A stretch of DNA of 64,000 nucleotides from assembly GCF_003334305.1 (NCBI RefSeq), contig NZ_QOWS01000014.1; one strand, 5' to 3'. Positions within the stretch are counted from its first letter, which is position 1. Each line of letters begins with the position of its first letter. Source of the stretch: Escherichia coli. Lineage in GTDB: Bacteria; Pseudomonadota; Gammaproteobacteria; Enterobacterales; Enterobacteriaceae. The position numbers and the translations under genes were made by a program. This document shows positions 1 to 64,000 of this stretch, one piece after another. Under the pieces are notes generated by a model. That model worked only from the letters and a program-made list of their open reading frames with translations, made no database searches and had not been told where the DNA came from.

Positions 1-1
1 C

Positions 2-1036
2 GAGCTGCGTCAGGCTCTAGAAGATTCCGTTAAAAGCCATCTGATGTCTGATGTGCCTTACGGTGTGCTGCTTTCTGGTGGTCTGGATTCCTCAATTATT
101 TCCGCTATCACCAAGAAATACGCAGCCCGTCGCGTGGAAGATCAGGAACGCTCTGAAGCCTGGTGGCCGCAGTTACACTCCTTTGCTGTAGGTCTGCCGG
201 GTTCACCGGATCTTAAAGCAGCCCAGGAAGTGGCAAACCATCTGGGCACGGTGCATCACGAAATTCACTTCACTGTACAGGAAGGTCTGGATGCCATCCG
301 CGACGTGATTTACCACATCGAAACTTATGATGTGACCACTATTCGCGCTTCAACACCGATGTATTTAATGTCGCGTAAGATCAAGGCGATGGGCATTAAA
401 ATGGTGCTGTCCGGTGAAGGTTCTGATGAAGTGTTTGGCGGTTATCTTTACTTCCATAAAGCGCCCAACGCTAAAGAACTGCATGAAGAGACGGTGCGTA
501 AACTGCTGGCCCTGCATATGTATGACTGCGCGCGCGCCAACAAAGCGATGTCCGCCTGGGGCGTGGAAGCGCGCGTTCCGTTCCTCGACAAAAAATTCCT
601 TGATGTGGCGATGCGCATTAACCCGCAGGATAAAATGTGCGGTAACAGCAAAATGGAAAAACACATCCTGCGTGAATGTTTTGAGTCATACCTGCCCGCA
701 AGCGTGGCCTGGCGGCAGAAAGAGCAGTTCTCCGATGGCGTCGGTTACAGTTGGATCGACACCCTGAAAGAAGTGGCGGCGCAGCAGGTTTCTGATCAGC
801 AACTGGAAACTGCCCGCTTCCGCTTCCCGTACAACACGCCAACCTCAAAAGAAGCGTATCTGTACCGGGAGATCTTTGAAGAACTGTTCCCGCTTCCGAG
901 CGCCGCTGAGTGCGTGCCTGGCGGTCCTTCCGTCGCGTGTTCTTCCGCTAAAGCGATTGAGTGGGATGAGGCGTTCAAGAAAATGGACGATCCGTCTGGT
1001 CGTGCGGTTGGCGTTCACCAGTCGGCGTATAAGTAA
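2..1036 (+). CDS. asnB: Asparagine synthetase B, C-terminal part (5' end lies outside the window)
   Basis: Frame from position 2 translates ELRQALEDSVKSHLMSDVPYGVLLSGGLDSS..., recognised as AsnB; runs to stop at 1034-1036. Confidence 0.95.
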   Translation, partial: ELRQALEDSVKSHLMSDVPYGVLLSGGLDSSIISAITKKYAARRVEDQERSEAWWPQLHSFAVGLPGSPDLKAAQEVANHLGTVHHEIHFTVQEGLDAIRDVIYHIETYDVTTIRASTPMYLMSRKIKAMGIKMVLSGEGSDEVFGGYLYFHKAPNAKELHEETVRKLLALHMYDCARANKAMSAWGVEARVPFLDKKFLDVAMRINPQDKMCGNSKMEKHILRECFESYLPASVAWRQKEQFSDGVGYSWIDTLKEVAAQQVSDQQLETARFRFPYNTPTSKEAYLYREIFEELFPLPSAAECVPGGPSVACSSAKAIEWDEAFKKMDDPSGRAVGVHQSAYK

Positions 1037-1044
1037 GAAATGCG

Positions 1045-1080
1045 AAACAGCCCCGGTGAAATCCGGGGCTGTTTCAGTTA
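1045..1080 (+). terminator. Putative intrinsic terminator after asnB
   Basis: Inverted repeat acagccccgg / ccggggctgt followed by a T-containing tract. Confidence 0.55.
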
Positions 1081-1347
1081 TTGAGGTGCTTGTTAATTCT
1101 GATATGCAGTAAGGAAATGTTCCGGGTTTGCCACATCACTGTTTGACAACTCATCACTGTAGGCCAGTATTTCATAGATTAATTTCCCACCACTATTGTT
1201 GAATTCCGAATTTCATCCTGTACGACAAAAGAATGGCTGTAGGGTGGGGAAAAAACACAAAGTAAACAATAATTGACGAATATAGCGCCACGCTGTTCGC
1301 AACCTAACCAAACAGTCACTTTCGAGCAATTTTCCTTGAAAAAGAGG

Positions 1348-1384
1348 TTGACGCTGCAAGGCTCTATACGCATAATGCGCCCCG
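1348..1384 (+). promoter_or_regulatory. Putative sigma70 promoter of the tRNA operon, stringent type
   Basis: TTGACG at 1348-1353, 17-nt spacer, CATAAT at 1371-1376, then GC-rich discriminator GCGCCCCGC, about 40 nt upstream of the first tRNA. Confidence 0.55.
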
Positions 1385-1416
1385 CAACGCCGATAAGGTA
1401 TCGCGAAAAAAAAGAT

Positions 1417-1493
1417 GGCTACGTAGCTCAGTTGGTTAGAGCACATCACTCATAATGATGGGGTCACAGGTTCGAATCCCGTCGTAGCCACCA
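1417..1493 (+). tRNA. metT: tRNA-Met (elongator, anticodon CAU)
   Basis: 77 nt GGCTACGTAGCTCAGTTGGTTAGAGCACATCACTCATAATGATGGGGTCACAGGTTCGAATCCCGTCGTAGCCACCA with encoded CCA. Confidence 0.95.
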
Positions 1494-1502
1494 TCTTTTT
1501 TT

Positions 1503-1587
1503 GCGGGAGTGGCGAAATTGGTAGACGCACCAGATTTAGGTTCTGGCGCCGCAAGGTGTGCGAGTTCAAGTCTCGCCTCCCGCACCA
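1503..1587 (+). tRNA. leuW: tRNA-Leu (anticodon UAG)
   Basis: 85 nt GCGGGAGTGGCGAAATTGGTAGACGCACCAGATTTAGGTTCTGG...CGCACCA with long variable arm and encoded CCA. Confidence 0.95.
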
Positions 1588-1610
1588 TTCACCAGAAAGC
1601 GTTGTACGGA

Positions 1611-1685
1611 TGGGGTATCGCCAAGCGGTAAGGCACCGGTTTTTGATACCGGCATTCCCTGGTTCGAATCCAGGTACCCCAGCCA
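1611..1685 (+). tRNA. glnU: tRNA-Gln (anticodon UUG)
   Basis: 75 nt TGGGGTATCGCCAAGCGGTAAGGCACCGGTTTTTGATACCGG...CCCCAGCCA; anticodon loop TTTTGAT. Confidence 0.95.
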
Positions 1686-1700
1686 TCGAAGAAACAATCT

Positions 1701-1777
1701 GGCTACGTAGCTCAGTTGGTTAGAGCACATCACTCATAATGATGGGGTCACAGGTTCGAATCCCGTCGTAGCCACCA
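1701..1777 (+). tRNA. metU: tRNA-Met (elongator, anticodon CAU), second copy
   Basis: Sequence identical to the copy at 1417-1493. Confidence 0.95.
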
Positions 1778-1825
1778 AATTCTGAATGTGTCGAATACGT
1801 TCGGCAAATTCAAAAACCAATTTGT

Positions 1826-1900
1826 TGGGGTATCGCCAAGCGGTAAGGCACCGGATTCTGATTCCGGCATTCCGAGGTTCGAATCCTCGTACCCCAGCCA
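1826..1900 (+). tRNA. glnV: tRNA-Gln (anticodon CUG)
   Basis: 75 nt TGGGGTATCGCCAAGCGGTAAGGCACCGGATTCTGATTCCGG...CCCCAGCCA; anticodon loop ATTCTGATT. Confidence 0.95.
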
Positions 1901-1906
1901 CATTAA

Positions 1907-1938
1907 AAAAGCTCGCTTCGGCGAGCTTTTTGCTTTTC
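1907..1938 (+). terminator. Intrinsic terminator of the tRNA operon
   Basis: Hairpin aaaagctcgc-ttcg-gcgagctttt followed by tgcttttc. Confidence 0.8.
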
Positions 1939-1944
1939 TGCGTT

Positions 1945-2046
1945 CATTCAATGTCGAATGCGATGTTGACACGTTTTATCCTTCAATGTCGGATGCGACG
2001 CTGCCGCGTCTTATCCGACCTACGGTTGGCACGCATCCGGCAATGT
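1945..2046. repeat. REP/BIME-like extragenic palindromic repeats
   Basis: Two copies of ttcaatgtcg(a/g)atgcga plus CGTCTTATCCGACCTACGG, resembling the enterobacterial REP consensus. Confidence 0.5.
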
Positions 2047-2053
2047 TGTAAGG

Positions 2054-3229
2054 CTACAACCCTAACGCATATTTCAGCGCCTGACGTTTCAACACGCCAG
2101 CACGCTCTGCCGCCATTAACCCGAGATTACGCACAAAACGCAGCGGCGGCAGATTATTACTGAATCCGGCATAAAACAGATCCATACCACTTTGCATAAT
2201 GAAGTTATCCGCCATGCGCCGCATCTGGTAACGCTTGAGGACAGGATAACTGGCCCACGCTTCACCGTAGCTGCGGGCATTCACCAGAACATCAATCAGG
2301 GCATCGACATCACGATAACCAAGATTCACCCCCTGCCCCGCCAGCGGATGGATGGTATGCGCGGCATCGCCCACCAGCGCAAGCCCCGGCTGCACATACT
2401 GCAACGCATGTCGGCGCGTCAGCGGAAACGCACCAGCGGCAAGCGGTGTAACGTAACCCAGACGCGACGGGAAATGCTTCGCGATTTCCGCCTGGAGTTG
2501 CGCCATATTCATATTCTGCAACTGGCGAATACGTACCGGAGAGTCATACCACACCAGCGATGCCCAGTTATCAAACAACGGCAGAAACGCACGCGGTCCG
2601 TCCGGGGTAAATTGCTGCCAGGTGCTGTCGCCGGGATCGTTCTCACACTGTACGCTAATCAACATACACGACTGCGCATACTGCCAGGCATGAACGCCAA
2701 TTCCCGCCATCTGCCGCACCTGCGAATTTGCGCCGTCAGCACCAATCACCAGCTTCGCGCGAATCACTTCACCGCCCTTCAGTTCCAGCTCCTGAAGATC
2801 ATTATCTCGATGTAATGCAATCAGCGAGCCTGGCACACGTAACGTTACTTTCGGATGAGCTTCCAGCGCCTGCCACAATGCCTGTTGCAGGACGGTGTTT
2901 TCCACCATATAGCCAAGCAGCGGCAGCTTAAGTTCAGCGGCGTCAAACATCACATGCGCCGTTTCCCACTCCCACGTTTCCAGTCTGCGGTAAGGATGGC
3001 AACGCATAGCCTGTACTGCATCCCAGACCCCTAACCCTTTAAGCAATGATACCGATGCGGCGCTGATCGCCGAGATCCGCACGTCCGGTTGGCTATCAGC
3101 GACAAACGGTGCAGGTTCTGCGTGCTCGATCACCGTTACCGAAAATCCGTGCTGTGCCAGCCCCAGCGCCAGTGCGCCGCCGACCATTCCTCCGCCGACA
3201 ATGGCAATTTCCGTTGGTTGATTTGTCAT
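2054..3229 (-). CDS. ubiF: 2-octaprenyl-3-methyl-6-methoxy-1,4-benzoquinol hydroxylase (FAD-dependent)
   Basis: Track ORF 2054..3235 begins with TTG; the ATG at 3229 gives MTNQPTEIAIVGGGMVGG (FAD-binding GxGxxG), 391 aa. Confidence 0.9.
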   Translation of the reverse strand: MTNQPTEIAIVGGGMVGGALALGLAQHGFSVTVIEHAEPAPFVADSQPDVRISAISAASVSLLKGLGVWDAVQAMRCHPYRRLETWEWETAHVMFDAAELKLPLLGYMVENTVLQQALWQALEAHPKVTLRVPGSLIALHRDNDLQELELKGGEVIRAKLVIGADGANSQVRQMAGIGVHAWQYAQSCMLISVQCENDPGDSTWQQFTPDGPRAFLPLFDNWASLVWYDSPVRIRQLQNMNMAQLQAEIAKHFPSRLGYVTPLAAGAFPLTRRHALQYVQPGLALVGDAAHTIHPLAGQGVNLGYRDVDALIDVLVNARSYGEAWASYPVLKRYQMRRMADNFIMQSGMDLFYAGFSNNLPPLRFVRNLGLMAAERAGVLKRQALKYALGL

Positions 3230-3374
3230 GGTCAATCATCCTGTTAGCAATATGCTTTAAGTTTACAGGATTTTTACCCCCAAGGGCTGATAACGCTCAT
3301 ACTGGTCACAACGGCAGCAAAGCATTACACTATGCGCCCTGCATTCCTGGCTACTATTTCGCAAGAGCAAGTCG

Positions 3375-4799
3375 ATGACCAAAAAACTCCATATTAAAAC
3401 CTGGGGCTGTCAGATGAACGAGTACGATTCATCGAAGATGGCCGATCTGCTGGATGCCACCCACGGCTATCAACTGACCGACGTGGCGGAAGAAGCGGAT
3501 GTGCTGCTGCTGAACACCTGCTCAATCCGCGAGAAGGCTCAGGAAAAAGTCTTCCATCAGTTGGGTCGCTGGAAACTGTTAAAAGAGAAGAATCCAGACC
3601 TGATTATCGGCGTCGGTGGCTGCGTGGCATCGCAAGAAGGCGAGCACATTCGCCAGCGCGCCCACTATGTCGATATTATTTTTGGGCCGCAAACGCTGCA
3701 CCGTCTGCCGGAGATGATCAACTCCGTGCGCGGCGACCGCAGCCCGGTTGTAGATATCAGCTTCCCGGAAATCGAGAAGTTTGACCGTCTACCGGAACCG
3801 CGCGCCGAAGGGCCGACCGCGTTTGTCTCCATCATGGAAGGCTGCAATAAATATTGTACCTACTGCGTGGTGCCTTACACCCGTGGTGAAGAGGTAAGCC
3901 GTCCGTCTGACGATATTCTGTTTGAGATTGCCCAGCTTGCTGCTCAGGGCGTGCGTGAAGTCAACCTGCTCGGTCAGAACGTGAACGCCTGGCGTGGTGA
4001 AAACTACGACGGCACCACCGGATCGTTTGCCGATCTGCTGCGTCTGGTTGCTGCGATCGACGGGATCGATCGTATTCGCTTTACCACCAGCCATCCGATC
4101 GAATTCACCGACGATATCATCGAAGTGTACCGCGACACGCCTGAGCTGGTGAGCTTCCTGCATCTGCCGGTACAAAGCGGTTCCGATCGCATTCTGAACC
4201 TGATGGGCCGTACTCACACGGCGCTGGAGTACAAAGCGATCATCCGTAAACTGCGTGCGGCGCGTCCGGATATTCAGATCAGTTCTGACTTCATTGTTGG
4301 CTTCCCTGGCGAAACCACCGAAGACTTCGAGAAAACGATGAAGCTGATTGCCGACGTCAATTTCGACATGAGCTACAGCTTTATCTTCTCTGCACGTCCG
4401 GGGACGCCCGCCGCCGATATGGTGGATGATGTTCCGGAAGAAGAGAAGAAGCAGCGTCTGTATATTCTGCAAGAGCGCATTAATCAGCAAGCGATGGCGT
4501 GGAGCCGCCGGATGCTCGGCACCACCCAGCGTATTCTGGTAGAAGGGACTTCGCGTAAGAGCATCATGGAGCTTTCCGGGCGTACCGAAAATAACCGCGT
4601 GGTCAACTTCGAGGGCACACCGGATATGATCGGTAAATTCGTCGATGTAGAAATTACCGACGTCTACCCGAACTCTCTGCGCGGTAAAGTGGTGCGTACT
4701 GAAGATGAAATGGGTCTGCGCGTGGCAGAAACACCGGAATCGGTGATTGCCCGTACCCGCAAAGAAAACGACCTTGGCGTGGGTTATTATCAGCCGTAA
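3375..4799 (+). CDS. miaB: tRNA-i6A37 methylthiotransferase (radical SAM)
   Basis: 474 aa; CNKYCTYC radical-SAM cysteine motif; ATG at 3375. Confidence 0.95.
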
Positions 4800-4951
4800 T
4801 TCTCAGGCCCGCCGTTCCGGTGGGCCTTGTTTTTTCTCTCTTTATCCCCATCTTTATCGCAATGCTTGCGCCTTTTTCCTGTGGCGTGAATAATTTCCTT
4901 ATAGGCCGGTGAATGTTCAGCTTCCGGCGACATACAGATAAGAGGAACGGT

Positions 4952-5992
4952 TTGAACATAGACACTCGCGAAATCACCCTGGAGCCAGCAGACAACGCGC
5001 GTCTGTTGAGCCTGTGCGGCCCGTTTGATGACAACATCAAGCAGCTCGAACGCCGTCTCGGCATCGAGATCAATCGCCGCGACAACCACTTTAAACTGAC
5101 CGGCCGTCCGATTTGCGTCACCGCTGCGGCAGACATTCTGCGTAGCCTGTATGTCGATACAGCCCCGATGCGCGGTCAGATTCAGGATATCGAACCGGAA
5201 CAGATCCACCTTGCGATTAAAGAAGCGCGAGTACTGGAGCAAAGTGCGGAGAGCGTGCCGGAGTACGGCAAAGCGGTCAATATCAAAACCAAACGCGGCG
5301 TAATTAAGCCGCGCACGCCAAACCAGGCGCAGTACATCGCCAATATTCTCGACCATGACATTACCTTCGGCGTTGGCCCGGCGGGTACGGGTAAAACCTA
5401 CCTGGCAGTGGCTGCGGCAGTTGATGCCCTGGAGCGTCAGGAGATTCGCCGTATTCTGCTGACTCGTCCGGCGGTCGAAGCCGGTGAGAAACTGGGCTTC
5501 CTGCCTGGCGATTTAAGCCAGAAAGTAGACCCGTATCTGCGCCCGCTGTACGACGCGCTGTTTGAAATGCTGGGCTTTGAGAAAGTTGAGAAACTGATTG
5601 AGCGCAACGTTATTGAAGTCGCGCCGCTGGCCTATATGCGTGGTCGTACGCTGAACGACGCGTTTATCATTCTCGATGAGAGCCAGAACACCACCATCGA
5701 ACAGATGAAGATGTTCCTGACCCGTATCGGTTTTAACTCAAAAGCGGTTATCACCGGCGACGTCACACAGATCGACCTGCCGCGTAATACTAAATCAGGC
5801 TTACGTCACGCCATCGAAGTGCTGGCCGATGTCGAAGAGATCAGCTTTAACTTCTTCCACAGCGAAGACGTGGTTCGTCACCCTGTGGTGGCGCGTATCG
5901 TTAACGCCTATGAAGCCTGGGAAGAAGCCGAACAAAAACGAAAAGCGGCGCTGGCGGCAGAACGCAAGCGCGAAGAACAGGAACAAAAATGA
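4952..5992 (+). CDS. ybeZ: PhoH-like ATPase
   Basis: Walker A GPAGTGKT; probable TTG start at 4952 preceded by AGAGGA (346 aa); track ORF begins at ATG 4913. Confidence 0.85.
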
Positions 5993-6456
5993 GTCAGGTG
6001 ATCCTCGATTTACAACTGGCATGTGAAGATAATTCCGGGTTACCGGAAGAGAGCCAGTTTCAAACATGGCTGAATGCGGTGATCCCGCAGTTTCAGGAAG
6101 AATCGGAAGTGACTATTCGCGTGGTCGATACCGCCGAAAGCCACAGTCTGAATCTGACCTATCGCGGTAAGGATAAGCCGACCAACGTGCTCTCCTTCCC
6201 GTTTGAAGTGCCGCCTGGCATGGAGATGTCGCTACTGGGCGATCTGGTTATCTGCCGTCAGGTGGTTGAGAAGGAAGCTCAGGAGCAAGGCAAACCACTG
6301 GAGGCGCACTGGGCGCATATGGTGGTGCACGGCAGTCTGCATTTGTTAGGTTACGATCACATCGAAGATGACGAAGCAGAAGAAATGGAAGCCCTCGAAA
6401 CAGAGATTATGCTTGCTCTGGGCTATGAGGATCCGTACATTGCCGAGAAAGAATAA
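5989..6456 (+). CDS. ybeY: Endoribonuclease YbeY (rRNA maturation)
   Basis: 155 aa; [11 protein letters not shown] metal-binding motif; ATGA overlap with the ybeZ stop. Confidence 0.95.
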
Positions 6457-6545
6457 TTTGCCAGGCATTTGACTGGCAGACGTCCCCGCCGTTGGTGATT
6501 AACGACGGCGTTTTGATTAACTAACATGAGAACCCATACGACGCC

Positions 6546-7424
6546 ATGAGCGACGACAATTCACACAGTAGTGACACGATAAGCAACAAGAAGGGATTTT
6601 TCTCCCTGTTACTCAGCCAACTTTTCCACGGTGAACCGAAAAACCGTGACGAACTGCTGGCGCTGATCCGTGATTCCGGGCAGAACGACCTTATCGACGA
6701 AGATACGCGCGATATGCTCGAAGGGGTGATGGACATCGCAGACCAACGCGTTCGCGACATCATGATCCCCCGCTCCCAGATGATTACCCTGAAACGCAAC
6801 CAGACGCTGGACGAATGCCTTGATGTCATCATCGAGTCCGCCCACTCACGTTTCCCGGTGATTAGCGAAGACAAAGATCACATTGAAGGGATTCTGATGG
6901 CGAAAGACTTGCTGCCGTTTATGCGCAGCGATGCTGAAGCCTTCAGCATGGACAAAGTGTTACGTCAGGCGGTTGTCGTTCCTGAAAGTAAGCGCGTAGA
7001 CCGGATGCTGAAAGAGTTTCGCTCTCAGCGTTACCACATGGCGATCGTTATTGACGAATTCGGTGGGGTTTCCGGTCTGGTGACCATTGAAGACATCCTG
7101 GAACTGATTGTTGGTGAGATTGAAGACGAGTATGACGAAGAAGATGATATCGACTTCCGTCAGCTGAGTCGTCATACCTGGACCGTGCGCGCACTGGCTT
7201 CCATTGAAGACTTCAACGAAGCGTTCGGCACCCACTTTAGCGATGAAGAAGTCGACACTATCGGTGGTCTGGTGATGCAGGCGTTTGGGCATCTTCCGGC
7301 GCGTGGCGAAACTATCGACATCGACGGTTACCAGTTCAAAGTGGCGATGGCCGATAGTCGGCGTATTATTCAGGTTCATGTCAAAATCCCGGATGACTCA
7401 CCCCAGCCAAAGCTGGATGAATAA
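6546..7424 (+). CDS. corC: Mg/Co efflux-associated protein CorC (CBS pair plus CorC_HlyC domain)
   Basis: 292 aa, recognised as CorC/YbeX. Confidence 0.9.
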
Positions 7425-7448
7425 AACCGAAACAGGATAGATAACTAC

Positions 7449-8987
7449 ATGGCTTTTGCCTCATTAATTGAACGCCAGCGCATTCGCCTGCTGCTGGCGT
7501 TATTATTCGGTGCCTGCGGAACGCTGGCCTTCTCTCCTTACGATGTCTGGCCTGCGGCGATTGTTTCGCTGATGGGGCTTCAGGCGCTGACCTTTAACCG
7601 CCGCCCGCTCCAGTCTGCCGCTATTGGCTTCTGCTGGGGATTTGGCCTCTTTGGCACCGGTATTAACTGGGTCTATGTCAGCATCGCGACCTTTGGCGGG
7701 ATGCCTGGCCCGGTTAACATCTTCCTGGTGGTGCTGCTGGCGGCGTATTTGTCGCTGTATACCGGACTGTTTGCTGGCGTGCTGTCGCGCCTGTGGCCGA
7801 AAACCACCTGGCTGCGCGTGGCGATTGCCGCCCCTGCTCTCTGGCAAGTGACCGAGTTTCTGCGCGGTTGGGTGCTGACTGGCTTCCCGTGGTTACAGTT
7901 CGGCTATAGCCAGATTGATGGCCCGTTAAAAGGGCTGGCACCAATAATGGGCGTGGAAGCCATTAACTTCCTGCTGATGATGGTTAGCGGCCTGCTGGCA
8001 CTGGCGTTAGTCAAACGCAACTGGCGTCCGCTGGTGGTGGCCGTCGTGCTGTTTGCCCTTCCCTTCCCGCTGCGTTACATCCAATGGTTTACCCCGCAAC
8101 CGGAGAAAACCATTCAGGTTTCGATGGTTCAGGGCGATATTCCGCAATCACTGAAATGGGACGGAGACCAGCTTCTTAATACGCTGAAGATTTACTACAA
8201 CGCAACGGCACCGCTGCTGGGCAAATCATCGTTGATTATCTGGCCGGAGTCGGCGATAACCGATCTGGAAATTAATCAGCAACCGTTCCTCAAAGCACTG
8301 GACGGTGAGTTGCGTGATAAAGGTAGCTCGCTGGTAACCGGGATTGTCGACGCGCGTCTCAATAAGCAGAACCGCTACGATACCTACAACACCATCATCA
8401 CGCTGGGTAAAGGTGCACCGTACAGCTACGAATCAGCCGATCGCTATAACAAAAACCATCTGGTGCCGTTTGGCGAGTTTGTCCCGCTGGAGTCGATTCT
8501 GCGTCCGTTAGCACCGTTCTTTGATCTGCCGATGTCGTCGTTCAGCCGTGGGCCATATATCCAGCCGCCGCTGTCGGTAAATGGTATTGAGCTTACTGCG
8601 GCCATTTGCTACGAGATCATTCTTGGCGAGCAAGTGCGCGATAACTTCCGCCCGGATACCGACTATCTGCTGACTATCTCCAACGATGCGTGGTTTGGTA
8701 AGTCTATTGGTCCATGGCAGCACTTCCAGATGGCGCGAATGCGTGCGCTGGAGCTGGCGCGCCCACTGTTGCGCAGCACCAACAACGGCATTACGGCGGT
8801 GATTGGCCCGCAGGGTGAGATTCAGGCGATGATCCCGCAGTTCACCCGCGAGGTGTTGACCACTAATGTGACACCGACCACCGGACTCACACCGTATGCA
8901 CGTACCGGCAACTGGCCGCTGTGGGTGCTGACGGCGCTGTTTGGTTTTGCCGCTGTGCCGATGAGTCTGCGAGCACGTAAACGTTGA
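7449..8987 (+). CDS. lnt: Apolipoprotein N-acyltransferase
   Basis: 512 aa; N-terminal multi-TM region followed by a C-N hydrolase domain. Confidence 0.95.
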
Positions 8988-9037
8988 TGTGCCTGATGTA
9001 TCCTGCATGAGCAAAACGTACTTTCTCATTGAGCTTT

Positions 9038-9064
9038 GGGGCATGGTTATCATGCCCCTTTTTC
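9038..9064 (+). terminator. Intrinsic terminator of lnt, abutting the stop of the convergent 625-aa ORF
   Basis: GGGGCATG-gttat-CATGCCCC followed by TTTTTC; the minus-strand stop codon is at 9065-9067. Confidence 0.75.
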
Positions 9065-18932: not shown

Positions 18933-19636
18933 AGGTCGCTCACATCCTTAAGCGTTACCGGGCATTCAGGCTGGACAGTTAATGGCTGCCAGGGAAGCGT
19001 GGCATAGAAACGATCGCTTCCCGCTGCCAGCTCTTCGAACATCCGACTCCCGGCGCTATCGTATTTGTACAGGGTTAGCGCCTCGCGTAGCGAAGTGTTG
19101 TCTTCGCACTGAGAAGATTGCCAGTAGAGACGTCCTAACGAATAGGCGGAAAAATAGTGCATCCAGCTGTGATAGTAATGGTGAGCTCGTACATAGACGC
19201 ACGATTGCAGCCATAAACTCTCTTCTTCCGTCAGCCAGTTGTTGAGCACACCGACCCGTGACAGAAACCCCATTCGAACATAATCCCAGGCTTTGATTCC
19301 CCCTTCTCCACAGCACATAGCGGTTTGGGCAACGAATTGGGTATAAATCAACCCTCTCTCCGAGCCACCAGCAATTAATGCTTTCCACTCTTCAGGGGAA
19401 GAGCGATGCCATGTCAGATATAAGCCAGCTAAATCATTGGCATGACCATCATCAGTCATCTGATAAATAGTCTGAATTAAATCATCACGATTATTTATTC
19501 CCCAGGATGATGAGAGATCGAATTCTTTTATCCCGGTATACATTTTTGGCGAGTCATGCGCGGGTTTGCAACCCTGATTAAGTATTTCCATGGGCGCAGA
19601 AAGCGCAAAAAGAAGATATTGTTCTTCCTTATTCAT
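18929..19636 (-). CDS. ybeU: DUF1266-family protein
   Basis: 235 aa; ATGA overlap with djlC; paralog of ybeR. Confidence 0.85.
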
Positions 19637-19736
19637 TTGTTAATAATCCCTTAAGTGCATTAACTGACTACTTTTTATTATTGATGAGTATAAACTTGAC
19701 GCTTTCAAAATAAAAAGAAAATCGAAGCATTCACAT

Positions 19737-20291
19737 ATGAATAAAAAATTAATGTATATATTCGCAATATTTATAGTTGCAGCAATTACCTGTATTAGCC
19801 AACCCAAGAAAACAACGTTGCGTGATAAAGCCATGGTGAATTATGCCTTTGATTATTTAAGCTCACCGGGCAGTCTACCGTTTACCACGGCGGCCACGGA
19901 GCTTTCCGCGATTCATGGTCACTCAACGTCGCAATATCGCCTTGGAGAATTTTATCTTCATGGTAGCGACGGTAAACCACTGGATTATACACAGGCGAGA
20001 TACTGGTATGAGCAATCAGCAGAACAGGAAAATCCGCGCGCACAAAGCAAACTGGGGTGGATCTACCTCAAAGGTCTGGGGGTCAAACCCGACACCCGTA
20101 AAGCAATTCTCTGGTATAAGGAAGCAGCTGAACAAGGGTATGCTCATGCTCAATATACTTTAGGTTTGATCTACAGAAATGGCTCAGGTATTAATGTTAA
20201 CCATTATGAATCTCAAAAATGGTTAAAACTGGCCGCCAAACAACATTACAAAAATGCGGAAAGATTACTTGCCGGGCTTCCCGCACATTAA
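19737..20291 (+). CDS. ybeT: Sel1-repeat protein with N-terminal signal/anchor
   Basis: 184 aa; N-terminal hydrophobic segment; repeated Sel1-like motifs ([30 protein letters not shown]). Confidence 0.85.
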
Positions 20292-20300
20292 CGTCGACTG

Positions 20301-21728
20301 TCAACCGAACAGATGGAGTATTTTCCCTATCAAACCAGCAAAGATAAAAATATAGAAAATAATTTTAATGATGCCCAGACAGCCTGGCCCACCATCGTCA
20401 ACGGGCATTGGCTGCGGTTGCGGCTCCGGTTCAACAGTTTGCTTCTCGGTAAAATTCGCCGCCTGAATTAATAATCGACGAATAATTAATGCTTCCAGTG
20501 GACAACGATCTTCTGCATCAAGGCGGCTCACAATCGGCATTAATGATTCTTCGGTTGGTTGGTTCGCCTGCACTAATTGTTTGGCAACTAAATATAATGG
20601 CCATAAGGGATGTTCTGTATCACGCGTGAGTGAGATCCGCGGCTTACGTCCTTTGTGCAAAACCATCTCGACCAGTGAACGCCCCAGAGCAGAGAGTTTT
20701 TCATCGCTGAGTATTTCGTATAAATGAAAACGCGTACGGGCGCTGTCGCCGGGGATATAAAGTAGCGGTTTTCCCTGATCGTTAACCAGTTCACGAGCTT
20801 CAATCATCATCACCACTAACGGGTAATAATCGACCCGATGCTGACGGCACCATTGCAATATTAAAGCATCCGCCTGGGTGGAGGGATACTCGCGCCAGTA
20901 GTCACAAAGTTCTGCCAGCAAGCTTTCGCCTTCTCCACAATAGACGCGTTGTGCGTATTCATAATAACGCGCATCTTCATTATCAGATTCAGCTTCCCGC
21001 CACGACCGGGCGTAATCCAGGAGTTCGGGAATTCCCAGGCGACCTGCGCTATACCAGCGGAGTAAATTTCTGTGCAGTTTTGCATCATCGGGGATAATCA
21101 CTGCGCGATGTTGCGCTAAATACAATGTCAGCCATTCTGGATGCGATGACCAAATCCGAGCGAACATTTGGTAAAAATCGATGGTGTCATTTTGCACGGC
21201 AACGGGCAGATGCAGAATGGTCTGGAAGTTAAAAACATTCCCCTTCGCAATGGCATATAAAAAGGATTCCAGTTCTTCTTCGTCTATTTCCCCGACGTTT
21301 TCCTCCTGCAACCACCGCAATCTTTCTGCTAATAACACCACGCACTCGAAGGATAAATGGGCAGTGTTCATGGCGATTGTGCACAGCGACCAGCGTAATT
21401 CATCAATCTCTTCCATCGAGCAATAATTTAATTGCTGAATGAATCGCTGCCAGGCGGAGGGCAGAAAACGTTCGCTATCAGAGGCAAGTAACGCACGAAA
21501 GGCGAGCAGAATTTCATGTTCTGCTACCTCATATTCTTCTGGTTGCCAAACAGATTTAGCAGGCGACTGCGCAATCCGTAGCGCCTCCTCATACGCCTGA
21601 CGAAGTTGTTTAAAACCCTGCGGATCGGTTTCTGGATGAAAGGACGGTAACAGCGCCAGATAAGCGCGGCGGATAATATCGACGTCAGTCGTTTCCTCTA
21701 TTTCGAGAATCTTCCAGCAATTTTTCAT
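20301..21728 (-). CDS. djlB: J-domain-like membrane-anchored protein
   Basis: 475 aa; N-terminus [39 protein letters not shown] closely matches djlC; C-terminal hydrophobic tail. Confidence 0.9.
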
Positions 21729-22432
21729 AGGTCGCTCATATCCTTAAGCGTTTCCGGGCATGCAGAATAGTAAGCCAATGGTTGCCAGGACAAGGTAGGG
21801 TAATACGCATCATCACTGGCAAATAATTGATAAAACATATCATTGCCGGAATCGTCGTATTCTTTACGCGCTAAGAATTCGCGTAATAACTGCAGATGAT
21901 CATCTTCGGGAGACTGCCAATATTGCCGACCAAAGGTATAACCGGCAAAGTATTGCCGCCAGTTACGATAATAACGTAGAGCCCGTAGATGAATGCGCGA
22001 CTGGATCCATAGACTTTCTTCTTCGCTCAACCAGTTATTAAGTACGCCCATTCGGCTTAAAAAACCCATCCGGACATAATCCCAGGCTTTAATTCCTCCC
22101 TCACCACAGCATTCGGCGGTGCTGGCGACAAATTGCGCATAAGCCTGACCTTGCTCATTTAGTTCAGCAAGATAGTCACGCCATTCACATGGCGAATAAC
22201 GAAACCAGCGGTGATAAAACCCTGCCAACCGAGCGGCATGACCGTTATCGATCATTCGGTGAATTGTGCGCAGCAGGTCATCACGGGCATCAATTCCCCA
22301 GGAGGAAGAAAGGTCAAAAAAGCATGTACCTAAATACATTTTGGGTGATGAATGCGAAGGTAAACAGCATTCATTGCGTATTTCCATCGGAGTGGAAAGT
22401 GCAAACAATATTTTTTGCGACTCCATGTCCAT
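21725..22432 (-). CDS. ybeR: DUF1266-family protein
   Basis: 235 aa; ATGA overlap with djlB; shares the block [20 protein letters not shown] with ybeU. Confidence 0.85.
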
Positions 22433-22595
22433 ATAATTTATCCTTAAATATTCATTAAATGAATATTAGCCGCATTGCGAGGCTCGTTTATTTATACTTT
22501 TCTGACGCGACATAATACGCATAAAATAAGGCTTACGCAAAAATGGAACACATAAAAATATAATATGTTTTATCTGCAACCATAAGGAAATGATA

Positions 22596-23573
22596 ATGAT
22601 TTTCACGTCAAGTTGCTGCGATAATTTATCAATAGATGAGATTATCGAACGTGCTGAAAAAGGCGATTGCGAGGCTCAATATATTGTTGGGTTTTATTAT
22701 AATCGCGATAGCGCAATTGATTCTCCGGACGACGAAAAAGCCTTTTACTGGCTGAAGCTGTCCGCTGAGCAAGGTCATTGTGAAGCACAGTATTCCTTAG
22801 GGCAAAAGTATACCGAGGATAAAAGCCGTCATAAAGATAATGAGCAAGCCATCTTCTGGCTGAAAAAAGCTGCCCTACAAGGCCATACTTTCGCTTCCAA
22901 CGCCCTTGGCTGGACACTGGATCGTGGAGAAGCCCCCAATTATAAAGAAGCGGTTGTCTGGTATCAGATAGCCGCGGAGAGCGGAATGTCTTATGCGCAA
23001 AATAATCTTGGGTGGATGTACAGAAATGGCAACGGAGTCGCAAAAGACTATGCGCTGGCATTTTTCTGGTACAAACAAGCTGCATTACAAGGCCATAGTG
23101 ACGCGCAAAACAATCTGGCCGATCTTTATGAAGACGGAAAAGGCGTTGCTCAAAACAAGACACTCGCCGCATTCTGGTATTTGAAAAGCGCACAGCAGGG
23201 TAATCGGCACGCCCAGTTTCAAATTGCATGGGATTATAACGCTGGCGAAGGGGTGGACCAGGACTATAAGCAAGCGATGTACTGGTATCTGAAGGCTGCC
23301 GCTCAGGAAAGCGTCGGCGCTTACGTCAACATCGGTTATATGTATAAACACGGACAAGGCGTTGAGAAAGATTATCAGGCTGCCTTTGAATGGTTTACGA
23401 AAGCCGCTGAATGCAATGACGCCACTGCCTGGTATAACCTGGCCATTATGTATCACTACGGAGAAGGAAGACCTGTCGATCTCCGACAGGCTCTCGACCT
23501 GTATCGTAAAGTTCAGTCATCCGGAACCAGAGATGTCAGTCAGGAAATTCGTGAGACTGAAGATTTACTGTAG
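22596..23573 (+). CDS. ybeQ: Sel1-repeat protein
   Basis: Multiple Sel1-like repeats; the ATG at 22596 has better Shine-Dalgarno spacing (325 aa) than the first ATG at 22590. Confidence 0.85.
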   Translation: MIFTSSCCDNLSIDEIIERAEKGDCEAQYIVGFYYNRDSAIDSPDDEKAFYWLKLSAEQGHCEAQYSLGQKYTEDKSRHKDNEQAIFWLKKAALQGHTFASNALGWTLDRGEAPNYKEAVVWYQIAAESGMSYAQNNLGWMYRNGNGVAKDYALAFFWYKQAALQGHSDAQNNLADLYEDGKGVAQNKTLAAFWYLKSAQQGNRHAQFQIAWDYNAGEGVDQDYKQAMYWYLKAAAQESVGAYVNIGYMYKHGQGVEKDYQAAFEWFTKAAECNDATAWYNLAIMYHYGEGRPVDLRQALDLYRKVQSSGTRDVSQEIRETEDLL

Positions 23574-23642
23574 AGATAAAAACAAGGGCCGGGGAATTTC
23601 ATTCGGCCCATATTCTCTTTATTGCTGTGCGAAATCAGACTA

Positions 23643-24125
23643 TTACGGCTCAAACGGGCGTCTCTGGAACTGGTCATGACCACATTTCGGGCATAGCGTC
23701 AGCACTTCCGGTGTGTAGATCGGGAGATGGAAGTGACATTTCTCGCAGACCAGATTTCCCAGCCCGACCACTTCTCCGCTGTGATAAACCCCATGATGAT
23801 TGAGGTCCTGGAAAACTTCGCGCCATTCAAGCTGCGTTTTATCGGTGATATCTGCCAGCTCCTGCCATAAGCTTTCTTTAATCACCCGCATAAAGACGCT
23901 GTCAGATTCTTCTTTCAGGCTCTCTTCATAGCTCATGGCGAACTCTTCCAGGTCACGTCTTACAGCTCGCGTCAGCTCATCGACCTCGGTTCGCGTTAAC
24001 TCCCCTGTTTTTATTACGCGCTCGCGCGCCTGTTCCACCAGTGCGTCGATATCACGTTCGCCATTGCGCAGGCGTTCGCTCAGTGACGCGACCAGTTCAC
24101 GGTAATATTGAGCAACCTTGTTCAT
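23643..24125 (-). CDS. ybeL: DUF1451 protein with C-terminal Cys-x2-Cys ... Cys-x2-Cys zinc-ribbon-like motif
   Basis: 160 aa; CEKCHFHLP...CPKCGHDQF near the C-terminus. Confidence 0.85.
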   Translation of the reverse strand: MNKVAQYYRELVASLSERLRNGERDIDALVEQARERVIKTGELTRTEVDELTRAVRRDLEEFAMSYEESLKEESDSVFMRVIKESLWQELADITDKTQLEWREVFQDLNHHGVYHSGEVVGLGNLVCEKCHFHLPIYTPEVLTLCPKCGHDQFQRRPFEP

Positions 24126-24359
24126 CGTTTCATCTCCCGGGTCGTTAACTGACTATAATAATAGACGTTCTTTGTTCCTTGCTTTGCTAATACGCCCACA
24201 AACTCTGTAAATTAATGTATGAATAATCCGGGCATCATTTCAACGTCGAGTGCGCGAAAGGCTGTTTTGACGCGGACGTTTGGGCTATGCTATGCGGATC
24301 TGAAAAACCACCTCAACGCTACATTTGTAGCCGTATTGAAAACAGGACCACTGGCTGCC

Positions 24360-26942
24360 ATGCAAGAGCAATACCGCCCGGAAGAGATAGAATCCAAAGT
24401 ACAGCTTCATTGGGATGAGAAGCGCACATTTGAAGTAACCGAAGACGAGAGCAAAGAGAAGTATTACTGCCTGTCTATGCTTCCCTATCCTTCTGGTCGA
24501 CTACACATGGGCCACGTACGTAACTACACCATCGGTGACGTGATCGCCCGCTACCAGCGTATGCTGGGCAAAAACGTCCTGCAGCCGATCGGCTGGGACG
24601 CGTTTGGTCTGCCTGCGGAAGGCGCGGCGGTGAAAAACAACACCGCTCCGGCACCGTGGACGTACGACAACATCGCGTATATGAAAAACCAGCTCAAAAT
24701 GCTGGGCTTTGGTTATGACTGGAGCCGCGAGCTGGCAACCTGTACGCCGGAATACTACCGTTGGGAACAGAAATTCTTCACCGAGCTGTATAAAAAAGGC
24801 CTGGTATATAAGAAGACTTCTGCGGTCAACTGGTGCCCGAACGACCAGACCGTACTGGCGAACGAACAAGTTATCGACGGCTGCTGCTGGCGCTGCGATA
24901 CCAAAGTTGAACGTAAAGAGATCCCGCAGTGGTTTATCAAAATCACTGCTTACGCTGACGAGCTGCTCAACGATCTGGATAAACTGGATCACTGGCCAGA
25001 CACCGTTAAAACCATGCAGCGTAACTGGATCGGTCGTTCCGAAGGCGTGGAGATCACCTTCAACGTTAACGACTATGACAACACGCTGACCGTTTACACT
25101 ACCCGCCCGGACACCTTTATGGGTTGTACCTACCTGGCGGTAGCTGCGGGTCATCCGCTGGCGCAGAAAGCGGCGGAAAATAATCCTGAACTGGCGGCCT
25201 TTATTGACGAATGCCGTAACACCAAAGTTGCCGAAGCTGAAATGGCGACGATGGAGAAAAAAGGCGTCGATACTGGCTTTAAAGCGGTTCACCCATTAAC
25301 GGGCGAAGAAATTCCCGTTTGGGCAGCAAACTTCGTATTGATGGAGTACGGCACGGGCGCAGTTATGGCGGTTCCGGGTCACGACCAGCGCGACTACGAG
25401 TTTGCCTCTAAATACGGCCTGAACATCAAACCGGTTATCCTGGCAGCTGACGGCTCTGAGCCAGATCTTTCTCAGCAAGCCCTGACTGAAAAAGGCGTGC
25501 TGTTCAACTCTGGCGAGTTCAACGGTCTTGACCATGAAGCGGCCTTCAACGCCATCGCCGATAAACTGACTGCGATGGGCGTTGGCGAGCGTAAAGTGAA
25601 CTACCGCCTGCGCGACTGGGGTGTTTCCCGTCAGCGTTACTGGGGCGCGCCGATTCCGATGGTGACGCTGGAAGACGGTACCGTAATGCCGACCCCGGAC
25701 GACCAGCTGCCGGTGATCCTGCCGGAAGATGTGGTAATGGACGGCATTACCAGCCCGATTAAAGCAGATCCGGAGTGGGCGAAAACTACCGTTAACGGTA
25801 TGCCAGCACTGCGTGAAACCGACACTTTCGACACCTTTATGGAGTCCTCCTGGTACTATGCGCGCTACACTTGCCCGCAGTACAAAGAAGGTATGCTGGA
25901 TTCCGAAGCGGCTAACTACTGGCTGCCGGTGGATATCTACATTGGTGGTATCGAACACGCCATTATGCACCTGCTCTACTTCCGCTTCTTCCACAAACTG
26001 ATGCGTGATGCAGGCATGGTGAACTCTGACGAACCAGCGAAACAGTTGCTGTGTCAGGGTATGGTGCTGGCAGATGCCTTCTACTATGTTGGCGAAAACG
26101 GCGAACGTAACTGGGTTTCCCCGGTTGATGCTATCGTTGAACGTGACGAGAAAGGCCGTATCGTGAAAGCGAAAGATGCGGCAGGCCATGAACTGGTTTA
26201 TACCGGCATGAGCAAAATGTCCAAGTCGAAGAACAACGGTATCGACCCGCAGGTGATGGTTGAACGTTACGGCGCGGACACCGTTCGTCTGTTTATGATG
26301 TTTGCTTCTCCGGCTGATATGACTCTCGAATGGCAGGAATCCGGTGTGGAAGGGGCTAACCGCTTCCTGAAACGTGTCTGGAAACTGGTTTACGAGCACA
26401 CAGCAAAAGGTGATGTTGCGGCACTGAACGTTGATGCGCTGACTGAAGATCAGAAAGCGCTGCGTCGCGATGTGCATAAAACGATCGCTAAAGTGACCGA
26501 TGATATCGGCCGTCGTCAGACCTTCAACACCGCAATTGCGGCGATTATGGAGCTGATGAACAAACTGGCGAAAGCACCAACCGATGGCGAGCAGGATCGC
26601 GCTCTGATGCAGGAAGCGCTGCTGGCCGTTGTCCGTATGCTTAACCCGTTCACCCCGCACATCTGCTTCACGCTGTGGCAGGAACTGAAAGGCGAAGGCG
26701 ATATCGACAACGCGCCGTGGCCGGTTGCTGACGAAAAAGCGATGGTGGAAGACTCCACGCTGGTCGTGGTGCAGGTTAACGGTAAAGTCCGTGCCAAAAT
26801 CACCGTTCCGGTGGACGCAACGGAAGAACAGGTTCGCGAACGTGCTGGCCAGGAACATCTGGTAGCAAAATATCTTGATGGCGTTACTGTACGTAAAGTG
26901 ATTTACGTACCAGGTAAACTCCTCAATCTGGTCGTTGGCTAA
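24360..26942 (+). CDS. leuS: Leucyl-tRNA synthetase
   Basis: Internal ATG at 24360 gives [15 protein letters not shown], 860 aa; class I HMGH and KMSKS motifs present. Confidence 0.95.
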
Positions 26943-26956
26943 GCGCGGGAGGAAGC

Positions 26957-27538
26957 GTGCGATATCTGGCAACATTGTTGTTATCTCTGGCGGTGTTAAT
27001 CACCGCCGGGTGTGGCTGGCATCTGCGTGATACCACGCAGGTTCCTTCCACTATGAAGGTCATGATCCTGGACTCAGGCGATCCGAACGGGCCATTAAGC
27101 CGTGCGGTGCGTAACCAGTTACGTCTGAATGGTGTCGAGTTGCTTGATAAAGAAACCACGCGTAAGGACGTTCCATCCTTGCGTTTGGGTAAAGTGAGCA
27201 TCGCGAAAGATACCGCATCGGTATTCCGTAACGGTCAAACAGCAGAGTATCAGATGATCATGACGGTTAATGCGACCGTGTTGATCCCCGGCCGTGATAT
27301 CTACCCGATTAGCGCCAAAGTCTTCCGTTCGTTCTTCGATAACCCGCAAATGGCGTTAGCGAAAGATAACGAACAAGACATGATCGTAAAAGAGATGTAC
27401 GACCGTGCTGCCGAACAGCTGATTCGTAAGCTGCCAAGCATCCGTGCTGCGGATATTCGTTCCGACGAAGAACAGACGTCGACCACAACGGATACTCCGG
27501 CAACGCCTGCACGCGTCTCCACCACGCTGGGTAACTGA
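26957..27538 (+). CDS. lptE: LPS assembly lipoprotein LptE
   Basis: GTG start at 26957; lipobox LITAGC; 193 aa. Confidence 0.9.
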
Positions 27539-28569
27539 TGATTCGGTTGTACCCGGAACAACTCCGCGCGCAGCTCAATGAAGGGCTGCGCGCGGCGTAT
27601 CTTTTACTTGGTAACGATCCTCTGTTATTGCAGGAAAGCCAGGACGCTGTTCGTCAGGTAGCTGCGGCACAAGGATTCGAAGAACACCACACTTTTTCCA
27701 TTGATCCCAACACTGACTGGAATGCGATCTTTTCGTTATGCCAGGCCATGAGTCTGTTTGCCAGTCGACAAACGCTATTGCTGTTGTTACCAGAAAACGG
27801 ACCGAATGCGGCGATCAATGAACAACTTCTCACACTCACCGGACTTCTGCATGACGACCTGCTGTTGATCGTCCGCGGTAATAAATTAAGCAAAGCGCAA
27901 GAAAATTCCGCCTGGTTTACTGCGCTTGCGAATCGCAGCGTGCAGGTGACCTGTCAGACACCGGAGCAGGCTCAGCTTCCCCGCTGGGTTGCTGCGCGCG
28001 CAAAACAGCTCAACTTAGAACTGGATGACGCTGCAAATCAGGTGCTCTGCTACTGTTATGAAGGTAACCTGCTGGCGCTGGCTCAGGCACTGGAGCGTTT
28101 ATCGCTGCTCTGGCCAGACGGCAAATTGACATTACCGCGCGTTGAACAGGCGGTGAATGATGCCGCGCATTTCACCCCTTTTCATTGGGTTGATGCTTTG
28201 TTGATGGGAAAAAGTAAGCGCGCGTTGCATATTCTTCAGCAACTGCGTCTGGAAGGCAGCGAACCGGTTATTTTGTTGCGCACATTACAACGTGAACTGT
28301 TGTTACTGGTTAACCTGAAACGCCAGTCTGCCCATACGCCACTGCGTGCGTTGTTTGATAAGCATCGGGTATGGCAGAACCGCCGGGGCATGATGGGCGA
28401 GGCGTTAAATCGCTTAAGTCAGACGCAGTTACGTCAGGCCGTGCAACTCCTGACACGAACGGAACTCACCCTCAAACAAGATTACGGTCAGTCAGTGTGG
28501 GCAGAGCTGGAAGGGTTATCTCTTCTGTTGTGCCATAAACCCCTGGCGGACGTATTTATCGACGGTTGA
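27538..28569 (+). CDS. holA: DNA polymerase III delta subunit
   Basis: 343 aa; start overlaps the lptE stop (TGATG). Confidence 0.95.
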
Positions 28570-28570
28570 T

Positions 28571-29212
28571 ATGAAATCTTTACAGGCTCTGTTTGGCGGC
28601 ACCTTTGATCCGGTGCACTATGGTCATCTTAAACCCGTGGAAACGCTGGCGAATTTGATTGGTCTGACGCGGGTCACAATCATCCCTAATAATGTTCCTC
28701 CGCATCGTCCCCAGCCGGAAGCGAACAGCGTGCAGCGTAAACACATGCTTGAACTGGCGATTGCCGACAAGCCATTATTTACTCTTGATGAACGCGAGCT
28801 AAAGCGCAATGCCCCCTCTTACACTGCGCAAACACTGAAAGAGTGGCGGCAGGAACAAGGGCCGGACGTGCCGCTGGCGTTTATTATTGGTCAGGATTCA
28901 TTGCTGACCTTTCCGACCTGGTACGAATACGAAACGATACTCGACAATGCACATTTGATCGTCTGTCGGCGTCCAGGTTACCCACTTGAAATGGCGCAAC
29001 CGCAATACCAGCAATGGCTGGAAGATCATTTGACACATAACCCGGAAGATCTTCACCTTCAGCCTGCCGGTAAAATTTATCTGGCTGAAACGCCGTGGTT
29101 TAACATCTCGGCGACCATCATCCGCGAACGTTTGCAAAACGGTGAATCGTGTGAGGATTTATTGCCGGAACCGGTACTGACTTACATTAACCAACAAGGC
29201 TTGTATCGCTGA
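28571..29212 (+). CDS. nadD: Nicotinate-mononucleotide adenylyltransferase
   Basis: 213 aa; [11 protein letters not shown] nucleotidyltransferase motif. Confidence 0.95.
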
Positions 29213-29235
29213 TACCTGTCGTTACGGAGGGCATG

Positions 29236-29847
29236 ATGCGACTGTGGTTAATTCGTCATGGTGAAACGCAAGCGAATATCGATGGTCTTTACAGCGGTCA
29301 TGCGCCCACCCCCCTGACCGCGCGCGGTATTGAGCAAGCGCAAAATCTGCATACACTGCTAGATGATGTTTCCTTTGACCTGGTTTTATGCAGTGAACTG
29401 GAACGGGCACAGCATACCGCGCGACGGGTTCTCAGTGACCGCCAGCTCCCCGTGCAAATCATCCCTGAACTCAACGAAATGTTTTTTGGCGACTGGGAGA
29501 TGCGACATCATCGCGACCTCATGCAAGAAGATGCCGAAAACTATAGCGCGTGGTGCAATGACTGGCAGCATGCTATCCCCACGAACGGTGAAGGATTTCA
29601 GGCATTTTCGCAACGTGTGGAAAGATTTATCGCAAGGCTTAGTGAATATCAGCACTATCAGAATATTTTAATCGTCAGCCATCAGGGCGTACTGAGTCTG
29701 TTAATTGCTCGTCTAATTGGCATGCCTGCCGAATCTATGTGGCATTTTCGCGTTGACCAGGGGTGTTGGAGCGCCATTGATATCAACCAAAAATTCGCGA
29801 CGCTACGCGTCCTCAATAGCCGTGCCATCGGGGTCGAGAATGCATGA
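29236..29847 (+). CDS. cobC: Alpha-ribazole phosphatase (histidine phosphatase family)
   Basis: RHGET motif; the ATG at 29236 has better spacing from GGAGG than 29233. Confidence 0.85.
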   Translation: MRLWLIRHGETQANIDGLYSGHAPTPLTARGIEQAQNLHTLLDDVSFDLVLCSELERAQHTARRVLSDRQLPVQIIPELNEMFFGDWEMRHHRDLMQEDAENYSAWCNDWQHAIPTNGEGFQAFSQRVERFIARLSEYQHYQNILIVSHQGVLSLLIARLIGMPAESMWHFRVDQGCWSAIDINQKFATLRVLNSRAIGVENA

Positions 29848-30088
29848 CTTTTCTGTTTTTTTACGGGTAAGCCGCAACGACCATTGACAGCCCCGGGCAG
29901 GCTGATATTCTCCGCAGCCAGACTTTTTCCGCCAGACACGACTTTGTAGAAATTGTTTTACAAAAATGGCGATGCAATCTGCGGCGCGGGGTGGGATGAT
30001 AGCCCACTTTCGAAAGCCGATTCGGCGACAATTGTCCCGAAATCGCCTCTGGTTCAGGTATACTGACAGACCATTTTTATCTATTTGA

Positions 30089-30424
<336 letters not shown>

Positions 30425-30427
30425 TGC

Positions 30428-30895
30428 GTGAAGCTGCAACTTGTCGCCGTGGGAACGAAAATGCCGGACTGGGTACAAACCGGTTTTACCGAGTACCTGC
30501 GTCGTTTTCCGAAAGATATGCCCTTCGAGCTGATTGAAATTCCGGCCGGAAAACGCGGCAAGAATGCGGACATCAAGCGCATACTCGACAAAGAGGGTGA
30601 GCAGATGTTGGCGGCCGCAGGCAAAAACCGCATTGTCACCCTCGATATTCCAGGCAAGCCCTGGGATACGCCGCAGTTAGCCGCTGAGCTGGAACGCTGG
30701 AAGCTGGATGGTCGCGACGTCAGTCTACTGATTGGCGGGCCTGAAGGGTTGTCGCCTGCCTGTAAAGCGGCGGCGGAGCAGAGCTGGTCGCTGTCGGCGC
30801 TTACCCTCCCCCATCCGCTGGTTCGCGTGCTGGTCGCAGAGAGTCTGTACCGGGCGTGGAGCATCACCACCAACCATCCTTATCACCGTGAGTGA
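30428..30895 (+). CDS. rlmH: 23S rRNA (pseudouridine1915-N3) methyltransferase
   Basis: 155 aa; GTG start at 30428. Confidence 0.9.
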
Positions 30896-30925
30896 TAAGG
30901 GAGCTTTGAGTAGAAAACGCAGCGG

Positions 30926-32827
30926 ATGAAACTACAGAACTCTTTTCGCGACTATACGGCAGAGTCCGCGCTGTTTGTGCGCCGGGCGCTGGTCGCCTTT
31001 TTGGGGATTTTGCTGCTGACCGGCGTGCTTATCGCCAACCTGTATAATCTGCAAATTGTTCGCTTTACCGATTACCAGACCCGCTCTAATGAAAACCGCA
31101 TTAAGCTGGTGCCTATCGCGCCCAGCCGCGGCATTATCTACGACCGTAACGGTATCCCTCTGGCACTCAACCGCACTATCTACCAGATAGAAATGATGCC
31201 GGAGAAAGTCGATAACGTGCAGCAAACGCTGGACGCTTTGCGCAGCGTGGTTGATCTGACCGATGACGATATTGCTGCATTCCGAAAAGAGCGCGCACGT
31301 TCACACCGTTTCACCTCTATTCCCGTGAAAACTAACCTGACCGAAGTACAAGTAGCTCGCTTTGCCGTCAATCAGTACCGTTTTCCGGGTGTCGAAGTTA
31401 AAGGCTATAAACGTCGTTACTATCCTTACGGTTCGGCGTTGACCCACGTCATCGGCTATGTGTCGAAAATCAACGATAAAGACGTCGAACGCCTGAATAA
31501 TGACGGCAAACTGGCCAACTATGCGGCAACGCATGATATCGGTAAGCTGGGCATTGAGCGTTACTATGAAGACGTGCTGCACGGTCAGACCGGTTATGAA
31601 GAGGTTGAAGTTAACAACCGTGGGCGTGTTATCCGCCAGTTAAAAGAAGTACCACCGCAAGCCGGACACGATATTTACCTGACGCTGGATCTCAAACTCC
31701 AGCAATATATTGAAACGCTGCTGGCGGGTAGCCGCGCAGCTGTGGTAGTCACCGATCCGCGTACAGGTGGGGTGCTGGCACTGGTTTCCACGCCTAGTTA
31801 TGACCCAAACCTGTTTGTTGACGGTATCTCCAGCAAAGATTATTCCGCCTTGTTGAACGACCCGAATACACCGCTGGTGAACCGCGCCACACAGGGGGTT
31901 TATCCTCCTGCGTCTACAGTTAAACCCTATGTGGCGGTTTCGGCATTAAGCGCCGGGGTGATCACGCGCAATACGACGCTGTTTGACCCAGGCTGGTGGC
32001 AACTACCAGGGTCGGAAAAACGTTATCGTGACTGGAAAAAATGGGGCCACGGGCGTCTGAATGTCACAAGATCGCTGGAAGAATCTGCGGATACCTTCTT
32101 CTATCAGGTGGCCTACGATATGGGGATCGATCGCCTCTCCGAATGGATGGGTAAATTCGGTTATGGTCATTACACCGGTATCGACCTGGCGGAAGAACGT
32201 TCCGGCAACATGCCTACCCGCGAATGGAAACAGAAACGCTTTAAAAAACCGTGGTATCAGGGTGACACCATTCCGGTTGGTATCGGCCAGGGTTACTGGA
32301 CAGCGACCCCAATCCAGATGAGTAAGGCACTGATGATCCTGATTAATGACGGTATCGTGAAGGTTCCGCATTTGCTGATGAGCACCGCCGAAGACGGCAA
32401 ACAGGTGCCATGGGTACAACCGCATGAACCGCCCGTCGGCGATATTCATTCCGGTTACTGGGAGCTGGCGAAAGACGGTATGTACGGTGTTGCTAACCGC
32501 CCTAACGGTACGGCGCATAAATACTTTGCCAGCGCACCGTACAAAATTGCGGCGAAATCCGGTACCGCTCAGGTCTTCGGTCTGAAAGCGAACGAAACCT
32601 ATAATGCGCACAAAATTGCCGAGCGTTTACGTGACCACAAACTGATGACCGCCTTTGCGCCATACAACAATCCGCAAGTGGCTGTCGCCATGATTCTGGA
32701 GAACGGCGGCGCGGGTCCGGCGGTTGGTACGCTGATGCGTCAGATCCTCGACCACATTATGCTGGGTGATAACAACACCGATCTGCCTGCGGAAAATCCT
32801 GCGGTTGCCGCAGCGGAGGACCATTAA
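30926..32827 (+). CDS. mrdA: Penicillin-binding protein 2 (elongasome transpeptidase)
   Basis: 633 aa; STVK active-site motif. Confidence 0.95.
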
Positions 32828-32829
32828 TC

Positions 32830-33942
32830 ATGACGGATAATCCGAATAAAAAAACATTCTGGGATAAAGTCCATCTCGATCCCACAATGCTGCTGATTTT
32901 ACTGGCATTGCTGGTTTACAGCGCCCTGGTTATCTGGAGCGCCAGCGGTCAGGATATTGGCATGATGGAGCGTAAAATCGGCCAAATCGCGATGGGTCTA
33001 GTCATCATGGTGGTGATGGCGCAAATTCCTCCACGCGTTTATGAAGGCTGGGCCCCCTATCTCTATATCATCTGTATTATTTTGCTGGTGGCGGTAGATG
33101 CTTTCGGTGCCATCTCTAAAGGTGCTCAACGCTGGCTGGACCTCGGTATTGTTCGTTTTCAGCCGTCGGAAATTGCCAAAATAGCCGTACCACTGATGGT
33201 TGCGCGCTTTATCAACCGCGACGTTTGCCCGCCATCGTTGAAGAACACTGGCATCGCGCTGGTGCTGATATTTATGCCCACGCTGCTGGTGGCTGCACAG
33301 CCTGACCTGGGAACATCAATCCTCGTTGCGCTTTCCGGTCTGTTTGTACTGTTCCTCTCTGGCCTTAGCTGGCGTCTGATTGGCGTCGCAGTAGTGCTGG
33401 TGGCGGCGTTCATTCCGATTCTGTGGTTCTTCCTGATGCATGATTACCAGCGCCAGCGCGTAATGATGCTCCTGGACCCGGAATCAGACCCACTCGGCGC
33501 GGGCTATCACATTATTCAGTCTAAAATTGCTATTGGCTCCGGCGGATTACGCGGCAAAGGCTGGCTGCACGGCACTCAGTCACAGCTTGAATTTCTCCCC
33601 GAACGCCATACCGACTTTATCTTCGCGGTACTGGCGGAAGAGCTGGGATTAGTGGGCATTCTGATTCTGCTCGCTCTCTACATTCTGCTGATCATGCGCG
33701 GGCTGTGGATAGCCGCCAGAGCGCAAACCACCTTTGGTCGCGTCATGGCTGGTGGCTTAATGCTGATATTATTCGTTTATGTCTTCGTAAATATTGGTAT
33801 GGTAAGCGGTATTCTGCCGGTTGTAGGGGTTCCGCTCCCACTGGTCAGTTATGGAGGATCGGCGCTAATTGTGCTGATGGCTGGGTTCGGGATTGTAATG
33901 TCAATCCACACCCACAGGAAAATGTTGTCGAAAAGCGTGTAA
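32830..33942 (+). CDS. mrdB: SEDS-family peptidoglycan glycosyltransferase RodA
   Basis: 370 aa polytopic membrane protein immediately after mrdA. Confidence 0.95.
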
Positions 33943-33952
33943 GAGGTGCGCA

Positions 33953-35041
33953 ATGCGTAAGCAGTGGCTCGGGATCTGCATCGCGGCAGGAATGCTCGCG
34001 GCATGTACAAGCGATGATGGTCAGCAACAGACGGTAAGTGTACCGCAGCCTGCGGTATGTAACGGCCCCATAGTTGAAATTAGCGGGGCGGACCCGCGTT
34101 TCGAACCACTGAACGCGACGGCAAATCAGGATTACCAGCGCGACGGTAAAAGCTACAAAATCGTGCAGGATCCGTCTCGATTTAGCCAGGCGGGACTGGC
34201 GGCAATCTATGATGCCGAACCAGGCAGTAACCTGACGGCCTCTGGCGAAGCTTTCGATCCGACACAGCTGACGGCGGCCCATCCAACGCTTCCGATCCCC
34301 AGCTACGCCAGAATCACTAACCTGGCTAACGGGCGAATGATCGTGGTGCGCATTAATGATCGCGGCCCTTACGGCAACGACCGCGTTATTTCGCTTTCTC
34401 GCGCGGCAGCTGACCGTCTTAACACGTCAAACAACACCAAAGTTCGTATCGATCCGATTATTGTCGCCCAGGATGGTTCGCTTTCTGGTCCTGGTATGGC
34501 TTGTACCACAGTCGCCAAACAGACTTACGCCCTGCCTGCACCTCCCGATTTAAGCGGTGGCGCGGGAACAAGTTCAGTGTCTGGCCCGCAGGGTGACATT
34601 CTTCCGGTCAGTAATTCGACGCTAAAAAGCGAAGATCCGACCGGCGCGCCGGTAACCAGTAGCGGTTTCCTCGGCGCACCAACGACCTTAGCGCCTGGTG
34701 TACTGGAAGGCAGCGAACCGACGCCTGCGCCACAGCCCGTTGTTACAGCTCCGTCGACAACGCCTGCAACCTCGCCTGCAATGGTGACACCGCAAGCCGC
34801 CTCGCAAAGCGCCAGCGGCAACTTTATGGTGCAAGTCGGGGCCGTTAGCGATCAGGCTCGTGCGCAACAGTACCAACAGCAACTGGGACAGAAGTTCGGC
34901 GTCCCCGGTCGCGTAACTCAAAATGGCGCGGTCTGGCGGATCCAGCTTGGCCCCTTCGCCAGCAAAGCCGAAGCCAGTACCTTGCAGCAACGTTTGCAAA
35001 CCGAAGCCCAATTACAGTCATTTATTACCACCGCGCAGTAG
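33953..35041 (+). CDS. rlpA: Septal ring lytic transglycosylase RlpA (lipoprotein, C-terminal SPOR domain)
   Basis: 362 aa; lipobox LAACT; Pro/Ala/Thr-rich linker. Confidence 0.95.
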   Translation: MRKQWLGICIAAGMLAACTSDDGQQQTVSVPQPAVCNGPIVEISGADPRFEPLNATANQDYQRDGKSYKIVQDPSRFSQAGLAAIYDAEPGSNLTASGEAFDPTQLTAAHPTLPIPSYARITNLANGRMIVVRINDRGPYGNDRVISLSRAAADRLNTSNNTKVRIDPIIVAQDGSLSGPGMACTTVAKQTYALPAPPDLSGGAGTSSVSGPQGDILPVSNSTLKSEDPTGAPVTSSGFLGAPTTLAPGVLEGSEPTPAPQPVVTAPSTTPATSPAMVTPQAASQSASGNFMVQVGAVSDQARAQQYQQQLGQKFGVPGRVTQNGAVWRIQLGPFASKAEASTLQQRLQTEAQLQSFITTAQ

Positions 35042-35180
35042 CGTAAAGCAGGCATCTGATGTGTCAATTTCTGTAAATGACGTTAACAAAGTCACGCGGA
35101 AAGTCAGATGCCTGCCGGTAGTGCATTTGCTATAGTAGGGCACTTTTTTTAATTCCATCACGGATGTCGTAGTTCAGACC

Positions 35181-36392
35181 ATGAATACCATTTTTTCCGC
35201 TCGTATCATGAAGCGCCTGGCGCTCACCACGGCTCTTTGCACAGCCTTTATCTCTGCTGCACATGCCGATGACCTGAATATCAAAACTATGATCCCGGGT
35301 GTACCGCAGATCGATGCGGAGTCCTACATCCTGATTGACTATAACTCCGGCAAAGTGCTCGCTGAACAGAACGCAGATGTCCGCCGCGATCCTGCCAGCC
35401 TGACCAAAATGATGACCAGTTACGTTATCGGCCAGGCAATGAAAGCCGGTAAATTTAAAGAAACTGATTTAGTCACTATCGGCAACGACGCATGGGCCAC
35501 CGGTAACCCGGTGTTTAAAGGTTCTTCGCTGATGTTCCTCAAACCGGGCATGCAGGTTCCGGTTTCTCAGCTGATCCGCGGTATTAACCTGCAATCGGGT
35601 AACGATGCTTGTGTCGCCATGGCCGATTTTGCCGCTGGTAGCCAGGACGCTTTTGTTGGCTTGATGAACAGCTACGTTAACGCACTGGGCCTGAAAAATA
35701 CCCACTTCCAGACGGTACATGGTCTGGATGCTGATGGTCAGTACAGCTCCGCGCGAGATATGGCGCTGATCGGCCAGGCATTGATCCGTGACGTACCGAA
35801 TGAATACTCGATCTATAAAGAAAAAGAATTTACGTTTAACGGTATTCGCCAGCTGAACCGTAACGGCCTGTTATGGGATAACAGCCTGAATGTCGACGGC
35901 ATCAAAACCGGACACACTGACAAAGCAGGTTACAACCTTGTTGCTTCTGCGACTGAAGGCCAGATGCGCTTGATCTCTGCGGTGATGGGCGGACGTACTT
36001 TTAAAGGCCGTGAAGCCGAAAGTAAAAAACTGCTAACCTGGGGCTTCCGTTTCTTCGAAACCGTTAACCCACTGAAAGTAGGTAAAGAGTTCGCCTCTGA
36101 ACCGGTTTGGTTTGGTGATTCTGATCGCGCTTCGTTAGGTGTTGATAAAGACGTGTACCTGACCATTCCGCGTGGTCGCATGAAAGATCTGAAAGCCAGC
36201 TATGTGCTGAACAGCAGTGAATTGCATGCGCCGCTGCAAAAGAATCAGGTCGTCGGAACTATCAACTTCCAGCTTGATGGCAAAACGATCGAACAACGCC
36301 CGCTGGTTGTGTTGCAAGAAATCCCGGAAGGTAACTTCTTCGGCAAAATCATTGATTACATTAAATTAATGTTCCATCACTGGTTTGGTTAA
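35181..36392 (+). CDS. dacA: D-alanyl-D-alanine carboxypeptidase PBP5
   Basis: 403 aa; SLTK and SGN motifs. Confidence 0.95.
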
Positions 36393-36502
36393 AAATTGAA
36401 CACTTGAAAGTGTAATTTCCGTCCCCATATACTAAGCATCAGTAAAAAAACTCCCGCCTTCTGGCGGGAGTTGCTATTTAATTACGTTACGCCGGAGCTG
36501 AC

Positions 36503-36766
36503 ATGAAAACCAAACTTAACGAACTGCTTGAATTCCCTACTCCTTTTACTTACAAAGTTATGGGGCAGGCGTTACCTGAGCTGGTTGATCAGGTGGTTGA
36601 AGTGGTACAGCGCCATGCGCCAGGTGACTACACCCCAACGGTAAAACCAAGCAGCAAAGGCAACTACCACTCGGTATCTATCACTATCAACGCCACTCAT
36701 ATCGAGCAGGTTGAAACACTGTATGAAGAACTGGGCAAAATCGATATTGTCCGCATGGTTCTGTAA
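36503..36766 (+). CDS. ybeD: UPF0250 protein YbeD
   Basis: 87 aa, position upstream of lipB. Confidence 0.9.
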
Positions 36767-36866
36767 CTCGCTTCTCCGTTACCCGGCTCCTGGTCGGGTA
36801 ACTCCCCTCTCCTCGCTGTGATATACTTTTCCCCCACTTTTACTCATTCTCCACGGAGATGCCGTT

Positions 36867-37508
36867 TTGTATCAGGATAAAATTCTTGTCCGCCAGCTCG
36901 GTCTTCAGCCTTACGAGCCAATCTCCCAGGCTATGCATGAATTCACCGATACCCGCGATGATAGTACCCTTGATGAAATCTGGCTGGTCGAGCACTATCC
37001 GGTATTCACCCAAGGTCAGGCAGGAAAAGCGGAGCACATTTTAATGCCGGGTGATATTCCGGTGATCCAGAGCGATCGCGGTGGGCAGGTGACTTATCAC
37101 GGGCCGGGGCAACAGGTGATGTATGTGTTGCTTAACCTGAAACGCCGTAAACTCGGTGTGCGTGAACTGGTGACCTTGCTTGAGCAAACAGTGGTGAATA
37201 CCCTGGCTGAACTGGGTATAGAAGCGCATCCTCGGGCTGACGCGCCAGGTGTCTATGTTGGGGAAAAGAAAATTTGCTCACTGGGTTTACGTATTCGACG
37301 CGGTTGTTCATTCCACGGTCTGGCATTAAACGTCAATATGGATCTTTCACCATTTTTACGTATTAATCCTTGTGGGTATGCCGGAATGGAAATGGCTAAA
37401 ATATCACAATGGAAACCCGAAGCGACGACTAATAATATTGCTCCACGTTTACTGGAAAATATTTTAGCGCTACTAAACAATCCGGACTTCGAATATATTA
37501 CCGCTTAA
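36867..37508 (+). CDS. lipB: Octanoyltransferase
   Basis: 213 aa; TTG start at 36867. Confidence 0.9.
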
Positions 37509-37766
37509 TTCCATACATCAATGGCCCAATTTACACTGGGTCATTACTCATAATACCTGCTAATACTTTACATCTCCTTCGCGTTTGTATATTTTCTTTA
37601 TCACTTGCAGAAATGCGGTGCCACGCCTTGCTCCGTAACTCACCCCATTGATTAACCTATTGAAATAGTTGATTATGGTGAGCAAAAGCGTTCCGTTCCA
37701 ATTAGACATAAGATTATTGTAATTTTTTAAATATTATTTTTCCATGAATAAAATTGGAGTAAGTGC

Positions 37767-38720
37767 GTGGATAGTAATAATCAAATTGAACCCTGTTTAA
37801 GCAGAAAGTCGTCAGAAGGTAAACCACAAATATTTACAACCTTACGAAATATTGATCTTAACCTTCTGACTATTTTTGAAGCTGTATATGTACATAAAGG
37901 GATCGTTAATGCAGCGAAAGTGCTTAATCTGACCCCCTCGGCAATCAGTCAGTCTATTCAGAAACTGCGCGTTATATTCCCTGACCCATTGTTTATTCGC
38001 AAAGGCCAGGGTGTCACTCCTACCGCATTTGCGATGCATCTACATGAGTATATCACTCAGGGCCTTGAGTCCATTCTTGGCGCGCTGGATATCGAAGGAA
38101 GCTATGATAAGCAACGAACGATAACTATTGCGACCACTCCCTCGGTCGGAGCACTGGTCCTTCCTGTCATCTATCGGGCGATTAAAACTCACTATCCGCA
38201 GCTTTTACTGCGCAACCCGCCCATCAGCGACGCGGAAAACCAACTCAGTCAGTTTCAAACCGATCTCATCATCGATAACATGTTTTGCACCAATCGTACG
38301 GTGCAACATCATGTTCTGTTCACCGACAATATGGTGTTAATTTGCCGCGAGGGAAATCCACTACTCTCTTTAGAAGATGACAGAGAGACTATCGACAACG
38401 CTGCGCATGTACTTCTGTTACCGGAAGAGCAAAATTTCAGCGGTCTGCGGCAGAGAGTTCAAGAAATGTTTCCGGACCGGCAAATCAATTTCACCAGCTA
38501 CAACATTTTGACAATCGCTGCACTGGTTGCCAACAGTGACATGTTAGCGATTATTCCCAGCCGTTTTTATAACCTGTTTAGCCGCTGCTGGCCGCTGGAA
38601 AAACTGCCTTTTCCGTCCTTAAATGAGGAGCAAATAGATTTCTCTATCCACTACAACAAATTCAGCCTGCGTGATCCCATCCTGCACGGAGTAATAGATG
38701 TTATCCGTAATGCATTTTGA
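37767..38720 (+). CDS. ybeF: LysR-family transcriptional regulator
   Basis: 317 aa; GTG start; N-terminal helix-turn-helix region. Confidence 0.85.
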   Translation: MDSNNQIEPCLSRKSSEGKPQIFTTLRNIDLNLLTIFEAVYVHKGIVNAAKVLNLTPSAISQSIQKLRVIFPDPLFIRKGQGVTPTAFAMHLHEYITQGLESILGALDIEGSYDKQRTITIATTPSVGALVLPVIYRAIKTHYPQLLLRNPPISDAENQLSQFQTDLIIDNMFCTNRTVQHHVLFTDNMVLICREGNPLLSLEDDRETIDNAAHVLLLPEEQNFSGLRQRVQEMFPDRQINFTSYNILTIAALVANSDMLAIIPSRFYNLFSRCWPLEKLPFPSLNEEQIDFSIHYNKFSLRDPILHGVIDVIRNAF

Positions 38721-38928
38721 AAAAGTATTGTTACAGCCAGATCACAGCGCAGAACGATAAAATGGCACAATCCAACAACAATTTTACATTTTCGCGACCG
38801 CTTTGGCTGCTTTCAGGTCCGTTTCAATGATATACTGCCAGTCGTTAATTCAAAAATAGTTGATAATTACAACAATCTATTGAATTGAAACGCTTTCCTT
38901 CGTAATTCGCAACTGGAACACGCACGCT

Positions 38929-39894
38929 ATGAGTAAACCCATTGTGATGGAACGCGGTGTTAAATACCGCGATGCCGATAAGATGGCCCTTATCCCGGTT
39001 AAAAACGTGGCAACAGAGCGCGAAGCCCTGCTGCGCAAGCCGGAATGGATGAAAATCAAGCTTCCAGCGGACTCTACACGTATCCAGGGCATCAAAGCCG
39101 CAATGCGCAAAAATGGCCTGCATTCTGTCTGCGAGGAAGCCTCCTGCCCTAACCTGGCGGAATGCTTCAACCACGGCACAGCAACGTTTATGATCCTCGG
39201 CGCTATTTGTACCCGCCGTTGTCCGTTCTGTGATGTTGCCCACGGTCGCCCGGTAGCTCCTGATGCCAATGAACCAGTGAAACTGGCGCAGACCATTGCC
39301 GATATGGCGCTGCGTTATGTGGTTATCACCTCCGTTGACCGTGATGACCTGCGCGATGGCGGTGCCCAGCACTTTGCGGATTGCATTACTGCCATTCGGG
39401 AAAAAAGCCCGCAAATCAAAATTGAAACTCTGGTGCCGGATTTCCGTGGTCGTATGGATCGTGCTCTGGATATTCTGACTGCAACGCCACCAGATGTGTT
39501 CAACCATAACCTGGAAAACGTACCGCGTATTTACCGTCAGGTACGGCCTGGTGCAGATTACAACTGGTCGCTGAAGCTGCTGGAACGCTTTAAAGAAGCG
39601 CATCCGGAAATCCCGACCAAGTCTGGTCTGATGGTGGGACTGGGTGAAACCAATGAAGAAATTATTGAGGTAATGCGCGACCTGCGCCGTCATGGTGTGA
39701 CGATGTTAACGCTGGGGCAATATTTGCAGCCAAGCCGCCATCACCTGCCGGTTCAACGTTACGTTAGCCCGGATGAGTTCGACGAAATGAAAGCCGAAGC
39801 GCTGGCGATGGGCTTTACCCATGCTGCATGCGGTCCGTTTGTCCGCTCTTCTTACCACGCCGATTTGCAGGCGAAAGGGATGGAAGTTAAGTAA
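38929..39894 (+). CDS. lipA: Lipoyl synthase (radical SAM)
   Basis: 321 aa; [12 protein letters not shown] and CTRRCPFC cysteine clusters. Confidence 0.95.
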
Positions 39895-39922
39895 TCCTGT
39901 AATAATTACTTACATCTGTCTG

Positions 39923-39958
39923 ATAAAAAACCCGCTTTTTGAAGCGGGTTTTTTGTAT
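39923..39958. terminator. Bidirectional intrinsic terminator between lipA and tatE
   Basis: AAAAACCCGCTTTTTGAAGCGGGTTTTTT: hairpin flanked by an A-run and a T-run. Confidence 0.8.
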
Positions 39959-39994
39959 CGAACAAGATATTGAGGGAGCGTCCTGCTCGCCACG

Positions 39995-40198
39995 TCACTC
40001 TTTATGAGAGAGCTTTTCAGCCTGAAGATCAACGTCTGCGCCTTTTTTCGCCGCAGCATCGTCATCATTCATCGCCTTCTTGAACCCTTTAATGGCCGCT
40101 CCAAGGTCTCCGCCCAGCGTACGTAACTTCTTAGTCCCAAACAGCAGAACGACCAGCGCCGCAACTACCAGCAGTTTGGTAATACTAATCTCACCCAT
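39995..40198 (-). CDS. tatE: Twin-arginine translocase subunit TatE
   Basis: 67 aa; [26 protein letters not shown] TatA/E-type N-terminus. Confidence 0.95.
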
Positions 40199-40326
40199 AG
40201 ATACCTTCTTGACATATAACCGGCAACAGAACGCGCCTTAAAAACCAGAGAATATTAACGGTCATTCGACGCGCGCACACAATAGCAATCTGTAACAAGG
40301 TGAATCAAGCGCCGAGTAGAAAAACA

Positions 40327-41115
40327 TCATAATAATTGCGGCGGCGCAAAGCGACGGTTGTTTAAGACGGGCAGTTGCGCGCGCACCTGACGCACACGTT
40401 CGGGCGTCACTTCCGCCATAATGAGTGCAGGCATTTCTGACGCTGCCGCAATGGTGACGCCAAAGGGATCTATAATCCGGCTTTGACCGATATTTTTGTT
40501 CCCGCACTCCCCCGCCGCCACCATATAACAGGTGGTATCCAGCGCACGAGCGGCAAGCAACGTTGACCAGTGATGCTCTTTGAGCGGCCCGCGAACCCAG
40601 GCGGCAGGAAGTACCAGGATTTCAGCTCCCTGTAATGCCTGTGCCAGCGCCAGCTCTGGAAAGCGTAAGTCATAACAGGTCATCAGACCGACCTTCATCC
40701 CCTCCACCTCGAGTAACGGAGCGATTTCATTACCAGCATCAACACGGCGTGATTCCTGAATGGCAAATGCATCATAGAGATGCAATTTGGCATAACGGGC
40801 GACGATGTTTCCTGCCTGTAGCGCCACCAGCATATTCCATGCGCGCCCCGGCGTTGAAGGAACATGAATCGTCAGAATTGTCGTCATCATGTTACGTTTA
40901 CTTTCTCGCCGTAAACGTCCGAGGAATTCGCCTTCCAGCAGCTGTGCTGATTTAACCGATAGATCTGCATCATGATCATCGCGCGCCAGCAATGCTTCCG
41001 GCAGGACGAACAGCGATACGTCGTTTTCCGCCGCCTGCGCCATCAACGAGGCACAAATCTCAGCGTTCTTTTCCCACACAGATGTAACAGCAAACTGTCC
41101 TGCGGCAACCAGCAT
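40327..41115 (-). CDS. ybeM: C-N hydrolase (nitrilase superfamily), apparently intact
   Basis: Uninterrupted reading frame of about 262 aa from [10 protein letters not shown]; track ORF extends two codons upstream. Confidence 0.8.
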
Positions 41116-41207
41116 TGCCACCTCCTGTCAGAGTCGTAAAATTCGCCAACGACGATTATTCGGCGTTACACTTATCACTCATACAAATCAAATAGCAGGA
41201 TTTTGCA

Positions 41208-41591
41208 GTGTTACAACTTCTTTTAGCAGTTTTTATTGGCGGTGGTACGGGAAGCGTGGCGAGATGGCTGTTAAGTATGCGATTTAACCCGCTGCATCAG
41301 GCGATTCCGTTGGGGACGCTGGCAGCAAACCTGATTGGGGCATTCATCATAGGAATGGGATTCGCCTGGTTCAGCAGGATGACGAACATTGATCCAGTGT
41401 GGAAAGTATTAATCACCACCGGATTTTGTGGCGGTCTAACAACCTTCTCAACATTTTCGGCAGAAGTGGTGTTTTTGTTACAAGAGGGCCGCTTTGGCTG
41501 GGCGTTACTGAACGTTTTCGTCAACCTTCTGGGGTCTTTTGCCATGACAGCACTGGCTTTCTGGCTGTTTTCGGCCTCAACCGCACACTAA
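41208..41591 (+). CDS. crcB: Fluoride channel
   Basis: 127 aa small membrane protein. Confidence 0.9.
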
Positions 41592-41595
41592 AGAC

Positions 41596-41630
41596 CAAAA
41601 AAAAACCCGCTGATTAAGCGGGTTTTGAAT
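41596..41630. terminator. Hairpin terminator between crcB and cspE
   Basis: aaacccgct-gatt-aagcgggtttt with an A-run upstream and T-run downstream. Confidence 0.7.
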
Positions 41631-41645
41631 TCTTGCTGACGTATC

Positions 41646-41855
41646 TTACAGAGCGATTACGTTTGCAGCAGAAGGGCCTTTGGCACCGTTAGTGATTTCG
41701 AACTCTACGCGCTGACCTTCAGCAAGAGTTTTAAAACCATTAGTCTGGATTGCAGAGAAGTGTACGAACACGTCTTTGCTGCCGTCTTCCGGAGTAATGA
41801 AACCGAATCCTTTGGACTCATTAAACCACTTAACGTTACCTTTAATCTTAGACAT
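41646..41855 (-). CDS. cspE: Cold-shock domain protein
   Basis: Internal start gives [20 protein letters not shown], 69 aa. Confidence 0.95.
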
Positions 41856-42029
41856 CAAAATTACCTTTACATGAAAAATAGACACAAATGCTGTGTCGGT
41901 TACCAGTACACCAATTGTGGTACGCTTTGTCCAGTGCAACTTTACTAAAAAGTGATAAAAGTCGCGTTATTTTTGATGTTACTTATTTTAGCTATTGATT
42001 TTAAAGAAGTTACTAAAACTTCATTTGTC

Positions 42030-42590
42030 TCAAAACTGAAAGCGCATCCAGGCAAAGTACACATTGCCATTGTTGTAGGTACCCGGAATGTAGGTCATCT
42101 GAAAAGTCACTGGGCCATAACCCACGGAGGCCAATGGCAGTAGAACCGGGAGAGGGATGTAATTCCAGTTATCGCGTGCCGTTACGCCAGCGGTGAATCC
42201 CAGACCTAAATGAAAATTTTCATCCGCCAGCGGTCGCCAGGTACTTTCCCATCCGTATCCGGCAATCGGTTCCCATTTGTTCCACGAGTCCTTAAATGCC
42301 ATGGCATACAGGCCATGCCAGTTTCCTTTTTCATCCCAACGCGACAGGCCAAAACCGCCACCCCACGGTCGCTCGTTATAGCGATCGGTTTTTTCTTTGT
42401 CGTAAGCGAAACGTGCATGCCAGGTGATGGCAGGAATATATAAATCATAATGTTCAGGCTGTTGCCAGGTTTGTGCAATATTTTCTCTAAACGTTGTCAT
42501 CCACTCATCTGCGTTAGCAAAAACTTTACCAACGCTGATTAACTGAATAAAAACAAAGGAAAAGATAGCGACATATTTACTCACGTTCAT
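42030..42590 (-). CDS. pagP: Lipid A palmitoyltransferase (outer membrane)
   Basis: Internal start gives [25 protein letters not shown], 186 aa. Confidence 0.9.
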
Positions 42591-43178
42591 TTGTGACCAT
42601 AAAACATTTATCAAAAATCTACTACTAGCATAGCAAAGCTACAATTAACATAACCTTAATAGACCCAACATAAAGAATAATCTGAATAGCTGCTCTATTT
42701 ATTTCCGCTTGTTCAAGTTAAATATTTCCGCGCATCGATTAAAGATGATGCGTCGTTTTCTGCGATGGGAATAGTCAAAAAAGAAAAACCAAGTCTTTTT
42801 TGATGACAAAATGCAATCAAGGAAAAATTATTTTATTTTTTAACTAGATACAACAATCATCTTAACGAAGTATATAATATAAATCGTCAACCTATGCTCA
42901 TGTTAGATTATTTTTTGAGCGCACAGCCGCAGCTAACACCATTGCAATTAACAAATTTGCATCAATCCACCATCAATTTACACACATTATTATGTGATAA
43001 TTGCCAACCGCTAAATATGCGTTTTGTTATCTATGTATAAAAACAGCAACTTCAATGTCTTAATGGCAGTTTTTCTTGATTTTAATCAGCATTCATCGCC
43101 AATTTATTGGGCATATTTTTTCCTTAAGCTTTAGGAATTTTTTATTATTTACTTTGGGGCCTGGAGACAGGAAAAATT

Positions 43179-44564
43179 ATGCTGACATTCATTGAACTCC
43201 TTATTGGGGTTGTGGTTATTGTGGGTGTAGCTCGCTACATCATTAAAGGGTATTCCGCCACTGGTGTGTTATTTGTCGGTGGCCTGTTATTGCTGATTAT
43301 CAGTGCCATTATGGGGCACAAAGTGTTACCGTCCAGCCAGGCTTCAACAGGCTACAGCGCCACGGATATCGTTGAATACGTTAAAATATTACTAATGAGC
43401 CGCGGCGGCGACCTCGGCATGATGATTATGATGCTGTGTGGATTTGCCGCTTACATGACCCATATCGGCGCGAATGATATGGTGGTCAAGCTGGCGTCAA
43501 AACCATTGCAGTATATTAACTCCCCTTACCTGCTGATGATTGCCGCCTATTTTGTCGCCTGTCTGATGTCTCTGGCCGTCTCTTCCGCAACCGGTCTGGG
43601 TGTTTTGCTGATGGCAACCCTATTTCCGGTGATGGTAAACGTTGGTATCAGTCGTGGCGCAGCTGCTGCCATTTGTGCCTCCCCGGCGGCGATTATTCTC
43701 GCACCGACTTCAGGGGATGTGGTGCTGGCGGCGCAAGCTTCCGAAATGTCGCTGATTGACTTCGCCTTCAAAACGACGCTGCCTATCTCAATTGCTGCAA
43801 TTATCGGCATGGCGATCGCCCACTTCTTCTGGCAACGTTATCTGGATAAAAAAGAGCACATCTCTCATGAAATGTTAGATGTCAGTGAAATCACCACCAC
43901 TGCTCCTGCGTTTTATGCCATTTTGCCGTTCACGCCGATCATCGGTGTACTGATTTTTGACGGTAAATGGGGTCCGCAATTACACATCATCACTATTCTG
44001 GTGATTTGTATGCTGATTGCCTCCATTCTGGAGTTCCTCCGCAGCTTTAATACCCAGAAAGTTTTCTCTGGTCTGGAAGTGGCTTATCGCGGAATGGCAG
44101 ATGCGTTTGCTAACGTGGTGATGCTGCTGGTTGCCGCTGGGGTATTCGCTCAGGGGCTTAGCACCATCGGCTTTATTCAAAGTCTGATTTCTATCGCTAC
44201 CTCGTTTGGTTCGGCGAGTATCATCCTGATGCTGGTATTGGTGATTCTGACCATGCTGGCGGCAGTCACGACCGGTTCAGGCAATGCGCCGTTTTATGCG
44301 TTTGTTGAGATGATCCCGAAACTGGCGCACTCTTCCGGCATTAACCCGGCGTATTTGACTATCCCGATGCTGCAGGCGTCAAACCTGGGCCGTACCCTTT
44401 CGCCCGTTTCTGGCGTAGTCGTTGCGGTTGCCGGGATGGCGAAGATCTCGCCGTTTGAAGTCGTAAAACGCACCTCGGTACCGGTGCTTGTTGGTTTGGT
44501 GATTGTTATCGTTGCTACAGAGCTGATGGTGCCAGGAACGGCAGCAGCGGTCACAGGCAAGTAA
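43179..44564 (+). CDS. dcuC: Anaerobic C4-dicarboxylate transporter
   Basis: 461 aa polytopic membrane protein. Confidence 0.9.
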   Translation: MLTFIELLIGVVVIVGVARYIIKGYSATGVLFVGGLLLLIISAIMGHKVLPSSQASTGYSATDIVEYVKILLMSRGGDLGMMIMMLCGFAAYMTHIGANDMVVKLASKPLQYINSPYLLMIAAYFVACLMSLAVSSATGLGVLLMATLFPVMVNVGISRGAAAAICASPAAIILAPTSGDVVLAAQASEMSLIDFAFKTTLPISIAAIIGMAIAHFFWQRYLDKKEHISHEMLDVSEITTTAPAFYAILPFTPIIGVLIFDGKWGPQLHIITILVICMLIASILEFLRSFNTQKVFSGLEVAYRGMADAFANVVMLLVAAGVFAQGLSTIGFIQSLISIATSFGSASIILMLVLVILTMLAAVTTGSGNAPFYAFVEMIPKLAHSSGINPAYLTIPMLQASNLGRTLSPVSGVVVAVAGMAKISPFEVVKRTSVPVLVGLVIVIVATELMVPGTAAAVTGK

Positions 44565-44604
44565 ATAGTAATGCCGGAGGCAAGTTTCCTCCGGCTTTAT
44601 CATG

Positions 44605-45285
44605 TCACCCACTGTGGTATATGCGTTGCGGTCTGCCAACTTTGCCGTGAACAATTTCAGCAATAATCAGATGGCGGCTGGCGCAATATTCAAGATAACG
44701 CCTGGCAGTGGTGCGACTGATGGTCAGTGCCTGCGCCACCGTTTCTGCCGTATGTTGCACACCAGGCTCTTTAAACAGTTTTCGCACCGCGTTTAGCGTC
44801 AAGGGATCAATGCCAGTCGGCAGTTCGTCTTTAGGTTCACCGCGAGCATAGGCATTAAACATCTCATCAATTTGCTTCTGGCTGGCGCTATCAATACTTT
44901 CCAGCATATGTTTACGCTGGCGGAAACGGGTTAGCGTTTGCCCCAGCCGTTCATAGGCAATGGGCTTAATGAGATAATCAAATACACCACAACGTACGGC
45001 TTCAGACACCGTTTCCATATCGCTGGCTGCAGTGGTAAACACCACGTCGCCGGGATAATGCGCCTGCACCAGTTCATGCAATAAATTAATCCCTCTGCCG
45101 TCAGGAAGATAGTTATCGAGCAAGATTAGCCCCGGCTTAAAACGCTCGATCATCATTCGGGCCTGCGCCAGGTTTCCCGCCAGTAATATCTGACTGAATC
45201 CGGGAATGTGACGAATATATTCCGCATGCATCTCTGCCAGCGGCGTTTCGTCCTCAACGATCAATAGGGTTAATGGAGCTGTCAT
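44605..45285 (-). CDS. dpiA: Two-component response regulator DpiA (CitB)
   Basis: 226 aa; receiver domain followed by HTH. Confidence 0.9.
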   Translation of the reverse strand: MTAPLTLLIVEDETPLAEMHAEYIRHIPGFSQILLAGNLAQARMMIERFKPGLILLDNYLPDGRGINLLHELVQAHYPGDVVFTTAASDMETVSEAVRCGVFDYLIKPIAYERLGQTLTRFRQRKHMLESIDSASQKQIDEMFNAYARGEPKDELPTGIDPLTLNAVRKLFKEPGVQHTAETVAQALTISRTTARRYLEYCASRHLIIAEIVHGKVGRPQRIYHSG

Positions 45286-46912
45286 TAGGTTTCACTTTCG
45301 GAATATAGATTGAAAACAAGGTACCGCAGGGATCATTATCTTCGAGAGTGATAACACCACCGCAGCGCGTTACGTAGCTGGCAATCAAGTACAACCCAAT
45401 GCCATGTTCACCGGGCTCGTCAGCACGCGTACTGACCCCCTGCTCAAATATTTTGTCTCGTAGAGACTCTGGAACGCCGCAGCCCTGATCGGCGACTTCA
45501 ATCACCACATCATCGCCTTCATCGCTGAGGAATAATTCAACGATCTTGTTTCCTTCATCGCTACGCAGGCTGGCTTCGAAGGCGTTATCAAGTAAATTGC
45601 CCACAATGGCTGCAAACTCGGTGCTATCCAGTCCTGGCGGCAGTTGCGAAAGCTGGCTACCGGGGACAATGATCATTTTTAGCCCCAGTTCCCGGGCGCG
45701 CTGCACTTTACCAAAAAGCAGCCCCGCCACCTGGCGATCGGCAAACGCCTCACGCAGGCTGTCAATAAGCTGTTGCTGGGCCTGAGACTCCCCCTGCACC
45801 ATCGCCAGCACGCGATCATACTCTTTCATCTGCAACAGACCATTGAGCGTCGACATCCAATTGAGATGCTCGTGTCGCAATGTACGAAGGCTCTCGACGT
45901 ATTGTTTTATTTGCGTCAGTTGCGCATTGAGGGTGGAAATTTCGTCTTTACTACGAAAGCTGATAATGGCCCCCAGCAAATCATCACCTGAACGAATAGC
46001 TTCCCGATTGGCAATAACGCTCAGACCGTTAAAGTTAGCCACCACATCCTGACGTTTTTCATCAATCTGTTCGGTAAAGAAATCGGCGGGCCTGACCACT
46101 TCAGCAATGGGTTTACCCAACCATTGCCGTCCGGGAGAGCTCAGCCCCAGCATCTTTCTTGCGTTACGATTGATGGCGGTAATGTAACCATGCGGATCCA
46201 CCGCAATCAGCCCTTCATAAACCGAACTAAACAGCGCCTCTTGCTGACGGACCACGCGTGCGATTTGCTTTGGCTCCATGCCCATCATTTGCCGACGGAT
46301 ATGCGCTGCCAGGAACCACGACAGCAACATCAGAATCCCTAACAGCACGACAAACACGCCTGCCATCGGTAATAAAAACTCAGCCCGCCAGCTATCGATT
46401 TTACTCACCAGGTAGCCAATCGACACCACGCCGATGACTTTTCCATCGTCATCAAAGATTGGCGTTTTGGCGCGCATCGCCATCCCCATTGACCCTTTCC
46501 CGGTAATGAAGTAGCTCTCCCCTTTCTCCAGCGCGCCCTGTTTGGTGAACTGCATAGGATAACCAATTTTCTCCGGATTAGGATGGTAAAGGCGGATCGA
46601 GTGCCGGTCCCCAATCACCACATAATCAAAATCGGTATCTCTTTGTAATTTGTTAGCGATGGTCGCCAGCCGTTTGTAGTCACGCGTTTTCACCGCAGAG
46701 ATGACACTGTCATTGGAGGCAATAATTTTCGCCTGATTCATTGCCATGTCGCGTACATGAAGCGTTAAATAGTCCTCAAAACTGGCCGTAAAATATTGCG
46801 CCAGGGCTGCAATGACAAATATTGAGAACACCAGAATCAGCAAAAAGATACGCAGCGGAAATGCCAGTCTTTGGAAAAATGCAAACTGTTTATTCTCGTT
46901 AAGCTGCAACAT
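45254..46912 (-). CDS. dpiB: Sensor histidine kinase DpiB (CitA)
   Basis: Internal ATG at 46912 gives MLQLNENKQFAFFQRL, 552 aa; two TM segments and a C-terminal kinase domain. Confidence 0.9.
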   Translation of the reverse strand: MLQLNENKQFAFFQRLAFPLRIFLLILVFSIFVIAALAQYFTASFEDYLTLHVRDMAMNQAKIIASNDSVISAVKTRDYKRLATIANKLQRDTDFDYVVIGDRHSIRLYHPNPEKIGYPMQFTKQGALEKGESYFITGKGSMGMAMRAKTPIFDDDGKVIGVVSIGYLVSKIDSWRAEFLLPMAGVFVVLLGILMLLSWFLAAHIRRQMMGMEPKQIARVVRQQEALFSSVYEGLIAVDPHGYITAINRNARKMLGLSSPGRQWLGKPIAEVVRPADFFTEQIDEKRQDVVANFNGLSVIANREAIRSGDDLLGAIISFRSKDEISTLNAQLTQIKQYVESLRTLRHEHLNWMSTLNGLLQMKEYDRVLAMVQGESQAQQQLIDSLREAFADRQVAGLLFGKVQRARELGLKMIIVPGSQLSQLPPGLDSTEFAAIVGNLLDNAFEASLRSDEGNKIVELFLSDEGDDVVIEVADQGCGVPESLRDKIFEQGVSTRADEPGEHGIGLYLIASYVTRCGGVITLEDNDPCGTLFSIYIPKVKPNDSSINPIDR

Positions 46913-47291
46913 TGTTTTCCTTGCGGGTTGTCCCGAGCCTCTTTGACGGATGTAATTAAAATGTTGAATCAAAATACATAGATATTAATTATGATCGTGG
47001 CAAATTTTATTCATTAAATCAATTAAATCACTTAAACCTGCTGGTCATTTCGTAATTACATTAATTAAAAAACTTAAAACCATTAAATAAATAAAAAACC
47101 ACTAACTCTATGTGAAATAAATCAAAATTTCACGCCGAAATACTCCTTAGGATGTATAGCGAAAGGAGAAAAAGATATACCTCGATCACCCCCCTTTCTC
47201 CCAAGTGAAAATAAAAGGTTATCAGTTTGCAACATTGAACAACATTCGTTGCAAATCGATAACAACATGCACCTTCAGGATACTATTTATT

Positions 47292-48350
47292 ATGTTCGGC
47301 AATGATATTTTCACCCGCGTAAAACGTTCAGAAAATAAAAAAATGGCGGAAATCGCCCAATTCCTGCATGAAAATGATTTGAGCGTTGACACCACAGTCG
47401 AAGTATTTATTACCGTAACCCGCGATGAAAAGCTTATCGCGTGCGGTGGAATTGCCGGAAATATTATTAAATGCGTTGCTATCAGTGAATCCGTTCGCGG
47501 TGAAGGACTGGCGCTGACATTAGCCACTGAACTGATAAACCTCGCCTATGAGCGGCACAGCACGCATCTGTTTATTTATACCAAAACCGAATACGAGGCG
47601 CTGTTCCGCCAGTGCGGTTTTTCCACGCTGACCAGCGTACCCGGCGTGATGGTGCTGATGGAAAACAGCGCCACGCGGCTGAAACGCTATGCCGAATCGC
47701 TGAAAAAATTTCGTCATCCAGGGAACAAGATTGGCTGCATTGTGATGAACGCCAATCCCTTCACGAATGGTCACCGTTATCTGATTCAACAAGCTGCGGC
47801 ACAGTGCAACTGGTTGCATCTGTTTTTAGTCAAAGAAGATTCTTCACGCTTCCCCTATGAAGACCGGTTGGATCTGGTGTTAAAAGGCACCGCCGATATT
47901 CCACGCCTGACTGTGCATCGCGGCTCCGAATACATCATCTCCCGCGCTACGTTCCCTTGCTACTTCATTAAAGAACAGAGCGTCATTAACCATTGTTACA
48001 CCGAAATTGATCTGAAGATTTTCCGTCAGTACCTCGCTCCCGCGCTGGGTGTAACTCACCGCTTTGTCGGTACTGAACCCTTTTGTCGCGTTACCGCCCA
48101 GTACAACCAGGATATGCGCTACTGGCTGGAAACGCCGACTATCTCCGCACCGCCCATCGAACTGGTTGAAATTGAGCGGCTGCGTTACCAGGAGATGCCG
48201 ATATCCGCTTCCCGGGTACGTCAACTGCTGGCGAAAAACGATCTCACGGCTATCGCGCCGCTGGTCCCTGCAGTCACGCTGCATTATTTGCAGAACCTGC
48301 TTGAGCACTCCCGCCAGGACGCGGCAGCTCGTCAAAAGACCCCCGCATGA
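47292..48350 (+). CDS. citC: [Citrate (pro-3S)-lyase] ligase
   Basis: Internal ATG at 47292 gives MFGNDIFTRV, 352 aa. Confidence 0.9.
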   Translation: MFGNDIFTRVKRSENKKMAEIAQFLHENDLSVDTTVEVFITVTRDEKLIACGGIAGNIIKCVAISESVRGEGLALTLATELINLAYERHSTHLFIYTKTEYEALFRQCGFSTLTSVPGVMVLMENSATRLKRYAESLKKFRHPGNKIGCIVMNANPFTNGHRYLIQQAAAQCNWLHLFLVKEDSSRFPYEDRLDLVLKGTADIPRLTVHRGSEYIISRATFPCYFIKEQSVINHCYTEIDLKIFRQYLAPALGVTHRFVGTEPFCRVTAQYNQDMRYWLETPTISAPPIELVEIERLRYQEMPISASRVRQLLAKNDLTAIAPLVPAVTLHYLQNLLEHSRQDAAARQKTPA

Positions 48351-48364
48351 GAAACAGGTGAAAA

Positions 48365-48661
48365 ATGAAAATAAACCAGCCCGCCGTTGCAGGCACCCTT
48401 GAGTCTGGGGATGTGATGATACGCATCGCCCCACTCGATACGCAGGATATCGACCTGCAAATCAATAGCAGCGTTGAGAAACAGTTTGGCGATGCAATTC
48501 GCACCACCATTCTGGACGTTCTCGCCCGCTACAACGTGCGCGGCGTACAGCTGAATGTCGATGACAAAGGCGCACTGGACTGCATTTTACGTGCACGACT
48601 GGAAGCCCTGCTGGCACGCGCCAGCGGTATCCCGGCTCTGCCATGGGAGGATTGCCAATGA
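48365..48661 (+). CDS. citD: Citrate lyase acyl carrier protein (gamma subunit)
   Basis: 98 aa. Confidence 0.95.
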
Positions 48662-49566
48662 TTTCCGCTTCGCTGCAACAACGTAAAACTCGCACCCGCC
48701 GCAGCATGTTGTTTGTGCCTGGTGCCAATGCCGCGATGGTCAGCAACTCCTTCATCTACCCGGCTGATGCCCTGATGTTTGACCTCGAAGACTCCGTAGC
48801 ATTGCGTGAAAAAGACACCGCCCGCCGCATGGTTTACCACGCGCTGCAACATCCGCTGTATCGCGATATTGAAACCATTGTGCGTGTCAACGCGCTGGAT
48901 TCCGAATGGGGTGTCAACGACCTGGAAGCCGTCGTTCGCGGTGGTGCGGACGTTGTGCGTCTGCCGAAAACCGATACCGCTCAGGATGTTCTGGATATCG
49001 AAAAAGAGATCCTGCGTATCGAAAAAGCCTGTGGTCGTGAACCCGGCAGCACCGGCCTGCTGGCGGCGATTGAATCTCCGCTGGGCATTACCCGCGCAGT
49101 GGAAATCGCTCACGCTTCCGAGCGTTTGATCGGTATCGCCCTCGGTGCAGAAGACTATGTGCGCAACCTGCGTACAGAACGCTCCCCGGAAGGAACTGAA
49201 CTGCTGTTCGCACGCTGTTCCATTTTGCAGGCCGCGCGCTCTGCGGGTATTCAGGCGTTCGATACCGTCTATTCCGACGCTAACAACGAAGCCGGATTCC
49301 TGCAAGAAGCCGCCCACATCAAACAGCTGGGCTTTGACGGCAAATCGCTGATCAACCCGCGTCAGATTGATCTGTTGCACAACCTCTACGCACCAACCCA
49401 GAAAGAAGTGGATCACGCCCGCCGCGTCGTAGAAGCCGCTGAAGCCGCCGCTCGCGAAGGCCTCGGCGTGGTTTCCCTGAACGGCAAGATGGTGGACGGT
49501 CCGGTTATCGATCGCGCCCGTCTGGTGCTCTCTCGTGCAGAACTTTCCGGCATCCGCGAAGAATAA
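48658..49566 (+). CDS. citE: Citrate lyase beta subunit
   Basis: Start [10 protein letters not shown] at 48658, 302 aa; ATGA overlap with citD. Confidence 0.9.
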
Positions 49567-49576
49567 GGCAATCAAA

Positions 49577-51109
49577 ATGACGCAGAAAATTGAACAATCT
49601 CAACGACAAGAACGGGTAGCGGCCTGGAATCGTCGCGCTGAATGCGATCTTGCCGCTTTCCAGAACTCGCCAAAGCAAACCTACCAGGCTGAAAAAGCGC
49701 GCGATCGCAAACTGTGCGCCAACCTGGAAGAAGCGATTCGTCGCTCTGGTTTACAGGACGGCATGACGGTTTCCTTCCATCACGCTTTCCGTGGCGGTGA
49801 CCTGACCGTCAATATGGTGATGGACGTCATCGCGAAGATGGGCTTTAAAAACCTGACCCTGGCGTCCAGCTCCCTGAGTGATTGCCATGCGCCGTTGGTA
49901 GAACACATTCGCCAGGGCGTGGTTACCCGCATTTATACCTCCGGCCTGCGCGGTCCACTGGCGGAAGAGATCTCCCGTGGTCTGCTGGCAGAACCGGTGC
50001 AAATCCACTCTCACGGCGGTCGCGTGCATCTGGTACAGAGCGGCGAACTGAATATCGACGTGGCTTTCCTCGGCGTCCCGTCCTGCGATGAATTCGGTAA
50101 TGCCAACGGCTACACCGGTAAAGCCTGCTGCGGCTCCCTCGGCTATGCAATGGTTGATGCCGACAACGCAAAGCAGGTCGTGATGCTTACCGAAGAACTG
50201 CTGCCTTATCCGCATAATCCGGCAAGCATTGAGCAAGATCAGGTTGATTTGATCGTCAAAGTTGACCGCGTTGGCGATGCTGCAAAAATCGGCGCTGGCG
50301 CGACCCGTATGACCACTAACCCGCGCGAACTGCTTATTGCCCGTAGCGCTGCGGATGTGATTGTCAACTCAGGCTACTTCAAAGAAGGTTTCTCCATGCA
50401 AACCGGCACCGGCGGCGCATCGCTGGCGGTAACCCGTTTCCTGGAAGACAAAATGCGTAGCCGCGATATTCGCGCCGACTTCGCCCTTGGCGGTATTACC
50501 GCGACGATGGTTGACCTGCACGAAAAAGGTCTGATCCGCAAACTGCTGGATGTGCAGAGCTTTGACAGCCATGCTGCGCAATCGCTGGCCCGTAACCCCA
50601 ATCACATCGAAATCAGCGCCAACCAGTACGCTAACTGGGGTTCGAAAGGCGCATCGGTTGATCGTCTCGACGTGGTGGTACTGAGCGCGCTGGAAATTGA
50701 CACCCAGTTCAACGTTAACGTGCTGACCGGCTCTGACGGCGTACTGCGTGGTGCTTCCGGTGGTCACTGCGATACCGCGATTGCCTCTGCGCTTTCCATC
50801 ATCGTCGCGCCGCTGGTACGCGGTCGTATTCCGACTCTGGTGGATAACGTGCTGACCTGCATCACCCCGGGCTCCAGTGTCGATATTCTGGTCACAGACC
50901 ACGGTATCGCAGTTAACCCGGCACGTCCGGAACTGGCAGAACGTCTGCAGGAAGCGGGCATTAAAGTGGTTTCCATTGAGTGGCTGCGCGAACGTGCGCG
51001 TCTGCTGACCGGTGAACCACAGCCGATTGAATTCACCGACCGCGTCGTTGCCGTTGTGCGTTACCGCGATGGCTCGGTGATCGATGTTGTGCATCAGGTG
51101 AAGGAATAA
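49577..51109 (+). CDS. citF: Citrate lyase alpha subunit
   Basis: Start MTQKIEQSQ at 49577, 510 aa. Confidence 0.9.
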   Translation: MTQKIEQSQRQERVAAWNRRAECDLAAFQNSPKQTYQAEKARDRKLCANLEEAIRRSGLQDGMTVSFHHAFRGGDLTVNMVMDVIAKMGFKNLTLASSSLSDCHAPLVEHIRQGVVTRIYTSGLRGPLAEEISRGLLAEPVQIHSHGGRVHLVQSGELNIDVAFLGVPSCDEFGNANGYTGKACCGSLGYAMVDADNAKQVVMLTEELLPYPHNPASIEQDQVDLIVKVDRVGDAAKIGAGATRMTTNPRELLIARSAADVIVNSGYFKEGFSMQTGTGGASLAVTRFLEDKMRSRDIRADFALGGITATMVDLHEKGLIRKLLDVQSFDSHAAQSLARNPNHIEISANQYANWGSKGASVDRLDVVVLSALEIDTQFNVNVLTGSDGVLRGASGGHCDTAIASALSIIVAPLVRGRIPTLVDNVLTCITPGSSVDILVTDHGIAVNPARPELAERLQEAGIKVVSIEWLRERARLLTGEPQPIEFTDRVVAVVRYRDGSVIDVVHQVKE

Positions 51110-51112
51110 GCC

Positions 51113-52517
<1,405 letters not shown>

Positions 52518-52567
52518 TTATTTAAGCACTTGATAAATTTGAAAATATTAATTTTCGGAGAACCCGT

Positions 52568-54031
52568 ATGTCTTTAGCAAAAGATAATATATGGAAACTA
52601 TTGGCCCCACTGGTGGTGATGGGTGTCATGTTTCTTATCCCTGTCCCCGACGGTATGCCACCACAGGCATGGCATTACTTCGCTGTGTTTGTGGCAATGA
52701 TTGTCGGCATGATCCTCGAGCCAATTCCGGCAACAGCGATCAGTTTTATTGCGGTTACTATTTGCGTTATTGGCAGTAATTACCTGCTCTTTGATGCCAA
52801 AGAATTAGCTGACCCAGCGTTTAATGCGCAAAAACAGGCGCTGAAATGGGGTCTGGCTGGTTTTTCCAGCACCACGGTATGGCTGGTATTTGGCGCATTT
52901 ATTTTTGCATTAGGGTATGAAGTTTCCGGGTTAGGTCGTCGCATTGCCCTTTTCCTGGTGAAATTCATGGGCAAACGCACGCTGACGTTGGGTTATGCGA
53001 TTGTCATTATCGACATTCTGCTGGCACCGTTTACACCGTCCAACACCGCGCGTACCGGGGGTACGGTTTTTCCGGTCATTAAAAACCTGCCGCCGTTGTT
53101 TAAATCATTCCCCAACGATCCGTCCGCGCGTCGTATTGGCGGCTATTTGATGTGGATGATGGTCATTAGTACCAGTCTGAGTTCGTCCATGTTTGTCACC
53201 GGTGCGGCACCAAACGTGCTGGGTCTGGAGTTCGTCAGCAAAATTGCCGGTATCCAGATTAGCTGGTTGCAGTGGTTCCTCTGCTTCCTGCCGGTTGGGG
53301 TTATCTTGCTTATCATTGCGCCGTGGCTTTCCTACGTGCTGTACAAACCGGAAATCACACACAGTGAAGAAGTGGCAACCTGGGCGGGTGATGAACTGAA
53401 AACCATGGGTGCGCTGACACGCAGAGAGTGGACACTGATTGGCCTTGTATTGCTCAGCTTAGGTTTGTGGGTTTTTGGCAGTGAAGTCATTAATGCTACT
53501 GCAGTTGGTCTGCTGGCAGTTTCGCTAATGCTGGCCCTGCACGTTGTGCCTTGGAAAGATATTACCCGCTATAACAGCGCATGGAACACGCTGGTCAACC
53601 TGGCAACTCTGGTTGTGATGGCTAACGGCCTGACTCGTTCTGGCTTTATTGACTGGTTCGCCGGTACCATGAGTACGCACCTGGAAGGATTCTCACCAAA
53701 CGCAACGGTGATTGTACTGGTTCTGGTGTTCTACTTTGCACACTACCTGTTTGCCAGCCTGTCTGCGCACACCGCAACCATGCTGCCGGTTATTCTGGCC
53801 GTCGGTAAAGGTATTCCGGGCGTACCAATGGAACAACTGTGTATCCTGCTGGTGCTGTCTATCGGTATCATGGGCTGTCTGACGCCGTATGCAACCGGTC
53901 CTGGGGTGATTATTTACGGCTGTGGCTATGTGAAATCAAAAGATTACTGGCGTCTTGGCGCAATCTTCGGGGTGATTTACATCTCTATGTTGCTGTTGGT
54001 TGGCTGGCCGATTCTCGCCATGTGGAACTAA
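52568..54031 (+). CDS. citT: Citrate:succinate antiporter
   Basis: 487 aa polytopic membrane protein. Confidence 0.9.
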   Translation: MSLAKDNIWKLLAPLVVMGVMFLIPVPDGMPPQAWHYFAVFVAMIVGMILEPIPATAISFIAVTICVIGSNYLLFDAKELADPAFNAQKQALKWGLAGFSSTTVWLVFGAFIFALGYEVSGLGRRIALFLVKFMGKRTLTLGYAIVIIDILLAPFTPSNTARTGGTVFPVIKNLPPLFKSFPNDPSARRIGGYLMWMMVISTSLSSSMFVTGAAPNVLGLEFVSKIAGIQISWLQWFLCFLPVGVILLIIAPWLSYVLYKPEITHSEEVATWAGDELKTMGALTRREWTLIGLVLLSLGLWVFGSEVINATAVGLLAVSLMLALHVVPWKDITRYNSAWNTLVNLATLVVMANGLTRSGFIDWFAGTMSTHLEGFSPNATVIVLVLVFYFAHYLFASLSAHTATMLPVILAVGKGIPGVPMEQLCILLVLSIGIMGCLTPYATGPGVIIYGCGYVKSKDYWRLGAIFGVIYISMLLLVGWPILAMWN

Positions 54032-54062
54032 TACGTTCGCCAAACGCTGAATAAATCATCAC

Positions 54063-54096
54063 GCCCGCCAGGTTAGCCCACCTGGCGGGCTTTTTT
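54063..54096 (+). terminator. Intrinsic terminator after citT
   Basis: gcccgccagg-ttagccca-cctggcgggc followed by TTTTTT. Confidence 0.85.
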
Positions 54097-54144
54097 ATGA
54101 TTTAATAGATAGTATTCAGTGTATGTATGAGTTCCACACCCATT

Positions 54145-54951
54145 ATGAAAGCATTCTGGCGTAACGCCGCGTTGCTCGCGGTTTCTCTGCTTCCCTTCTC
54201 TTCTGCCAACGCCGTAGCGTTGCAGGCAAAACAGTATGGCGATTTTGATCGCTATGTCCTGGCCCTCTCCTGGCAAACCGGATTTTGCCAGAGTCAACAC
54301 GATCGAAATCGTAACGAACGAGATGAATGTCGCCTGCAAACCGAAACGACCAACAAAGCTGATTTTCTGACCGTACATGGTCTGTGGCCAGGATTGCCTA
54401 AATCGGTTGCTGCCCGTGGTGTTGATGAACGCCGCTGGATGCGCTTCGGTTGCGCTACTCGCCCAATCCCGAATCTACCAGAAGCACGCGCCAGCCGAAT
54501 GTGTTCATCGCCGGAAACCGGGTTATCACTGGAAACGGCCGCTAAACTAAGTGAAGTCATGCCAGGAGCTGGCGGACGTTCCTGCCTGCAACGCTACGAA
54601 TATGCCAAACACGGTGCCTGCTTTGGTTTTGATCCGGACGCATACTTCGGTACGATGGTACGCCTGAATCAAGAAATTAAAGAGAGCGAAGCCGGAAAAT
54701 TCCTTGCGGATAATTACGGTAAAACAGTGAGCCGCCGTGACTTTGACGCCGCCTTTGCCAAAAGCTGGGGAAAAGAGAACGTGAAAGCAGTTAAGCTAAC
54801 GTGCCAGGGTAACCCTGCGTATTTGACTGAAATTCAGATCTCGATCAAAGCTGACGCCATCAACGCTCCGCTTTCTGCAAACTCATTCTTGCCACAACCA
54901 CACCCAGGCAACTGTGGCAAAACCTTTGTGATTGATAAAGTGGGTTATTAA
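54145..54951 (+). CDS. rna: Periplasmic ribonuclease I (RNase T2 family)
   Basis: Start MKAFWRNAALLAVSLLPFSSANA (signal peptide), 268 aa. Confidence 0.9.
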   Translation: MKAFWRNAALLAVSLLPFSSANAVALQAKQYGDFDRYVLALSWQTGFCQSQHDRNRNERDECRLQTETTNKADFLTVHGLWPGLPKSVAARGVDERRWMRFGCATRPIPNLPEARASRMCSSPETGLSLETAAKLSEVMPGAGGRSCLQRYEYAKHGACFGFDPDAYFGTMVRLNQEIKESEAGKFLADNYGKTVSRRDFDAAFAKSWGKENVKAVKLTCQGNPAYLTEIQISIKADAINAPLSANSFLPQPHPGNCGKTFVIDKVGY

Positions 54952-55180
54952 TCATCTGATTTACAAAACACGCTAATTCGTCTTCCATAAACCGTGACGA
55001 TTAAGAATTATACATAATGCGCTGCATTGAGGAATTCCCTGAATGTGACGCAAATCACTTCAAAGAGTGAGCAACAGTCAGTATCATCATGTGAGTTAAA
55101 CCCTCGCCGCCTGACGGTGAGGGTTTTCTTTTGGGTATGTTTATCTGCGACACTCGCAGTACCGACGACATGGAGTAAAA

Positions 55181-55591
55181 ATGTCCAGACCAACTATCAT
55201 CATTAACGACCTGGATGCCGAACGCATCGATATTCTGCTGGAGCAACCCGCCTATGCTGGTTTGCCAATCGCCGACGCGTTAAACGCAGAGTTGGATCGC
55301 GCCCAAATGTGTTCGCCAGAAGAGATGCCACACGACGTGGTGACAATGAACAGCCGGGTTAAATTCCGCAATCTTAGCGATGGCGAAGTGCGTGTGCGCA
55401 CGCTGGTGTATCCGGCAAAAATGACCGATAGCAATACTCAGCTTTCCGTTATGGCTCCGGTAGGTGCCGCACTGCTGGGGCTGCGCGTTGGCGATTCCAT
55501 TCACTGGGAACTTCCGGGCGGCGTTGCAACCCACCTTGAAGTGCTGGAACTCGAATACCAGCCAGAAGCTGCTGGCGACTACCTGCTTTAA
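55181..55591 (+). CDS. rnk: Regulator of nucleoside diphosphate kinase (GreA/GreB-like)
   Basis: 136 aa. Confidence 0.9.
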
Positions 55592-55821
55592 TCCCATCTG
55601 CACAAGCGATAACTCGCTTTGCCCAGAGGATGCACTCGCATCCTCTTTACGCAAAATCAGCAATTTTTCCTGGTTCTCACTGTTCACTTTTGCTGCAAAA
55701 TTATTCCGTTTCGTTTGTGGGAATAACCATGGCAGAAGCATTTTACATCCTGATAGGATTTCTGATTATGGCGGCGATTATCGTCATGGCTGTCCTTTAC
55801 CTCGAAAACCACTCCTGACGA

Positions 55822-64000: not shown

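Follow-up and report, generated by a model that had tools for sequence, protein, structure and literature searches.

The metT tRNA operon promoter of Escherichia coli: core elements, G/C discriminator, predicted start site and leader

Organization of the metT locus

The window, that is, the whole stretch of 64,000 nucleotides of E. coli DNA that was analysed, carries the asnB / metT tRNA operon / ubiF locus. The 3′ part of asnB occupies positions 1-1036, with its TAA stop ending at 1036, and an intergenic region of 380 nt lies between asnB and five tRNA genes, while ubiF is on the strand opposite to the tRNA operon. The operon, called supB-E in the older literature, is listed with all other features in Table 1. 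When positions 1-5000 were searched against Rfam, the five tRNAs were found and nothing else. Small intergenic open reading frames of 21-78 codons were mutually overlapping and unsupported, and were rejected.

The hairpin after asnB is likely the asnB terminator, which separates asnB transcription from the tRNA operon. The Rho-independent terminator at the other end of the operon has been described in K-12 (PMC2241853). REP-type imperfect repeats (…TGTCGGATGCGACGCTG…CGTCTTATCCGACCTAC…GCATCCGGCA…) were also observed at 1940-2045, between the operon terminator and the 3′ end of ubiF.

Table 1 Features of the asnB-metT-ubiF locus in the window, with the majority-base frequency among 27 aligned sequences where it was computed
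Feature	Position	Strand	Description or basis	Majority-base frequency
Putative asnB terminator hairpin	1043-1076	+	14-pair stem, 9 G-C pairs; identical in K-12	
Far upstream				0.60
Conserved upstream block CTGTTCGCAACCTAACCAAACAGTCAC	1292-1319	.	candidate Fis/activator site	
UP-element-like A/T-rich tract	1325-1346 (-59 to -38)	+	consensus match	
-35 hexamer TTGACG	1348-1353	+	5/6 consensus matches	0.98
Spacer, 17 nt	1354-1370	+	direct reading, consensus scan	0.62
-10 hexamer CATAAT	1371-1376	+	5/6 consensus matches	0.99
Discriminator GCGCCCC	1377-1383	+	7/7 G/C	
9-nt discriminator block	1377-1385			0.93
Candidate transcription start G1384	1384	+	8th nt after the -10 hexamer; K-12 697166, minus strand	
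5′ leader, 33 nt	1384-1416	+	removed by RNase P; predicted hairpin 1384-1404 (GAUAA loop), then A-rich tract	
Leader downstream of discriminator block				0.62
tRNA-Met(CAU)	1417-1493	+	ARAGORN and Rfam	
tRNA-Leu(UAG)	1503-1587	+	ARAGORN and Rfam	
tRNA-Gln(UUG)	1611-1685	+	ARAGORN and Rfam	
Second tRNA-Met(CAU)	1701-1777	+	ARAGORN and Rfam	
tRNA-Gln(CUG)	1826-1900	+	ARAGORN and Rfam	
Operon Rho-independent terminator	1906-1931	+	11-pair stem and T-run; identical in K-12	

Core promoter elements and their conservation

An earlier note on this DNA had described a promoter made up of TTGACG, a 17-nt spacer, CATAAT and the 9-mer GCGCCCCGC, and both direct reading and a consensus scan placed these elements exactly there. 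The hexamers jointly match TTGACA/TATAAT at 10 of 12 positions, which bears out the claim of a near-consensus sigma70 promoter, as does their majority-base frequency of 0.98-0.99. The first tRNA gene begins 40 nt 3′ of the -10 hexamer and all five tRNA genes are co-oriented, and the sequence is that of the K-12 metT promoter, so the assignment to a tRNA operon was also correct. The discriminator has been defined as the region between the -10 hexamer and the start site (PMC8422995). Here it consists of G and C throughout, and together with G1384-C1385 it forms the 9-mer at 1377-1385, a sequence that may alternatively be seen as a mini-hairpin (GCG-CCC-CGC). Its G/C-rich character, likewise claimed in the note, is upheld by its composition, by its conservation (0.93) and by its identity with the discriminator of tyrT.

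For comparison with K-12 MG1655, window position x was converted to NC_000913.3 position 697133 + (1417 - x) on the minus strand. From the A-tract of the promoter through the leader, the window is 100% identical to the region upstream of metT in K-12 MG1655, and from about -140 to the first tRNA the only difference is the length of one G-run near -140. The leader, the terminator and the flanking asnB and ubiF are also the same as at the K-12 metT promoter. The 186-nt promoter region was found at an identity of at least 95% in 5425 of 5426 complete E. coli genomes. In three variant strains that were compared, one of them with 96.6%, the lowest identity among the matches listed, the A-tract, -35 hexamer, spacer, -10 hexamer, discriminator and first 22 leader bases were all unchanged, the differences being confined to the region 5′ of about -55 and to the number of A's in the leader A-run.

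Conservation was then followed beyond E. coli. A scan for the tRNA-Leu(UAG) anticodon arm, with one genome per species, gave 120 loci, 26 of which were kept because they had a Met-Leu(UAG)-Gln operon whose upstream sequence was complete and included a recognisable -10 hexamer; the Photodesmus operon was left out because its -10 hexamer was not recognisable. These 26 orthologues come from Enterobacterales, Pasteurellaceae, Orbaceae and Vibrionaceae and, together with the window, gave an alignment of 27 sequences anchored on the -10 hexamer, from which the majority-base frequency was computed (Table 1). The spacer is 17 nt long in all 27 sequences and variable in sequence. All 27 also have at least five consecutive A's immediately before the -35 hexamer and a C two bases after the -10 hexamer. 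The alignment indicates that strong purifying selection acts on the core elements and the G/C discriminator in four gammaproteobacterial families, and a working promoter that has a working discriminator and a proximal UP subsite would be expected to give this pattern.

Upstream region

Upstream positions are numbered on the assumption that +1 is 1384, which places the -35 hexamer at -36 to -31, as in rrnB P1. The register of the UP-like tract relative to the -35 hexamer is then the same as that of the rrnB P1 UP element. Compared with the UP subsite consensus sequences quoted in PMC4132738, the proximal subsite GAAAAAGAG (1338-1346, -46 to -38) agrees with AAAAAARNR at seven of eight specified positions, and the distal part AGCAATTTTCCTT (1325-1337) agrees with NNAWWWWWTTTTN at seven of ten. 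Contacts between the alpha C-terminal domains of RNA polymerase and the A-tract immediately 5′ of the -35 hexamer are probable.

Further upstream, hardly any base of the block at 1292-1319 differs among E. coli, E. albertii, Citrobacter, Enterobacter and Superficieibacter, whereas the neighbouring bases vary. The block contains a Fis-like 15-mer, GTTCGCAACCTAACC (1295-1309), centred at about -82, whose Fis-consensus score of 11/15 is moderate, being reached by 0.4% of the 15-mers of the window; the centre of the 15-mer contains G/C. In K-12, a Fis site has been placed about 70 nt upstream (PMC9122604). Fis probably binds about 70-85 nt upstream and would thereby activate the metT promoter.

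When a second promoter was sought in the 380-nt intergenic region, no convincing one was found, and none was found on the minus strand. Alternatives on the plus strand of this region were rejected as primary promoters because they had only 8-9 matches of 12 and A/T-rich downstream sequence. A second TTGACG was seen at 1273-1278, followed by AATATAGCGCCACGC (region 1268-1292), which resembles the -10 hexamer and discriminator of rrnB P1 (TATAATGCGCCACC). This stretch is without a properly spaced -35/-10 pair and is conserved within E. coli.

Transcription start and precursor

The start site was approached by homology with tyrT. The leader of the tyrT tRNA-Tyr precursor is 41 nt long. In the K-12 tyrT sequence, 41 nt also lie between the G of the homologous 9-mer and the first base of tRNA-Tyr, and because this spacing matches the known leader length, the tyrT start should be the 8th base after the -10 hexamer. 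Carried over to metT, this homology gives a start at G1384 and a leader of 33 nt. The T7 template designed for the 'native' precursor begins at CGCAACGCC, which corresponds to window position 1383 (Kime et al., PMC3985628). We infer that transcription starts at G1384, possibly at C1383.

Published work on K-12 bears on the same point. The metT operon is one transcription unit in K-12 (Mohanty and Kushner, PMC2241853), and in an rnpA49 strain a metT species of about 125 nt with an unprocessed 5′ end was detected with the METT-UP probe against the 5′ non-coding region, which also hybridised to longer intermediates with intact 5′ ends (PMC2241853). The size of the species of about 125 nt agrees with a leader of about 33 nt and rules out a start far upstream. 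In a different approach, uracil peaks produced by A3A (APOBEC3A) and AID overlapped the metT initiation signals in E. coli, and a hairpin predicted immediately 5′ of the expected start holds the A3A-targeted cytosines in its CCC loop (PMC9122604). This CCC-loop hairpin is the GCG-CCC-CGC discriminator of metT. Both APOBEC3A and AID act on single-stranded DNA (PMC9122604). The published data, with an extended precursor, a single-stranded discriminator and Fis nearby, thus support use of the metT promoter in K-12.

In the mechanism that we propose, RNA polymerase holoenzyme would recognise TTGACG and CATAAT at the optimal spacing of 17 nt, and transcription from G1384 (possibly C1383) would make the 33-nt leader. 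The polycistronic precursor would extend to the 1906-1931 terminator and then be cut into tRNAs by RNase P and RNase E.

Structure of the leader

To describe the leader, 25 distinct leaders running from the predicted +1 to the tRNA were folded, namely those of the window, 23 orthologues and K-12 tyrT. In 22 of the 25, the minimum-free-energy structure was a hairpin whose outermost pair includes +1, with an A-rich tail behind it. Stem sequence varies from clade to clade, and the hairpin was predicted across four bacterial families and in tyrT. Extension of the helix into the untranscribed discriminator amounted to no pair in ten leaders, one pair in ten and two pairs in two. The leader hairpins of Vibrio reached z-scores of -2.6 to -4.0 against shuffled sequences. 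The E. coli leader fold alone was no better than its shuffles (z = -0.9), so the hairpin is worth noting because of the comparison across species and not because of the E. coli fold alone. Since the hairpin boundary falls at +1, it also supports a start at 1383/1384.

Judged from thermodynamic prediction and a few compensatory changes, the leader might be a selected 5′-terminal structure, more than a spacer, a reading that we put forward tentatively and consider rather doubtful. If it is true, the hairpin may shield the triphosphate end from 5′-end-dependent attack by RNase E/RppH, and such shielding would route the precursor to processing by RNase P first; alternatively, the hairpin might tune promoter escape. 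The A-run of the leader (1406-1413) has 6-9 A's among E. coli strains and 5-8 among enteric species.

The leaders of metT and tyrT were seen to share CCGATAAGG, which begins three or four bases after GCGCCCCGC and forms the GAUAA-loop hairpin. This shared motif could reflect common ancestry or a shared function. The sequence GATAAGG also recurs in several Vibrio leaders, at a different offset.

Comparison with the tyrT and rrnB P1 promoters

Two well-known stable-RNA promoters were compared with that of metT. The tyrT promoter is the classic model for discriminator-dependent stringent and supercoiling control. It reads TTTACA-16-TATGAT-GCGCCCCGC-TTCCCGATAAGGG, against TTGACG-17-CATAAT-GCGCCCCGC for metT, so that both have the same nine bases after the -10 hexamer, and the predicted start G's are homologous. 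Its leader, too, begins with a short GAUAA-loop hairpin (the CCGAUAAGG motif), and it is likewise a tRNA operon promoter with Fis sites upstream (PMC8422995). In contrast, the tyrT leader has 41 nt and that of metT 33 nt, and the upstream regions of the two promoters are unrelated.

The rrnB P1 promoter reads TTGTCA-16-TATAAT-GCGCCACC-A. Like metT it has near-consensus hexamers, a discriminator beginning with GCGCC in which C is second after the -10 hexamer, and a stable-RNA product; its A/T-rich UP element, ending one base before the -35 hexamer, and its upstream Fis sites have putative counterparts at metT. Unlike metT it has a 16-nt spacer, an 8-nt discriminator (transcription beginning 9 nt past the -10 hexamer), a full UP element of two subsites and a tandem P2 promoter. 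The metT promoter combines a spacer of 17 nt with a discriminator of 7 nt, and its UP match is good mainly at the proximal subsite.

Discussion

Positions 1348-1383 very probably constitute the sigma-70 promoter of the E. coli metT tRNA operon, a promoter of the stable-RNA type with a G/C discriminator. The metT promoter is an already-described feature that is ordinary for its class, and our analysis adds nothing new to it. Textbooks have covered the operon, its class of promoter and what the G/C discriminator does since the 1980s, and Nakajima et al. 1981/1982 probably tested the metT promoter directly.

Four features of the stringent stable-RNA class, represented by rrn P1 and tyrT, are found at metT. 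Near-consensus hexamers at a spacing of 17 nt, within the 16-18 nt of the class, precede a G/C-rich discriminator, the promoter drives tRNA genes, and C, not G, is second after the -10 hexamer (CATAAT-G-C-G-C). Promoters of this class also start 7-9 nt downstream of the -10 hexamer, a range into which the predicted start at G1384 or C1383 would fall, and are activated from upstream by a UP element and/or Fis, for which metT has candidate sites. Their open complexes are short-lived, and they are inhibited by ppGpp/DksA and in amino-acid starvation. Haugen et al. 2006 reportedly found that a non-optimal C two positions after the -10 hexamer weakens the contact with sigma region 1.2. With its all-G/C sequence GCGCCCC and C two bases after the -10 hexamer, the metT discriminator would be hard to melt and would make poor contact with sigma region 1.2, which would give a short-lived open complex. 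Output from such a complex would be sensitive to ppGpp/DksA, negative supercoiling and growth rate, as at rrnB P1 and tyrT. Rowley et al. 1993 (J Bacteriol 175:1309; cited in PMC5137449) are said to have studied four leucyl-tRNA operons in vivo and probably tested the metT promoter directly. G/C-rich discriminators have been found to correlate with supercoiling sensitivity and stringent control (PMC8422995), and tRNA promoters have been described as a stringently controlled class (PMC5137449). From this class membership we infer, with considerable strength, that the metT promoter would be under stringent (ppGpp/DksA) control. The optimal 17-nt spacer and the 7-nt discriminator imply that the metT open complex may be somewhat more stable, and its ppGpp response weaker, than those of rrn P1. 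At another tRNA promoter, pArgX, DksA can act in opposite directions (PMC5137449), so the regulation of metT cannot simply be copied from rrnB P1.

Whether the match is a real site or a fortuitous one has to be weighed with some care, since a consensus match alone proves little: a generic promoter scan of positions 1-5000 found three promoter-like sites against 3.7 expected from shuffled sequence, that is, no excess. If the match were fortuitous, the operon would be transcribed by read-through from asnB or from weaker matches upstream, and candidates of this kind exist, namely TTGACA-16/17-CAGTAT/AGTATT at 1143-1171 and other upstream matches of 8-9/12. In the 64-kb window, counting both strands, ten sites reach 10/12 and two of them have a 17-nt spacer; when an all-G/C discriminator is added to a score of at least 10/12 and the 17-nt spacer, the metT promoter is the only site. 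Chance is excluded by the position directly upstream of the tRNA cluster and by phylogenetic conservation, the hexamers, spacing and discriminator being kept in four bacterial families while the flanking bases drift. Read-through would have to pass the strong hairpin after asnB, and the unprocessed metT precursor (PMC2241853), at only about 125 nt, is too short for a start lying over 200 nt upstream. Single-stranded DNA was moreover detected in vivo at the metT promoter site itself (PMC9122604). A fortuitous match with transcription from elsewhere is therefore exceedingly improbable.

Taking the promoter as real, two other accounts of its discriminator were considered. The discriminator might mainly sense supercoiling and Fis-dependent growth-phase signals, with direct inhibition by ppGpp/DksA weak or conditional. 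This would agree with the finding that discriminator G/C content sets supercoiling sensitivity independently of ppGpp (PMC8422995), with the link of the metT start region to a Fis site and supercoiling-driven strand opening (PMC9122604), with the stimulation of another tRNA promoter by DksA in some conditions (PMC5137449), and with the optimal 17-nt spacer of metT as against 16 nt in rrnB P1. However, the supercoiling and ppGpp mechanisms are not exclusive, both acting through open-complex stability; the metT discriminator is identical to that of tyrT, a textbook stringent tRNA promoter; and ppGpp-repressed promoters carry G/C-rich discriminators genome-wide (PMC8422995). We consider this account unlikely. 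The other account, in which GCGCCCCGC is conserved for a non-kinetic role, either as a DNA mini-hairpin (GCG-CCC-CGC) or through a leader RNA hairpin serving precursor stability or processing, seems to us very improbable. The GC at 1384-1385 does provide the outer pairs of the leader hairpin predicted in 22 of the 25 distinct leaders, and the CCC is targeted by A3A as a hairpin-loop substrate (PMC9122604), but only the last one or two bases of GCGCCCCGC are predicted to be transcribed, rrnB P1 has the same G/C block after its -10 hexamer and an unrelated leader, and the Vibrio leaders have changed wholly while GCGCNCCG was kept. In tyrT, furthermore, changing four discriminator G/C to A/T alters promoter behaviour by shifting the supercoiling response (PMC8422995). 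The preferred reading for metT would be a strong sigma-70 promoter, helped by the UP-like A-tract and by Fis, with stringent control through a G/C discriminator that destabilises the open complex.

The promoter controls the sole E. coli genes for elongator tRNA-Met, tRNA-Leu(UAG) and both tRNA-Gln species, which makes it a genuine control point coupling tRNA supply to growth. The metT transcription unit is essential, and when transcription units were complemented from plasmids, two needed a stronger replacement promoter, the metT unit not being one of them (PMC11480407).

The genes behind this promoter vary in number. The operon of the window has five tRNA genes against seven in K-12 (metT-leuW-glnU(W)-metU-glnV(X)), with the same promoter; one of the two tandem tRNA-Gln(UUG) genes and one of the two tRNA-Gln(CUG) genes are absent, which is consistent with recombination between identical tandem genes. 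The 1.1-kb stretch was matched in 5425 of 5426 complete E. coli genomes, and the five-gene arrangement was matched in 73 of the 5426, at a query coverage of at least 80%. Some E. coli genomes carry the query spread over about 1120 bp rather than about 690 bp, with a 'hypothetical protein' annotated in the overlapping stretch, which suggests an insertion in or near the asnB-metT region of those strains. Gln copy number was also variable in the orthologous operons of Enterobacter, Photorhabdus and Pantoea.

Follow-up and report, generated by a model that had tools for sequence, protein, structure and literature searches.

The cluster of tRNA genes between asnB and ubiF in the 64-kb stretch of Escherichia coli DNA analysed here (the window) holds fewer genes than its K-12 counterpart, and the question it raises is which of the two states came first and whether the difference arose in a cell or in an assembly. 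Annotation with ARAGORN returned five tRNA genes on the + strand, in the order Met-Leu-Gln(UUG)-Met-Gln(CUG) over positions 1417-1900, and no further tRNA genes in the 64-kb window. They comprise a tRNA-Met (CAT, elongator) equivalent to metT (1417-1493; Rfam 71.1 bits), a tRNA-Leu (TAG) equivalent to leuW (1503-1587; 57.6 bits), a single tRNA-Gln (TTG) at 1611-1685, a second elongator tRNA-Met (CAT) equivalent to metU (1701-1777; 71.1 bits), and a single tRNA-Gln (CTG) at 1826-1900, and each Gln block is thus present once (n = 1 for UUG, n = 1 for CUG). All five match the Rfam tRNA model at 57.6-71.1 bits against a gathering score of 29, and with E <= 8e-10 the matches are not due to chance. 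Each gene is string-identical to its counterpart in K-12 W3110 (metT, leuW, glnU/W, metU and glnV/X, respectively).

The operon lies between asnB and ubiF, with neighbours as in K-12. Upstream is the 3' part of asnB, encoding asparagine synthase B (1-1036, + strand; annotated at 52-1716 of the L003 record of strain A7, its end mapping to window position 1036), and downstream is the convergent ubiF (2054-3229, - strand; 2955-4130 of the same record, mapped through the alignment at 100% identity). A consensus scan identified a candidate sigma-70-like promoter at 1348-1376 (+ strand), composed of TTGACG, a 17-nt spacer and CATAAT, followed by the G+C-rich gcgccccgc. It matches the consensus at 10 of 12 positions, is the same in sequence in K-12 W3110 and in strain GF66.1, and is the putative promoter of the operon. 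The scan also identified a Rho-independent terminator-like hairpin at 1906-1941 (+ strand), with an 11-pair stem, a GC-rich core and a T-rich tail, whose sequence is the same in K-12. The metT operon has a distal Rho-independent terminator, which is removed from the transcript mainly by RNase E before RNase P separates the tRNAs (PMC2241853). No gene for elongator tRNA-Met, Leu(UAG), Gln(UUG) or Gln(CUG) lies outside its transcription unit, which is essential by experiment (PMC11480407); the experiment covered the unit as a whole, and the essentiality of each single tRNA is a prediction of the same study. The locus is the canonical, essential metT-leuW-glnU/W-metU-glnV/X operon, with a single putative promoter and a single terminator-like hairpin, in a contracted copy-number state. 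If real, the five-gene operon would stay functional, since it keeps the promoter, the terminator and a gene for each of the four tRNA species, and the sole consequence would be a halving of tRNA-Gln gene dosage from four genes to two, with processing as for the seven-gene transcript.

We then compared the locus with that of K-12. The original prediction was that the operon carries five genes against seven in K-12, with one Gln(UUG) and one Gln(CUG) gene where K-12 has tandem pairs, and both parts proved exact, down to coordinates and gene order. In K-12 W3110, the same locus between asnB and ubiF carries seven genes, Met-Leu-Gln-Gln-Met-Gln-Gln, and alignment to this operon shows the window to be without one 109-bp and one 112-bp unit. 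Position, gene order, promoter, terminator and tRNA sequences are shared with the K-12 operon, whereas the window has five genes instead of seven, lacks the intra-pair spacers, and has flanks that are only ~98% identical. That the source is not K-12, as also proposed, is borne out by the ~98% identity of the whole window to W3110, by a rhomboid-family gene at the site that holds IS5 in K-12, and by 100% identity to strain A7. Taken by itself, the number of tRNA genes would say little against K-12, because the assemblies of the laboratory strains ME8067 and MC1061 also show reduced counts; that of ME8067, with flanks ~99.9% like the K-12 haplotype, shows six genes versus seven in W3110.

The rhomboid-family gene lies at 9065-10942 (- strand), between lnt and gltI, and encodes a 625-aa rhomboid-family intramembrane serine protease, with additional beta-propeller domain matches that are weak or faint. 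Its site varies by strain, being occupied by IS5 in K-12 W3110, carrying a frameshifted gene in E. coli W, and lacking the gene in GF66.1.

The anatomy of the difference was resolved by three-way alignment, in which exactly one unit of each Gln pair is missing. The first missing segment (109 bp) consists of a tRNA-Gln(UUG) gene and the 34-nt glnU-glnW spacer, TCTTCTTCGAGTAAGCGGTTCACCGCCCGGTTAT, and the second (112 bp) of a tRNA-Gln(CUG) gene and the 37-nt glnV-glnX spacer, ATTTATTCAAGACGCTTACATCGTAAGTGCGCCCAGT; neither spacer occurs anywhere in the 64-kb window. Accordingly, the remaining tRNA-Gln (TTG) is preceded by the sequence that lies upstream of glnU and followed by the one that lies downstream of glnW, and the remaining tRNA-Gln (CTG) is likewise preceded by glnV's upstream sequence and followed by glnX's downstream sequence. 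In the seven-gene form, each pair consists of perfect direct repeats, identical over 77 nt and with periods of 109 and 112 bp, and what is lost from each pair is exactly one repeat period, such that removing either copy from the A7 sequence yields the window. A single event removing both units was considered and rejected, as metU lies intact between them. The metT/metU repeat itself is also intact in the window; its 78 identical nucleotides lie 393 nt apart when seven genes are present.

Next, we asked which state is ancestral. Species-representative genomes of Enterobacterales were scanned for the 3' half of leuW and 120 loci were annotated with ARAGORN. The commonest state is seven genes in the canonical order, found at 40 loci (e.g., in E. 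albertii, Citrobacter, Enterobacter, Klebsiella, Cedecea and Kosakonia), followed by two UUG genes with one CUG gene at 30 loci (e.g., in Yersinia, Photorhabdus, Xenorhabdus, Serratia and Pectobacterium), one UUG gene with two CUG genes at 10 loci (e.g., in Erwinia, Siccibacter and Pseudescherichia), and three CUG genes with two UUG genes at 5 loci (e.g., in Superficieibacter electus, Pantoea sp. Mb-10 and Pluralibacter sp. UBA7423). The five-gene arrangement of the window was present at 1 of the 120 loci, in a Pluralibacter metagenome-assembled genome. The copy number at the two Gln positions is therefore changeable over evolutionary time, and six-gene states look fixed in whole genera, e.g., Yersinia, Photorhabdus and Erwinia. 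A different operon architecture was seen at nine loci, in Budvicia, Providencia, Proteus and others, and at three more, in Zobellella and another genome. Examples are Met-Leu-Gln-Gln-Met-Leu-Gln and Met-Gln-Gln-Met-Leu-Gln, in which all Gln genes are UUG, a second leuW is present and the cluster has no Gln(CUG), pointing to duplication of a larger Met-Leu-Gln unit.

Within the species, junction-specific queries containing the conserved spacers (at least 95% identity) detected the glnU-glnW junction in 5,342 of 5,426 complete E. coli genomes (98.5%; absent in 84, 1.5%) and the glnV-glnX junction in 5,268 (97.1%; absent in 158, 2.9%). Both duplications are thus kept in at least 95.5% of complete genomes, and up to 3-4 junction copies in some genomes show that expansions occur too. 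To profile the reduced states, we read the 60 best rows obtained with the five-gene arrangement of the window as query one by one. Among these 60 best rows, 13 genomes share the five-gene arrangement (0.24% of 5,426), about 10 have still fewer genes, and many have six (one UUG and two CUG, verified in C10 and strain 1943). GF43, GF60 and AVS0543 are among the assemblies with five genes or fewer. Counting five-gene genomes by a single place covering at least 80% of the query was rejected, because pieces were joined for some six-gene genomes, though not for seven-gene ones; rows H84-H100, five-gene by this measure, have six genes.

Together, these data show that seven genes is the ancestral state for Escherichia and its relatives and that the window represents a derived contraction, since paired Gln genes are the rule across E. 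coli, including the clone to which the window belongs, and in related genera. The opposite reading, that five genes is ancestral or common and that K-12 carries lineage-specific duplications, draws on nothing beyond the bare difference from K-12. It conflicts with the junction counts, with the seven-gene order shared by E. albertii, Citrobacter, Enterobacter, Klebsiella and others (five genes at 1 of 120 loci), and with the seven genes of the window's own clone, and we assign it next to no probability. The original prediction had named repeat collapse or expansion. Its first half agrees with the seven-gene norm, whereas expansion is contradicted by the 5,342 and 5,268 of 5,426 genomes with the respective junctions and by the seven genes of A7. 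Five genes being the common state, which had been put forward as grounds for abandoning the prediction, is not what the 13 of 5,426 genomes (among the 60 best rows) indicate.

The 19.9 kb adjacent to the operon match E. coli A7 (NZ_CP028767.1), isolated from orangutan faeces, at 100%. Local BLAST of the window against the A7 region returned 0 mismatches and 0 gaps over 1-1687, 1824-25000 and 21862-64000. The complete assembly of A7 carries the canonical seven genes, and subtracting one unit per Gln pair from it reproduces window positions 1-25000 exactly, the remainder to 64000 again having 0 mismatches and 0 gaps. Seven genes are also present in each of the five closest relatives of A7 checked (H15, TUM1887, 41, NCTC9088 and A28), and in the independent draft GCA_012721455.1, one of ten contigs from the lnt look-up, in which no difference from the window was seen across ~19 kb. 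Three ORFs run across the single-copy Gln genes, with products of 125, 55 and 74 aa, and none of these products has an exact match on record. Because A7, its five relatives and GCA_012721455.1 all have seven genes, the contraction is private to the window sequence.

These results leave two places in which one period could have been lost from each pair. Closely spaced direct repeats of ~77 nt are biologically unstable, owing to RecA-independent slipped misalignment. In either setting, out-of-register pairing of the 77-nt direct repeats would remove one period without a scar or a new junction, and would leave, in each pair, what precedes the first copy joined to what follows the second. Sequence alone cannot separate a cellular event from an assembler event. 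In the cellular case, a strain very recently descended from the A7 clone, or a sibling of that clone, would have lost one copy of each tRNA-Gln pair by replication slippage or unequal sister-chromatid exchange between 77-nt repeats only 34-37 nt apart, and the strain would be viable, as its tRNA-Gln genes would fall from four to two with all four tRNA species kept. In the other case, the shift in register would have taken place in silico, with an assembler or consensus step passing over the two very short loops that separate identical tRNA-Gln copies (spacers of 34 and 37 nt), and the strain itself would, like A7, carry seven genes. We consider assembly or consensus collapse, rather than an event in the cell, the probable origin of the contraction, and a genuine cellular loss a serious but lesser possibility.

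Several observations speak for loss in the cell. The anatomy is exactly what slippage or unequal exchange gives, with one period lost scarlessly from each pair; the lethal Met-Met contraction is absent and the four tRNA species are retained. Copy number varies at the same two positions among species representatives (40, 30, 10 and 5 loci for the four states described above), expansions to as many as 3-4 junction copies per genome are seen within E. coli, and real contractions of the Gln pairs clearly exist in nature, which counts against collapse. Laboratory lineages provide further examples of six-gene genomes that have a seven-gene relative or ancestor, in the pairs W and LY180, and W3110 and ME8067. 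E. coli W (NC_017635.1) has seven genes and its engineered and evolved laboratory descendant LY180 shows six, with one Gln-UUG; AQ15 and SL112, sequence-identical to LY180, also show six. In these three, either the pair contracted within the time span of laboratory propagation or an artefact was carried along by reference-guided assembly. Finally, FDAARGOS_1077, ECCTRSRTH03, CEA106S and STK39-3-E all have five genes and nearly identical flanks and come from different sources. A 6-kb query did not establish a single clade for the five-gene genomes of phylogroup-A type, as their flanks are too conserved to separate them. Two other five-gene genomes, GF66.1 and strain 2824, differ by 0.3% over 21 kb and are not one clone.

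A precedent for cellular loss is the duplicate tyrosine tRNA genes tyrT-tyrV of E. coli, where one copy is said to be lost by unequal recombination in what is regarded as a classic case. The likeness lies in perfect direct repeats of tRNA length, a short spacer, and the loss of one period with no new junction; the window differs in that two separate pairs are contracted in one operon, and in being known here from assembled sequence. A looser parallel is offered by Pseudomonas fluorescens SBW25, where tRNA gene dosage is likewise reported to shift fast through recombination, but by large tandem duplications that raise dosage under selection and not by losses of ~110 bp from an existing pair (PMC7661048, PMC10954465). 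Our search of the literature on copy-number variation of glnV/glnX retrieved nothing specific.

Other observations speak against loss in the cell. Two separate pairs are contracted in a 64-kb sequence that otherwise equals A7, and either the assembler erred in one systematic way or two biological events took place independently. A cellular origin thus requires two such events with 0 substitutions beside them. Every other assembly of the clone that we inspected has seven genes, namely six complete genomes (A7 and the five relatives) and the assembly identical over ~19 kb. In addition, that at least 95.5% of E. coli keep both duplications implies a short life for contracted alleles, and public genomes include some contracted states that are clearly artefactual.

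The last point is illustrated by assemblies labelled complete. At the metT locus, MC1061 (NZ_CP195014.1), GF47 (NZ_CP172169.1) and AVS0947 (NZ_CP124460.1) have only Met and Gln(CUG), and ST648 (NZ_CP008697.1) has Met-Leu-Gln(CUG); the query matched one place in each of the four records, with no copy of leuW or Gln(UUG) elsewhere. Because the essential operon holds all copies of the absent tRNAs, these reduced states are almost certainly assembly collapses. By query match rows alone, HS13-1, IPCEC48, WB61 and IAL7250 show a similar reduced state. Reduced states also cluster by sequencing project: the 60 rows include seven GF, eleven AVS and three IPCEC strains of unrelated backgrounds, and each of these projects also has one non-viable tRNA state, a pattern that suggests pipeline-specific collapse. 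(The GF strains are from chicken meat and the AVS strains from Swiss water.) Any pipeline able to collapse repeats that lie 393 nt from each other will do so still more readily with adjacent pairs.

The window resembles known cases of short tandem repeat collapse, in that the product is indistinguishable from a real unit deletion, other assemblies of the clone are uncollapsed, and other public assemblies are collapsed at the metT locus to non-viable states. It differs in that it was read from assembled sequence alone and in that the neighbouring 78-nt Met repeat was resolved. The latter is an argument against collapse within the window itself: the metT/metU repeat is equally long and was resolved correctly, so the assembler could recognise repeats of such length. 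Most draft assemblies of related species also resolve their tandem pairs, which likewise counts against collapse.

The frequencies at which the two losses coincide provide an additional line of evidence. If the junctions were lost independently, ~2.4 of the complete E. coli genomes would be expected to lack both, against 13 with five genes and about 10 with smaller sets observed, an excess that suggests a shared technical cause. The same excess of double contractions (13 or more observed versus ~2.4 expected) could be taken as a sign of adaptation. On this account, a sub-case of genuine loss in the cell, the double contraction is real and selection lowered tRNA-Gln dosage in slow-growth or nutrient-poor niches, where redundant genes are costly. 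Earlier work in which redundant tRNA genes paid off in rich media but carried a cost when nutrients were limiting (summarised in PMC11480407) would be compatible with it. However, the excess is more simply explained by project-specific artefacts together with shared descent, the same listings contain non-viable states and reduced states that cluster by project, and the eLife study on the costs of redundancy contains no Gln data. We regard selection for lower dosage in this strain as extremely improbable, and it is very unlikely that the five-gene state is one instance of a recurrent, favoured halving of tRNA-Gln dosage in natural E. coli lineages. Because at least 95.5% of strains keep both duplications, the distribution suggests that halved tRNA-Gln dosage is mildly deleterious in fast growth.

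On either origin, the contraction carries little biological weight, as no tRNA species is lost from the contracted operon. Both the metT operon with its tandem duplicates and the tendency of such repeats to be unstable are textbook knowledge, and the contraction is rare but trivial. If true, it would amount to a halving of tRNA-Gln dosage within one clone and would fit purifying selection that keeps the duplicates in at least 95% of strains. Of wider practical relevance is that tRNA gene counts at the metT locus are unreliable in public assemblies, including RefSeq genomes labelled complete, and surveys of tRNA copy number in E. coli consequently need validation at the level of reads.

Elsewhere in the window, the region at ~17480-22430 carries, by the A7 annotation, djlC-ybeU and djlB-ybeR on either side of ybeT, adjoining hscC. 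Each of the two pairs consists of a J-domain co-chaperone and a DUF1266 protein and they look paralogue-like by annotation; there are no differences from A7. Matches at the Rfam gathering level were obtained for sroC (12301-12463, + strand, downstream of gltI), for a cspA-type 5' UTR thermoregulator (41598-42040, - strand, at cspE), for the rnk leader (55027-55135, + strand) and for STnc70 (60274-60367, - strand), all of which are expected for this region of E. coli.

Follow-up and report, generated by a model that had tools for sequence, protein, structure and literature searches.

Translation start of ybeZ in Escherichia coli: evidence for the TTG codon over the upstream in-frame ATG

The open reading frame of ybeZ, a gene whose product is an ATPase that partners YbeY, an RNase of rRNA maturation, offers two candidate start codons in the 64,000-nt stretch of Escherichia coli DNA analyzed here (the window): an ATG at position 4913 and a TTG at position 4952. 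These codons share the same frame because they are 39 nt apart, and with the common stop codon TGA at 5990-5992 they would give proteins of 359 and 346 amino acid residues, respectively, the shorter one being encoded by 1041 nt including the stop. The question is which of them the ribosome uses. From the features of the region, its conservation, Shine-Dalgarno (SD) energies, the point at which codon periodicity sets in, and the existing annotation, all of which were computed, we infer with a probability of about 0.93 that translation of ybeZ begins at the TTG (4952) and not at the ATG (4913).

Layout and annotation of the ybeZ start region

The elements of the start region, all on the plus strand, are as follows.

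4910-4912, plus strand: in-frame TGA stop directly 5' of the ATG, the 5' limit of the ORF (from reading the sequence and the ORF list)
4913-4915, plus strand: upstream in-frame ATG, a triplet restricted to some lineages, within the variable segment of the 5' untranslated region (5'UTR), probably not a functional start
4941-4946, plus strand: SD sequence AGAGGA with the core GAGG at 4942-4945, located 5 nt 5' of the TTG
4947-4951, plus strand: spacer ACGGT between AGAGGA and the TTG
4952-4954, plus strand: probable ybeZ start codon TTG, assigned from orthologue conservation, the RefSeq and K-12 MG1655 annotation, and the onset of codon periodicity
4952-5992, plus strand: ybeZ coding sequence for a PhoH-like ATPase, 346 residues plus stop, equal to WP_001018040.1, NP_415193.2, and Swiss-Prot PHOL_ECOLI

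The AGAGGA that the initial annotation had placed 5 nt before the in-frame TTG is indeed found there on reading the sequence, at the coordinates given for it, and 25 nt separate it from the ATG.

The TTG start of ybeZ is already known from curated reference annotations. In every RefSeq record inspected (strains E2865, K-12 C3026, WL297, and 23CRST026), the PGAP start is the TTG and the protein is WP_001018040.1. E. coli K-12 MG1655 has the same gene with the same TTG (b0660, 692338..693378, minus strand, 1041 nt, NP_415193.2; TTG at 693378 and ATG at 693417) in the same synteny, miaB-ybeZ-ybeY-corC(ybeX)-lnt, and its ybeZ leader differs from that of the window only by two SNPs, A/G at 4931 and C/T at 4858. 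The 346-residue sequence, with M for TTG, is exactly that of the Swiss-Prot entry PHOL_ECOLI, a PhoH family protein, so the YbeZ length that had been given in favor of this start was correct. Homologs from Citrobacter and Enterobacter are likewise annotated from the TTG-equivalent codon, and the IMG homolog P0007 is recorded with a literal N-terminal L. The accession of the ybeZ protein carries version.2, and those of its neighbors carry version.1, which suggests a past revision of the start; the earlier form of NP_415193 was presumably the 359-residue one. This longer form is widespread in GenBank and Logan automated gene calls.

Literature and supplements were also searched. The full-text search returned nothing on the ybeZ start codon or TTG, there are no ybeZ entries in the N-terminomics and TIS supplements of TRAINSPOTTER, Giess 2017, and 'Proteins a la carte', and neither N-terminal peptides nor retapamulin/Onc112 initiation-profiling data for ybeZ were found in the sources searched. 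A MazF listing gives an ACA upstream of the ybeZ start at a distance of 17 nt (PMC6437054); this distance was considered as support for the TTG and set aside, as it agrees with the TTG annotation, yet is not independent evidence of it. The C-terminal PhoH P-loop NTPase domain of YbeZ matches the PhoH-like protein of Corynebacterium glutamicum (PDB 3B85; phmmer, E = 6e-80, 206 residues) over the full length of the solved chain, Walker A motif GPAGTGKT included. This alignment spans YbeZ residues 129-334 (in the numbering of the 359-residue form) and the N-terminal region is absent from the solved homolog, so structures say nothing about the ybeZ start.

The local gene order, derived from ORFs and annotations, is ubiF (minus strand), miaB, ybeZ, ybeY, corC/ybeX, and lnt, and window positions 1824-64000 align collinearly, at 99.67% identity, with strain E2865. 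The 421 nt around the start (4780-5200) are 100% identical to several RefSeq genomes annotated with WP_001018040.1 and are found at 95% identity or more in 5425 of the 5426 complete E. coli genomes. Several observations were made on the neighboring genes. The start of ubiF (window 3227-3235, minus strand) shows the opposite ambiguity: its longest ORF begins at a TTG with AGGA 3 nt upstream and codes for 393 residues, and the RefSeq start is an ATG two codons downstream (391 residues, 1176 nt). The tRNA array upstream of ubiF (window 1417-1900) consists of 5 genes (Met, Leu, Gln, Met, Gln) in the window and of 7 genes (Met, Leu, Gln, Gln, Met, Gln, Gln) in strain E2865, a difference in repeat-unit copy number as judged by BLAST. 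Between lnt and gltI, E2865 carries a gene for a rhomboid-family intramembrane serine protease (772842-774719, approximately window 9065-10942, minus strand), which the RefSeq record of that strain marks as a pseudogene with an internal stop.

Translation signals and the onset of coding constraint

SD strength was scored as the ViennaRNA duplexfold energy between positions -18 to -4 and the 16S rRNA 3' tail ACCUCCUUA; the matching 64-kb E. coli region, with 59 RefSeq-annotated starts and 6019 other ATG, GTG, or TTG triplets, served as the comparison set. The median energy was -5.8 kcal/mol for the annotated starts versus -1.7 kcal/mol for the nonstart triplets. The TTG at 4952 scored -6.0 kcal/mol, a value reached or bettered by just 4.2% of the nonstart triplets, and the ATG at 4913 scored -2.9 kcal/mol, which is equalled or bettered by 29% of the nonstart triplets and is weaker than 81% of the annotated starts. 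The contrast between the two codons exceeds chance, and the claim that the ATG has no comparable ribosome-binding site holds, its SD being at background level. What had been called a strong SD, however, is that of an average gene, close to the median of the annotated starts, with GAGG as the pairing core; the contrast with the ATG was real, and the strength was overstated. By position, AGAGGA qualifies as an SD sequence, defined as anti-SD complementarity 4-10 nt upstream of an ATG, GTG, or TTG. Of the 59 annotated starts in the 64-kb region, 3 are TTG; lipB and rsfS are also annotated from this codon, with SD energies of -6.6 to -9.4 kcal/mol.

Local mRNA folding points in the same direction. 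Opening the ribosome footprint (-15 to +12) costs 4.1 kcal/mol at the TTG versus 8.7-9.3 kcal/mol at the ATG, which lies in the following element.

4905-4928, plus strand: small 5'UTR hairpin of the local minimum free energy fold, with an outer stem of GCCGG (4905-4909) and CCGGC (4924-4928) and an inner stem of UGA (4910-4912) and UCA (4917-4919)

The AUG at 4913-4915 occupies the tetraloop of this hairpin, and the 8 nt 5' of the AUG are tied up in its stems (4905-4912 with 4917-4928). Although UUG is by nature a poorer initiation codon than AUG, SD pairing and accessibility combined should favor the TTG by several kcal/mol. Folded as a whole, the leader does not exceed shuffled sequences in stability (z = 0.42), so only the local hairpin around the ATG is claimed here and no global leader structure.

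The GC-rich hairpin (GCCGG...CCGGC) sits right after the start site predicted for sigma70-type transcription, and in an alignment of 28 Enterobacteriaceae, other genera have differently sequenced but self-complementary segments at the same site, such as GCCGGA...TCCGGC. It may act as a 5'-terminal stabilizing stem-loop.

Comparison with orthologs shows where coding constraint begins. One scan of species-representative genomes yielded 80 orthologous loci with 84-100% protein identity, all from Enterobacterales, including Escherichia, Citrobacter, Enterobacter, Kluyvera, Pantoea, Erwinia, Pectobacterium, Dickeya, Serratia, Yersinia, Rahnella, Edwardsiella, Hafnia, Budvicia, Proteus, Photorhabdus, Xenorhabdus, and others. 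Of these, 73 have TTG as the codon corresponding to 4952, with (A/G)AGGA approximately 5 nt upstream. In an alignment anchored on these 73 codons (TTG, 100%), GAGGA is 97-99% conserved (99/99/97/97%) and the T at position -1 is 95% conserved. Among the in-frame candidates, the TTG has the best SD in 71 of the 80 loci, and the mean SD energy across loci is -5.8 kcal/mol for the TTG versus -1.65 kcal/mol, equal to background, for the upstream candidates. In the same 73 loci, conservation by codon position is 0.90/0.93/0.60 over the first 24 codons after the TTG, and 0.39/0.41/0.52, with no coding signature, over the 13-codon putative extension outside the SD. Periodicity is thus present after the TTG and absent before it, and therefore coding constraint starts at the TTG.

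The leader of Shimwellia pseudoproteus (locus L032), approximately 45 nt upstream of locus position 1501, contains tandem SD-like units: it reads AAGAGGTCCCTGT AAGAGGTCACTGT AAGAGGT AAGAGGAATAGT TTG, with 3-4 successive AAGAGG motifs before the TTG.

The ATG at codon -13 was found only in Escherichia, some Citrobacter, and Kluyvera. Even there it is not constant, being ATA in Citrobacter R56 (L015) and out of frame by a 1-nt indel in Citrobacter FP75 (L011). An in-frame stop 5 codons before the TTG, with no start in between, occurs in seven other species (loci L006, L007, L024, L025, L028, L029, and L078), among them Pseudocitrobacter, Pluralibacter UBA7423, Pseudescherichia, Superficieibacter, Escherichia sp. 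ESNIH1, and Rosenbergiella epipactidis. Within E. coli, none of 5425 genomes has an indel or more than 2 mismatches in the 65 nt of the start region, a variation too low to inform on the start; read in the hypothetical extension frame, one of the two SNPs observed is synonymous and the other changes D to N.

The best-surviving alternative, which we still regard as unlikely, is dual initiation, with the TTG producing the main 346-residue protein and the ATG a minor 359-residue isoform in the few genera that have it. Both codons lie on the predicted transcripts (see below), no stop interrupts the frame from one to the other in Escherichia, some Citrobacter, and Kluyvera, the sequence itself would permit low-level initiation at the ATG, and the A/U-rich leader 5' of it could support some SD-independent initiation. 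Against this stand the poor SD and poor accessibility of the ATG and the behavior of the extension itself, which diverges within the clade at intergenic rates (MFSFRRHTDKRNG in E. coli versus MFSVRRDMLKRNS and MLVFRQLTHKRNS, as translated by eye) and tolerates both the Citrobacter indel and the loss of the ATG; therefore, any 359-residue isoform would not be under selection.

That the ATG is the main start, giving a 359-residue YbeZ with the N-terminal extension MFSFRRHTDKRNG, is more improbable still. It would be the canonical codon of the longest ORF, it is used in many GenBank and Logan gene calls, and both the ATG and the frame are intact in the four aligned E. coli genomes and in E. albertii. 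However, in most other genera it is absent, mutated, frameshifted, or blocked by a stop, even though the downstream protein is 85-98% identical; the extension has no codon periodicity, its AUG combines a background-level SD with a position in a hairpin, and curated annotations take the TTG form. A start 3' of 4952, such as the in-frame TTG 18 codons further, has a negligible probability: in-frame TTG and CTG codons do occur within the first 20 codons, but codons 2-24 show strong amino acid conservation and third-position periodicity in the 73 loci and are therefore translated, no SD-like sequence is seen before the downstream candidates, and the first in-frame ATG is over 80 codons further on.

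Initiation at the TTG, the reading that the conserved codon and SD, the periodicity, the loss of the ATG in relatives, the accessibility, and the curated references all support, in agreement with the initial annotation, would proceed in a conventional way. The anti-SD of the 30S subunit would pair with GAGG(A) at 4942-4946, bringing the TTG 5-6 nt further 3' into the P site, and fMet-tRNA would decode it to start a 346-residue PhoH-like protein beginning with M-N-I-D-T-R-E. The ATG at 4913 would be an incidental leader triplet inside a small hairpin, with no usable SD, approximately 50 nt 3' of a predicted sigma32-type promoter and 10 nt 3' of a conserved, likewise predicted sigma70-type promoter.

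Predicted promoters and the variable leader

The DNA between miaB, which ends at 4799, and the ybeZ leader contains three elements.

4805-4837, plus strand: miaB intrinsic terminator, a 10-bp GC-rich hairpin (4805-4827) followed by a T-tract (terminator scan)
4826-4853, plus strand: predicted sigma32-like promoter, CTTGTTT (4826-4832), a 13-nt spacer, and CCCCATCT (4846-4853), with a predicted transcription start at approximately 4860
4864-4897, plus strand: predicted sigma70-type promoter, TTGCGC (4866-4871), a 17-nt spacer, and AATAAT (4889-4894), with a predicted transcription start at approximately 4901-4903

Both promoters and their start sites are predictions from motifs and from conservation in the intergenic alignment of 28 Enterobacteriaceae, in which the terminator stem differs between genera but stays self-complementary. 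The element at 4826-4853 was matched against the sigma32 consensus, and sigma32 promoters were reportedly mapped by Nonaka in 2006. The CC..A..T of its CCCCAT box is invariant in all 28 sequences. The ybeZYX genes have been stated to be sigma32 regulated (PMC6943124; bioRxiv 10.1101/2023.03.20.533420), and a sigma32 ChIP signal was found at ybeZ (PMC2996942). The predicted sigma32-type promoter begins inside the 3' end of the miaB terminator stem and spans the T-tract, so one short stretch would both end miaB transcription and start heat-shock transcription of ybeZYX.

The block at 4864-4897, GCTTGCGCC...GGCGTGAATAATTTC (also given as GCTTGCGCCTTT...GGCGTGAATAATTTC), shows a column conservation of at least 90% in the 28 Enterobacteriaceae, far above that of the flanking DNA. 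The promoter scan missed it because it matches 8 of the 12 consensus positions and the threshold was 9 of 12. It overlaps a small hairpin with a T-run (4858-4879) that was flagged by the terminator scan. Reg-Seq lists one binding site for the ybeZ promoter (PMC7567609), and the block may hold a regulator site as well. The full-text literature search returned nothing on the transcription start site of ybeZ.

This block is followed by a hypervariable, indel-rich stretch of approximately 35-100 nt, which contains the ATG, and the last element before the gene is the invariant AAGAGGAAcaGT-TTG-AA block. Both predicted transcripts contain the ATG, and therefore transcription leaves its use possible; it is the translation signals that speak against it.

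Possible maintenance of a weak start codon

The one small addition that this analysis makes to the curated start concerns the identity of the codon, and it is offered tentatively: the weak TTG might be actively maintained by selection across Enterobacterales and not merely tolerated. When the 73 orthologs with TTG were aligned by codon and four-fold degenerate sites were taken for comparison, none of the 84 such sites was invariant and all 57 of those with a pyrimidine majority showed a transversion, yet the T at the first position of the start codon, which separates TTG from ATG and GTG, is invariant in all 73 loci.

Seven Morganellaceae-like loci (L071, L075, L077, L079, L080, L082, and L083, from Xenorhabdus, Photorhabdus, Moellerella, Proteus, and one Enterobacteriaceae metagenome-assembled genome) have TCA, CCA, GCA, or TCG in place of the TTG and have lost the AGGA SD. 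Their only in-frame start is a GTG located 5-6 codons upstream, after ATAGAGATAATCA (AAAAGGATAATCA in Proteus), with an SD energy of -2.9 kcal/mol (-5.4 kcal/mol in Proteus). In Yersinia nurmii and Y. thracica (L060 and L068), 18 nt are duplicated in tandem and in frame (GTGACCTAGAGGAACTCA / GTGACCCAGAGAAACAGT), 45 nt upstream of locus position 1501. An intact AGAGGA thereby comes to lie 5 nt upstream of a GTG at codon -6, and in front of the TTG the SD has degenerated to AGAGAA; in these two species, translation probably begins 6 codons further upstream. In the aligned loci that have lost the TTG or its SD, or in which either has degenerated, the start appears to have moved to another non-AUG codon (GTG) and never to ATG.

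A selectively maintained non-AUG start is known in infC, whose AUU codon is used for the autoregulation of IF3. The ybeZ TTG resembles it in being a weak start codon that is invariant over long evolutionary distances, which would imply that the identity of the start codon is itself functional; it differs in that AUU is a nonstandard start codon whereas TTG is a standard minor one. We know of no regulatory mechanism for the ybeZ start. By way of speculation, to which we give somewhat less than even odds, the output of YbeZ could be deliberately limited, possibly relative to that of ybeY. The junction of the two genes is relevant to this idea.

5989-5992, plus strand: ATGA overlap of the ybeZ stop (TGA, 5990-5992) and the ybeY start (ATG, 5989-5991), the two annotations overlapping by 4 nt

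Such stop/start overlaps are an arrangement typical of translational coupling, and a weak ybeZ start could therefore also influence the output of ybeY. The TTG may cap YbeZ synthesis or set the YbeZ:YbeY ratio through the ATGA-coupled ybeY, or it may make initiation sensitive to IF3 or to stress in a sigma32-controlled operon.

The correct start sets the true N-terminus for cloning, tagging, or modeling YbeZ, and beyond such annotation hygiene it carries little weight. As the 359-residue form still circulates in gene calls, constructs made from it would carry 13 spurious residues. The same start also defines the real 5'UTR of approximately 50-90 nt, with the promoters of the operon. The apparent maintenance of the weak TTG hints at a deliberately limited output of YbeZ, a small point on the balance of expression within the ybeZYX-lnt operon.

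Follow-up and report, generated by a model that had tools for sequence, protein, structure and literature searches.

The ybeM locus and the lineage of the window

The window, by which we mean the whole 64,000-nucleotide stretch of Escherichia coli DNA that was analyzed, contains an uninterrupted ybeM gene between tatE and crcB. The gene order is lipA (plus strand), tatE (minus), ybeM (minus), crcB (plus), cspE (minus), and pagP (minus). This order is standard for E. coli, with an orientation opposite to that in MG1655. The gene and its ribosome-binding signal are located as follows:

40327..41115, minus strand: ybeM coding sequence, 789 nt, 262 codons plus TGA; predicted deaminated glutathione amidase, nitrilase superfamily, Nit1-like
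41121..41126, minus strand: Shine-Dalgarno sequence AGGAGG, located 5 nt before the ATG, read from the sequence

Reading of the ORF in the window shows a frame that runs from the ATG at 41115 to a TGA whose last base is 40327, with the terminal stop as the only one and no frameshift throughout 40327-41115 upon realignment. An earlier note on this DNA had described a nitrilase-superfamily ORF uninterrupted for about 262 codons, and its coordinates and codon count proved exact when compared with the ORF reading and the family profiles. The chance of 262 open codons is about (61/64)^262, or roughly 3e-6, and a chance ORF is ruled out by the match to a curated family over the whole length. The longest version of the ORF would start at a GTG at 41121 and encode 264 amino acids; this codon falls within the AGGAGG of the Shine-Dalgarno sequence and RefSeq chooses the ATG, which is therefore taken as the true start of ybeM at 41115. 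A simple consensus scan gave no convincing promoter site upstream of ybeM on the minus strand, and a promoter and terminator scan at ybeM gave nothing exceeding the shuffled expectation. No fluoride riboswitch was found by Rfam at the gathering threshold in the ybeM-crcB intergenic region, upstream of crcB. The sole Rfam hit was the cspA thermoregulator (RF01766), which covers cspE and its leader at 41598-42040 on the minus strand, with 124.5 bits compared with a gathering score of 78. In strain A7, the CDS at 10328-11116 of its locus corresponds to window positions 40327-41115, and its product is WP_000959109.1, annotated as "deaminated glutathione amidase" in RefSeq.

The window belongs to a non-K-12 lineage, in agreement with the earlier note. 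The 22 kb around ybeM are 100% identical to wild isolates, among others A7 (from an orangutan) and NCTC9088, whereas the 15.5 kb from asnB to gltL are 98.1–98.2% identical to MG1655 in their main aligned blocks. None of the traits of the K-12 lineage (loss of G200 in ybeM, described below, IS5D between gltI and lnt, the seven-tRNA metT-glnX array, and near-identity to MG1655) is found in the window. Two features outside the ybeM locus distinguish it from K-12:

1417-1900, plus strand: tRNA array Met-Leu-Gln(UUG)-Met-Gln(CUG), five genes, where K-12 has seven
9065-10942, minus strand: ORF of 625 amino acids between lnt and gltI, within a segment absent from K-12

The array in MG1655 is comprised of metT, leuW, glnU, glnW, metU, glnV, and glnX, so that the window lacks one copy of each of the two tRNA-Gln species relative to K-12. 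In the lnt-gltI interval of MG1655 there are ~154 bp of unrelated DNA together with IS5D (insH3), whereas in the window IS5D is absent and a segment of ~2.2 kb (8982-11151) is present instead. The 625-residue ORF in this segment combines an N-terminal rhomboid-protease-like membrane domain with C-terminal YVTN beta-propeller repeats.

Protein family and active-site residues of YbeM

The encoded protein matches Pfam PF00795 (CN_hydrolase) with an i-Evalue of 9.4e-41, where residues 3-245 align to model positions 2-255 of 256. It also scores 452 bits against NCBIfam NF033621 ("deaminated glutathione amidase"; cut-off 355), with residues 3-261 on profile positions 2-260 of 260; NF033621 is an "exception"-type naming model, and a match to it indicates membership of the YbeM group rather than activity. 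The score on NF043013, the equivalog model for the Yersinia/Proteobacteria amidase acting on deaminated glutathione (dGSH), is 82.5 bits and lies far under the cut-off of 500, so that YbeM forms a branch distinct from that group. Scores were likewise below the cut-off on NF007757 for the omega-amidase/YafV-type amidohydrolases (58.4 bits, cut-off 249) and on NF040852 for true nitrilases (60.2 bits, cut-off 500), and YbeM was far under each cut-off of the models for N-carbamoylputrescine amidase, NAD synthase, formamidase, and Lnt. The best relatives in the PDB are of the Nit1 type, namely Caenorhabditis elegans NitFhit (PDB ID 1ems, 3e-29) and yeast Nit2 (PDB ID 4h5u, 1e-26), followed by mouse Nit2 (PDB ID 2w1v, 3e-22) and yeast Nit3 (PDB ID 1f89, 5e-20).

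Alignment with 1ems positions the active-site residues of YbeM as follows:

40996..40998, minus strand: codon of the catalytic glutamate, Glu40, in the LPE motif; counterpart in 1ems, Glu54
40786..40788, minus strand: codon of the catalytic lysine, Lys110, in the AKLHL motif; counterpart in 1ems, Lys127
40753..40755, minus strand: codon of Glu121, in the QES motif, probably a further glutamate of the active site; counterpart in 1ems, Glu143
40675..40677, minus strand: codon of the catalytic nucleophile, Cys147, in the TCYD motif; counterpart in 1ems, Cys169

All three members of the Glu-Lys-Cys triad, for which an alignment to nitrilase-superfamily members had been proposed as a check, are present (Glu40, Lys110, and Cys147). 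Glu121 presumably plays the part that is general for this position in the superfamily. Within the printed alignment, Cys147 is aligned to the sole residue that differs between the yeast Nit2 entries 4h5u (ICYD) and 4hgd (ISYD), and 4hgd is presumably an active-site mutant.

Inactivating lesions of ybeM in E. coli

In MG1655, ybeM (b4581, 658031-658818) has a length of 788 nt and is annotated as a pseudogene, as the earlier note had stated, and in another K-12 record it is flagged as "frameshifted" by PGAP. The gene lies at the same crcB-tatE locus, with DNA ~99% identical to that of the window. Alignment of the two sequences places the K-12 lesion at a single-G deletion at nt 200 of the CDS (delta-G200):

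40915..40917, minus strand: codon of Arg67 (CGT); the middle G (window position 40916, CDS nt 200) is deleted in K-12, as seen in the alignment

After the deletion the K-12 frame ends in LYGEKVNVT-stop, giving a product of 75 residues that keeps Glu40 and lacks both Lys110 and Cys147. A downstream ORF of 187 amino acids contains the lysine and the cysteine, with no Glu40. Besides G200, the K-12 gene differs from that of the window by V33A, V37A, and six synonymous changes. K-12 and its relatives carry a dead copy of ybeM.

The occurrence of the two forms was determined with 80-mers and 81-mers centered on the lesion, for which 99% identity means exact matches only, among the complete E. coli genomes with a match (n = 5425):

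exact intact 81-mer (window sequence): 3534 of 5425 complete genomes
exact K-12 delta-G200 80-mer: 859 of 5425 complete genomes (~16%, about one in six)
remaining alleles at the lesion site: ~1030 of 5425; those sampled are of intact length and differ by SNPs only

Some records in the genome collection show serial spurious frameshifts, UTME-9 being an example, and the difference between the intact and the K-12 gene could in principle be an assembly or sequencing artifact in one of the two sequences. This explanation is effectively refuted by the population counts, as each of the two forms recurs exactly in hundreds or thousands of genomes, and we regard it as having next to no probability. In addition, the deletion is situated outside any homopolymer run (GGAC[G]TTT) and goes together with a distinct haplotype, with common synonymous SNPs and the crcB allele WP_000939747.1. 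In UTME-9 itself (NZ_CP157110), cspE, crcB, ybeM, and tatE are consecutively frameshifted, and its ybeM variant with 2 additional nt, considered as a further lesion, was rejected as a probable assembly error. The row of frameshifts in this record is probably due to long-read indel error, and frameshifts found in a single genome of the collection may be artifacts.

The deletion is not specific to K-12. Many K-12 laboratory derivatives are among the 859 carriers, and the exact allele is also found in wild isolates, including strain 300709 from human stool in Mozambique (4.88 Mb, ybeM annotated as "frameshifted"), the sheep isolate SX12 from China, and isolates from chicken, dog, river water, cucumber, and bovine mastitis. 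The frameshift is therefore not a signature of K-12. SX12 combines the loss of G200 with the synonymous SNPs of K-12 and is without V33A and V37A. The crcB allele WP_000939747.1 is present in all three delta-G200 records examined, whereas WP_000939738.1 is present in the examined records with intact ybeM and in F3398. These observations fit a single old deletion that would have been inherited by a clade, with more decay on the K-12 branch. The lesion site is intact in the B-lineage strain T7Express, and about 84% of the complete E. coli genomes are without the K-12 lesion. Intact ybeM is accordingly the majority and ancestral state and normal for E. coli, and for this reason it is a weak marker of lineage.

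Two further lesions have a different position or nature. One is a single-nucleotide deletion (delta-A49/50) near the start of the gene:

41066..41067, minus strand: AA of the Asn17 codon (CDS nt 49-50), of which an O157:H7 sublineage has lost one A

This deletion occurs in F3398 and 36 others, 37 genomes in total, mostly O157:H7. The assumption that the three strains with a copy shorter by 1 nt (F3398, F765, and SX12) all have the K-12 lesion was wrong for F3398, which has the deletion at nt 49/50, and for F765, which has the exact F3398 80-mer; SX12 has the K-12 deletion. In the O166:H15 strain JNE21-003, ybeM is interrupted by an IS21-family element (ISEc62 family; istA/istB) at 281-3198 of the locus and is annotated as two fragments. 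With the three distinct lesions (delta-G200, delta-A49/50, and the IS21-family insertion), ybeM has been inactivated at least three separate times in E. coli, and this repeated inactivation shows that some lineages, at least, can do without its function. In certain niches, loss of dGSH repair might be neutral or even selectively favored, so that reductive evolution would strike ybeM repeatedly; we put this forward tentatively and consider it rather doubtful. If true, the loss of ybeM would be recurrent reductive evolution and not a one-off accident of K-12.

Proposed function and relation to known amidases

The reading we favor, with a probability of roughly 0.85, is that the ORF in the window is an intact and functional allele of ybeM, encoding a Nit1-type amidase that most likely serves in the metabolite repair of dGSH; we infer both the substrate and the physiological role. 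YbeM belongs to the nitrilase (carbon-nitrogen hydrolase) superfamily and is a Nit1-type amidase of the cytoplasm. The 2-oxo analogue of glutathione, dGSH, arises occasionally as a side product when transaminases deaminate glutathione, and YbeM is predicted to hydrolyze it to 2-oxoglutarate and cysteinylglycine (EC 3.5.1.128). In the proposed mechanism, Cys147 would attack the amide carbonyl to form a thioester intermediate, with Glu40 acting as the general base and Lys110 (together with Glu121) likely stabilizing the tetrahedral intermediate or oxyanion, and water would finally free the acid from the thioester. This thioester chemistry is the established pattern of the nitrilase superfamily. 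Conversion of dGSH to 2-oxoglutarate and Cys-Gly is described as the Nit1 reaction in PMC10452834 and PMC5714238, each with reference to Peracchi et al. 2017.

Comparison of the window gene with other alleles shows nine synonymous changes and one non-synonymous change relative to the intact allele of strain E118, and five synonymous and no non-synonymous changes relative to the O157-type allele (F3398). The changes between intact alleles are thus mostly synonymous, which indicates purifying selection. This bears on the possibility that ybeM is open but silent or decaying in the lineage of the window, a relic that has not yet been disrupted, as could be suspected from the three or more independent inactivations within the species and from the absence of a promoter-like site upstream on the minus strand in the consensus scan. 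The prevalence of synonymous changes between distant intact alleles speaks against such decay, as do the conservation of all catalytic residues, the strong Shine-Dalgarno sequence, and the exact window sequence at the K-12 lesion site in at least 3534 of 5425 genomes. Furthermore, in strain CFT073 NsrR binds to the gene, with a ChIP peak 345 bp inside ybeM, and its transcription is responsive, with down-regulation under NO stress (PMC5320621). We therefore consider a decaying relic very improbable. Overexpression of short out-of-frame fragments of the UTI89 ybeM gene leads to filamentation (PMC6206680).

A somewhat larger, although still small, probability is assigned to an intact nitrilase-superfamily amidase with a substrate other than dGSH, which could be some other small amide or, as for the omega-amidase Nit2/YafV, 2-oxoglutaramate. 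Clear relatives of YbeM also include mouse Nit2 and yeast Nit3, the score on the Yersinia-type dGSH amidase model is below its cut-off, and assignment of substrates by homology is notoriously unreliable in the nitrilase superfamily. However, the Nit1-type structures (1ems and 4h5u) rank ahead of those of the Nit2 type, and the scores on the omega-amidase and nitrilase models reach only 58 bits of the 249 and 60 bits of the 500 required. Good dGSH amidases reportedly also exist in E. coli, as homologues of Nit1, and in other glutathione-producing bacteria. An intact Nit1-type amidase acting on dGSH is thus preferred over both a relic and an enzyme with a different substrate.

Intact ybeM is a normal housekeeping gene that was already annotated, and the K-12 pseudogene was already well known. 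The additions made here are modest: the lesion is placed exactly and occurs in ~16% of complete genomes, well beyond K-12, and there is evidence that the gene was inactivated repeatedly and independently. The window represents wild-type, non-K-12 E. coli, with K-12 as the exception at ybeM, and K-12 is in this respect an incomplete reference for E. coli metabolism. In MG1655, ybeM serves as a "neutral" site for integration (PMC7242477); for most other E. coli strains, such an insertion would knock out a live gene. As a single-base marker, the delta-G200 deletion is handy for a clade that extends far beyond K-12 and does not single out K-12 itself.

Among known systems, the eukaryotic Nit1 proteins (mammalian Nit1, yeast Nit2, and the Nit domain of NitFhit) have the superfamily fold class, as judged by sequence, and the Glu-Lys-Cys triad in common with YbeM, and the reaction proposed for YbeM is the same as that given for Nit1 in PMC10452834. 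In contrast to these proteins, YbeM is shorter (262 amino acids) and without the Fhit fusion. Yeast Nit2 has an insertion near the C terminus that is absent from YbeM, and the alignment breaks into two stretches at this point. The omega-amidases of the Nit2 or E. coli YafV type are members of the same superfamily with the same catalytic residues as YbeM, but they constitute another subfamily with 2-oxoglutaramate as the preferred substrate, in line with the low score of YbeM on their model. The E. coli YbeM protein WP_000959109.1 (NF033621) is identical to the product of the window gene, with no difference, and the DNA of strain A7 encoding it is likewise 100% identical over 22 kb.

Follow-up and report, generated by a model that had tools for sequence, protein, structure and literature searches.

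The 379-bp spacer at positions 46913-47291 of the window (the whole stretch of E. coli DNA that was analysed, 64,000 nucleotides) is flanked by the divergent genes dpiB and citC. Open reading frames and RefSeq annotation place it between the divergent operon of a CitA-family sensor kinase and citCDEFXG. The landmarks of the locus are:

46910-46912, minus strand: ATG start codon of dpiB (citA), annotated by RefSeq in 7 genomes; the ATG and its Shine-Dalgarno sequence are kept in the alignment
46918-46922, minus strand: dpiB Shine-Dalgarno sequence AAGGA, conserved in the alignment
46913-47291: divergent dpiB-citC control region, 379 bp, GC 31.7% overall and 22% in the core, 46950-47135
47292-48350, plus strand: citC coding sequence, [citrate (pro-3S)-lyase] ligase, 352 aa, with the RefSeq/PGAP start at ATG 47292

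An earlier note, made from the sequence of this DNA, had described a 379-bp divergent spacer between dpiB and citC, and its coordinates match the RefSeq starts at 46912 and 47292. The gene identities that it proposed (dpiBA and citCDEFXG) agree with the RefSeq names and with the match of CitC to TIGR00124, which covers the full length of the model at 591.4 bits (cut-off 262.1). The RefSeq start of dpiB, ATG 46912, is codon 21 of a 572-codon ORF (45254..46972), and the 20-codon extension of that ORF upstream to TTG 46972 contains 0 invariant columns in 46913-46949. The region is strongly AT-rich, as the same note had held: its GC fraction is 0.317 versus 0.501 for the whole window, a value as low as this is found in just 0.7% of all 379-bp windows, and the pagP-dcuC spacer is the sole spacer in the window with a lower GC.

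The sequence is a 100% match to STEC strains, and the spacer is about 99% identical among seven aligned sequences (the window and six other E. coli strains). Conservation is much stronger in the spacer core than at neutral sites. Among 15 sequences from Escherichia, Citrobacter, Salmonella and Intestinirhabdus, 48% of the columns in 46950-47160 are invariant, versus 13.9% of citC third codon positions in the same 15 taxa.

The spacer is the already known region from which the citrate-fermentation locus of E. coli is controlled in both directions. To the full reading, in which this known control region serves dpiBA (citAB, the citrate two-component system) and citCDEFXG(T), has the architecture predicted below and is followed by a citC gene starting at 47292, we assign a probability of about 0.88. 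DpiA-type, anaerobic control had been suggested for the region from its composition, and published work supports this: a citrate response dependent on DpiA/CitB is documented by studies of the homologous regions of C. rodentium and K. pneumoniae and of a PcitC-gfp fusion. When the DpiA sites of the C. rodentium spacer, which had been mapped by aligning it with the EcoCyc sites of E. coli, were removed, the citrate response was lost in a heterologous reporter, and NarL and cAMP-CRP cross-regulate the same spacer (bioRxiv 10.1101/2023.10.13.562223). PMC2735749 describes binding of K. pneumoniae CitB to A+T-rich targets in the equivalent divergent region, along with CRP sites located there. The PcitC-gfp fusion, covering 46845-47202, showed about 2-fold induction by anaerobiosis plus citrate (PMC4683798). 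An RpoS-holoenzyme SELEX peak also lies within the spacer.

Conserved blocks and a predicted citC promoter

Several blocks stand out in the cross-taxon alignment, listed here from the dpiB side to the citC side:

46951-46965: block TGTAATTAAAATGTT, resembling an ArcA-type direct repeat (TGTaA-N6-TGTTg), invariant except at columns 46957-46958
46993-47006: conserved block GATCGTGGCAAATT
47014-47036, plus strand: array 1, three TTAAA units at exact 9-bp spacing (47014, 47023, 47032), nearest dpiB
47056-47096, plus strand: array 2, five 9-bp-phased units (TTACA, TTAAA, TTAAA, TTAAA, TAAAA) with its core at 47065-47087, nearest citC
47111-47126: CRP-like site TGTGA-AATAAA-TCAAA, invariant in 15 taxa and present in 41 of 64 loci
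47141-47156: NarL/NarP-like 7-2-7 inverted heptamers TACTCCT-TA-GGATGTA, overlapping the predicted -10 hexamer
47148-47153, plus strand: predicted citC -10 hexamer TAGGAT, which is TACGAT in most other genera

Exact 9-bp TTAAA triples occur twice in the spacer and in none of 2000 shuffles, and the pattern is unique to the spacer in the 64-kb window (0 expected). TTAAA triples recur, solely at 9-bp spacing, at a comparable position upstream of citC in six genera (Escherichia, Citrobacter, Salmonella, Intestinirhabdus, Atlantibacter and Providencia). Array 1, in which 13 columns within 47014-47026 are invariant, is a putative DpiA/CitB or DcuR binding array, and array 2 a putative DpiA/CitB binding array. 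Judged by sequence, both are probably DpiA sites, and the 9-bp-phased triplets may be the true DpiA recognition code at this locus. As a general DpiA signature the arrays were rejected, being missing from the uxaC-exuT and mdh-argR spacers. The mdh spacer is reportedly a CitB target, according to Yamamoto 2008. For uxaC-exuT, the attribution to DpiA comes from Myers 2013 (Table S9).

The dpiB-proximal block consists of two runs, 46951-46956 and 46959-46965, that are invariant in the 15 taxa. Its resemblance to the ArcA direct-repeat consensus (TGTTA repeats 11 bp apart; 2 mismatches over 46951-46966) is at chance level in the window, with 52 matches versus 46 expected, and the main text and the supplements examined of the ArcA ChIP study of Park 2013 make no mention of citC/dpiB as a bound site. 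Matches to the CRP, NarL, ArcA and FNR consensus sequences each occur at or near chance frequency in the window and were given weight solely where conserved; the candidate assignments of blocks to DpiA, CRP, NarL and ArcA draw on consensus resemblance together with conservation.

The CRP consensus match at 47111-47126 is, by itself, non-significant in the window. A hexamer of the form TA(C/G)GAT (TAnnnT, with a background frequency of 2.2% per position) follows the CRP-like motif by exactly 21 nt in 41 of the 41 loci that carry the motif, which are phylogenetically related and hence not independent observations; the bases between the two elements diverge. This geometry sets the CRP centre at -41.5 from a predicted start near 47160, and the spacing fits a class II promoter starting there. 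No recognisable -35 hexamer is present, a simple scan for sigma-70 promoters and terminators found neither on the plus strand of the spacer, and a permissive hexamer scan of the spacer gave weak candidates alone. The transcription start tables of Kim 2012 hold no entry for the spacer. A sigma-70 ChIP peak described as "within dpiB" falls outside the spacer, about 370 bp into the gene. The NarL-like site has 2 mismatches to TACYYMT-N2-AKRRGTA, a match at chance level (3 in the window versus 2.8 expected), and is conserved in Escherichia, Citrobacter and Salmonella.

The right half of 47111-47126 also fits an FNR half-site, and the element could be an FNR site (gTGAa-N4-ATCAA), rather than a CRP site, that gives anaerobic induction. 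ATCAA is a perfect FNR half-site, a centre at -41.5 suits class II FNR promoters, and the operon is expressed anaerobically. The left half, TGTGA, is however a perfect CRP half-site that agrees with FNR at 3/5 positions only, and CRP control has been reported for both the C. rodentium and the K. pneumoniae regions. The supplementary tables of Myers 2013 do not name citC/dpiB as a site bound in FNR ChIP, and Tables S5-S7 there give neither an FNR ChIP peak nor a predicted FNR site for these genes. Assignment of the site to FNR is unlikely.

The start codon of citC

Two features bear directly on where citC translation begins:

47205-47207, plus strand: GTG that opens a 381-aa citC reading, not a genuine start; the triplet is CTG, TTG, ATG or ACG in relatives
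47276-47280, plus strand: citC Shine-Dalgarno sequence CAGGA, 11 nt before the ATG, conserved across Enterobacterales, -4.1 kcal/mol

It had been pointed out in the earlier note that the citC ORF runs 29 codons upstream of 47292, and the frame is indeed open to GTG 47205, which would give a protein of 381 aa (MKIKGYQF...); TTG 47235 is a second in-frame upstream candidate. The choice of 47292 made in that note holds up on conservation, the Shine-Dalgarno sequence and the family profile, whereas its description of the start as ambiguous does not, as the matter can be resolved computationally. Both ATG 47292 and CAGGA are kept in 64 of the 79 related loci that are long enough for start-codon analysis, and the N-termini of Vibrio homologues lie within a few residues of ATG 47292. 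The aligned part of TIGR00124, positions 1-335, matches residues 36-371 of the long ORF (residues 7-342 of the 352-aa form), so that the extension falls outside TIGR00124, as it does outside Pfam domains. PGAP annotates a 352-aa CitC in 7 of 7 genomes checked.

The upstream GTG is present in all seven aligned E. coli sequences and is limited to E. coli proper; its position is occupied by CTG in Salmonella and in each of four further Escherichia species or clades compared, and by TTG, ATG or ACG in the aligned Citrobacter sequences. It has no Shine-Dalgarno sequence, the duplex energy being +0.3 kcal/mol versus -4.1 for ATG 47292. No coding pattern is seen in 47205-47291, where invariant columns by codon position number 10, 6 and 11 of 29. 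In 6 of 15 relatives the extension measures 86 nt instead of 87 nt and is thus frameshifted, and in 4 of the 15 it contains in-frame stops. The stretch 47205-47291 is a non-coding, untranslated leader, and citC translation therefore starts at ATG 47292.

Production of both forms, with a minor long isoform initiated at GTG 47205 or TTG 47235 as a recent lineage-specific N-terminal extension, would accord with the joint occurrence of the GTG and the open frame in E. coli and with a weak AAGG upstream of TTG 47235 (duplex energy -3.4 kcal/mol). It is nonetheless highly improbable, since TTG 47235 is TCG in 2 of the 6 other E. coli strains aligned, the GTG has no ribosome-binding sequence, both candidates lie in or beside a stable hairpin, and there is no sign of selection on the peptide. 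Translation from GTG 47205 as the source of CitC, the 381-aa form of the original EDL933 annotation (Z0762; NC_002655 gives citC as 1146 bp), can point to the open frame and to the GTG shared by the seven E. coli sequences, but is scarcely credible against the replacement of that GTG outside E. coli, the frameshifts and stops, the lack of coding-type conservation and of a Shine-Dalgarno sequence, the position of the extension beyond the family domains, and the present RefSeq start.

The 381-aa CitC of the older EHEC EDL933 annotation had gone unmentioned in the earlier note; this model, which persists in older EHEC records, should give way to the 352-aa model. A 12-codon upstream ORF at 47267, overlapping the citC ATG, was also considered and rejected, because E. 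albertii and one Escherichia clade have lost its ATG.

The citC leader and the antisense gene nog1

With citC starting at ATG 47292, the sequence upstream holds the following:

47160-47291, plus strand: predicted citC 5' leader of about 132 nt, with a transcription start near 47160 deduced from the CRP/-10 geometry
47206-47244: TGAAAAnAAAAnGTTAT-N5-TGCrAC-N6-CAACA, an element of the leader that is conserved in at least 7 named genera without change in its internal spacing
47218-47263: hairpin formed by a 16-nt inverted repeat, -16.5 kcal/mol, z = -5.0; its minus-strand continuation is CUUUUAUUUUCAC
47222-47527, minus strand: nog1, a published antisense ORF of 101 codons with a GTG start, its last 70 nt in the citC leader

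The conserved element lies within the stretch that the earlier note had treated as a possible extension of the protein, and was passed over there. It is unique in the window, and its distance from the flanking signals varies, from 42 to 64 nt from the -10 hexamer and from 57 to 97 nt from the ATG. By eye, none of the sigma-54, sigma-32, sigma-28, IHF, Fur (10/19), Cra and ModE consensus sequences fits it. The element could be a second, proximal promoter, which would shorten the leader from 132 nt to about 39 nt.

It might also be asked if the block 47206-47244 encodes a product of its own, as a small upstream ORF, a small RNA or a functional 3' part of nog1. The conservation of a block with fixed geometry in at least seven named genera would suit such a product, as would a first triplet of ATG, GTG or TTG in many taxa and a nog1 ORF that is intact, with its GTG start, in all five of the Escherichia loci examined outside the window. 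However, about ten taxa have CTG or ACG as the first triplet, and neither a conserved Shine-Dalgarno sequence nor a codon-position signal is seen. No Rfam match and no conserved RNA structure were found, and outside Escherichia nog1 has no start codon, yet the block is conserved. A product encoded by the block is thus very unlikely. It is possible, although we hold this only tentatively, that the 87 nt formerly assigned to the N-terminus of CitC hold a distinct cis-regulatory module (a proximal promoter, or an operator for a regulator of citrate lyase expression) and that the phased TTAAA units are a DpiA code.

The hairpin at 47218-47263 has an AT-rich stem and a 14-nt loop, drew no call in a terminator scan, and is degraded in its right arm outside E. 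coli. RNAalifold predicted no pairs in the leader across 15 taxa, and on this result both the hairpin as a conserved RNA structure and a long-range pairing of 47205-47213 with 47306-47314 as a conserved element were rejected. An Rfam scan of 46000-48000 returned a sole, spurious match to the snoRNA SCARNA7 (17 bits, E = 0.18). The antisense transcript of nog1 probably ends at the hairpin and CUUUUAUUUUCAC, which may act as its terminator; a terminator after nog1 has been predicted (Fellner 2015, PMC4683798).

In the same publication nog1 is described, on the 381-aa annotation, as completely embedded in citC. With the citC start at 47292, it follows that nog1 is not fully embedded. The overlap of nog1 with 47222-47291 had been omitted in the earlier note. 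If the reading of the leader as a regulatory module and of the TTAAA units as a DpiA code is true, the picture of nog1 within citC would need revision, with the 3' end of nog1 overlapping the promoter and leader region.

Proposed architecture and comparison with known systems

From left to right, the order of elements is the dpiB Shine-Dalgarno sequence and ATG, the blocks 46951-46965 and 46993-47006, the arrays, the CRP site, the -10 hexamer with the NarL-like site, the leader, CAGGA and the citC ATG. In the arrangement proposed, both TTAAA arrays (47014-47036 and 47056-47096) would be landing sites of phospho-DpiA for two divergent promoters. CRP bound at 47111-47126, centred 41.5 bp upstream of the predicted start at about 47160, would make the citC promoter class II CRP-dependent and DpiA-activated, and a NarL-type 7-2-7 site over the -10 hexamer would allow nitrate repression by occlusion. 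The leader of about 132 nt would then hold the conserved element 47206-47244 and the Escherichia-specific hairpin 47218-47263.

The AT-richness could instead mark DNA silenced non-specifically by H-NS/StpA, without sites for specific regulators. The core GC of 0.22 is in keeping with this, as is the finding, in Myers 2013 (Table S11), that citC, D, E, F, X and T are oxygen-dependent solely in an hns/stpA mutant. Discrete invariant blocks, exact 9-bp phasing and a spacing of 21 nt fixed across genera nevertheless exceed what composition would produce, and Table S3 of Myers 2013 names no H-NS ChIP-chip peak for citC/dpiB. Silencing as the whole explanation is most improbable; an H-NS overlay on specific sites may well exist, as an addition to the arrangement proposed above and not as an alternative to it.

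Nothing in this analysis alters the understanding of citrate fermentation control. The promoter geometry does offer targets to builders of citrate biosensors, namely the putative DpiA arrays, the CRP-like site at -41.5, the NarL-like site over the -10 hexamer, and the leader element.

The nearest known system is the E. coli K-12 citAB(dpiBA)-citCDEFXGT control region recorded in EcoCyc/RegulonDB, for which Yamamoto et al. 2008 and Scheu et al. 2012 are said to be the primary sources. It has the same genes, orientation and spacer, and there is essentially no difference, the window carrying a STEC-type allele that is about 99% identical; the spacer is 378 bp in MG1655 versus 379 bp here, differing by one C in a C-run. 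To what is known of K-12, cross-genus inference adds the phasing of TTAAA units at 9 bp, the fixed 21 nt between the CRP-like site and the hexamer, and the leader element. The K. pneumoniae citS-citC region (Bott 1995; Meyer, Dimroth and Bott 1997; Meyer 2001, as cited in PMC2735749) is likewise divergent and A+T-rich, but its partner operon is citS-oadGAB-citAB. The locus is paralogous, with a CitC only about 55% identical, and both the 9-bp TTAAA arrays and the CRP-like motif are undetectable upstream of its citC.

The predicted citC promoter can also be set beside class II CRP promoters. In class II CRP-dependent promoters, such as galP1 and melR, the CRP site is centred at -41.5. The distance here from the CRP-like centre to the -10-like hexamer fits that value, and a recognisable -35 hexamer is lacking; the predicted citC promoter differs in that it would also need an upstream response regulator and has a start deduced from its geometry, and in that its right half-site is TCAAA, not TCACA.

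A final comparison is with the nog1/citC pair of Fellner et al. 2015 (PMC4683798). The minus-strand ORF at 47222-47527, with 101 codons and a GTG start, corresponds to the published nog1, and the difference lies in citC. When citC begins at 47292, its leader takes in the final 23 codons and the stop codon of nog1 together with the hairpin. Although nog1 was reported to be a de novo gene lying wholly inside citC, only about 77% of its sequence is shared with the citC coding region.

The dpiB-citC spacer and its surroundings

The citrate-fermentation locus of E. coli, as read from open reading frames and RefSeq annotation, surrounds the divergent spacer at 46913-47291:

dcuC, left of the spacer, plus strand
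dpiA and dpiB, left of the spacer, minus strand
citC, citD, citE and citF, right of the spacer, plus strand

An earlier note had described these 379 bp as a strongly AT-rich divergent region, and both points are confirmed: the interval coincides exactly with the annotated spacer, and its GC content is 0.317 versus 0.501 for the window, a value matched or undercut by 0.7% of all 379-bp windows. GC falls to 0.22 in the core (46950-47135). The most AT-rich part of the window is the pagP-dcuC spacer upstream of dcuC (42400-43262), where the minimum over 379 bp, 0.288, lies below that of the dpiB-citC spacer. A 1-kb query spanning the latter found matches in 5421 of 5426 complete E. coli genomes, with 100% identity to two STEC strains. 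MG1655 has the same layout (b0618, citC; b0619, dpiB) and a spacer of 378 bp, the one-base difference from the window being C6 versus C5 at 47189-47194. This run, within the predicted citC leader, is length polymorphic among E. coli strains: C6 occurs in the window, O157 and some others, and C5 in K-12-like and some B2-type strains. The spacer is the already known dpiBA-citC control region, and its recognition in the earlier note was correct and ordinary. Beyond annotation, computational inference adds the 9-bp phasing of TTAAA, a fixed CRP-to-hexamer geometry, a conserved leader element, and a correction to the "embedded" status of nog1.

All seven genomes inspected have their RefSeq starts at 46912 for dpiB and 47292 for citC. 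The dpiB ATG and its AAGGA Shine-Dalgarno sequence are conserved; an upstream extension of that frame (minus strand, 20 codons to TTG 46972) is spurious in the same way as that of citC, and 46913-46949 holds no invariant column among 15 taxa. The dpiB stop and dpiA start overlap by 32 nt (45254-45285), which is unusually long for a kinase/regulator pair. A sigma-70 ChIP-seq peak enhanced under anaerobiosis and placed "within dpiB" (Myers 2013) converts to about 46545, some 370 bp inside the gene, and a simple scan places a promoter-like TTGTCA-17-TATTTT at 46818..46790 on the minus strand, also within dpiB; either may mark an internal promoter.

Start codon of citC and the overlap with nog1

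Translation of citC begins at ATG 47292, and 47205-47291 is untranslated. The earlier note had chosen this start, which agrees with current RefSeq, and had correctly seen the frame open for 29 codons upstream, to 47205, a GTG; its view that the true start is ambiguous does not survive. The long frame would give a 381-aa product beginning MKIKGYQF, with TTG 47235 as a second in-frame upstream candidate, and was used in the original EDL933 annotation (Z0762, 1146 bp; quoted in PMC4683798).

From a collection of one genome per species, 80 loci encoding CitC relatives were retrieved, 79 of them long enough for start analysis. Two public assemblies are probably contaminated or mislabelled: a 484-bp contig labelled Terrisporobacter mayombei (L084, NZ_JAHZMP010000157.1) shares 99% identity with E. 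coli citC, and one labelled Chryseobacterium sp. 18061 (L038, CACSKA010000002.1) carries an enterobacterial citC near-identical to that of "Citrobacter sp. 18056".

At the position of residue 1 of the 352-aa protein, 64 of the 79 loci have ATG, followed by MF(G/S)N; Escherichia, Citrobacter, Salmonella and many further genera have CAGGA about 11 nt before this ATG. The nearest start in Vibrio homologues is 4-6 codons ahead of aligned residue 7, so that their N-termini coincide with that of the 352-aa form. GTG 47205, at codon -29, is specific to E. coli among the aligned relatives, the triplet being CTG in two cryptic Escherichia clades, E. whittamii, E. albertii and Salmonella, and TTG, ATG or ACG in Citrobacter species. 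TTG 47235 is TCG in two of six other E. coli strains aligned. A coding signature is absent from the 87 nt of 47205-47291 (10, 6 and 11 of 29 columns invariant by codon position); the extension measures 86 nt instead of 87 nt in 6 of 15 relatives and contains in-frame stops in 4 of 15. Anti-Shine-Dalgarno duplex energies are -4.1 kcal/mol for ATG 47292, -3.4 for TTG 47235 and +0.3 for GTG 47205. Positions 1-335 of the curated CitC model TIGR00124 align with residues 36-371 of the long frame, whose 29 extra residues have no Pfam match. Together, the conserved ATG and CAGGA, the E. coli-only GTG, the noncoding 87 nt, the duplex energies and TIGR00124 fix the start at 47292. A 12-codon out-of-frame uORF (47267-47305, MHLQDTIYYVRQ and stop) overlaps the citC start codon and was rejected, its ATG not being kept even within Escherichia.

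The assignment bears on the published EHEC "novel overlapping gene" nog1 (PMC4683798), a minus-strand ORF of 101 codons with a GTG start at 47222-47527, described as "completely embedded" in citC on the 381-aa annotation. With citC starting at 47292 it is not: its last 70 nt and stop codon fall in the citC leader, outside the coding sequence. The same leader contains, in E. coli, a 16-nt inverted repeat (47218-47233 and 47248-47263) folding into a hairpin of -16.5 kcal/mol (z = -5.0), whose right arm decays outside E. coli and which is followed on the minus strand by CUUUUAUUUUCAC; hairpin and T-run are probably the terminator predicted by the nog1 authors. The ORF and its GTG are intact in all five Escherichia loci examined besides the window; in Citrobacter and Salmonella the start position reads GTC or GTA, and Salmonella has an early stop, a distribution that agrees with the authors' phylogeny (PMC4683798).

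Predicted promoter and leader of citC

Conservation was assessed over 15 sequences from Escherichia, Citrobacter, Salmonella and Intestinirhabdus, with citC third codon positions in the same taxa (13.9% invariant) as a near-neutral yardstick.

Invariant columns and conserved blocks in the spacer
46913-46949, 0% invariant
46950-47160, 48% invariant
47161-47204, 4.5% invariant
46951-46965, block TGTAATTAAAATGTT
46993-47006, block GATCGTGGCAAATT
47014-47026, block TTAAATCAATTAA
47062-47083, block TAATTAAAAAACTTAAAACCAT
47111-47127, block TGTGAAATAAATCAAAA
47139-47156, block AATACTCCTTAGGATGTA

At 47111-47126, TGTGA-N6-TCAAA has one mismatch to the CRP consensus, a match not significant alone (3 in the window versus 1.9 expected). 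A relaxed form, [T/A]GTGA-N6-TC[A/C/T][A/C/T]A, sought within 450 nt upstream of citC, is present in 41 of the 64 loci with ATG at residue 1, and in all 41 a TAnnnT hexamer follows exactly 21 nt later (TACGAT 27, TAGGAT 10, four other variants once each; background 2.2% per position), across 21 nt that diverge widely between genera. With TAGGAT at 47148-47153 as the -10 hexamer, transcription would begin near 47160 and the CRP site would be centred at -41.5, hence in class II geometry. The right half of the site is also a perfect FNR half-site; CRP is preferred because the FNR ChIP study of Myers 2013 names, in its supplementary tables, no FNR peak or predicted site for citC or dpiB. A NarL/NarP-type 7-2-7 site, TACTCCT-TA-GGATGTA (47141-47156), has two mismatches and is at chance level alone, and is conserved in three genera; it shares bases with the predicted hexamer, which bound NarL would occlude. 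At 46951-46965 the near-invariant block is similar to an ArcA direct repeat, its consensus match being at chance level, and citC and dpiB are absent from the ArcA ChIP tables of Park 2013.

A gfp reporter driven by 46845-47202, ending 3 nt short of GTG 47205, was about 2-fold higher under anaerobiosis with citrate (PMC4683798), which fits a regulated start lying upstream of 47203. Genomic SELEX gave an RpoS-holoenzyme peak in the spacer (PMC5493296). In Myers 2013 (Table S11), citC, D, E, F, X and T responded to oxygen only when hns/stpA were mutated, which suggests H-NS silencing overlaid on specific sites.

The predicted start gives E. coli a citC leader of about 132 nt, and some genera have this promoter module only 37-50 nt from the citC ATG. 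The longer leaders have in common TGAAAAnAAAAnGTTAT-N5-TGCrAC-N6-CAACA (47206-47244, its single occurrence in the window), with fixed internal spacing in at least seven named enterobacterial genera (Escherichia, Citrobacter, Salmonella, Intestinirhabdus, Buttiauxella, Hafnia, Edwardsiella) and one further enterobacterium. It lies 42-64 nt from the -10 and 57-97 nt from the citC ATG. Its bases are those read in E. coli as GTG AAA ATA AAA GGT TAT, the first being variable (G, C, T or A); neither a Shine-Dalgarno sequence nor a coding pattern was found for it, and the citC leader has no conserved structure by RNAalifold and no Rfam match. The element may serve as a second, proximal promoter, as an operator or at the RNA level.

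Phased TTAAA arrays and DpiA

The spacer has seven copies of TTAAA, all in the citC-sense orientation, and six of them form two triples of exact 9-bp spacing:

47014/47023/47032, plus strand, TTAAA triple 1
47065/47074/47083, plus strand, TTAAA triple 2

No such triple arose in 2000 dinucleotide-preserving shuffles of the spacer. A search tolerating one mismatch finds four occurrences in the 64-kb window, all in the spacer (expected zero), and lengthens the second array to five units (47056-47096). In Escherichia, Citrobacter, Salmonella, Intestinirhabdus, Atlantibacter and Providencia, triples lie 212-282 nt ahead of the citC ATG, and their spacing is 9 bp only, never 8, 10 or 11.

The arrays are putative response-regulator binding sites, an assignment with three supporting reports. 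Yamamoto in 2008 reportedly found CitB binding in the dpiB-citC spacer, and Scheu in 2012 is said to have placed a DcuR site upstream of citAB. Neither the uxaC-exuT nor the mdh-argR spacer of K-12 contains such arrays, which argues against a general "DpiA code". For K. pneumoniae, references given in PMC2735749 describe binding of CitB to A+T-rich targets in the analogous region; in the C. rodentium spacer, removal of the DpiA sites, which had been placed by aligning it with the E. coli sites of EcoCyc, abolished the citrate response (bioRxiv 10.1101/2023.10.13.562223).
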